Position numbers and translations under genes: made by a program. DNA of 64,000 bases from the human T2T-CHM13v2.0 reference genome, Homo sapiens. The stretch is from NCBI RefSeq assembly GCF_009914755.1, contig NC_060937.1. One strand, given 5' to 3'. Shown in pieces: positions 1-64,000 of the stretch. The notes beneath the pieces were generated by a model that worked only from the letters and a program-made list of their open reading frames with translations, made no database searches and was not told the origin of the DNA. Position 1 is the stretch's first letter. Every line of letters begins with the position of its first letter.

Positions 1-625
1 TATGTTGCTAGTGGGGTTGTAAAGTAGTTCAGCTGCTTAGGAAAAGAGTTTAGCAGTTCCTTAAAATGTTAAACATAGACCTATTGACATTATATTGAAT
101 TGAAAACACACACATACAAAAGCCTGCACAGTTTCTAGCAGCGTTATTCATAATTGCCAAAGAGCAGAATCAACCCAATGCCCATCAACTGTTACATGGA
201 TAAACAAATTGTGGTCTATCCATATAATGGAATATCATTCAGAAATAAAAAAGGATGAAATATTGATACATACTACAACATTGAAAAATTTGAAAACATT
301 ATGCAAAGTGAAAGAATCCAGTCAAAAAGACAACATATTCTATAGTTACATTTATATAAAATGTCCAGAAAGGGCAAATAATATAGACCCAGAAAGTAGA
401 TTATTTTTTGCTTACAATTGAGGTTGGGGGATATGGGGAATGACTGCTAATGGGTACTGGGCTTATCTCTTGGTTTTCCTTTATCCTTGTTGATAAAAAT
501 GTTCTAAAACTAGTTGTGACAGTGGTTGCACAACTCTGCAAATACACTAAAACCACTAAATTTGAAACATCTTAAATGGGTAAATTGTATGGCATGTGAC
601 TTATATCTCAATAAAATTGTTTTAT
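1..625 (+). mobile_element. Old L1 (L1MB/L1MC-type) 3' fragment
   Basis: Degenerate ORF2 C-terminus/3'UTR motifs (caacccaatgcccatcaactg, 'MWSIHIMEYHSEIKKDE' resembling [17 protein letters not shown]) ending in ttatatctcaataaa. Confidence 0.75.
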
Positions 626-2859
626 TTTTTAAAATGAGCAATCATAGCTTCTTTTCTAATTTTAACAAGAGTATGAAGGTTTTTGCATTAATCAAAGACA
701 CACACACATACCATAAAATGTCATTAACACCTATCTAGTTTCTATTTGCAAAGAAAGAGGACAAGAGGTCAATAATATTATTAATGTCAAACAAGAATGG
801 GAGAACTATCAAAATTAAATGTTTTTCTTGAAAATGAAAGCAAACAGAAATGCTTATCCTCAAAAGTATAATCACTGAAAAACACATTGAAATATTTTTT
901 GATTTGCAAAAAAAAATCAAGTTAGTCAAACTGTTTATGTATAAAATTTTGTCATAATCTTAAAATTGCTATAACTCTGTACAAATGCTAATAATTATTA
1001 TTCAATGTATATACTGGAAAAAGTACCCAAATACTATTTCTGTTGATATTGTCCTTTAATTGTGTGTGTAACATTAAAAACAATTGGCATGCTTGCTCTA
1101 ATGCATGGATCAGAAAATCCAGAAGTAGTTTTTGGATCCATTTTGTTCATTGTGCTATTAAGTCTTTACAAATATACTGTATGGTCAATATTATTTTTAG
1201 TGTACCCTGAAGAAGGTAAATATAAAGGAGGCCAGGAGGCTTGGTGAGGTTGCACAGCTAGATCTCTGTTCACACTGGGGAGAATACTGGGCTCCTGCCA
1301 CCAAATGAAGGCTGGGCTGCCTTGCACCTGTCACTCCAGAGATTGACAGATGGAGGCGGGGACCAGCAAATCTCCATGAAGGTGCAGTCAAGTCTCAGCT
1401 TTATGGTGGGATGGATTCAGCGGGTCATGGGTCAGCTGTTGTCCAAAACTGTCTGGAATGAAATAAGGAAGGCTGAGTAGTTCGAGGGACGCATATTAGG
1501 GGCTGATATGACCACAGAGCCAAAGCCTTTTCTCCAGTATAACTTTTATTAGAAATAACTGAGCTATTTTAATTCCAGATTCCTGACATCCTGTGTGAAC
1601 CTCTCAGTTGGCTACAATCTTGGGAGCAAAGATGGATAATATTTATTGGGCACTTTTTCCAACGTTTCACAAACCTGAATAATAGAGGTAAGACTAAACC
1701 GAGACATTGTAATTCTAAGTACAGGGACCTTTTAGTAATCAAATATGCTTTTTGAGAGTTGAATGTTCTATCAGGTCCTTGAGGAGACATCTCTGGTCTC
1801 AAATTATGTTCTGCATCTACTCATAGTGACATAGGGAACACTTGCTGTCATTCTATAATTAGTGATAAAATTCAAGATGGAAATATTAAGGTAATTTGTG
1901 AGAAATACTCTGATTTAAACACAGGAGTCCAGTTTATTTTTAACTGTGTCAATTTTTCCTAGAAATAAAACTCACATTGGGGTTGGGGTGGACTGATCAC
2001 TGCAAGAATGTTTTGATGATCTACACAAAGAGATTTGAGGGGCTTGGATATTGGCCTCTGAAGATTAAAAGAGGTAGGTGGATCTGACAACTGAGTAGGA
2101 AGTAGAATAAAATGCAAAGAACATGAAGAAGTCATTTGCAGGAACAAAGAGTGAATTGTCCTCTATAGACAAAAGTTACAATCCCTTTTTGTGTATAAAT
2201 AAATTACAATTAATATAATATTAAGACACTACTTCCTCTGCCTATCAAATAGCAAAGATTTTAAAGAGAATTGGAGAGTGAAGAAATAGCATAAATTGGT
2301 GCAATCTTTTGTAATGATATTTTAATTGTGTATTAAAAGTTTTAAAATGTGCATAGTCTGTGATTGATTTTTCTCTTTCAAAATTCATCCTACAGAAACA
2401 ACCTGAGATATATATAAAGTATACATATTTATGGAAATTAAAAATTATCAACAGAAAATATGGAAACAATTTCTTTTATGCTGAGTTAAGGATACAAAGT
2501 ATGCACAGATCATAGAACCTTGGTAGCATTTCTCCCTTGTAGAATAGCAGCTGTTATTGTCAGAAAATATTTATATTAAACTAAGTTCAAAAATCAAACC
2601 ATGGTATAATACACCCTTTAATGTTGTTTTTTACAAAAACGTACACGGAAAACAATAGAACAAATGTAAGAGAGGAAGAAAGAGAAGAAAAGGACACGTC
2701 ATTATTAACCATCTTTCAGGAAGTAGAGTTTCAGTTATGTTTTTATGAATTATTGTTTTTCTTTCACTTTTCTGGGTTTCCTAAATACTCTGTATTGATT
2801 ATTTAGTGTTAGGATAATTAGGAATATAATTTTCCTTTTAAAGTTTAATAACTTTGTGG

Positions 2860-3348
2860 AAGTCACTTCCAGTTGTCTAGCCAGTTCTTATTCATTCACA
2901 TTTCCTCCTTTCTAATAGATCCTCATTTTTGTATGAAGTTGCAATATGCCCAATTTAAAGTACTCACCTGCTCCAAATGCCTTGCAGATAGGGTTTGCTA
3001 TAAAGTGTGAGCAATTATGTGTTAATGTAAGTGACTTTGGTTGTATGTACCTTTTGGACTTTCACATTTTACCCTTTACTCTACTATATCTTCTTTCTGC
3101 CTATAACACAAATGTGATGCCTAGAGATGGAGCAGCCGTGTTATTAATGTAAGAATGAAAAGTCCCAAGCTAGACAAAAACTTAGAAGAAACTCTGGTCC
3201 TGAATAACTTCATCAAGCTGTTGCTCAAGCCTTGTACTACCATCTACATGAGTTTCTTTCTACCTAAATGAAAATCAGTCTTCATGTGTGCAAATCACTC
3301 TGGACTAATTTCCTTTGCATATAACGAAATTCAGTCTTAACTGACACA
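2860..3348 (+). mobile_element. Degenerate ERVL/MaLR-class LTR (MLT1/LTR16/LTR33-like)
   Basis: ctagagatggagcagcc ... ctggtcctgaataacttcatcaagctg ... ending cttaactgacaca; subfamily not resolved. Confidence 0.4.
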
Positions 3349-4056
3349 AAGGAGAAGAAAATCATTAATTTACACTCTACTCTGAATTGTAAATGATGAT
3401 GGATAGAATGAATCTAGTAAACATTTGAATTGGGGGAACTAAAAGATGAAAAGATACAGAAAACATTTTCGGAGTAGGGAATTTTTCTTACATCTTTACT
3501 GTATTTGAAAATGTGGGGCACCAAGGAATACCTGATGGGGGTGTGTTAGTGTGATTTCTATCTCAACTTCAGAACACTGGGGAATAGTTACTACCTCAGT
3601 TTCCCTTGATAGCCAACTGGCTACTGTTATGTGATTAGATATGTTGATCTCTTAGTAGAAAAGATTAAAATAATAATTCTTATATAGTTGAACATTTTAT
3701 GTAAAAAGATTTCAATGGCCACATTACATATGATCAAATAGAATTCTCACATTTAAAAATAGGATGATAAATAAAATACTTTTAAAAGGAAAGATAATTT
3801 TGACCATTGAACACGAATCAGCCCTGGAAAAACCAAGAGCACATAATGTTCATGCTTTTGGCCTTTCTTAAGACTTCATCTACCTGTATACAGGATTCTT
3901 ACCCTACGTTATTTCAAAGGTAATCCCTGTTCCAAAATCCTCATCTTTTTTCCTTCTTTGCTAGAGTATGAAAATGCTTTCCACATTGTCCACAGCTAGT
4001 AGCCCCTTCTAGACATGGGTTAAAATCACCCAGCACTAGAAGCTGTGCCATTACAA

Positions 4057-4340
4057 CACGTGCATTTTTCTTAATGACGGCCAATGAACCATAACAAAAT
4101 TGAAACTTCCCTCTCTGGTAGTGATCAGACAGGTTCAAAAAGAATATTTGATGAGATGCCAAGCCAGCACATTGCTGCCATTATAAAAGCAACGCCCACA
4201 CCCAAATCAGCCAGGCTTTTCTTCTCTGTTATAGAACAGCTGCCTCCCATAGTGAGCCGGATTTAGCGCAAGATCAAAAATCTCGACGCCTTCTATGTGG
4301 GTTCTGTGACATTTCACAGTTGCATGGGACCCAGGTAAAA
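4057..4340 (+). promoter_or_regulatory. Candidate promoter plus first exon (E-box, CRE half-site, CCAAT, TATA, GT/GC box, splice donor)
   Basis: CACGTG 4057-4062, TGACG 4075-4079, CCAAT 4081-4085, TATAAAAG 4182-4189, gcccacaccc ~4194-4203, CAG|GTAAAA at 4334/4335; motif evidence only. Confidence 0.3.
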
Positions 4341-4630
4341 CCATTAAAAAATACTTTGGGACTATTTCAAGGAGAAAATAGAAACACAAGGCCCTGTTAT
4401 CCAGTGTCATTAGACTTTTTCTTATACTACGTGGAGCTGTCCCCTTAGAAACCTCAGTGAAGTGTTGGGAGCAAGCAGCCTGATCCTTAATTCATTCCTG
4501 CATTCATGTATTGAGTACATATCTATTGAGAAAATATTATAACTAAAACATTAGGATTAAAGTGCTGTACTAAGCTGCTTCTGCTTCTGGTTCAAACATT
4601 TTGCTTTTTTTTTAATAAAAAAAATATTTC

Positions 4631-4904
4631 TTTGAAACAAGGTTTTACTCTGTTGCCCAGGCTGGAGTGCAGTGGAGTGATCGTGACTCACTGCAGGCTT
4701 GACCTCCTTGGCTCAAGCAATCCTCCTACTTCAACCTCCCGAGTAGCTGGGACTATCTAGGTTTTTGTTTTCTTTTGTTTTGTTTCGTAGAGATGAGGTT
4801 TTACTATATTGTCCAGGCTGGTCTTGAACTCCTGGGCTCAAGCTATCCTCCCACCTGGGCCTCAGAAAGTGCTGGGATTACAAATGTCAGCCACCAACCA
4901 GGCC
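4631..4904 (-). mobile_element. AluJ-like SINE with internal deletion
   Basis: ctgttgcccaggctggagtgcagtgg ... ctcctgggctcaagc ... gtgctgggattaca; ggctcaagc in both arms is J-type. Confidence 0.9.
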
Positions 4905-5379
4905 TTAGTTTGCTGTTTTTATTGTTACTTCAAAGCACTATTGTTATTCCAAACACCTTCATTGTATCTATTATAAGAAATGTTCTAATCAAGTTGAAGC
5001 AAGCTATGATTCTACTCCATTCAATTTCACATTTCACAATCTCAATGCTATAAGCACCAAAAATGTGCTTTCTGTTATTTAATCTATTTTAGAGTGAGGT
5101 CTTCACTCTTATTTTATGTGCTAATCAACCTGTAGCATCTTATCTATTCTATTGTGCAGGTATATAACATATAATTGGTGAAATAACAGAATCTCGGTCA
5201 GAATGGACTGAACACTATTCTGCAGCACATCAAAAGCAAGGCTTTCAAATGCTACTTGGATAACGTAATTCTTAGAAAGGTAGCTTTTGTACTGCATTGA
5301 CATCTACTCTTGTTGGTTCTTGTTCTACATTCAAGAGACACAGAAACGTCTAAACGTTCTCTCATATAACAGCCCTACA

Positions 5380-5830
5380 AGGTTTTGATTTTACTCCACA
5401 AATGCTGATTCTTCCCCATCCCAGTCTTAACAAATTTACCTCTTTTTCTAGATAAACTTCCTCAGGTTTGTCAAATAATCCTCCTAGACACACCTGCAAA
5501 CCCATCCTTATTCGTCTTCTCTGGATGAATTTTAGTTTGTCAATGTCCCTTTTAAAGTGTGAACATAAGTGGTAGGTGTGGTCTGTTAAGTTCATAGAAT
5601 AGCAAGAATGCTGTCTTCCTCCTGACTGGCACTATAACCTGACAAAGTCGGCTTTGTTCACATTTGCATTTTGGGCCACTTCACTGTCTAATGTTGAGCT
5701 TTTCGTCAATTAAGACCCCTAGATCTTTTTCATGCACAATGCTATCAACCCTATTTATAACTACAGATTTTGTATTTGAAGGCAGTCTATAGGACTTAAT
5801 CCTCTCTAAAGCTCTCATCTTTTGGACTTA
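5380..5830 (-). mobile_element. L3/CR1 LINE fragment
   Basis: Minus-strand translation 'HFKRDIDKLKFIQRRRIRM' resembles the CR1 RT C-terminal PHFKKDIDKLERVQRRATRM motif. Confidence 0.65.
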
Positions 5831-6712
5831 GTGTAGCATTTCATAATGATATCTATTATATTTCACATCCTCAGTTTGATTCTTTTCTACACCTTTTCAG
5901 GGTTGTGTCTGTTTCTGACAATTTTAAATGTGAGGCTGATAATTTCATGACTTTATTCAAAAAACTTCAAAAATACCTAAAAATCCATCTAATTAGGTAA
6001 AAATTCCTAGCTTAGGATTTAATTCTCTCCTATTACCTCACCTGATACTTCTAGTCTCAATTCCAGATGAGAAGTCGCAGATATGACTTGCACCCTTGTG
6101 CCCTGGCATAACCCCCTCCCCCAAACAACCTAAGCCACATTTTTTTTTGTAGTTTATAAGGAGCCACATTATCAACTAGCACAGCTTCAGAGATGGTCTG
6201 AGTGTTACAGGAGCTACTATTTATGGAAACTCACTGAAAATATCTAAGCTTTAAGCAATTGCAGGTTAATTATCTTTAGAAAAATAATCTGCTTCCTGCA
6301 AGATGTTTCCCAGCCTTTATGCTTTGAGATAATATTAATTTTAATTAATAACATATGCTACAAATTATCACTATATTTAAAGTTTCATTGCAGCTCAAAT
6401 TTTTGAAATGCCATTGACCTTAAAAGATCCACCACTATACTGTTTCTCCTGATGCATCCATCTAATGCATCCTCTTCCTTCATTAAAATTTCATCACATT
6501 CTGCTTGCTTTATCAAAAATGTTGTACTCTAACTTACTGTATAATAGGCTCTATACTTTGCTTTCACCCTTCATCTTATACCTCAACCCTAAAACTATAA
6601 GATTCTTGAAAATTATGTTTGTTTTTCAATCATTCTCAACATCAATATCTGCTAATACAAAGCAGGTGCTGCATTACTATTAATTAAATGGAATTAAATT
6701 AGTATTTCTCTC

Positions 6713-7081
6713 TATATTAAGCCATTTTGCATTGATACAAAGAAATGCCTGAGACTGGGTAATTTATAAAGGAAAGGGGCTTAACTGGCTCATGGTTCTG
6801 CAGGCTGTACAGGAAGCATGGTGCTGACATCTGCTCAGCTTCTGCTGAAGTCTCAGGGAACTTTCAATCATGGCAGAAGCTGAAGCAGGAGCAGGTACAT
6901 CACGTGGAGAAAGCAGGAGCAAGAGATAGAGAGAGTAAGAGAGAGGTGCCCACACTTATAATGACTTGATCTCATGAGAACTCACTCACTATTGCCAAGA
7001 CAGCACCAAGCCCCACCTCCAGCACTGAGGATTACAATTCATTATGAAATTTGGGTGGGGACAAATACCCAAACTACATCT
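6713..7081 (-). mobile_element. MST (MSTB-like) MaLR solo LTR
   Basis: cctgagactgggtaatttataaag ... ggctcatggttctgcaggctgtacaggaagcatggtgc ... atttgggtggggacaaatacccaaac. Confidence 0.88.
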
Positions 7082-8555
7082 TATGATTTTTCATGCACAA
7101 ATTCCATCAGAAACCCAGAAATTGATGTTTAAAAAATGTGTATGGAGTGCTTTTCTGTTTTGTAAATTATTTTAGAAATAGTTGAGTTCTCATCTAAAAT
7201 CTTTCCTTGACGTTTGAAATAGAGGAAAAGAAGAGAGTCAGGCTGTAAGATGGGTCTTCCAGGAGGATGGTAGGACCAGCAGGGTGATAAAGGAGGACAT
7301 GCCATCCCAGAGAATAGCAGTGCTGTATGTGCACTCTAGGATTTGAGAAACAGAAGCAACACAACCTGCATCTCGGCTCTCTGCTTCCATCTTAGAACTG
7401 AATTTAAGTCATGACATGGTACCATGTATGATGGCCATCTTTTTACTAGTAGTTGGCCAGATCAACCAACACATTGCTATCAAAACCATTTCCATGGTCT
7501 GGGAAGATGGGAAGCAGAATTGATGAACGTTAAGTTTCATTCATCTGGCTCAATATTGCATGAAAATGTGGGTAAAGTCTGTGTCGAGTTTGTGGATCTA
7601 AGAAACATATGAACCCTTCTTTTCATCTTCTGTAATAACCTCTTGATATAATCCATTTCCTATAATGTTTATATGTTAATATACATAAAGTATAAATGCA
7701 TGAACTTCAGTTTATGTGTTTACATCTGCAGCTCGCTTGTACCAAGTTTGTAATGTGAAAAAAGTCTTATTAGAGCCTATGTCTCTTTGAGAATATCAGG
7801 AAATCAGGTCAATGCATCAAGAAGTTTATTTATCTGATAGACTTAAGGTAATAGGAATTAAACAATGAGAAGCAAAATAGAAGAAAGATGTTAGAAGGTT
7901 TGAGACAAGTGACAGACTGACATAAAAGAATAGGAAAAAGGAAAAGTAGTTTGATTTTATATGATCTGAAATGTTTCCCATTTATTTACATTACCTGAAA
8001 CCACAGTAGCATAGACATGCATACTCTAACTTCATGCCACTGACATTCTTTGCAGCAGCAAGAATAAATTGCCTAAATAATAGATAACAGTTGATCAGGA
8101 AGAGCAATGTCCTAGCAGAGCTGAGACAACAGTGAGGAAATTAATGGACTAATATACCTATCATATTCATATCTTCAGTGACAAGTTATGTTTCCTATTT
8201 CTGAAATGTGTTTTGCATTATTAGTCAGAGCAGTATCTCTTATGTATTATTTTCCTACAAAATAATCTTTAGGTTTAATTCAAAAGTATTATGAACAGGT
8301 GTTAGATATGTCTTGATTACATCATTATGCAGTTTACAGAAATGCATTAACAAAAAGAAAGTGTTAATGTAACTGAAGCTCGATTCTAAGCAGGATGTTC
8401 ATATTTTCTTTAAGTGGATACATGAAAATAAATAATGCAACATATACATAATGTACACTAGAAAGTTATTCTACTATTCAATATCTGTTTTGTCTGTCAA
8501 TGTTCAATCAAACGTGATTAAAATGTAAGAGAAGACATTTTCTCAAGACATTGTT

Positions 8556-8567
8556 AAAAGTCAAAAA
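8556..8567 (+). repeat. 5' target-site duplication of the L1 (aaaagtcaaaaa)
   Basis: Identical 12-mer at 14599-14610; preceded by TT, giving the L1 endonuclease site TT/AAAA. Confidence 0.92.
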
Positions 8568-9498
8568 GTTTTTCTCGTCTGTTTTTTTCCCCATCTTTGT
8601 GGTTTTATCTACTTTTGGTCTTTGATGATGGTGATGTACAGATGGGTTTTTGGTGTGGATGTCCTTTCTGTTTGTTAGTTTTCCTTCTAACAGACAGGAC
8701 CCTCAGCTGCAGGTCTGTTGGAATACCCTGCTGTGTGAGGTGTCAGTGTGCCCCTGCTGGGGGGTGCCTCCCAGTTAGGCTGCTCGGGGGTCAGGGGTCA
8801 GGGACCCACTTGAGGAGGCAGTCTGCCCATTCTCAGATCTCCAGCTGCGTGCTGGGAGAACCACTGCTCTCTTCAAAGCTGTCAGACAGGGACATTTAAG
8901 TCTGCAGAGGTTACTGCTGTCTTTTTGTTTGTCTGTGCCCTGCCCCGAGAGGTGGAACCTACAGAGGCAGGCAGGCCTCCTTGAGCTGTGGTGGGCTCCA
9001 CCCAGTTCCAGCTTCCTGGCTGCTTTGTTTACCTAAGCAAGCCTGGGCAATGGCGGGCGCCCCTCCCCCAGCCTCACTGCCGCCTTGCAGTTTGATCTCA
9101 GACTGCTGTGCTAGCAATCAGCGAGACTCCGTGGGCGTAGGACCCTCCGAGCCAGGTGCGGGATATAATCTCGTGCTGTGCCGTTTTTTAAGCCCAATGG
9201 AAAAGCGCAGTATTTGGGTGGGAGTGACCCGATTTTCCAGGTGCCGTCAGTCACCCCTTTCTTTGACTAGGAAAGGGAACTCCCTGACCCCTTGCACTTC
9301 CCGAGTGAGGCAATGCCTCACCCTGCTTCGGCTCGCGCATGGTGCATGCACCCACTGACCTGCGCCCACTGTCTGGCACTCCCTAGTGAGATGAGCCCGG
9401 TACCTCAGATGGAAATGCAGAAATCACCCATCTTCTGCGTCGCTTTCGCTGGGAGCTGTAGACAGGAGCTGTTCCTATTCGGCCATCTTGGCTCCTCC
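8568..9498 (-). promoter_or_regulatory. Inverted L1 5'UTR: sense promoter on minus strand, antisense promoter on plus strand
   Basis: Reverse complement from 9498 reads GGAGGAGCCAAGATGGCCG (L1 5' terminus, intact YY1 site 9480-9490) through to the ORF1 ATG at 8594-8592; CpG-rich. Confidence 0.93.
9050..9358 (+). CDS. ORF0: L1 ORF0, C-terminally extended variant (102 aa)
   Basis: MAGAPPPASLPPCSLISDCCASNQRDSVGVGPSEPG...VGVTRFSRC matches primate L1 ORF0; internal donors CAG|GT at 9155/9156 and 9240/9241; expression unknown. Confidence 0.8.
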   Translation: MAGAPPPASLPPCSLISDCCASNQRDSVGVGPSEPGAGYNLVLCRFLSPMEKRSIWVGVTRFSRCRQSPLSLTRKGNSLTPCTSRVRQCLTLLRLAHGACTH

Positions 9499-9749
9499 GA
9501 AAAACTGGAAACTCTAAAAAGCAGAGCGCCTCTCCTCCTCCAAAGGAACGCAGTTCCTCACCAGCAACGGAACAAAGCTGGGGGGAGAATGACTTTGACG
9601 AGCTGAGAGAAGAAGGCTTCAGATGATCAAATTACTCTGAGCTACGGGAGGACATTCAAACCAAGGGCAAAGAAGTTGAAAACTTTGAAAAAAATTTAGA
9701 AGAATGTATAACTAGAATAACCAATACAGAGAAGTGCTTAAAGGAGCTG

Positions 9750-10496
9750 ATGAAGCTGAAAACCAAGGCTCGAGAACTACGTGAAGAATGCAGAAGCCTC
9801 AGGAGCCGATGTGATCAACTGGAAGAAAGGGTATCAGCAATGGAAGATGAAATGAATGAAATGAAGCGAGAAGGGAAGTTTAGAGAAAAAAGAATAAAAA
9901 GAAATGAGCAAACCCTCCAAGAAATATGGGACTATGTGAAAAGACCAAATCTACATCTGATTGGTGTACCTGAAAGTGATGGGGAGAATGGAACCAAGTT
10001 GGAAAACACTCTGCAGGATATTATCCATGAGAACTTCCCCAATCTAGCAAGGCAGGCCAACGTTCAGATTCAGGAAATACAGAGAACGCCACAAAGATAC
10101 TCCTCGAGAAGAGCAACTCCAAGACAGATAATTGCCAGATTCACCAAAGTTGAAATGAAGGAAAAAATGTTAAGGGCAGCAAGAGAGAAAGATCGGGTTA
10201 CCCTCAAAGGGAAGCCCATCAGACTAACAGCAGATCTCTCGGCAGAAACCCTACAAGCCAGAAGAGAGTGGGGGCCAATATTCAACATTCTTAAAGAAAA
10301 GGATTTTCAACCCAGAATTTCATATCCAGCCAAACTAAGCTTCATAAGTGAAGGAGAAATAAAATACTTTACAGACAAGCAAATGCTGAGAGATTTTGTC
10401 ACCAGCAGGCCTGACCTAAAAGAGCTCCTGAAGGAAGCGCTAAACATGGAAAGGAACAACCAGTACCAGCCGCTGCAAAATCATGCCAAAATGTAA
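9750..10496 (+). CDS. ORF1: L1 ORF1p, N-terminally truncated open remainder (248 aa); native ORF1 disrupted
   Basis: Coiled-coil/RRM/CTD sequence (...EIWDYVKRPNL...YPAKLS...QNHAKM); native ATG carried into the inverted segment and in-frame TGA at 9624-9626. Confidence 0.85.
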   Translation: MKLKTKARELREECRSLRSRCDQLEERVSAMEDEMNEMKREGKFREKRIKRNEQTLQEIWDYVKRPNLHLIGVPESDGENGTKLENTLQDIIHENFPNLARQANVQIQEIQRTPQRYSSRRATPRQIIARFTKVEMKEKMLRAAREKDRVTLKGKPIRLTADLSAETLQARREWGPIFNILKEKDFQPRISYPAKLSFISEGEIKYFTDKQMLRDFVTSRPDLKELLKEALNMERNNQYQPLQNHAKM

Positions 10497-10559
10497 AGAC
10501 CATCGAGACTAGGAAGAAACTGAATCAACTAACGAAGAAAATAACCAGCTAACATCATC

Positions 10560-14375
<3,816 letters not shown>

Positions 14376-14598
14376 ACAATGAGATCACGTGGACACAGGA
14401 AGGGGAACATCACACTCTGGGGACTGTTGTGGGGTGGGGGGAGGGGGGAGGGATAGCATTGGGAGATATACCTAATGCTAAATGACAAGTTAATGGGTGC
14501 AGGACACCAGCATGGCCCATGTATACATATGTAAATAACCTGCACAATGTGCACATGTACCCTAAAACTTAAAGTATAATAATAAAAGAAAAGAAAAA

Positions 14599-14610
14599 AA
14601 AAGTCAAAAA
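14599..14610 (+). repeat. 3' target-site duplication of the L1
   Basis: aaaagtcaaaaa directly after the A-rich tail. Confidence 0.92.
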
Positions 14611-17121
14611 TATTTTTTTGTTTTATCTTAACCTTGACAATTTTTCAAACTATGGCATTTCCATATAATATTGTTTAACTGAGTTAGAATTTTTTTAATA
14701 ACTACATAAAAATTTTTCATAATAAATTATTTCCCCAAAGACTTCATTTCCCCAACATGATTCAGTTCTAAAAGTTTAAATATTGAGAAATATTTGTAAA
14801 CTAAGAGAGAGAGAGAGAAAGCAGTATTAAAAATTGGAAAGAGATATGCAGTTTTTGGCATATAGAATATTTTAAGTGCCTCGAGTGAATATACAGTTGA
14901 TTTGTATTCTAAGGATATTCATTTAAGTTATTTTTATGTTAAAATATTCATTCTATAACTTTTCAAGTCTGACAAATCATGAGATTGACTACTTTAAACT
15001 CTGATTTGGAAAAAAACCATGAAAATCTCTATCTTCAAAAAGATTTTATTCTGACATCACATTACAATATTTTACATTGACTTAGAAATGTTTCACGAGT
15101 GTATAGTGCTTTTGAACTAAGGCCATATCTATAAGACTATAACTAAAAAGGATCAGAATAAAGAAAAACTATTCTAGACAATATTATGAAATTTTTACAT
15201 ACAGTTAGCCTATCAAATTGCAACTGGAAATATTTATTAAAGCCAAGTAAATATTATAATTAGCATTTATCACATATGCATAAGCAATTAAATTCATAAA
15301 TAATTTTTAAGGTCAGCCTAAAATATCATAAATGTGAATAAATCTTATGTAAGTATACCTTAATATCTCTAGGAAATTATTTATAGCAACATAATACCAT
15401 CAAAACAATTTAATCATTATAATTTAGAAAGGAATATTTTTTTCTGCCACTATATTCTGAATGCAAACAGAAATTTATCAGTCTTTAAAGTTATCAGGAT
15501 TTTAACTTTATAAAATATCCTCTTTCAAATTATGTGGTTCAACCAAGCTCAAAGTAGGAGAGTACCAAATATGTTGTTGACCCTACAGTTATTCAGAAAC
15601 TTAAATTAATAGAGATTTATATAGAAAATTATTAAGTGAAATGAATCTTAACAGAAAGTTATAGAATATACTTGGCGCATGCTATTCTTAAGTAGTTGAA
15701 TTTTTCATGTTGTGTCATCCATTCAGCTTGAAACCATTACTAACTGGAAGGAAAGCCTAACAAGGTTGAAATCAAAACTTCCTCTTCCTGTAATCAGTTC
15801 CTCTAGGTGGAGGCCCCACTGCATGGCTCGCTGTGTTAGCTGTGTATCTAGAGCAAACTGCACCAAGTATCCTTTTCTGCTTGCTGTAGATTTGTACACT
15901 GGAAATAAGCTTCATTATGCAGAGTGCATATTCGTGCTTTCCACCTGGTCTGATCCCTCTGAGTTAACAGTATTATTAATTTTTTTAAATTGTGGACTTT
16001 GCTCTCTCACAGAAGGAACGAGTCATCATATAGGTTTTTTTTGTATTCAATATTATCTATACCAGTGAATATGTTGTAGTTGTATATTAAAATAACTTAG
16101 GAAGATTTTTGTTTTAAATACCAGCACCATGACCTTGCCATTGAAGAATGTGTTTCAGTTGGTTTGGGAATGGTACTAGTGCATCAGCATATTTTAAAAT
16201 ACCTTCAAGGGAACCAAATTGCAGCCACACTTGAAAACCATCAGTAGGCACAAGTCCCAGCGCAAATGGATGACACAGAAAAATGATGAGACTGATGAAA
16301 ATACAGTCAAAAGAAACGCACCTAAAAGAAATCAGAGGAAATAGTAGTCATTACAGTGTGTCTCCTGTGTGATAGAGGAGAAATTTTGAAAACTGCTTTT
16401 AAAAGTATTGCAAACAAGTTTCCAGGATTTATTGCATCTATGAAACAATAGTTTACCCTTCCAAAATTAGTGAAAAAATCTATACAATTACAATAAAACA
16501 TTAGGATCAGATAAATACTAATGTTTTAAAACTCCAACAATAATGCATGTGGTGTTCAGATTACTTTAGAGTAAGATGGTAAACACTTCAGAATAAGATG
16601 GCAAATATTGAGGGATTTTTAAATTTACATATTGAGGAAGTTGTTACAAATGCAGAATTTTTGAACAGCTGAAAATAATGGAAAAAGACAAAGAAGTGTG
16701 AGATAAATAAACCTATACTAAATACACAATAAATAATGATAATCCATCTTAAATAATTCATCTATATTTTCTAAAAAAAGAGAATTTTATAAGATACTTG
16801 CTGTTGCCTAAATTGCCTTGGAGATGGGAGATTTAAAAAATCTAGAGTATTGACTTATAACAAAATTATCTGGCTGTATATAAATATTTGTCACTTTTCA
16901 TTTTTTGGTCTGCCAATCCTCCTACACTGCTTCCTACTTTTGCATAAGACTTCGTGCTACACGGAGTTCTACTTCTCCCTACAAAAGCCAGAGTGTTCAG
17001 TTTACTCTTTTCTAAGCCTGTTGGTGTCAAAATAGAATCATACATCTCAAAGTCAGTTGAACATAGCATACTGCCAAGGATACTGAAACTGGGGTAGAGA
17101 GTGAAAAGAAGAAAGTATTAA

Positions 17122-17292
17122 ATTGGCACCCGATGTTGTAGTGGTCCAGCAAGTGCAACTGCATCTGGTTGCAGTGATGTACAAGGAGGTTGGATTCAGT
17201 GGTTAGATTGGCACCCGATGTTGTAGTGGTCCAGCAAGTGCAACTGTATCTGGCTGCAGGGATGTACTAGCAAGGCTGGATTCACTGGTTAG
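17122..17292. repeat. Tandem duplication, two units of 85/86 bp
   Basis: attggcacccgatgttgtagtggtccagcaagtgcaactg... begins at 17122 and again at 17207. Confidence 0.95.
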
Positions 17293-17559
17293 AGTCTCCG
17301 AATTTTTGGAATCCTCCTATATATACCCATTTCATTGATTAGTTTCCGATTGTTTTCTGTTCAATGCTTTACATTTTAAATAACTTTTCTTTATATCTTA
17401 CAGTCTTTGAGTGAAAGCAACTTTAATGATTTTTACTAATGTAAGCAGCCAAATATTATTAGGATATTCGGAAATGCATATATAAACCCATTTCCAAACC
17501 TGCCTTAGTAGCCTTTACATATGAGGAAGTTACCTCAGACTGAGAAGATAATTCTCATC

Positions 17560-18700
17560 CTAACCCCTACTTACCCAGTCTTCATTGCCTGCAGTCCTAG
17601 AACTTGAGCAAGAGCTAAGCATTAAATAGGGGTCAAATATACTCAGAAAAAAAATGATATAACAACAGAATTGCAAGACATTTATGCCAACAATATATGC
17701 AAGAATTTCTTAGGAATAGGTTCTGAAGGTGTGCATCCAACCAAGATAAAAGATTGCATTGGGGTGAATTTCAAAGTGGACACTTACCCGAAGAGCATGG
17801 ATAGAGTAGGTAAGCTTGAAGAGTTTAATGTGTTTCTAGCTGTTTGACAAGCTTATTGGCTAAAATTTAGGCCCAGTAAAAGCCTATAAGAGACACAGTC
17901 CCAGGAATCCATTGGATTTAACGTAGAAAGAGGGAAAGCCTTTGGAGTGTGCATATGCTACAGTGTTTGTTAAGATTGTTATCTTGATAAAATTCACTAA
18001 ATGAATCTCCCAAATCCTTAATCATTATAGGTAGGTGATGCCACGGGGAGATCGTACATTGAATTGGGCTCCATAAAAACACTGGGACTGGGGAGTATTT
18101 ATGTTGTTAGAACCCAAAACACAGCACTTCTCCAGGGAAGGCAAAGGGCTGTTGTGTCCCTAATGAACATCAAAGCCACTGGAGCCATTTGAATTATAAG
18201 ACTCATGGATTAATGTAGCTGTAAATAGGCCATGGAGTACCAAGGACCATAATTGGTGCTAGCTCACGTAGGCACTGTTCTATTTCTGTTTTTGAAAAGT
18301 ATTCACGTTCTATTGCATATAGACCTAATTGAAGCCACCAAAATAGTTTTGTTCCTCACACAATTCCCAAATTTGAGTCAAATCACATATTCAAAATTCT
18401 TTAAATAAAAACATGGTAGGTAGGTACTTCCATATACAGACTCTGAAAATACCAAATGTTATTTCTATAATTTCTAGCCTTCTGGAAAGGCATCTGCATC
18501 CATAAACAAGAGGAGCTGTGCACTGGTGAAACGAAAATACGTTAGATAACAGGCTTATGGGTTTTGAAAACCCAGAGTCCTTCTGCCATTTAAGAGTCAA
18601 AGTGGACTTACCTGGGATTCAGAGGACAACGACATTGTCCTGAATCTGGTTCATGGTTTGCCCGTGGATATTCCCCCCAGTTCGTGATTACAAGTCCTCC
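17560..18700 (+). mobile_element. Highly degraded ERVL/MaLR internal (gag-pro) remnant
   Basis: taggaataggttctgaaggtgtg..., ttggatttaacgtagaaagaggg..., gtgcactggtgaaacgaaaata resemble ERVL internal sequence as I recall it. Confidence 0.5.
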
Positions 18701-19499
18701 CTCCAAAAATATTTTATTAAATATTTTATTGGTCTCAGTCCTAAACAATCACTTGGTTTCTCTTGAATTTAATTATATATATATATATGTAATTGTATAT
18801 ATACATATATATGTAACATCAAATTAACATACATTTATTACAAGTTGTTTTATAAATATTGTATTTTACATGGATGTTAAATTAGAGAACTTCCAGTTTT
18901 ACAAATGGCCTTGACAAACACGGACTCAGTTACATGCATTCATTTCAAGAAAAGGTTCATAGAGATTTGGGATCATTTAGGCTTGCCCTCAGTGAAGTTT
19001 CTGTATCAAAAATTTTTGGTGCTATGGATTCCTGTGTTTGAGCGGTTGATTTGAAATAAACAATTATAACACCGTGATTATAAAGATGAAGAAACAGAAC
19101 TTGAATATCATTAATTTAGCCACTCTATGTGATCATTCTGAGTTTTTATTCTTTTAATTTTGTTTCAACTGTAGCAATATTTGAAAACCAGTGGAATCAG
19201 TCTCAAAGAAACAAAATTATGGACAGCACTATAATTTCTGGCATTTGTTGTACAATGTGATCTTTATGACATTCTGCCAAACTTAGCCATGTGTTTAAGA
19301 TTTTCTTTACTATATTATTTCTTACTATATAAATGTATACACACTATTACATAAGATGTAAATTTTTGAAACTAAAATTCATGAAAAGCTTTATGGTAAA
19401 CTTTGACCCAAGATAGATTGACAAATTAAGCTATTTTCTATTGATAATACACAGGTGAAGAAGATGAATTTGGATAAAAATTAATGACACCATATATCG

Positions 19500-20520
19500 G
19501 ATAGTTAGTTTAGAGCATTTACAGCCATCTAGAGACCCTCGCCCCCGCCCTGTGAAGTTACCTAGCTGGGGCTAGAGCTGTCTTCAAAAGGTCATTTTAC
19601 CATTCTATCAAGCCAGCTGCTTCAGGACGGTGGGGAACATGATAAAACCGGTGAATCCCATGAGCATGGCCCATTGGCACTCTTCTTTTTCTGTGAAGTG
19701 AGTTCCTTGATCAGAAGCCATGCCGTGAGGAATACTGCGACAGTGCATAAGGCAGTCTGTAAGTCCGTGTTTGGCAGAAGCATTGTGTTCAGGACAGACA
19801 CATCCACATCCAAAATCTTATCCAGTAGAAACAAAATACTTCCCTTTCCATGATGGAGGCTGTCCACTGTGATCTGCCTGCCACCAGGTAGATGCCTGAT
19901 CCCCTGGGGAATAGTGTCACATTGGGTGCACAGTGTTGGTCTCTACAGCTGGTAGACTGATAGTAGGAAGGCAGCCTTGGTGAGTGTAAGTCCATGTAGC
20001 TGAGCCCATGCGTAACCTCCATCCCTGACACAATGGCTATTTTAGTCATGAGCCCAATGGGAAGTGACAGGGAGGACTGAGTAAAGAGGCTGACTGGCAC
20101 CCACAAAACAAGTCATCCTATTCTTTTAATTGTTAAAATCCTCCTATTCTGAGGTCATCCTTTTTTAAACATCCAAAAATATCTTCAAGTTTTGGTTCAT
20201 TCTGAGAGTTATAGCCACATGTCTCTTCCCCAAATTTTCTTGTCATCAATATTTCAATTGTCTTCCTTCCAAGTTCCTGACCATCAAGACAACCCAAGTG
20301 CCAGGGCTCAAGAATGGACACATAGTCACATATCTAGCTCCTTCTCCTTCTAAGCAACATGGCAGCAGGTTCTGTGATGAAATATCTCTTTTCCTGGCCA
20401 CTGTGTGTCTCCTTATTAAGTCAAGTGACAAAGGTCTTATGGATAGAAACATGCCTAGGACATGGTAAAATGGACAGGTTGCCAAGCTAATGGCACCCCT
20501 GAGTGTCTAATTCATTCATA
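19500..20520 (-). mobile_element. ERVL internal fragment (RNase H/integrase region)
   Basis: Reverse complement reads ggacttacagactgcctta...cttctgatcaaggaactcacttcacag...aatgggccatgctcatggga...cctgaagcagctggcttgatagaatgg (integrase SDQGTHFT and PEAAGLIE blocks). Confidence 0.85.
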
Positions 20521-20639
20521 CTGAGCACAACCTAGAGGCCCTGATAGAGGAGCAAGACTGATGCTAGCAAATAGTACTGCGTGTGTGTGTGGTGAGGGGG
20601 GGGTTGGGGGGGTGGTAGTTGATTTCTTGAATCATGGAG

Positions 20640-21200
20640 AGTGCAGTGATTTGCCTTCAGTAGAACAGCTGCTGTTAAAAAATTGATATATTTTTCTTCT
20701 GTGTCTGCCTTTGCTGTCTGTACCTTCTTCAGATATTTTCAACAAACTCTATAACCACAACTTTTATATATCATTGCTACTAAACAAAGAATATAATGCA
20801 AACGATGTTAGGCATTGAGCTTATTCCCATAGGATTCAAGGTTCTTACTGTGTAGCCCTTGTGGAATACTGGATGATTCATGGAAAACTCACTATAGTGC
20901 CAGATGGGAAACAACATCTTGAAAGATCAGCGTTCTGGGTGGTAGATGGTGTACAGAACCAGCATGTTCATTAATTGGAAGTTAATGAAAGACTCTTTTC
21001 ATTCTATATGTAAAAAGAAAAACCCTTAGAATCTTTAGGCATGAAAATTCTAGCATATTACAGAAGTGTTCCCTGAAAGTAGAGGGAGTATGTACTGGGT
21101 CATGAAGGAGGCAAGTCATAAATACTCAATTTGGCCTCATAATCAAGTATGGAAATGAGGAAACTAGAATCCACATGTCTTCTCTTCCTTTCCTGTATGT
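20640..21200 (+). mobile_element. Degraded ERVL integrase-region remnant
   Basis: caaagaatataatgcaaacgatgttaggcattgagcttattcccataggattcaaggttcttactgtg is a decayed version of the same integrase block. Confidence 0.45.
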
Positions 21201-21251
21201 GTATATGTGTGTGAAAGAGAGACTACTTATACATGTGCATGTAGACACACA

Positions 21252-21846
21252 GAGTAGTTTCTCCTTATTCAAAGTTTTGCTTTTTTAGGTTTCAATGACC
21301 TGCAGTAAACCATGGTCCAAAAATATTAAGTGGAAAATTCCAGGAATAAACAATTCATAAGTTTTAAATTGTGTGCTGTTCTGAGTATGGTGATGAAGTT
21401 TTGTGCTCTTTCTCCATCAAACTCGGGATGAATCATTCATTTGTTCAGGGTCTCCAGGCTGTCTCTGCTCCCCACCCATTAGTCACTCACTAGCCACCCC
21501 AGCTATCAGATTGACTATTTCAGTGCTTATGTCCAAGTCATCCTTATTTGACTTAATAATGGCCTCAAAGCACAAAAGCAGTGATACTGGCCATTTGGCT
21601 ATGCCAAACAGAAGCTGTAAAGTGCTTCCATTAAGGAAAATGATGCAAGTTCTTGACTTAATAAAGAAAGGGAAAAAAATCATATGCTGAGGTTGCTAAG
21701 ATATACAGCAAAATGAATCTTTTATCTGTGAAATGGTGACAAAGAAAAAAATTATACATAGTATATATAGGGTTCGGCACTATCCACGTTTTCAGGCATC
21801 CACTGAGGGTCTTGAGATGTGTCTCTGAGGTAATGGAGGCCTACTG
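21252..21846 (+). mobile_element. MER44 (Tigger7-derived, TcMar) non-autonomous DNA transposon
   Basis: ggtccaaaaatattaagtggaaaattccaggaataaacaattcataagttttaaattg; termini gagtag.../...ctactg followed by TA. Confidence 0.85.
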
Positions 21847-21962
21847 TATATAGATATACCTTTCATATATCTACATCTATCTATATACATATAGATATGT
21901 ATATATGCATATATATATTTATGTATATATTTGTATACATGTATATAAATAGATATAGATAC
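21847..21962. repeat. Degenerate (TA)n low-complexity tract
   Basis: tatatagatatacc...atatatgcatatatatatttatgtatatat. Confidence 0.8.
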
Positions 21963-23141
21963 CGTATGTAGGGTATTGTTGTGGGGACGATGCTAATTTA
22001 CTCTGTAGGTGATGAAATACTGAGATAGGATTAGAAAAAATTAGAGTCAAAAAATAGTCCACAGATATCCAAGACTTAGAGATAGCAGAATAATAGTATT
22101 TTGGACTTTCTGGTTTTTTGTTGTTGTTGTTGTTGTGTTTTTGTTTTGTTTGCTGAAAAGAATAAATGCATTATTGTTTTTATAAATGAAAATTTAATTT
22201 TGTTATTAAGGTCTTTTTTCACTGGACCAGTAAGTATAAGAAGAAGAATATATGCACATTTTAGCAGCAAAAGGGAGTGAATGACAATCACAGTGACCAT
22301 AATTTATCATCCAAATTGTGACACTTCTGCCACGAAGGTGTGTTTAACCATGTGGGATATCAGTTGTAAACTGGGACTTTCTCAAGGTAGCTAGGATATA
22401 TGGTTATTCTAACTGTAGTGGACATTTTCAAAATGTGTGGCTGTTTAACATCCAAATCCCTCCTCTTCTTAGTTTCAGGGAATTATACCTTTCACTTAGA
22501 GAAAAAGTAAAGAAATTTCATCCCTTCTGTTCTCCTCTCAACCAAGGCAAAATCCAATATAGGTCAGGAACTTTGTGGAGGTATGCAAATTCAAAAGGAC
22601 AGCGAGATTAGTTTTCCATAACCACGTCCAGTGGAGTCCATGGTGTATAATGTGATGGCCATTGTTCTGGCCACATTTATTTTTTTCTGGACATTTTTGA
22701 AGATCTATTATGTGTCTTTCACGTGTTAACTCAGTTAGCTGTAAGGGTAGTCTAATTTTGAAGATCTGAATACTGGGACATACAAAGGTTAAGTCACTTG
22801 CCCGAAGTCACAAAGTTCTATTAAGTGGTGGAGCGAAGATTTGGAACTTCAGCTCCAGAGCCCACGTTCAGAAGCACTGCAGGTTAATGCCTTTGAGGTC
22901 TTTCCTTCCTTGCTTATTGCCCAATTTCAGAACCTTAACATTTGTCTCTGACATCTATTCCATAGCCTTCTAATAGATTATTTTCCTGCTTTAAATTTTT
23001 ATCACTTGCAACCAAGAACCTTAACTGAAATCTTGCTATTGTGCATGATCATTTCTGTTCTCTTTACCACAGTTGCATTGACCAAGGCGTTCAGTAACTT
23101 TCTTTATCCAAAGCAGCATTGTCAATAAAAATAAAAAATTG

Positions 23142-23447
23142 GTCCGGGCGCAGTGACTCACGCCTGTAATCCCAGCACTTTGGGAGGCCGAGGTGGGCAG
23201 ATCATGAGGTCAAGAGATGGAGACCATCCTGGCTAACATAGTGAAACCTCATCTCTACTAAAAATACAAAAAAGTAGCTGGGCGTGTTGGCACGTGCCTG
23301 TAATCCCGGATACTCAGGAGACTGAAGCAGAAGGATCACTTGAACCTGGGAGGCAGAGGTTGCAGTGAGCTGAGATCGGGCCACTGCACTCCACTCTGGG
23401 CAGCAGAGTGGGACTCCATCTCAAAAATAAATAAATAAATAATAAAT
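23142..23447 (+). mobile_element. AluSc-like SINE
   Basis: Full dimer; gatcatgaggtcaagagatggagaccatcctggctaac; (TAAA)n tail. Confidence 0.95.
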
Positions 23448-23989
23448 TATCATCTAAGTATAAAAGGAAGTTCAATAACTTTACAAACTGCAATTAGTGC
23501 AAAACATTTATAAATTCCCCTTATTACAGACACTCATTAAATTGGTCAACATTATTCAATTTTAGAATTTGATACCTATTATTTACATTAAAAACAGAAG
23601 TATAAGCTATCAAGATAATCTTTCTGTCAATAAAATGAAAGAGCAATATTTTCTACTTATTCAAAGAATGTTCAAGCATGCCAACTTATTCACAGTGCTT
23701 ATCTTTTCCCCAAAGTTCATACAGATTAAGCTTGAGGGAGCTGGATTAGAATGAGGTATAATGATCCACAAAGTATATTTCTGTTAGAAACGTTTTTTAA
23801 AAAAACTAGATGAGGAGGCTTAAATTTCAACCTCAAGGTCAAGGAGCTGAAGCAAAAATTCTTGACTTCCAATCACTAATCTTCACCCATGTGTACAGTT
23901 ATTATCATTTCATCCAATAAGACACTCTGAAACAATGTTTCAAATTTAATATATTTTTAAAGACATCTGTTAAGGGACAATGACCATTT

Positions 23990-24650
23990 ATTGAATCCTC
24001 TCCTTTTATTGGTCATTGTGACAGTGCTTTCATACATCTTCCTTAATAGACATCACAAATCTATGACATGGATATGTACATTTACATGAAAAAGAAAGAG
24101 ACTGAAAATGTTGAGTGGCTTGCTCAAGATAGGACAGGAAACAAGTAGAATAGAATTCCAGCTCATTGTGTCTGTCTGCAAATTCTATGTTTTTAATCTT
24201 AAGCTACATGGCCTTCCAATGTTATAATTCAATTTTATGAAATCCTAATTCCATGATCACATTTTAGCAAAGGGCTATGTGTGTGTACATGGAAAAGTAG
24301 TCTGTAAATGGTAAAGATGTATCTGTATTTGTGTCCATATTCATAGTTGCAGTATGATAATACAGAAATTGGATATTACACTCCCTCACACAAAGTGCAC
24401 ATGGAAATAAATGCTATGTCCCATAGTCAGGGACTAGCCTAGTCATTTTTACATATTCATATACTTTACTGCTCATTACAACTTTGAATGATAGGATTTA
24501 TTGCCCCTTTTTCCACATCAATACATTGAGTTTAAAGAATTAAGGCAATTTGCCCTAACTGACATAGCTAATAATTGGAGAATCTGAAATCTAAGCCAAG
24601 GTCTGTGAATTCCAAAGTTCATGCACTACTCATCACCACATACTGCCTGT
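23990..24650 (-). mobile_element. MIR fragments (two)
   Basis: gagactgaaaatgttgagtggcttgctcaagat and attgagtttaaagaattaaggcaatttgcccta...acatagcta core-SINE motifs. Confidence 0.55.
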
Positions 24651-25784
24651 CTGGGTATTCATTATCCTGCTATCCAAATACCAAAAGTTTATTTTAATTA
24701 AGGAAAAGTTACTTTTCTATGTCTTAAATTGCCAGATACAATGAGATTGTAAAACTAAATTAAATAGAATAGTCTTATACATGCTCCTGAACTCCCTGCA
24801 GCAAGACAGTGAAAATGTCAAGGTTGCAGCTAGGCAATCCCCACTGAAAAATACTTCTCTTTCTGAACCCAGTAAGAAAACCAAAACCGCATGATCGTAT
24901 AAAATCTGTAAGCTCATTACTAAAATGTTTACTTAATCTGTATATTACTATAAAGTAGTTTTAAAATGAATAAATAAATAAACACATTTTTGTGGTTCGG
25001 GGGAAAATGTGTTATACTAAGCTGCCAGCACTAACATATTGCAATCAATTTTATGAATGGATAATACAACTACACTATAAGCACTGGTTATTTATTTAAA
25101 ATTTTGAGATTAGTTGCATTCTCTAAACAATGATTTTTTTATAATTTTAGGAGACTAAATGTTTTTTTCAAAATATATATCGTCTTTCAATTAAGAAAAA
25201 TATAACAAATATACATCTTTGTACAGGCTAAATGTTTTCCAGGCCCCGAGTTTACTCAGAATACTGAGAATAAGGTTCTTATCAAATACATCTAGAACAT
25301 TAAAGTGGTTAGCATAATGTTGTTACGTATTATTACCAGATTCACCTTCACTGTAAAGATTTCTAAAAAGTAATTTAATACGCAAATGCCTCAATAATAG
25401 TTGGAATTTCTAGAACAACTTGAAGCAAGATACAAAGCCAATAGAGTGGGTTCTCAATGAACAAACATGATCAAGCCACGTTTCCTATGAAAAAGAATTA
25501 CTGAGATATTTTGATATTCTACAATGTACCTTTCTTTCCTTGAGGCTTTCTTTGTCTATTAGTCCGTTTTCACACTGCTATAAAGAAATACCCTCAAGAC
25601 TGGTTATTTTATAAAGAAAAGAGGTTTAATTGACTCACAGTTCCACGTGGCTGGGGAGGCCACAAGAAACTTATAATCATGGCAAAAGATAAAGGGGAAG
25701 CAAGAACCTTCTTAACACAGCGACAGGAGAGAGAAGTGCAAGCAGGGGAAATGACAGATGCTTATAAAACCATCAGATCAGATC

Positions 25785-26089
<305 letters not shown>

Positions 26090-26191
26090 AAAACCATCAG
26101 ATCTTGTAAGAACTCACTATCACGAGAACGGCATGGGGGAAACTGCCCTCATTATTCAGTTACCCATTAGGTCCCTTCTTCCACATGTGGG

Positions 26192-26227
26192 GAAAAATAC
26201 TTCTCTTTCTGAACCCAGTAAGAAAAC
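26192..26227 (+). repeat. 36-bp exact copy of 24846-24881
   Basis: gaaaaatacttctctttctgaacccagtaagaaaac occurs at both positions. Confidence 0.95.
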
Positions 26228-27671
26228 TGGGGATTACAATTCAAGATGAGATTTGGGTGAGGACATAGCCAAACCATATCTGTATTATGCTCTTTGGGGT
26301 CTAAAGGTACTTGCGGTGATGCAGTGGGAGGATCACAGCGGTTCATTTACTCAACACATACTTATTGTCAGGCACTGTGTTCCATCGTTGGGCTATAATG
26401 GGTGAGTAAAAAGGAGGTGTGGTCCCCATCCTAACATGCTGTACAACATGTTAGCAGGAATTTCACATGAAGAGGAATTTTCTACTATTACTTCATTGCT
26501 TCGTTCTCCGATTTTTTTTTAAAAAATTCTCAGCTAATACTAATGCAAGTGCTAGCTTTGAGTACCACTTGTGTAGAGACTTGTGCTAGACCCTGGGATA
26601 CAATCTCCAGAGATGAGTAACTTCTAAATCCCATCTCTAAGATATGGTGGATAGTGATCATCAGTGAGGCTTGTACTATGCAAATCACGTGGTATGGGCT
26701 GGTTTGGAGCTTCAACTCATTTTCATAGGTCATGCTTTCTCAAGGCAGCACCTCTCAAAAGAAGTTTGGCAAGAATTGCTCTGAGGATTGGAACAGAGTC
26801 AACAATACTTGATTCTGGGAAGAGCTATTTTTCCAGTGAGTGAAGGGAATAACAGTCAAATCAGTTCATTTACTTCTTGACAGCTATGTAGGAACTCAGG
26901 GATTCTTCATATGTTCTGTATCTGTTAGTAAGATAGAAATGCCAGTCTTCACAGATGGAATCCCAAGCTAATAAAACACACTTTCCTTGGGCAATATTGG
27001 ATGAGCCACCGACAAACACATTTGAGAATTCTAGTTGGGAGGGGCAGGAGAAGGTGGAATCCTTATTCTTATATCAAGGAGCGGGAACTCTACCTTACTG
27101 GTTTTAAGAACAGGTAGAATAGAGAGCCAATACTACACTGATGGATTTAGCCAGTACTGCTTCACTTGCTTAGAACCCACCACAATGAGTTATTATGTGT
27201 AATGATATGTCATTTTGCTTATATACGAACATGAGTTTCTTCTTCTGTAGGATGGTGTGCAGAAGTCAGTTGCATCACTAATGAGTGAAAAGGCTCCATC
27301 ATACAGCTCAAAAAACTGGCTTTCTTGCTAAAAATACACACATATCAATAGTGGTTTTTTCTGTGTGAAAATATTCTTAATTGCCAATTTTGGTGATGGA
27401 AGTTAAGGAAAGGTAAAGTGTTCTATTAAAGGATTGTTTCTGGGGCAGAAAATAGATATTTAGGGTAAGCAAACTAGCATCTCACCTATATTTATAAAAT
27501 CATCAAGGTCTAAAGGGATCACTTTAAATATTTAATTATAATTTATTCTATTATTTATTCTATTCTATTAAGCAAAATAAATCCAATAATGTTATTCACA
27601 AATTTGGTGACTTACAAAGTAAATATGCATTTTATAAATACCCACAATCTTCTGTACAGATTCTTCCTAGA

Positions 27672-28665
27672 TATTTTTTTAATTGACAGATAACATTGTA
27701 TGTTTTTTATCATGAACAACATGATGTTATAAAGTGTATATTCATTGTTGACTTGTTAAATCTAGCTAATTCACAAATGCATTACCTTGCACTGTTACAA
27801 TTTCTGTGGTGATGGCATATTACATTCATTCTACATTTTTCAAGAAAAGAATCATATTTTCATTAATTAGAGTCACCTTGCTATATAATAGATCTCTTGA
27901 AATTCATTTCTTCTATCAAATGTAAATGTATGCTCTGACCGACATCTCTCCATCCCATTTCTCCCCTAAACACCCAGCCTCTGACAGCTACCATTGTACT
28001 CTACCTTCATGTGACCAATGTATTTGAATTCCACATGAGTGAAACATGCGGTGTTTGTTTTCCTATGTTTGGTTTCTTTTACTTAACATAATGCTTTCCA
28101 GGTTCATTGGTGTTGTCGCATGATTTCATTCTTTTTATGGTTGAATAGTATTGCATTGTGTATACATACCACATTTTCTTTATCCATTTTTCCATTGATG
28201 TCCACTTAGGTTGATTTCATACCTTGGCTATTGTGAATAATGCTGTCATAAACATGGAAGCGCAGACACTTCTTTGACATACCGATTTCATTTTCTTTGG
28301 ATATCTACCCAGTAGTAGGACTGTTGGATCAAATGATACTTCTATTTTTGTTTTCATGAGGAATCTCCATACTGTTTTTCGTAAAGGCTATACTAATTCA
28401 CATTCCCACCAACAATGTTCAATGATTCTCTTTTCTCCACGTCCTCGCAAACACGTTATCTTTTGTCTTTTGGAGAATTGCCATTCTAACTGGGGTGAGC
28501 TGTTATCTCACTGTGGTTTTGATTTTTGATTAGTGATGTTGAACATTTTTTCATATACTTGCTCTTCATTTGTATGTCTTCTTTTGAGGAATATCAACCC
28601 TGATATTTTACTCATTATTTTTATTGGGTTATTTGTTTTTTGGGATTTTTTATTTCCTTTTTTTT
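27672..28665 (-). mobile_element. L1MA-type 3' fragment
   Basis: cacattttctttatccatt...tggctattgtgaataatgctg...cattcccaccaacaatg; L1MA-like 3'UTR at left end. Confidence 0.85.
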
Positions 28666-31600
28666 TGTTAACGAGAAAAATAATTAGTTGACTAAAGACA
28701 TATGCCATAGTACAACAGGTACGAAGTCAGTGTGATGTTCAAAATTTCTAGGACTCTTTGTGACTTTAAATATTAACTTGACTTTCATAAATAGTCTTTA
28801 AAATTTTGTGGCCAGATGATGTAGCAAAAAAATGCAAAGAGTGATGTTATTCACTAAGCCCGGAAAGCTCAATATACCAAATTTGTAATCCGTGTAAGTC
28901 AATCAACAAATTATATTTGTGACTTTATATTACAATTCCATTTTTTTTTCTGTTTGCATGGGCATTTACTACTTAATCTCACAATGGCTGCCCACCACTG
29001 TATTCACAGCAGACTTTTTCAGTGTCCTATTCACTTAACATATTCTTCCCTGATCTCTAACCATATGTTTCTCTCTTACCACTTGATTGCTAAGACAGGA
29101 TAGATTTCCTTGCATAATTAGAACATATAAAAACCTATTAGTTTACAAAAAGTCTATCCTTTGACAGATTCATAAATATGAGAGAGAACCAACATTCTGA
29201 CAAAGTTTACCATCAATTTCTTCCCATTTGGTTTATTTGGCTTCAGCAATTTGAAACTATACCTTGCTGTGTGTAAGAAATGGACTCTGTATAGCAAATA
29301 CATTCACGTGTTTGTATACCTGAACATAATGTGCAAGTGATTTCTCATAGGAGAACCAACACAATCCTCCCTAAAACAAACTAGAGAAATGACTACTTCC
29401 ATAGATTCTTTTGTCTGGGCAGAAAAATGTCTGGAGATAAAACTACTGTGAGATAATTGTTTCTACAATAAGTCTATGGGTGACAGCTTAACAGTGGTTT
29501 GAGAAAGAACAGATATGCATCTCCTTTAAGCAGATATACAACATTGATACTTTTATCAGCCATTTCCTGCAGTATTTTACTAAAAATGCACTCAGCTGTT
29601 AACTCTCTAGCCAGAAAACTTTCACATGAATAAAGATAAACCTTAGGTACTTAAAGCCCACTTTAGCCACTGAACTACTGGGGGCTTACTACCTGCCTAA
29701 GGTTCTGGTGTCTAATCTGTGGGACTTTGTACACCGATAGTTATTTTTTGCTAGTGGAAAATATTAATTAAAGTAGAGCCCTTGGACCATGATGTATAAT
29801 TAATAAATTATATTATTAAAGTATAAACCTCTACCATGCTTCATTGTTCAGTAATTAAAGTTAGACATTTCACCTTATTGAATATATCTTATTACCACCC
29901 AATAGGAAGAATTTATTAAGACTTTATTTAAAACAAATAGGAACAAGTATGGGCAATGAAGACTAACCCTGAATGATCAAAGCTGTGGGAAGGAAAGCTG
30001 GAAGGATGAGGATAACGTAGTGCCTTGTTGAAGAAGGAAGAGATTTGGATTAAATTGAAATTGATTGGGTTTCTAAAATGGATGAGGATCATTTCTGACT
30101 TTTTCTATATCTATTATATTTTGTCTATTATCTTATTTAGTTACAAAATCTAGTAACCTATTATCCACAGATTTTTAGGGGTAGATGTTTTCTACATTAC
30201 AAAACAATAATAATAATAAAATATAAACTTGTCTGTAGAGTACGTCATATAACTTTCTATTATATTTCAATCTTAAGCTGTCCGAATAACTGCAATGGGA
30301 ACGGCACAACTTCCTGCCATCTTCTCGTGATTGATGGGCTCTCTTGTCTCTCTGTTTGCCTTTGCATGTTCCTCTTGGCCTTTGGGTGTGTAGTTCCCAT
30401 TGCAGGGCTAATAATCCATTAAGTCACAGAAGCAAGTCTCCCATCAAGAGTTTAGAAGTCATCATGGTGCCATTGTTGCCACAATCTATGGAATCTTATA
30501 ACAGAGAAAAATAGCTGTCCCCATTGGGCCCAATTCTCAAAAACGTAAGAGCACATTACTCCCCTTAATCATGATGACAGAGAAGTGTGTGTAAAGATTT
30601 GGGAACTGATAACAGGTATACACAAATCTGCCATATGTTACCATGATGAGTAGGCTAAGATCAGCTTACAGATATAAATATAGATATCGGTATAGATATG
30701 AGTATGGAGATATAAGTATGGATAAAGACATATGCAGAGATGATGGATAGATAAATAGAGCCTTATGGAGAGAGGGACAGGGGAAGGCAGGGGGAGAGAG
30801 AGAGAGAGAGAAAATATCTCCAAAGAAGTAATATGTTTTCTTTCTTGACATGTTTGCACTAATGACTATTTCTCTTCATTCTCCTCATCACCAGTTTCTT
30901 TCAAAATATCCCTAGATAAATATAGTCCTTATTGGAATGACATTACCTCATTCCAAAAATCTGTCCTCTATTATCACACTTCTTTGTAGAACCCCCTTTC
31001 AGCTCTCATTACACATAAAATGTAAGGTCCCCAACAGTTTCATTCATATCACTTAATCCTCCTCTAGAAATACTTTAACGTGTCCACATTTGAAATTCTT
31101 ACACTACTATGGAGAATAGAAGCATGTGTGGAAAGCTTAGATCCCTCCCTAAAAATCAGATGCTTCATTAAAAAATAACTTTTGACAAAACTATTGTAAA
31201 AATTCTAAATACACACACACATAGAAATATCATTTATAATGAACTTTCATACACTCATTACCCAGATAAGTTAATTATCAGGATGTTGCACACTTGAAAG
31301 AGGTTTCTTTTTTGTTGTTATTGAAATATTTTAAAGGCACTGATAGGCATTATGTCATCTCAATCCTTTTACTTCAGTAATAATGACACAATTTACAGTA
31401 AATAGAAATAAAATTAACTCTTGTTTATTCCAGCATATTTTGCAAATAGCAAAATATGAGAATATTAATGATATAAACAAACTAAAATTTTATTAATAAA
31501 AAAGATAATTAGGCCCATCCATACATCGGAATTCAATATAGCTACTAATAATATATGGTAGATCAGTTCATCCATTCATATTAAGAGAAAGGTTTATCAC

Positions 31601-34515
31601 TGTATATCTTATTTTATAATGATGAAGATATATATCTATATAGAGATATAGATAGAAATAATGAGTGTAAAATATAATATTTTTAAGATAAATAAAATAA
31701 GCTATTAATATAAATATTGGTTGGGGAGAAGGAACTCGAGGGGTGGAAAAGGGGGCTCCGTATTCTGCCATTTTTATCATTCTGTATTATTTGAATTCAT
31801 ATACATACATGTATTACTCTTATTTAAAAATAATGGAAATCATTCTGTATCAAGATTACCTGTGCTAAAATCCTCACTTTTCTACTTGTACGTTGTATGA
31901 GCTTGAATTAGTGACTTTCTCTTTCTAGGCATCAGTTTACTCCTATACAAATGGGTTATTCATTTGTACCTACCTTCCGTAACTATTCTGGTGGTTAAAT
32001 TATTCATATGAAGACTGCCACAAAGATTCAATAAATTAGTTACTATTAGTACTTTTTAAGTACTTTCATCATTCAGATTTTATATAAATCCCCTACTTAT
32101 ATAAATGTTTGCTCAGTATTTTAAATAGTGTATGTTTACTTTAAAATATAAATATTTTATTTTAATAATGTTTCTTATTGTTTATGCACGTGCAAAGAGC
32201 ACACTGCATTAGTCATTGTATGGTTAACATTTTAAAAAGTCAGTTTTCGTGTTTCAAATTTTGAAACTTTAACTATGGTTTTACACAGGGTTATGCTTTG
32301 AGAATTTTGGAATGCTGGAATGTGTTTCTTTATTTAAAATATAATGTCATGCCTCATGCCAGAGCTGCCTAAGTAGCATACATTATAGGTTCAACCAATA
32401 AGTATTTTTTGATCTAGTACTACAATGTAGGAAGAAAATTGGAGCTAAATTGGAGCTATATGCAGAAACATTAAAAATATACTAGACCCTGCCCGCAAGG
32501 GGTTTGCAATACAGCAGGAGTTATTCAGGACATGCTGCTAGTGAATCAATGTAACCATGGAAATGCTATCTGACCCCTGTAGAATTACATTAGCACTCAT
32601 TTCGTCCCTTTATCTCATAGTGAGAAGGATATTTCTAATAAAACATAGTGACAATAACTCATGATTGAAAACATCTAAAATATTATTAATGCAAGTACAA
32701 TAATATAAAGAAGAGAGAATTCCACTGAATTGTAAAACCATATAAAAGTTTAAAAATTGTTTTAAACAATTAAATTAAAATTAAAATTTGACATTTTTAA
32801 AAATGTCAAAAGCAATAAAATCCCTTCCAGGATAAAGATAATAAATACTTACTATACCATTAAACTTTGATTTAGAATGAAAAAAAACCTTCATTTTACA
32901 CCTCCAGTAACATCAAAGGACACTATGCGCCTGCATCATCCATTGCCCTTATGAGTCCCACATTCTTGGTGATCACCCAAGTGTAAGAACTAACTCATCC
33001 CTAGCAGGAATATTGACCTGGTGGCATGAGAGTCATCTGAAAGTGTTGTAGACAATGACACTAATTTTTACAAGTAGATCTCATTTATTACCAACTGCAG
33101 AAGAAAGATTATGCTTCTTCGAGCAATATTTGAGTGTTTTCCTGTAATCTGTACAAACGCAATGATTTGTGGCTAAAAAAAAAAGAGGCGGTAGGGAGAA
33201 AGGAAATAAGATTGAGGAAACATGTAAAGCAGAATTACATATGAAGAGAAATCTCCTCTAATATCTCGATGGCCCGTCTTTGTGCTCTTTAGCTCTGATA
33301 CCTCCCTCCCAATTCAATAGCGCCTTATTGCATGGTGTTCTACTCAGATACGTTCATAATAGATTATATGTACTATAACTTGCCTCTTCTCTGGAAACAA
33401 CTGAGAATTCCACTTTAAGGAGGTTTTGGAACTCAAGGCTTCTCTTGGTATTTAATGCAGCTAAATGCATTTTGCAGCACAATTCTTCAACACTAGTGTG
33501 TGTCTAGGCTTGCTTGTATAATTATTTATGAGAAAGGATTATGACATGGGGAGAGATGAAGGGATTATTCAAGAAATCACTCTGCTTTTGTTAATAGGTT
33601 TATTTCATGACCTTCACTTTAATTCTTTACTCCTATCCCCTTTCCCAGTGGCATTTGCACAAACTTTAAGAGCAGTAATTACCATGTCTATCATACCAAA
33701 AATATACAAGCTAAATGAAAGACATAGAGGCATACTCCCTCCAATAATGTTGCAAAGAAACCATTAAATTTATGACAAAGCACAATGTATAATCAAATCC
33801 CCAGGCCACGCTTTCCATGACACTAAGGTGGCTGAATATTAACATACATATTCTCATATGTGCACACACACACCCCATGGCAAATTTTTAAGCCATTCAA
33901 CAGTCCTGTTCAACAGACTTAAAAATTGTGTTGAACAAAAGCCATTCTGTTGCACTCATTTGCAAAAGGATATAATTAGTTGTTCTCTCAGTTTTCTAGA
34001 TAAAGATGGCACATATGAAAAATAATAGGCTGTCAATACCCTAAAGGGTTAGCAGGATGAATTCAACAAAGGAATGTATTTTAAGACAACAACAGTTTAT
34101 TTTTTCCCCTAATATCTTTGGTATTTTGGGATCCGTTATGACATGAAAGCATGTGTTTAAAATGAAAAATGAGTGTATTTACATTTTACATATTTTTATA
34201 TTTAAGTCCTAAACTGCTTCTATTATAATTCAAAAATTAAAAATATATAAATAACCAACAGTAAGCTTACGAAGTTGAATAATGTGGAATAGCTCTAAAA
34301 AATAATTCCCAGGGCCAGTTTTGACCTACAAAGTGTATATTAACCAATTCAATTTATTTTTGTGCTTCAAAATAACTCAATCAATAGCATCTATTGAGAA
34401 ACTCATACATTTCAGTCACAGTTCTAACATAATTTTGCAAGAAAAAAATAAAAGGAAAATGAATAGTAACATAGGCTAATTATAAATTATTCATTGCATG
34501 TAAGTCAATGAAGAA

Positions 34516-35013
34516 TTTTTTTTTATTATTATACTTAAAGTTTTAGGGTACATGTGCACAATGTGCAGGTTAGTTACATATGTATACATGTGCCATGCTG
34601 GTGTGCTGCACCCATTAACTCGTCATTTAGCATTAGGTATATCGCCTAATGCTATCCCTCCCCCCTCCCCCTACCCCACAACAGTCCCCAGAGTGTGATG
34701 TTCCCCTTCCTGTGTCCATGTGTTCTCATTGTTCAATTCCCACCTATGAGTGAGAACATGCGGTGTTTGTTTTTTTCTCCTTGCGATAGTTTACTGAGAA
34801 TGATGACTTCCAATTTCATCCATGTCCCTACAAAGGACATGAACTCATCATTTTTTATGGCTGCATAGTATTCCATGGTGTATATGTGACACATTTTCTT
34901 AATCCAGTCTATCATTGTTGGACATTTGGATTGGTTCCAAGTCTTTGCTATTGTGAATAGTGCCGCAATAAACATAAGTGTGCAGGTGTCTTTATAGCAG
35001 CATGATTTATAAT
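34516..35013 (-). mobile_element. 5'-truncated L1PA (L1PA4-like) 3' end
   Basis: T-tail at left, complete 3'UTR, ORF2 C-terminus '...KHRMFSLIGGN' (34733-34975). Confidence 0.95.
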
Positions 35014-36433
35014 ATAGAATATGTTAAATGTGCGTATTTTAAATTACATTTCACTTGTCTTTGCTGTCCATAGCCAACTTTAAAAGAGAAAAACAAACTG
35101 GAATTGAGGGAGGGGAAGGAGATGGATCAGAAGAAAAAAGAGGGAATGAGAAGAAAAGTTGATATAAGAGGAAAAAACTATGGTACTGCTTCTGTCCATA
35201 GTGCACACTGATGCTCTATTTTACCAAGTGAAATGACCAAAACATACATATAAAAATATATATATTTTACCATCCAATAACTAAATACCTATACCTGTGT
35301 ATATAAGAAATATTTGGATATTTAATATTTGAATGAATAAAACAAATGTACCTTTTGATATTCTTTCCCCAGTGTATATATGTCTATATATCATGCAGGG
35401 AAAAAAAAAAAAAACTCACAAAATCTTACATTCAGTTTTAGGTAGCTTGCAGTCCTGCGAGGTCACTGAAGAATAACAGGTTAAGAACAATGGACTTAAT
35501 TCTGAGAGAAATAATGTATTAGGATTCCATTCCAATCCAATCCTTTCCATTACAAAAGTTAGGTTATAGATACGTTTACTTTTCCTTTTTAAATTCCATT
35601 AACTGTCACAAAAGCATAGCGTTCAGGAGGACAATCACAATTGGTAGCACTAGTCTATATTCTAAAATGCAATTGTAGTCTTTAACTTTCAAGTAGGGTT
35701 TCTTTTAACATGTTTGCTTCCCAAAACAGGTCACTCATTGGATTGGGCCCTGTAAAGGAGAGAAATTGATAAGCACTATAACCTAACAAGGACAGTGGAG
35801 GGTTCTTCTAATGGTGCTCTGTCAGGAAGCTGGGCTCTTCTCACTTAGAAAGCAGTGTGTTCTTATAAGCAAAGAAATGACCTCTCCCATCACTCAGTTA
35901 CTAAGAGGCCACAACACCTATTCGACCTAGCATCTATTTAAAGGAAATAACTGAAGCAAGACTAAGGCATTTCAGCTACCGATGTGAGCAGCAAGCTAGG
36001 GAGTGCAGGCACTGCCACTGACTCTGGGGTTCACAAGTCTCCTGTACCCTGAGGAGCGAAAGCTCTCCCAGAGTGAACATAATAAAAACTCCTCAAAATA
36101 TGTACGTAGAATACTGTCATGATCTATAGGCAAGAAGAGGGCATGTTAGAGAAGATTCGGAAGAAAATATATATAAGGATGTGTGTGTGCATCATGAAGC
36201 CATATAAAATAACCATAAGAAACATGAGGATTTTCAGAGACAATGAGGAAGAATCTCCCATGTGTAAGAAAACAAGAAAAGGACAATTGATAAAGCAACT
36301 CAGAGAAAGTTTTAGAATCTAGAGCAGCAGTTATCCAGTTATGGTGCTCAGGCAGGTCTCTGGGTGTCCCAATACACTTTTAGGGGGACTCTGGAGCCAA
36401 AACTATATTTATTGCCATAATATTAAGAAACGT

Positions 36434-36725
36434 TTACGCCTGTAATCCCAACACTTTGAGAGGCCGAATTGGGCGGATCACGAGGTAAAGAGATGCAGAC
36501 CATCCTGTCCAACATGGTGAAACCCTGTCTCTACTAAAAATACAAAAATTAGCCGGGCGTGGCGGCGGGCGCCTGTAGTCCCAGCTACACTACTCGGGAG
36601 GGAGGCTGAAGCAGGAGAATGGCGGGAACCCGGGAGGCGGAGCTTGTGGTGAGCCGAGATCACGCCACTGCACTCCAGCCTTGGCGCCAGAGAGAGACTC
36701 CATCTCAAAAAAAACAAAACAAAAC
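36434..36725 (+). mobile_element. Slightly 5'-truncated, CpG-rich Alu (Sc-like left arm, Y-like right arm)
   Basis: Dimer with gaaa(c/t)gt flanks; right arm gagaatggcgggaacccgggaggcggagctt. Confidence 0.93.
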
Positions 36726-37010
36726 GAAATGTATTTGTCTTTTTCACTGTGCTAACATTGCATAAGGGGAGCAAAACTAGTGGCGCATCAATGGCGAAAG
36801 TGCAGATGAAGAATCGAGGAGCTACCGCACTAGGTGCCACTGAAGTCTTCACTGCTACACACCCAGTGTAAACAAACAACCAAAAACGATGCTGCTTTTA
36901 GTTAAGCACGTCCTTGATGAAGCAGCGAAAAGTGTTCATTATGTGGAATTTCCATCCTGAGTACATGCCTTTTTCACATCCTCAGATGAAATCCAGCACT
37001 TCTGCTGCAC

Positions 37011-37043
37011 GGCAGCGTGACAGTTGACGGCAGGGGGCGCTCA
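37011..37043 (+). promoter_or_regulatory. CTCF-like binding site
   Basis: GACGGCAGGGGGCGCT (37026-37041) matches GCCAGCAGGGGGCGCT at 14/16; GGCAG at 37011 lies where the upstream module is expected. Confidence 0.6.
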
Positions 37044-38319
37044 TGCGGTCGTTGGAGTGAGAGTTCGCTGCCTACTTTTTGGTAGCTCTTCGCTTCTAAT
37101 TGAGAGAATGACTGACAAACCATGGTAATTCATAAGTAGGCATTTGGCAGACTTTTCTTTTTCAAACATGAACAAAGTGACCCTAAGGGAAACATCTGAC
37201 AGTACTTGTTATTCATTATAAAATTCTAGCTTTCAAGTGAAAAGCAGAATTTCGGAAAACGTGTGTGTGCCACCATTAGCTTGGCAGCTTACGGCTTCCA
37301 CACTTAAAACTCCTTTTGAGAACAGTGGTGGTATTAACAAGTGTTATTTGTATCATAAAATGTATCAACAATTGGAAAATCTGCAAAGCTTCATGAACAA
37401 ACCTTTTCCAAATGACCAATGCAAAATTCTGCAAAATCACTTTTGATTAAAAGATCTCTTCAAAGTGAAAGAACGACCAATCAATTTTAATGTAACAGGT
37501 TATAAGAATTTCACTGATACAGTTCCGGATTACACATTGCAACAAACATGTAAGAAATTACCACTTGTTTAGTGCTGATGTAGTTATCTATCTATCATCT
37601 ATCTATCTATCTGTACACATATATATACACACACATATATATACATATATATTCACAATTTTCTGAAAAGGTAATTGAAATACTCCTCTCTTTTCCATAT
37701 CCGTGCAAGGCAAAATTTCCTTCATACATTTTAACCAAAACAAGAGCCTGCAATAGACTAAATGCTGGAGCAGATGTAAAAATCTGAAAATCTTCTCTTC
37801 AGTCAGATGTCAAAATATTTGCAAAAATATGAAATAATTTTACTCTTCTCTAAAATGTTTCTAATAGAAAATATTTTAATACATGCATTATTTATATTAA
37901 AATAGTTTATTATTTCAACACATGCTTAAAATATTTTTCTCAGTTTAATATCTAATAAAGTGAATATTGATGGATGTATCCTATATAAAAAATAGTTCTT
38001 TGGGGTCCTCAATAATTTTCAAGAGTATAAAAGTGTCCTGAAATAAAAATGTTTTCAAATCATTGATCTTTTCTAGAAGAAGCATGTCTCTCTTAATTAT
38101 TGTTAAATTATTTGAACCTAGGACAGTGCCCAGCACAAGTAGTTGCAGAATGAATATTCAATAAAGGCAGGAATTAAACATGTATTCAATCTTAACTGAC
38201 TATAAAATTGCTAGTAATAATTTAACAAGACATTGTTTATAAAAGCTAAATGCATACTTGTGTATATCTACAAATATATATAGTCAACTCTTCAGGTTGT
38301 TTTACTTTAGCATTTTTAC

Positions 38320-39905
38320 TGACATATTTTTCACATAAGCAAAATTCACCAGTTACAAGAGTATATGTTAGTGTTTTGTTTGTTTGTTTTAGTATATTCA
38401 CTATGCTCTGCAACAATAAATATGAAATCCAGAATTTTCTGATAACCCAAAAAGAAACCCTGTACATGTTAGCTGTTAATGGAAATCTCCCGCCAGCCAC
38501 TGGCAACCACTAATCTATTTTATGCCTCTGTGCCTTTACTTGTTCTGAACATTTCTTCTGTATGGAATCATACATTATGTGGTCTTTCGTGTCAGACTTG
38601 TTTCACTTAGCATAATATTTTCAAGGTTCATCATGTAGTATGTAACACTACCGCATTCCTTTTTATGATGGAATAATATTCTATTGTATGAATATAATGG
38701 ACATGTGCCTTTTTTCTTCTTTTACCTATAATGAATATGCTGCTAGGAATATTGGTGTATAGTTTTGTGAGATAATTTGTCTTACTTCAGATATGGCTTT
38801 GTTGTGTCCCCACCCAAATTTCATCTTGAATTGTGGTTACCATACTTCCCACATGTGGAAAGGACATGGTGGGAGATAATTGAATCATGGGGGTGGTTTT
38901 CTCCATACTGTTCTCATGGTAGTGAATAAGTCTGATGAGATCTCAATGGTTTTATAAGGGCAAAGCCCCTTTCACTTGGCTCTCATCCTCTCTTGCTGGC
39001 TGCCATGTAAGACATGTCTTTCACCTTCTGCTGTGATTGTGAGTGAGGCCTCCTCAGCCACGTGGAACTGGGAGTCCATTAAACCTCTTTTATGTTATAA
39101 ATTACCCAGCCCCGGGGATGTGTTTATCAGCAGTGTGAAAATGGACTAACACACTTCTCTCAGGCATTTACCTAGCTGCGGAATTGCTGGGTCATATGGT
39201 AATTCTATGTTTAACTTGTTGAGGAACTGAAAACATTTTTTTTTTCATAGTGGCTGTACCATGTTTCATTCCTACTAGCAATGTATGAGGATTCCGATTA
39301 CTCTACATCCACACCAATAGTTGTTTTGTTTCTGTTTGCTTATTTTTTAATTATAGCCACCTAGTAGGTGCAAAGTGCTATTTCATTGTAGGTTTGATTT
39401 GCATTCTCTAATGACTAATGCTAGTATCTTTTCACTGCTTATTGGCCATTTGTGTATCTTCTCTGGGGAATAGCTTAATATTGAACTTTGCTCATCTTTT
39501 AATTGAATTGTGTTTTTACTGCTGATTTGTAAGAGTTCTTGAAGCATTCTAGATACTTAATACTTGTCAGACATATGTTTGCAAATATTTTCTCCTATTC
39601 TGTTACTTGCTTTTCATTTTCTTGATAGTATCCTTTAATGCATAAAAGTTTTTAATTTTGATAAAATCTAATTTATCGATTTTCCTTTGGTTGCTGGTGC
39701 TTTTGGCATCATATATAAGAACTCATTCCCTAATAAAAACTTTTGCATATTTTCACCTATGTTTCTTTCTAGGAGTTTTATATTTATACTTATTAAATTT
39801 AGATCTTTGATCTATTTTGGGTTAGTTTTTGTATATGGCATGAAGTGAAGTAGGTGTTCTGATTCATTATTTTACAGGTGGATATTCAGTTTCTCCAGCA
39901 AGTAT
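38320..39905 (-). mobile_element. L1MB-type fragment (THE1-interrupted)
   Basis: cactggcaaccactaatcta...; ggaattgctgggtcatatggtaattctatgtttaact; tgcattctctaatgactaatg. Confidence 0.82.
38789..39153 (+). mobile_element. THE1 (C/D-like) solo LTR
   Basis: gatatggctttgttgtgtccccacccaaatttcatcttgaattgt ... gtgtgaaaatggactaacaca. Confidence 0.9.
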
Positions 39906-42900
39906 TTTATTTATAATATTTACTTGGTAGTGTTCCCTTGGTATGTGGTGAATGAACCCAACAGCCTTGTGTGGAAGCTCCTTTTATTCTATTTTATTTT
40001 ATTTTTTTGGTCTGCTCAGTACATTTCTCCTTTTCTCTTATTTTCTCTAACAGATTCTGTTCTTCTTAAGCTGTCTGTCATTCAAAGATCTTTTTTGGCT
40101 TGCTCTGGTTGGGTCCTGTTGGCATAGCCTATCCAAATAAGATGACATGTTGCCAAAGCTACACATCTTGTTATTTAAAATAAGGCATAAAATTTGCTTA
40201 CAGACTGGATTTTAAAGGAAAAATGTAACTTTACATAGTATCTGTCTTTGAATCATTTACAGAGTGACCTGAACACCTTCCTGGTTTGAGAAGATTAGAA
40301 GAAGAATCTCTATCAGGACCAGTCTTCAGCCATAGGGGTTCTGCTTCTCGGCTTCTATAAACAACCAGACAAATAGTGACGGCCAAAGAAACTGTAGGGA
40401 ATTCATAGAATTTGTAAAAACTTGAAAAATTAAATCCTACATTTAGACCCAGATCTCTTAACATTATTTATGTTATGAAATAATAGTAATAGTAAAGGAA
40501 GAGTACAAGAGCAAAACAACAGATATATCCTACTGAAGTAACTTATGATTCACTTTCTACTAAAAGTATATAGAAAAATGTAGTGTTGAATTAGGAACAC
40601 TGTACAGGAAAAAAATGGATAAACCTAGTTTTTAAACACATTTTCACCTTGTTTGTCTGACAAATAAAAGAAAAATAGAAAAGTATATCTGATACCACAT
40701 CTTAGATTTTAATCTGGAAAAATCAAATACTAAACTGAGATCTTTGAGCTTACCTGGTCCAGATAAAGAAATTAAAGTCCAGAGGAAAAAATCATTTTGT
40801 CAAGGGCACATCTCTAGAGATGGAAGTTAGATGGAGAGCTAGAACGAGAACCTGTTGTGGTCTCACTTCCAGATAATGTTTTCAACCACAATACCACAAT
40901 ATCACTGCCTATATTTATAGTTCCCATGGCTTTTTCTGCTCTTTTTCTTGTTACGTATGGAATATTAAGAGATACCATCACAAGTCTCTTGTCTAAGAAG
41001 AAAGGCAAGAATAACAGCTACAATTTCTTTGGAAATACACTGTTAAACTGAGTCTCATTTTTGCAAGATTGCAGATTTCTTTTGAATCAAAAATTATAGT
41101 TTCTAAAAATAGCTATGAGTCTGAATTGTGCACATGATTTTTGTATCATCTAATATTTTGAAAAATTAAAGGGAATGGAATGAAATCTCTATATTTAAAA
41201 CTTTTTCACTTTTGCAAGAGCAGTTTGGTTATATTTATTTATCCACCTAATATTTATGGGGTGCTTAATATTTGAGCATATTTTTATTTTTTATTATATT
41301 TTGCAGAGATAAAACAGAAACTCAGTTTAATAAAGCCAAGCAAAAATCAGTGAGGGGTAGTATATTGCCATGAATATAAGATTTATAAAATAGAAATTAA
41401 ATATATTTCTGAATCATTAATTGGCCTATGGTTAGTACAAAAAACTACTAAAATAATATTTGAAGGATACTACATAATAAAATAGCCATCCTTTTAAAGC
41501 CATGACATCTCATGTATTGCTAATAACATAAAATCCAGTTGATAAACTTTTAAAAATAGTTTATATAATTCTGCTTGATGATGCAATAGACTTAGAATTG
41601 AAAGTGATATTAGATCACGTTTCAAGGTGTGCCAAATATCTTTCTAAAATTAATACTAAAATAGTACATAGAGTGTTTATATTTCACATGAAGTCTTTTT
41701 CTCTCCAGACATGACACTATTCTAAACTCGTAAGTCAAGATTAATTCAAAGAAAGGTTGGCCAATATAAAGATGTATCTGCTAAAATTATGTCACAGTGT
41801 CAATAGAATATATTTTTTAATCACTTTGTCCACATTCTATGATATTACACAAATCTTGACAAGTTTTAGTTTGAGATAATTGCAGTATTTCTTATAATTT
41901 TTATCAAACCACTGAAATTTGGGTATTTAAATCCATGTCACACATGGACTCATCTTAAACTGACACCACAATATTCAACTATGATCAATGGAAGAAAAGA
42001 GGCCCTTACTAAAATGAAGCATCCATTAGTTAGTTCCACTACAGCTGCAAACCTTTGATCATGACGGGTATTCTAGGAAACATCTTTATGTGGTAGGTTT
42101 TCTTCAATATATGGACTTTAGCTTTTCAGGACAAAAACTCTACACAGTGTGGGCAACCCAGATAGCAGTTCCTTGGTGAAAACACACTAACAAAGCTCAC
42201 GGGAGAACACTTTTTCCAGGAGCATGTAAATACATTTGGTTACAGTGAAAAATAAATCTGCTCGGAAGATGAACTGCTTACATTGGCTGGTCAGTTTAGG
42301 TGCTCTGCCCTTAAATATCTATTTGAGCCACCTGGATCTACGTTCCAGTAAAAGATCATGTACTATTTGGCAGCCCACAATTAATTCATATGTTAAGGAG
42401 ATGTCATAATATCTGCCCTGCTAATTCACAGTACTTCTGTAAAGGTAAAATAAGATTAATCATATTAAAATATACATAATCTTTCAAGAGAAGAAAAGAT
42501 CTTAACCTAAACAGGAAAAGAAGCAAAGGGCTCTATATTGTAAATTAAAAAATTAGATTTTATGAAAATAGACTTTTCCATCCCTGTAAGAACATACACA
42601 TAAGAACATATAAATACCTTTGCTTTAAGTATTTCCTTTTATTGCATGATATTCAATGCAATCTTGTTTTTATCTGAAGCTTTGTTAAGCTCAAGATACT
42701 GTTAAGATAAATTATACCATTTTAGTTATCATTTACCACTGCTGATAGTACATTTTTTTAAAAGTCGTCAAATTTATGAGTACCTCTGAATTTCAGCAAA
42801 AGTATATGTAATATCTAAACAGTTCCTTAATGGAGAGTTCAGAACAACAGATCTGACAAAAAATTATGGTCTAACCAAAGCTTCTGACCAAATCTTACTG

Positions 42901-43359
42901 TAAAACAGTAATAACAATTCAATTTATCAGTTGGTAGAATAGGTAGGTGCCTTCAAAATAAGACTAAAAGGGACAACAGAGACTAAGTCCATTTAACATG
43001 CCAATGGAGAGGCATGGCAAGGATTGGATTTGACAGCAGAGTAGTACAGCGGTCAGCAGCTAAGGCATCTGAGTCTAACAGAGTTTGGTTTGAATCCTTC
43101 AGCTGATGGTACCCAGGTAATCCGAGAAAGCCACTAATATTTTTTACCCTCTTAGGTGTTATATTAATTTCGTATTACATTTTAACACATTTTGAATCGA
43201 GGGATGACCTGCTTATAGCAAAGCACATGAAGTGCGGTAATGTGATTGGTCACCACTTTGAGACATAGGCCATGTTCAACACCCCAGGATTCCCCACATC
43301 CCTCCCCAGGCCATACCATGTAACCACTCCGATGGCTGCTGTCACCATTACAGAGTTTT

Positions 43360-44560
43360 ATCTGTTCTGAAACTTTATCTGAATGTTCACTTATCATCAT
43401 GATTGATCTTGGCCATTTTAGATATCACTTACATTAAACATCCTTCTCTGAAAATTTTACCTTAGGCTTCCATGATGAAAATTTGCTAGCACCCCCTTTC
43501 CTCGTGACCATGTCTTCTCCCTTTTACAGACAATCTCTCCTGTCCACACTTAGATGTTGGAAATCACACAGGTTCTCTTCTCGCCTCCTTCTTACCTTTC
43601 CCTTACCTTGTATGCCTCGCTTTCCTTCTGTCTTCTGCTCTAGTGCCCTACTTTTAACTTGCCACTTTCATGTTCTCCCCTTTATCCTCCCTCCATTTTT
43701 ATCTTCTGTCCCCTTCCCTTCCTTATTTCATTTTTAGCAACCCCAAATAGCACCAAGAGTTATACCAGTACACTATAATGTCACAAAGACTAGTAATATC
43801 CACCTAGGTCTCTTTGTAAACCTTCTAGTAACCAGTAGACTCCTTGTATAGACGTCAAAAGTTCAACACACTTACAACTGCTTCTTTTCTCACATTCTTA
43901 ATCTCAGTGTCTGGAAACACTGTTCATTCCTTCTATCTCCCATGAAATCCTGGATTCAACCTGGATGACCCTTTCTAATACTCCCGCCTGTTATCAGTTA
44001 CCATATGCTTTGGATTAAAAATATATATATATATGTATACACACACACACACACACATATATATGTAATAATCTCTTGTGCTCATTCACATTTTTAGATT
44101 CACTATTACTGACTCTTCATCTTACTAATTTTCACACTTGACACATTCTTTATAGGATATCAGAATGAGCTTTCTAAAATGTGTATAGAATTACTTAATT
44201 CTTCCCTCTAAAACATTCCAACGAATCTTTCTTACCTAAAAAATGATTTTAAATTCCATTACACACATGCATGTGTGTGTTTATCTATGATCTTACCTTC
44301 TAAATAACCTAATTTAATTATTTGTTATTTTGATCCTTAAATTGGATGCTCCACCTTCCTCATCCTTTGTATATTTGTTCGTTGTACCACTGCTTCTTTC
44401 ACCTGGAAAGCACTTTTCTTCTTGTCTGCAAGGATTATGCCTCCGTTTATCCTTTGAGATTCATCTATTCTAGAAAGCTTTTCTGTCCAGCTAAGTAGAA
44501 TTGGCCATTCCCATTTCAGTGTCTGTATTGTACCTCTTTATTTTGTCCTAACAGTTTATT
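43360..44560 (+). mobile_element. L2 LINE fragment containing a (TA)n(CA)n microsatellite (~44021-44064)
   Basis: ccttaggcttccatgatg..., cacttagatgttgga, agaatgagctttctaaaatg, cacctggaaagcactttt L2 motifs. Confidence 0.55.
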
Positions 44561-45242
44561 CCAATTATTTTATGCTCTAATATCTTTAAAGGTAATACAA
44601 ATACCACATATAACTCTCTGTCAATAGGACTAGTATGGTGTTGGCATATAATAATATGAAACAACAACTTTAATAAAGGGGCAAGTATATATTTTCTCTT
44701 TATACATTTAGCTAACATAAATGTTATTTCATTATGTTCATAGAATCCCATTAGATGTTTAAAGAGAGCTATCCCTGGATACTCTGACTCTAGGAACTCA
44801 CACTCTACAGGGGATCACAGATACACACACTGCAACACAAGGTGGAGTGGGTCTGCAATAACAGAAGTACAAATAATGACTAAATATGGGGATACCAAAG
44901 TGGAAAATGAGTTTAAATCCATTAGAGGGTGGGATTACAATGTAAACTGTCTAAGTGTCATACAGGTAATAAAACTGGGCTTGGGTTAAGGGAAGGTAAT
45001 AAAAGCTTTAGAAATAATTGTGAGAATTCAGATTTTCCTGTTCATGCAGAAGAGCCATCAGACACAAGATAAGCAAAGAGTGCAAGTGAGGAGATTGTGC
45101 ATTTAAGGCTAATTTTGAAGCGTTCATTAGTGTGCATTGCATGATACACCATGTGGTAAGTGTTAGGAAAGACACAACATTTTAACTAATAAATTATTGT
45201 TTTAACTAATAAAACACATCACAAAGAAGCTTTAAAATTTCC

Positions 45243-46112
45243 TGATAACAGAATGATTTATATTCCTTTGGACATATACCCAGTAATGTGATTGCTGAGT
45301 AAAATGGTATTTCTGGTTCTATGTCTTTGAGGAATTGCCCCACTACCTTCCACAATGGTTGAACTAATTGATATTGCCACCAACAGTGTAAAAGTGTTCC
45401 TATTTCTCCACAGCCTCGCCAGCATCTGTTGTTTCTTGACTTTTTAATAATCACCATTCTGACTGGTGTGAAGTGGTATCTTGTGGTTTAGATTTGCTTT
45501 TCTCTAATAACCAGTGATATTGAGATTTTTTTCTTGTTTGTTGGCTGCATGAATGTCTTCTTCTGAGAAGTATCTGTTCATGTCCTTTGCCTACTTTTTG
45601 ATGGGGTTGTTTGTTTTTTTCTTACAAATTTGTTTAAGATATGCACACATATGTTCATTGCAGCACTATTCACCATAGCAAATACATGGAATCAACTCAG
45701 ATACCCATCAATGATAGACTGGATAAAGAAAATGTGGTACATATACATCATGGAATACTATGCACCCATAAAAAGGAATGATATCATGTCCTTTGCAGGG
45801 ACATGGATGGAACTGGAAGCCATTATCCTCAGCAAACTAACACAAAAACAGAAAACCAAATACTACATGTTGTCACTTATAAGTGGGAGCAGAACAATAA
45901 AAACATATGGACACAGGGAGGGAAACAACACACTGGGGTCTATTTCGGGGTTGTGGGGAGGGAGAGCATCAGGATAAATAGCTAATGCATGCTGGGCTTA
46001 ATACCTAGGTGATGGATTGATAAGTGTGGCAAACCACCATGGCAAATGCTTACCTATGTAACAAACCTTCATGTCCTGCACATGTATCACAGAACTTAAA
46101 ATAAAATATAAT
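45243..46112 (+). mobile_element. L1PA10-13-like 3' fragment with 5' inversion
   Basis: Minus-strand ORF2 piece ~45243-45638 ([17 protein letters not shown]) joined to plus-strand ORF2 end and 3'UTR 45636-46112. Confidence 0.9.
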
Positions 46113-47719
46113 ATACTTTTTAAACTTCTGATTAAGAAAAAACATAACTAAGACACAAGGCATCAGGATCCTAAGAGAATCACAGAAATAGTAGTATGGC
46201 AATATCATCTTTGGCAAAATTTATGTTCCCTGAAATTAAGGTCTGGTCTGTCTTGTCCTCCCGTAAATTCTGTTTTCTTAAATACATGGCCCATGCTTGT
46301 TTAATGAAAGCTGAGATATACTGAGAATGATTTAGGGGAATGAGAAAATGGCTTTTTGGAGGAGGTGACATTTAAAGTAAACTTTGACAAAGTATAAGGT
46401 CTTGCTTTGATGACCAGTATCTATTTTCTTTTTTGACAATTATACTCAGTTTCTTTGAAAAGAAATGTCTTTTCTATTGTGGGCTGTCTTGAGGAAGCTG
46501 TCAATCAATATACTCTTTTTTTGCCCTGAGTCTCTTTCCCAGTATCTGACCCTGACATCAAAGAATACAAGGAAGCAAAACACACGTGCAGCTTATTTAT
46601 TCCTGAGGCAGGGCCTATGTGAGTCTGTAGACTAAGTTCCTTACAGGGATGCTGTTTGACATGTCCTGTCTGAGTCAGACTATGTAGCTGTTTCTTTGAT
46701 TTTGTGATCTACCCATCATCCTTACACATTGACATTTTTGCTTCAATCAGGCAGGTAGAATTGTTTTAGTTTATTGTTAATAGTAGTCAAACAACACAAG
46801 TTGGTGCAATAATTAACATACCAAAAAGTTTTGCTTTTTTATATTTACGTAACTATTATATTTCATGGAAAATTTCACAGTTTGCTGAGCATTAGAACAT
46901 AGAGGGGGGAAACAAACTCACAAACCTAGTTCCCCTGCCAACCAAATTGTAGATAGCTGAGTTCCAGGTAGTCTTCATACAAATTTGCCATGGAATGTTA
47001 GACAATTCACTGAGCCATTTGAAAAGTTAGTTTATAAAAGTTACCATCCTGCACTTATCTAATATTATATCAATCAACTGATCATTACCATGATTCTAGC
47101 TATATTCTTTATATTGTGAAGTTTTCATTGATTTTGACAGTGTTTTTGGTGTGCTATTATGGAATACAGTCATGTGAAGCCTGGCTTCACGTGTGCAAAT
47201 CTATGCCCTGTAGAGAAAGGAGGAGGGATCATGAGAAATTCCTTTACTGACCAAGCGTCCTCACTGATGAATTGAGAAAGAGGATACCTGTGTGTGTTGG
47301 TGGAGGTGGGGGGAGTCCCTTTATTTATTTTTTTTCTTTAATGCTTCTGTTCTTTCCAGTATGCTTTAAAATAAAATATTGAAAATCTTCTAAGGAATAA
47401 AGGCATGCAGGTTAGGTGAACAAATAAAGAGTGTGTTTGTTTATAATGGTAGTATATCAACGATTTCAGCAGTGAAAAGACTACTGCAGAAGGGTTTGGG
47501 GAAACACAGTTTCCACATAAACATTCTTTTGGTCTTCATTTATTCCATCTGGAAAATAAAAACTAATAACCATATGATTTTAATCAAAAGACTATCTGGG
47601 TCAGAGTAGGGAATTTCCAAGTGCCCTTCAGCTGATTTTTCTGAGTTAGCAACGTAACTGGGATGTAAGGGTAGGCTTAGAGGGTGACACTCCATTGGCC
47701 TTTGCTTCTCTTTTACATC

Positions 47720-49905
<2,186 letters not shown>

Positions 49906-50632
49906 TATCAAATAAAAATCCAACAACAAATGCAAATGATATTTATAAATATGCCTCTATATTTAAATTGATTATGAGACCATCAAAAATTATTGTTTGT
50001 AGTCAATAAAAATGTGTGTTTTCTCATTAACACTTTTTTAGTTCCTTTGAGAAGCTAATGGTCATTATATGGAAAATCATTTAGTTAATTTCCCATTATC
50101 AAGTACAGGATATAAGTCTTCTATAATCACAGAGGGGTAACCCTGAATTTACATACTTTAAAGGATGGGCACCCTTGGACACAATATTTACTATCAAAAT
50201 AAAATTTGACATGTAGTCCCAAGTCCTTCCACTTCAGCCAAAGCCCAAATATTCTTGTCATAATATCCCAAAATAAAAAGTTATACCGTTTATGAAGTAA
50301 CAACCTGAGAAGAACGTAATCATTTTTCTTCTTTCCTGGAATATAAATAAGGGTAAATCATTTCACATATATCCCAGTCTGTACATAAAATATCCTGTTT
50401 ACTATAGCTGAGATTCAATATTAACAAAAATAACATTTTATAGAGATAAGTTAATTTCTGTCCTGGTCACTTATTAGCTAAAAACTCTCAAGCAAATGGC
50501 TTAACTTCTGTCATCCTCAGATTTCTCGTTTATATGAGGGAAAATAACAACTGCATCATAGGTTTGTGGTATGGCTTAAATAAGCTAATGTTGGTTACTA
50601 TATGTGGGTAAATAATACTGTGGGTTACTATG

Positions 50633-50674
50633 TGTTTTAGTCAGGGTTCTCTAGAGGGACAGAAGTAATAGAAT

Positions 50675-50725
<51 letters not shown>

Positions 50726-51108
50726 GAGAGTTTATTAGAGAATATTAACTCACATGATCACAGGGTCCTGCTTTAGATTGTCTGCAAGCTGAGGAGCAAG
50801 GAAGCCAGTCCAAGTCCCAAAGCTGAAGAACTTGGAGTCCGATGTTCGAGTGCAGGAAGCATCCAGCCCGGGAGAAAGATGTAAGCTGGGAGGCTAGGCC
50901 AGTCTAGCCTTTTCACATTTTTTTCGACCTGCTTAATGTCCTGGCTGTGCTGGCAGCTGATTAGATGGTGCCCACCCAGATTAAGGGTGGGTCTGCCTTT
51001 CCCAGCCCACTGATGCAAATGTTAATCTCCTTTGGCAACACCCTCACAGACACACCCAGGAACAATACTTTGCATACTTCAATCAAGTTGACACTATTAA
51101 CCATCACA
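50633..51108 (-). mobile_element. MLT2A (MLT2A1-like, HERV-L) solo LTR
   Basis: tagtcagggttctctagagggacagaa ... ctgaagaacttggagtccgatgttcgag ... ttaaccatcaca; flanks ctatg/ctatc. Confidence 0.92.
50677..50720. repeat. (AGAT)11 tetranucleotide STR
   Basis: 11 uninterrupted AGAT units inside the MLT2A LTR. Confidence 0.97.
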
Positions 51109-52184
51109 CTATCTAAATGTCTCTTGTTATTATTATGAATTCCAGGATGTAGAAACTGTTACTAAGAGTGAGGAACATCTCTCAACAATGGACCAGAATA
51201 ATCATTGACAATTTGAGAATATCACATAATTGATATTAAAAGTATAACATTTTCATGGAGTATATATAAAAACTGTGAATAGATTCAAATGAAATCTTTA
51301 TGAACATGTTCGTATTATACTGTAAAATGCAATCATATGGCAGGAATCTATGAATGTAAGTGCTAAAAAATAAAGCCATCAGCATATATACTCTGTAGTG
51401 AAGGAAGGCACATTTAAAAGTACGCAAACAAGTAATATATATCTAAGTAGGATTTGAGACTTGCAACTTGGCAGGGATTGTTGAATCAAGGCCTTTCCCC
51501 CTGTGATAAATACTAACTTAACAATTATTGTTTGTTTTTATAAAACAAAATTTACTCCTCATTTATGAACTTATAAAATATAACTTGTAAATTATACCTT
51601 ACCATTCGGATTACAAAAAAGGAAAGTAGAGTACAATGATCAGTTTAAACAGCAAAGTTGTATTTCCAGATGTAATGTTTTTAATTTTAATGAATATTTT
51701 TGTGACTATTAAATCTTAGGAAAAGTAAATTATTCTGATGCCAGTTTGCAGGATGTTAGAGGCTAGACTCAAACAATATATTATACCATATTATTTAAAC
51801 ACTTCGTAATGCAGAATAAAATTGGATGTAAGGAAATATAAATGAGTCATTAAGGTTCTATTTCAGCATAAACATATCAAATGATTCTTGCAACATGTGC
51901 TCATATGACAAAGAGCTATATATCCATATTTTATTTGGGGAGTAAAAGCATCGTGTCTCCTCAACTAGAGAATTATGCCGCATAAAATAATTACCATGTA
52001 GATCATTTTTTGGAAGAAACATTGAAAATGATCATGAAAATTAAGTGTGAAGCCACTTCTGAAATTTTCAAGGATAATTTTTAAAGTAAGAAATGTTAGA
52101 AAAATCAAAATCAGGCATAAAATTATCCAGGGTACAAGTCGACAATTTCTCACTTTCTCAGACCATTGCTTCAAATTAAAATTT

Positions 52185-52317
52185 ATTTTTATTTTTTGTA
52201 GAGACGGGGTCTCACTAAGTCGCCCAGGTCCAACTCCTGGTCTTCAGCAATTCTACAACCTCCAACCTTAGCTTCCCAGGGTATTAGAATTGCAGGCATG
52301 AACCATCACATCTGACC
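52185..52317 (-). mobile_element. FLAM/Alu left monomer
   Basis: tttgtagagacggggtctcact ... gaattgcaggcatgaaccatcacatctgacc. Confidence 0.75.
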
Positions 52318-54126
52318 AGATCTTTTGTTTTTCTTTTTCTTTTTCTTTTTCTTTTTTTTTTTTTCAGAATTGTTTCTACTACTAGTAAAACTGTGACTTA
52401 AATAATTAAAACAGGACAGAATTTGTTATCCTTGCCACTCAGCTCATAATATAATTCCTCCTAAAATGCTGTTATATTACTAAAAGTCTATGTATACCAG
52501 ATTATGATTTCATATTCATGAAGTTCAATGGTGTACTTTGTTATATAAATTAATCACATATAAAATCATTCATATGCGATAATAAATATCAGAAAACAAA
52601 TATATATATATAAATTAAAATGGAATGTTTAAAAGTAGTAAACTTCATTTTTACAACCGTCATACGGTAAAATTTGAAAATGCTACAGTTTACCATTGTC
52701 ATATAGTGACGTATTTCAAAGTATAAGTAGAAAAATTAGCTGGATAATTAGGTGCAGCTAACTGTGCAGTGATATCTGATACCTATTGGTACTAAAAGGA
52801 ATAAAGAGTGAAAATTACCTTGCACGAAGTGTTTCACATGACACACACTTGATAAATGTCAAGTCTTTTCTACTCTCCTGAGAATTAGCAGATTCGCAGA
52901 GCTAAGCAATTTACAGCACGTTTGTCAATTCATTTCTATAACCCTCTATTTATCCACAAGGTTGATATGCCTGAGATCTCAGTCTCTCTCTCTCTCTCTC
53001 GCTCTTCCTCTGATTCTAATTATTTGGAAAATCCCATAAAATTTTAATTTTTATTATTAATTGGAAAGGCTTACTTCTTCAGCCAGCTGAAACAAATATT
53101 TATTGACCACCAATTATTTATCAGTATGGGGTTAAATTTTAGTTGTAGAAGCATGGTATGAAATTCCCCATAGGAGCTTAGACTAAAGGTCAATGAAACT
53201 TGGATAGAAATCATTTCAATACAACGTGAGAAGGGCTAAGAGATGGATTGTGCCAGGTGCCTACCTTTTATTTCAGTATATTTTTACTGAATACACATTA
53301 CAAATGTTTCAAAGAATACGTTTGGATTACATTGCACATAATATGAATTATATTGCATATGATTTAAGTATAATATCATATAAAGGCTGTAAACATACAG
53401 AGTATTTTACTGAGTAAACTAGCTCTGACAGCTCCATAAAGAAATAAGTGACTCTAACATAATGTGGCACAAAAGAGTTGAATTAGTATAGCAAAAATAT
53501 AGAATTTTGACAATTCATGCAATACATTGATTTTATTAGTAAGTTACATTATATTTATTTTAGTACCTCATATCTAAATGTGTGTGTATGTATGTATACA
53601 TGTATATATATTTCCCTTTTGAAAAATATGCAAAATGTTGAGACTTGTAAATTATAAATTATGAGTTATATTTTCCATGACTCTCTGTAAATGAATCCTT
53701 AATCAAGTGTAGTATATATACTTTGTGTTTGAATGACATTGACATTAAGCATTTAGTAAGTTGAATTTCTTAGAAAATTGACTAGGTAAATATTAAAATA
53801 CAAATATTAATTTACTTCAAACATTTGAAGCCCCAAAGTTTGAAAATACAGATAGGGCAAATGGCAATTCTCCTAATATATAGAAAAAGAGTGATATATT
53901 TGCTTAGGGCTTCTAGATTCTGTAATAACAAAAGACACTTTACAAGGTTTTCTTGAGTCAAGTATTAAATATAACAAATGCAAAGCCAAAAACACAGTTG
54001 GAGTTTTGTCTAGTCAATGGTAGTTAGCTATAATTTCACAATTTCATCCCAAAGGGAAAGTTTTAAAAAGAGAGTATTTCTCATTTGCTTTTAAAACTTA
54101 ACTGTTCTATCAAGAAAGGCCAGCCA

Positions 54127-54420
54127 GTCCTGGAGTGGTGGCTCAAGGCTTTAATCCCAGTACTTCGGGAGGCCAAGGCAAGCGGATTACTTGAGGCCAG
54201 GAGTTTGAAACCAGCCTGGCCAAGATGGTGAAACCTCTTCTTTACTGAAAAAATTAGCCACGTATGGTGGCACATGCCTGTATTCCCAGTTACCTGGGAG
54301 GCTGAGGTATGAGAATCGCTTGAACCCCGGGGGTGGAGGTTGCAGTGAGTCCGGATCCCGCCACCGCACTCCAGCCTGGGTTTCAGAGAAAGACTCTGCT
54401 TAAAAAGAAATAATAATTAA
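54127..54420 (+). mobile_element. AluS/J SINE
   Basis: Full dimer; TSD aaaggc(c/t)agcca at 54115-54126 and 54435-54446. Confidence 0.93.
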
Positions 54421-56313
54421 TTAAGTAATTTTAAAAAGGCTAGCCAATTGTCACCTGAAAGAGTATCTGTTTAGTAGAATGCAGTTAAATATGCTGTGTG
54501 TGTGCGTGTGCGTGTGTGTGTGTATGAGGCCCATCTTTCTCTCTGTGTTCATTCTTTTCACAAAATTAAGTTAAGTAGCCATCAGTTTTGGTTTAAGATC
54601 TATATTATGGTGATCACACAAATCAAATCTTGGCTACTGATCTGACTCCTATGTTATTCTGTTTGTGTTTCTTATTGGGCTCTGTGACCTTTGGGAACTT
54701 GCTTGATTTCTCTGCCATTTTTATCCCTATCTCAAATGCGTATTTTGAAATTTTAATGTCATTGTTAATGTGAAGAACTCAGCCAGTAACTGGCATGCAG
54801 TTGATGCGTAGTAAAAGTTGGGGGTAAAAGGAATACAGTGACTTTACACCATAGAAACGTGGATGATTACAACTGGAAGGAATATCACCTTCTCATTTCC
54901 TGTATCAGGTAGAAAAACATTCCAAATAGGCAACAAGGCTTACATAAAAGCAGAAGTGAGAACTCAAAGTAAGGCTACCAGCTCTCAGTATATTGATTAT
55001 TTTGAGTGATGTGTACACTATTTTACTTCCATCCACTGATATTGAACCCTAATATGAGAATAAAAGCAAGGATTTTTAATGTTTTTGAACGGCAGTGTTT
55101 GCCTTGTATTTTCAGCTGGGGAAAAAAAAAAAGAAAAAGAAACATGTTTAAACCAGAAATTTTAGCAACAGCACTGACATTCTGACTTTCATGAAGAAAA
55201 TTCTTTGAAAGTTACTGGTAATGTTCCAAAGCCAGATCATCTGCAGTTCACTCCTATCAAAAAGCTTTCATGGTTGAGAGTAACGCTCCTGGAATTTCTT
55301 AGATTAAACCTAAGAAATTTGAGCTCACAGAGCTGCCACAAAAAAAAAAAAACAAAACAAAACAAAAAAAAAAAACACATATTTCTCAAAGAGAAAATTC
55401 TCATGGTCCCCAAATGAAGGAAAAGATAACTGACTTATTTTTCAGCATTTTTGGAAAGAAAGGCAGATGACTAAATAATAAATATATAAATAAGGTTATA
55501 TATATTAAGATACGATATGACTTTAAAGTTTTCAGCAAATAATTTTGTAACTTAAGATTATACATAAATACTCTACCTTTAGATCACATTATGTCTAACT
55601 GCTCATACTTGTTTTTCAAATCAGGTCGTTCAAGTCCCTGAAACTGTGTTACAGAGAATGGTCAGATAGAACAGCTCATTTAATTTGTATTCCAAAGTCT
55701 AGGATTACCATCTACCCTGCAGTAATGCTCACATCCTTTTAGAAGTATCCAGAATTTTGGACATAAAAACTCAGAGAGATGTCATTCTTAATTTTAAATG
55801 AAAAAAAAGCGATAAAAGTTTACATCCTGGTTACTTAAGTTTAATAATTCAGACTAAAATGCCAAATTTACAGAAAATCAAGAAATCTCAGATTTTTTAA
55901 GGATGTGACTGCAATGCATGAAAATTGAGAACATTTTTATTACTAAAACAGTAAGCTAGATGTAAACACAGAAAAAAATTGTTTTACTGTTTAGCAATGA
56001 ATACTGTTACTTTTATATAATTTATAGTCTTAAAATACGAGAAAAAATAAGAGTTGAGATATCTGCCAAATTATTGATGAGATACTGTAATTTTTATTAT
56101 TTTCTTTGGTGAATAAGCCTTTCATTAAAGTATTATAAAAAGTTTTTATTTTGTTAACAAATATAATTTTACTCTATAAATTATAGATACGAATTAACTT
56201 TAACCCCTCTCAAAATAAAAAGGGAGTTATGTACATGATAAACAGCTGTAATACCAAAGGGGTAAACTTCAGGGTGACGTTAATTCTGTAGGAAATTATC
56301 AACTTGTTGGTAA

Positions 56314-56626
<313 letters not shown>

Positions 56627-57096
56627 TAAATTGTATGTCTTCATATTATTGAGGGCATTGTAATTTAGTAAAATCTCAAAAAAAGAACAAATAACTGGAT
56701 TTTCTCCTTCTGATTTTTATATAAAAGAGACACATGCCAAAACAACACTGTATTATTATGTTTTATTGTAAGGTTTTGTAATATTAATACATTTTTTCAA
56801 TATAATGTTTTATAATTTTTATTGTATAATCTAAGAGCCATTAGATAATTTCAAATATTTTGAAACTATAACAATAAAGATTATTCAGTTGTTCATAGCA
56901 TGGCTAAGTTCAAAACCAAGGAAATGTAAATGCAGTTACTCATAAAATATAGTTAGCCAAAATAATATATGTTCATTCCCTCTCTGTGAGACCATTGTGT
57001 CTCTATTTTTTAATATAATCAATAAATTATGATTAAATATAAATCACCACATGCTTGTGTAATAAACCCACTATGGCAACTAAAAAAATTATGTGA

Positions 57097-57413
<317 letters not shown>

Positions 57414-60051
57414 TAAGAAAGGCTTTCACAACAACATTTTATTTTGTCAACTAAACCAATATTATTAAATTATGTTTGTTGAATACTTTAATCATCACTT
57501 TTGCTTCTAAAAGTGTTTTTTTGTGGAATGATTAAACCTAAATTTCACAGAATGCAATTAAGTCTTAAATCAACATAATATTCTAACCAGAAAATACGCT
57601 GTATTTTCTACTTTATATTCTGTATATTTTAACTGATTCTATTGATTTAAAGACAGCCATGAATGAAGAGGACGAATTTAAAAGCAATATTACAGTATGA
57701 ATAAAATATAATAACGAACTATTTATTAACTAAGACCCATCAAAAGGTTATGGTGATATCGAACTTCTGACACAGAGACCTTGGAAATATAAGGAACGTT
57801 CCTCAGCTGTGCGCACTTGTCATCTCTTTCTATTACAACGCACACTAACACTTTTTCCTATTCCTACCATTACATTTTAATTAATAGAGCTATATTTGAT
57901 TTCACAATTTAATGATGTATATTTTTTCATAAAGAAGTTTGATTTTAATCCAGTTGGTAAGGTTAGATACTGGGATTTTCTAAGGAAAATGTCATCTTGG
58001 AAGGTTGTGAATTTGATTTGGAATCACCTGCTGAGTTCTCAGAGGTCTACTCGATAATTCAGAAACCATTTATCGGATTGTTACGAATATAAGAAAAAGA
58101 AGAGGAAACTTCATTATAAGGTATCTTTCTGACTCCTCTCCCTTAGCTGATACATCTAAAATAAGCCTTGGGGGTAAATATTTGAAAGAAATGTTAGCAT
58201 TTATGGAAACATAGTAAAACATAAGGCTAGCAGAATGTCTTTTTTGAGTCTACCCTAGAAGCTCTGAGGTTAAAAAAACAAATAAATAAAGATATGCATT
58301 ATATTTTGGTAAGGAAAATGATATCCTCATGGATATATCTTAAGAAATTCGTTAAACCAAGTATATTTATCCAAGATCCAGGGTATCTTGCTTTCCTCTA
58401 ACTTAAGCTCATTACACTAATTTTAGCTGTGTTTTATTCTCATAGGAATTCTCAAGATATATAGAACCCAACTACTCTAAAAGATCAGGATAGAATGAAA
58501 ATCAATGTCTTTATAAGGCAAAAGGATGGCTTAATCATTGGCAAGGACTTAACATGTGCTTTTTACATTATGGTTTCCTCCATTTCTCATGTGTCACTCC
58601 AAAAATTTTATGAGAATATTACTTATACTATCAAAACATATCCTCAGTCAAGATATAAATTTTCACAGGATGGGCATATATTTCAAAGTTCTCCCTATTG
58701 ATCCTTAAGCATGTCTCCATATGCTTAGCAAATCTAGCCCTTTGCTAGGGAGAATAATGTATCAACCGCTGGAAACTTCTTTTTCCTTATTCAATGTGTA
58801 TTTGGTCTGCCTCTCTCTCCCACTGTGCATACAGATTATTCTGCTGCTAATGCTTGACATGCTGTCAGAATAGTTGAAATAAGACATGATACATGAGAAA
58901 GAGAAGAATACATAACTGGAAGGAGAGCATCCAAGACAACTCAGAAAATAAACAGGAACCAAATCCTTCCCATGGTCTTGGAATCACCTGCTGTGAATGT
59001 CTGTTTAAACTATTGTGGACTTGTTTTGTCTACATAAATGTACTGCAAATGCAAAGTTTACTGGAAACGTGATTTTGAACCTTGCTTTACTTAATATATT
59101 TTTTTGTTTATTATACTTCAAAACTTTTAATAGACAATTGAAGCAAATTTACTCAATTTCAGAAATCTGTTATAGTTTTTGAAGCAATCTTCCTATCTCG
59201 GGATTGCAGTTCTAAACGAAATAAGAAACAATGTAAAACTATTTTTTAAATCTACCCATCATGTATGAATTGGGTTGATTTCAAAAATCACTCATTAGGT
59301 GGTTTTGAATTAAGCACAGCAGTACAAACAAACATTAATAAACAATTTTCTGATTTGCAGAAACTCACAATTCACTTAAGAGTTAAAACAAACAAAATAT
59401 AACTATAATAAATAGCATATGATTTGACAGTCAGCTACATATCATTTCCCTCTCCTCTGGCAAATAGCTGGGTCATTCAGCCATGCAACTAAACTAGTAC
59501 CTAGTGGATCACTGGAAAAGTTTCCCAGTCTAAACTCAGTTACATTTAGTAGCTCTTCATGTTCAAAAATTATATTCGTGATCCAGCATTAGTACCAGAC
59601 CTTCAGACATATTATTTCATTAATAATGTCTCACTTAGACTGTTTTCTACCAAGCATATTTACTTTCAGTTGGCCAAACTAACATGAGAATTGAAATCTG
59701 TTTTATGAAAAAAGGGAACTCTTGACCAGTCAACATTCAATATATTATAACTTGTATTTACCACTGAATTATTTAATGTAAGTTATTAAGAACATATTAT
59801 ATTTTGAAAACTCCTTATAATGGGTTACAGAAGAAATATGTGTACTCAAAAGTAATGTAGGCATGAAGCACGACAATATTTTTGGATTTAGCATTTGTTT
59901 CTTTTCTGGGTCAACCTGTGTATACCTAAAATTTTGAGTAAGTGGCAAATAAACACTTAAATTTAATATTTTTAATTTGTCATATATTATACTAATAAAA
60001 TGAAGCAGGTAAGAGTCTTCTATCTGAGGACTTTCAAAAGTATTATTTTCA

Positions 60052-60348
60052 TTTTCTTCCTTGGAGTAAGACAGGGTTTCACTTTGTCATCCAGGCTGGA
60101 GTACAGTGGCAGAGTCACAGCTCACTGGAGTCTTAGACTCCAGGAAAAAAGTGATTCCCATCTTAGACTCTCTAGTAGGCTAGAATTATAGGTAAGTACC
60201 ACCACATTGGGCTAACTTTTAAATTTTTTGTAGAGATGGAGTCTCTCCATGTTACCCACGTTGGTCTCAAACTCCTGGCCTCAAGCGATTCTCCCGCCTT
60301 GGCCTCCCACAATGCTGAAATTACAGGTGTGAGCCACCATGCCTAGGC
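60052..60348 (-). mobile_element. AluJ SINE
   Basis: Diverged dimer: agacagggtttcact...tccaggctggagtacagtggc...aactcctggcctcaagcgattctcccgcc. Confidence 0.9.
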
Positions 60349-62432
60349 ATTTATTTTATTTTTAATATACACAAACAATATTTTTAAGCTTCCTCGTGTG
60401 TAAGCTAGTTCCTCTCCTTTGCCTCCTAGACTAGTTCACTCAGTCTCAATTATTAGTATATTGATTCTGCTTTCAAAACAAAACTCACATACAATCCTTC
60501 CTTTCCATGTTTGTTCTAAATGAGAGCCTTCTCATCTCAGGATGAGACCTCGGTAGTAGTTTCCTAAAGCACTTGTCCATCTATGGTCCCTACAGTAGTG
60601 ATCTCTGATGCAAACACCTTTCTGTTCCAGGCTCACAATGGGGAGCAGGCCAGCTTCAGTCACAACAATGTGGAGATAAGGAGAGCCATGGAAAGCAGAA
60701 GCAACTTAGCTTCTGCCAACTATTGCCATGTGAAATCTATTCTACCAGATCTTTGCAATTTCAGGAGATTGTAAATCTTCTGTTTGTTGTGGACCTGCTG
60801 ATGTTAGCATTTGGTTTTGTTTAATAATCAAACATTCTACGGACTGGGTCATATCTGGAAATGATAGCTACCAGTTTAATCTTGCTCCCCGCCCCGCCCC
60901 CCCTGCTTCAGATGAACATTTTCCAAACACCCCTTTTCTCTGAGTCAGATAGGAAAGGATTCCTGATTGAAATTTTCAACAGCTTCAAACCCAGCCCTGT
61001 TATTTCAGTGTCCATGGCGTTCTGTAAACTGACCTGATGCTCTCCATGCAAAACTTCCATTTCCAGCAGTTGATGTCATCTTCTCAATCCCAGGTGATCC
61101 CCTCATGCTCATTTTTCACCTGTGTTTGTTTTCCTATTCTCTTCATTTTTTTTCTATAATAACCCTCACTCCTCCCCACCTCTCCATTCAGCAAATTCTT
61201 ATCCTTGCTTTTAATATCAATCAAATGCTTGCTAATCCAAGCCTTCTTTCACCACATCTGACTCTTCTTTTCCTTCATTCTTGAAATTTTTCACTCTTAT
61301 TTTCTGGAATATATTCATTGACATTTTATAGTACCATTGAATTAGTAAATTTACTTGGAATGTGGAGCCAGTGTAGTCTTTTTTTGCTTTATTTTGGCCT
61401 AGGCACAAGAATTGATTTGTACAACACAACAAATTAGTGATACAGGTAGGATTCAAATCCTGCTTATAATTGCTTCTTCTACATTTCTTGACTCACCAAC
61501 AAGATTCAAAACTTCTCAAAGACAGAAACTATGCTTTGCATTTTTATATGCCTTTTATAAAAAATACAAAATACAAACTGGCTATATATATATTTTTTTA
61601 ATTTTAAAAAGCTAAAGAATTCGTTAGACTTTTCCCAAAATGGAAGCATTGATATTCCATCACAGACAAAGAATAAAGCTGTGTTCTATAAAGCAGCCGA
61701 ATATTGTGGATCTGTGAGCAGATTGCTTGTTGACTTTGCTGCTGATTTACTCTGCTTTCCCCACCTGGACTTCACCAAATCCACCTTGACATTGCCCTCC
61801 CTTCTCACATGCAGCGAATCCAGGTGTCATGTCTCTCTTGATTAAGCCCATAAATATTGATTATGCAGTTATTGGAATAACTGATGCTGATGTCAATGTC
61901 GTCCTAGGCTAAGATGGGATTGATTTATTTCCTATCACTTTACATAACTAGAGTGGCTGTTTCACCTGGAAAGCTAAATCGCTAGATATAGCTCACTATA
62001 GTTTTGCTCATGCACGTTATAACTGTCCACCTTGTGTTCAAATATAACTTTTGTGATAAATGCAATACATATACAATTATGAGACACTCAAATGAGACCA
62101 CAATAATACAATTTGGGGAACTTGTTTATTTGTAACTCATTCAGTCTTTGTTTCTTAGTACAAACAAGATGAGTGAATTAATCCAGGCTGTTTAAATATC
62201 TTCTGCCTGAGCAATATATAAATACAATACCTTACTGTGTTACATGCAGTGTATTCTTTCTTTACACAGGCACACACACACATTGTATACAATATTAGTG
62301 CATAAATGATTAAAAACATGTTAATCTGCTTCCCTCCCTGTTTGCTTTCAGTATTTTTCAAAACATAATACAACTTCACCACCACTGCCCTCCATGTGGA
62401 AACAGGCTCATTTTCTCACCTAACAAAACAAG

Positions 62433-62730
62433 GGCTGGGCACAGCGGCTCATGCCTGTAATCGCAGCACTTTGGGGGGCTGAGGGGGGTGGTGGATTATG
62501 AGGTCAGGAGTTTGAGACCAGCCTGACCAACATGGTGAAACCCCGTCTCTACTAAAAATACAAAAAAAGTAGCCGAGTATGGTGGCACGTGTATGTAATC
62601 CAGCTACTCAAGAGGCTGAGGCAAGAGAACTGTTTGAACCCGGGAGGTGGAGGTTGCAGTGAGCCAAGATTACACCACTGCACTCCAGCCTAGGCAACAG
62701 AGTAAGACTCCATCTCAAAAAAAAAAAAAA
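62433..62730 (+). mobile_element. AluS SINE
   Basis: Full dimer with A-tail; TSD aaaacaag at 62425-62432 and 62727-62734. Confidence 0.95.
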
Positions 62731-64000
62731 CAAGGGGGAATTATAGCTAGAGTGACTTAGATTAGATAACAAAAGAGACTTCCTGGATGACTACACTAAT
62801 CGTCTGAAAGATCACCTAAATTGTAGCTTTCACGCTCTTGATGGGAATTAGTGAGAAAGACACAATTAACTTAAGAAATGCCATTCTCTGTGATTATTTA
62901 TGCAAAATCACATACCTTAGTATTTCCGTGATGAGGCCAGATACATTTTAAAGGCAACTTGCCATTAAATAATGGGACAAAATATAGATTTTTTTGTAAA
63001 AAAGCAGAAAGTTAAAATGAAAACAAAAGACAAAAGCAAGGCCTTGTGGCCTTCAAGTGAGCTTTTAGAGTGCCTTTAGCTCCTATTGCTATAAAAAGTG
63101 AAAAGAAACAGATTCTGTTTCTATGGCTCACACACCTTTTATTCTTACCCATTTTCCCATCAGGATGTAAAATATGAACATTATACTGTTCTCAACTTGA
63201 AACTCTATCAGGGAAAATGGAGACTTGTATGAAGCCTCCCACTCCTTTTGTTAATCTGACAAGTGCCACATGTTGCAGCTAATATGCTATTCTGTTCTTA
63301 TCTCCCCAAATTCACATGTCTGAGAAAACCAGCACACAGTAGAAAAACAACCTGAATTCTGGCCACATCTCAAGAGTTAAGATAGGCATTAGTTCCTGCC
63401 TTAGAATTTCCTGACCTGGGAGTAAAAATTCCTCACTTAAGCCATGCTGTCATTTAGATGAGTTCCATTGTAATGGCATATCTATAAACCAACATTTCTG
63501 AATAGGTCCTTGTTTCATTTGGTGATTTCCTGAGGAAGTTTTGTCAGTGCTCTGATGTACAGTAGCCTGATAAGCCTTTCTTTAGCACCCATATATCACT
63601 CCTTAACCTTTAAGGGAGACTATAGGCAGCCAGGCTTTCACCCATTTGGGTAATGATGGTGCATCCACCATCATTTGAAGCAGATTAACCAGATGGTACC
63701 TCTACACAGAAACTTGCATTTTAAGCTTCATTAAGATTTCTCTACCAAAAATGTCACCCTCTGAACTATCTATTTATAAGTGAAAAGGTTTAGAATCTTG
63801 TAAACTTAGGAATACACATCAGATCATCTCTCTCTCTCACACACACACAAACACACACAGAACACACACACGAAATCAGCATCTGATAAAATTATAATAG
63901 TTTAAATTAACACATTTTTTAATAAGAGAGAATTACACCATTAGATATGAGAAGTAAAATCTCTAGGAAATGTTGAGCTTTAAAAAAAATTTCATTCCTT

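What the first reader, a model, noticed from the sequence alone, without database searches (positions are those of the whole stretch)
8556..9510. Twin-primed L1 in which the inversion captures the entire 5'UTR with no loss
Seen: TSD, then the reverse complement running from ORF1 codon ~9 back to the L1 5' terminus (GGAGGAGCCAAGATGGC), then the sense body resuming with a 7-nt duplicated breakpoint (gtttttc 8568-8574 versus gaaaaac 9499-9505). Established: twin priming yields this geometry, but usually with 5' truncation and breakpoints further 3'. Here all L1 sequence is retained and the flip coincides almost exactly with the promoter module.
Basis: partly seen in the sequence, partly recalled or inferred. 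Interest (0 to 1): 0.7.

Follow-up and report, generated by a model that had tools for sequence, protein, structure and literature searches.

The report
Jumping gene with flipped promoter
A dead human LINE-1 jumping gene whose whole front end, promoter included, sits back-to-front with almost nothing lost, likely a known copying slip during insertion that rarely leaves this shape; a second, older copy on chromosome 11 is broken at nearly the same spot.

Summary
The geometry is confirmed at the stated coordinates. One ~6.03-kb L1 (L1PA3-like) lies between 12-bp target-site duplications at a TT/AAAA site. Its first 931 nt (904-nt 5'UTR plus 9 ORF1 codons) are inverted; the body resumes with a 7-nt overlap. 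'No loss' holds except for 0-3 terminal Gs; three bases next to the TSD are altered. ORF1 and ORF2 are both broken. Twin priming is the best explanation (0.85). The shape is rare: 0 of 287 published inverted L1s reach the 5' end, at most 8 of 492 lack a 5'-truncation tag in another catalogue, and my partial census of 2,009 young L1 5' ends (about 37% effective coverage) found no other loss-free case. New here: an independent, older chr11 L1 has the same architecture, its body starting 8 nt from this junction, and a probable chr10 case starts 88 nt upstream of the ORF1 ATG. Chance of such a twin is roughly 2-22% depending on assumptions, so a breakpoint hotspot at the 5'UTR/ORF1 boundary is suggestive, not shown. 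No evidence of function. A rare member of a known class.

The parts
8556..8567 (+). 5' target-site duplication AAAAGTCAAAAA, preceded by TT (L1 endonuclease-type TT/AAAA site)
   Evidence: (D15)
8568..9498 (-). inverted 5' piece, L1 nt ~1-930: whole 5'UTR (8595-9498, 904 nt) plus first 27 nt of ORF1
8568..8594 (-). ORF1 start remnant (ATG 8594-8592); carries an extra A and two substitutions next to the TSD; frame runs into the flank and stops after 28 aa
8568..8574 (-). first copy of the 7-nt junction duplication; one further base (8567) is shared with the TSD (1-nt microhomology)
9050..9358 (+). ORF0-like frame, 102 aa (71 aa in two relatives), now pointing into the L1 body; GT donors after 9155 and 9240
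9499..9505 (+). second copy of the 7-nt duplication; internal inversion junction at 9498/9499, no microhomology
9499..14580 (+). non-inverted body from ORF1 nt 20 to the 3'UTR; ORF1 headless with a stop at 9624-9626; ORF2 with frameshifting deletions near 10631 and 10834, open 10812-14375
14581..14598 (+). degenerate poly(A) tail
14599..14610 (+). 3' target-site duplication AAAAGTCAAAAA

Best explanation
This is one L1PA3-like LINE-1 insertion whose first 931 bases are inverted between intact target-site duplications, most likely made by twin priming during integration. Shown: a single TSD pair at an endonuclease site, poly(A), opposite-orientation pieces of like age, 7-nt overlap. Inferred: the poly(A)-primed cDNA ran 5.1 kb to ORF1 nt 20; the other target end primed on the same RNA at ORF1 nt 26 with one base of complementarity, made a few errors in the A-rich tract, and copied through to the RNA 5' end; the two cDNA ends were joined blunt. 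The copy was dead on arrival (ORF1 decapitated) and has since gathered further stops and frameshifts. The flipped UTR would send the sense promoter leftwards into unique flank and the antisense promoter into the L1 body, with no intact protein product predicted; no such transcript is annotated.
For: Geometry, TSD, TT/AAAA and overlap. Same age of both pieces: non-CpG divergence 1.5-2.9% (5' piece) and 1.8-2.3% (first 2 kb of body) to 5 relatives (script failed on the sixth). Not inherited from an inverted source lineage: the 39 best other ORF1 matches all have their 5'UTR match on the colinear strand. Junction overlaps are a described twin-priming outcome: 42% of germline cases, median 12 bp (Nummi); 17% in tumours (Zumalave). 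TSD length fits (Kojima). No inverted repeat links the two breakpoints among the 25 longest of 397 pairs listed. An independent TSD-flanked chr11 element shows the same architecture.
Against: Microhomology is only 1 nt at the TSD junction and 0 at the internal junction, whereas ~70% of 5'-inverted L1s show 2-5 nt at the TSD junction (Kojima). 5'-complete inversions are very rare in published sets (0 of 287; at most 8 of 492). Twin priming itself is a model that a 2023 review says still needs experimental validation. No ape orthologue could be examined.
Confidence: 0.85

Rival explanations
1. The inversion arose during integration by another route: a full-length cDNA was made and its 5' segment was flipped by end remodelling (fold-back and cleavage), or the second end primed on a second L1 RNA.
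For: Near-absence of microhomology; complete 5' end; overlap sizes resemble TSD sizes (Nummi); end remodelling gives inversions at L1-induced breaks (passages); dual priming has been proposed (passages).
Against: No fold-back complementarity between the L1 5' end and the breakpoint is visible; both pieces are of one age class; twin priming needs no extra step.
Confidence: 0.09
2. A colinear full-length L1 inserted first and its 5' 930 bp were inverted later by a genomic rearrangement.
For: All sequence is retained, as in a balanced inversion; a 7-nt duplication could be a staggered break.
Against: One breakpoint would have to fall exactly on the TSD/L1 boundary with no loss of TSD, twice independently (chr13 and chr11); no flanking inverted repeat.
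Confidence: 0.04
3. Two separate insertions (a young L1 nested antisense in another L1) or an assembly error mimic an inversion.
For: Nesting is the commonest source of such junctions: 7 of the 8 sense-flank junctions that I followed up were nested or otherwise not simple inversions, one (chr5:176.83 Mb) at this very ORF1 position.
Against: Here one TSD pair encloses both pieces, they are complementary with 7-nt overlap and of equal age. A polymorphic Alu called from population long reads at chr13:104,602,912 (window 8912) has a TSD matching the plus strand of the inverted piece, weak support that other haplotypes share the orientation.
Confidence: 0.02

Closest known systems
5'-inverted (twin-primed) L1 insertions (Ostertag and Kazazian 2001, not held, cited through)
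   Same: Two opposite-orientation pieces inside one TSD pair, endonuclease site, poly(A), small duplication at the internal junction.
   Different: No 5' truncation and a junction at ~nt 930; published medians are ~5.15 kb and the lowest non-inverted end among 287 cases is 2428. MELT reports junctions along most of L1 but none in the first 590 bp of 298 cases, so 930 is inside the reported range.
SVAN REV+DUP+FOR+POLYA conformation (Schloissnig 2025, Supplementary Table 18)
   Same: Would be this element's label; the tag occurs 127 times, REV+DEL+FOR+POLYA 365 times in the 18,827 rows held.
   Different: 484 of these 492 are directly preceded by TRUN; of the other 8, at least 3 are templated or jump cases. 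No breakpoints are given.
SpIRE97/976 spliced L1s (Larson 2018)
   Same: Near full-length L1PA copies disabled at the 5'UTR/ORF1 boundary, losing the ORF1 start.
   Different: SpIREs lose nt 98-975 by splicing; here nothing is deleted and the segment is inverted.
L1 antisense promoter / ORF0 chimeric transcripts
   Same: ORF0 frame and two donor-like GT sites are present.
   Different: They face the element's own body; donors are phase 1 and 2 against a phase-0 acceptor at 9545/9546 and ORF1 stops 26 codons later, so no in-frame fusion is predicted.

Membership tests
twin-primed 5'-inverted L1 | 5' piece inverted relative to a poly(A)-ended 3' piece | tested here: met
twin-primed 5'-inverted L1 | one TSD pair enclosing both pieces | tested here: met
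   12 bp exact
twin-primed 5'-inverted L1 | L1 endonuclease site at the target | tested here: met
   TT/AAAA
twin-primed 5'-inverted L1 | small deletion or duplication at the internal junction | tested here: met
   7-nt duplication
twin-primed 5'-inverted L1 | microhomology between TSD end and RNA at the second priming site | tested here: inconclusive
   1 nt only; 95% of cases have at least 1 nt, ~70% have 2-5 nt
twin-primed 5'-inverted L1 | microhomology at the internal junction (common, not obligatory) | tested here: not met
   blunt join; absence is reported as more frequent at this junction
twin-primed 5'-inverted L1 | both pieces from one element or subfamily | tested here: met
   like divergence to 5 relatives; single RNA molecule cannot be proven
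twin-primed 5'-inverted L1 | inversion present from insertion (empty site in outgroups, no colinear allele) | not testable with these tools
   no ape genomes held; no deletion row for this L1 in the part of Table 18 held
L1PA3 (short-5'UTR form) | 904-nt 5'UTR lacking the ~129-bp segment of older copies | tested here: met
   segment present in L005, L008, L018, L057-L059, absent here; the subfamily meaning is recalled
L1PA3 (short-5'UTR form) | 3'UTR diagnostic bases | tested here: inconclusive
   window reads GCTAAATGAC-A-AGTTAATGGG, unlike the GCTAGATGAC...TTAGTGGG of its closest ORF1 relatives; assignment to L1PA3 is from recall, no consensus library was available
SpIRE | intron-like deletion with GT/AG ends in the 5'UTR/ORF1 | tested here: not met
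   no deletion in the 5' piece
retrotransposition-competent L1 | intact ORF1, ORF2 and a sense promoter upstream | tested here: not met

The most novel reading that the evidence does not exclude
The A-rich start of ORF1, where the RNA passes from the GC-rich 5'UTR into the A-rich body, is a recurrent site at which first-strand reverse transcription stalls and the second target end primes, so that L1 repeatedly produces copies with a cleanly flipped promoter module: two independent insertions of different age (chr13, chr11) end their inverted piece at the same base with local sequence errors, and a third (chr10) restarts 88 nt upstream of the ATG.
Probability: 0.2. Interest if true: 0.55.

Novelty: new member of a known kind. 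Interest (0 to 1): 0.3.

Why it matters
As a single locus it is a dead repeat. It matters modestly as an extreme case of twin priming: it shows the second cDNA can reach the RNA 5' end after the first has run 5.1 kb, and it is a natural test of what the L1 sense and antisense promoters do when the module is turned round (two RefSeq enhancer elements, 8390-8930 and 8913-9653, overlap it; their type is not given). If the chr11 and chr10 cases reflect a hotspot at the 5'UTR/ORF1 boundary, that would point to a sequence- or ribosome/ORF1p-defined pause in reverse transcription, a handle on the open question of what triggers the second priming.

Tried and rejected
Long-query DNA search to rank other inverted copies: ranks by diagonal, returned only colinear copies. 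chr3:58.88 Mb hit: colinear. Four further hits: no L1 5'UTR. Six extra hits: none continues as ORF1 (absent), taken as chance flanks. chr5:176.83 Mb junction at the same ORF1 base: a young L1 nested in an 81-88% identical older one. In-frame ORF0-ORF1 fusion: phases do not match. A longer TSD priming through the T-run downstream of the target: considered, the insertion does not contain that sequence. MELT Table S10 part 1 of 2 holds rates, not positions. Tab-spanning terms in Table 18 gave nothing. The scan's earlier findings were not available. No protein, structure or RNA-family searches were run, as the question is one of DNA geometry.

Full report
OBSERVATION. The sequence shows AAAAGTCAAAAA at 8556-8567 and again at 14599-14610 after a degenerate poly(A); the 5' copy is preceded by TT, the consensus L1 endonuclease context. 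Aligned to a natural colinear relative (L050), 8568-9498 is the reverse complement of positions 2-930 and 9499 onward is positions 924-6044: a 7-nt overlap and no internal loss at the junction. The inverted piece holds the 904-nt 5'UTR and 27 nt of ORF1. Small departures from 'no loss': the 5' end lacks 0-3 G compared with colinear copies, and next to the TSD there is an extra A and two substitutions; 36 of 43 ORF1 starts counted read 6 A plus CAGAACAG or CAGAGCAG, and the chr13 and chr11 inverted pieces are the two most altered L1 starts in that list (one of the 43 rows is an unrelated motif match).

WHAT IT IS. A single L1 of about 6.03 kb. It lacks the ~129-bp 5'UTR segment of older copies and its 3'UTR looks L1PA3-like (recalled diagnostics). 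Both pieces diverge alike from five relatives. The 39 closest other ORF1 matches are all colinear, so the inversion is private to this insertion. ORF1 is headless and has a stop at 9624-9626; ORF2 has frameshifting deletions near 10631 and 10834. On the plus strand an ORF0-like frame of 102 aa and two donor-like sites now face the body, but their phases (1 and 2) do not match the phase-0 acceptor at 9545/9546, which by position corresponds to the A974G975 acceptor of Larson 2018. The 5' piece keeps 27 CpG against 34 and 38 in two relatives. The annotation lists two enhancer elements over it and no transcript.

MECHANISM. Twin priming explains all tested features; the steps are inferred from established models (Kojima 2010). 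Weak points: microhomology is 1 nt at the TSD junction and none at the internal junction, less than typical. Post-insertion inversion would need a break exactly on the TSD boundary; nesting is excluded by the enclosing TSD and equal age.

HOW RARE. Nummi 2025 Table S12, read whole: 0 of 287 inverted L1s reach the 5' end (lowest inverted end 825; lowest non-inverted end 2428). Schloissnig 2025 Table 18, of which only the first 18,827 rows are held: 484 of 492 REV+DUP/DEL+FOR+POLYA tags are preceded by TRUN, and at least 3 of the remaining 8 are templated or jump cases. Zumalave 2024 describes all 1,836 somatic inversions as 5'-deleted, median junction 5.15 kb. Against over-reading: Gardner 2017 found junctions along most of L1 in 298 cases and none only in the first 590 bp. 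My census: a 15-nt young-L1 5'-end anchor occurs 2,009 times. Three enrichment patterns gave 242 matches (first 100 rows listed, 85 loci on chr1-5, 84 fetched), 25 loci and 39 loci; 135 distinct flanks were aligned. Ten had sense L1 directly attached; two were 70-81% identical old L1 and were not followed up; of eight followed up, six were nested insertions, one (chrX:47.20 Mb) runs on past the junction position with no 3' end where expected, and one (chr5:45.70 Mb) is a probable 5'-complete inversion with a large internal deletion, TSD not resolved. Effective coverage is about 37% if breakpoints are uniform and junctions clean, giving a 95% upper bound of about 8 other loss-free cases among 2,009.

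RECURRENCE. Searching with the junction found one other spanning match among 40 scored of 1,615 candidates: chr11:29.18 Mb, confirmed reciprocally. It is an older, independent insertion (about 93% to its relatives, 13-bp TSD, 6,083-bp span); its inverted piece lacks 10 nt of the 5' end, its body starts at ORF1 nt 12 (here nt 20), and after 12 scrambled bases its TSD begins with the three bases that follow ORF1 nt 26, the base where the chr13 inverted piece ends. Exhaustive exact-pattern scans for this junction found no further true case; they miss copies with mismatches or offsets above about 17 nt. Four scans with older or clipped 5'-end anchors (7, 14, 22 and 12 rows) were judged by eye only. 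[quoted passage not shown] With 5-30 other 5'-complete inversions genome-wide, the chance that one starts within a 25-nt window is 2-22%; the shared end base lowers this further but is a post hoc detail. Short inverted pieces alone would crowd 5'-complete cases into the first 2 kb. The A content does step from 17-28% to 43-44% at nt 800. I rate a real hotspot at about 0.2.

LITERATURE SEEN. Passages only: Nummi 2025, Schloissnig 2025, Zumalave 2024, Law and Burns 2026, xTea, Mendez-Dorantes preprint, Meyer 2010, Larson 2018, the 2023 review, Klawitter 2016. Kojima 2010: parts 1-3 of 5. Gardner 2017: passages, section 12, Table S10 part 1 of 2. Ostertag and Kazazian 2001 and Szak 2002 were not held; Szak surveyed reference-genome inversions and may already list such cases. 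Preprint supplements and Schloissnig's first supplement were not readable and may bear on rarity. Eight searches (listings only for papers not named above) showed no title or abstract start on this locus or on an ORF1-start hotspot; that is not proof of absence.

VERDICT. Real, correctly described, mechanistically a known class at a rare extreme, functionally dead as a retrotransposon, with a suggestive but unproven recurrence at the ORF1 start. Interest 0.3.

Noticed in passing
L018 (G000:C11:29178500-29187500), element span 6,083 bp: Older L1 with the same architecture: 13-bp TSD, near-complete 5'UTR inverted, body from ORF1 nt 12, 12 scrambled bases beside the TSD.
   Followed up: yes
G000:C10:27906720-27906754: [quoted passage not shown] Locus not fetched.
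   Followed up: partly
L208 / L153 (G000:C5:45697025-45700155): L1 5' end joined head-to-head to the last ~100 nt and poly(A); inverted piece at least 1.5 kb, absent at +5.6-6.4 kb: probable 5'-complete inversion with a large internal deletion.
   Followed up: partly
L162, L203, L204 (G000:C23:47.197-47.204 Mb): Young L1 5' end abutting 97%-identical sense ORF1 sequence from nt ~1708, with no 3' end at the expected distance; structure unresolved.
   Followed up: partly
L124 / L140 (G000:C5:176824600-176826400): Young L1 nested antisense in an older L1 at the same ORF1 base as the window's junction; mimics the geometry.
   Followed up: yes
window 45245-46107: An older L1 fragment with the ordinary geometry: inverted piece (ref 5681-5284) joined to a forward 3' piece (5690-6148), 75-84% identity; no clear TSD recovered.
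   Followed up: partly
window 8912 (chr13:104,602,912): A polymorphic non-reference Alu insertion inside the inverted 5'UTR is listed in Schloissnig Table 18; another Alu insertion is listed inside the chr11 element (chr11:29,184,142).
   Followed up: no
window ~10834 and L053: The 4-nt ORF2 deletion seen against L050 is not seen against L053, which appears to lack the same bases: recurrent slippage or a shared allele.
   Followed up: no
window 14606-14619: The 3' TSD end and flank form a short A/T palindrome (AAAAATATTTTT) at the site of the second-strand nick.
   Followed up: no
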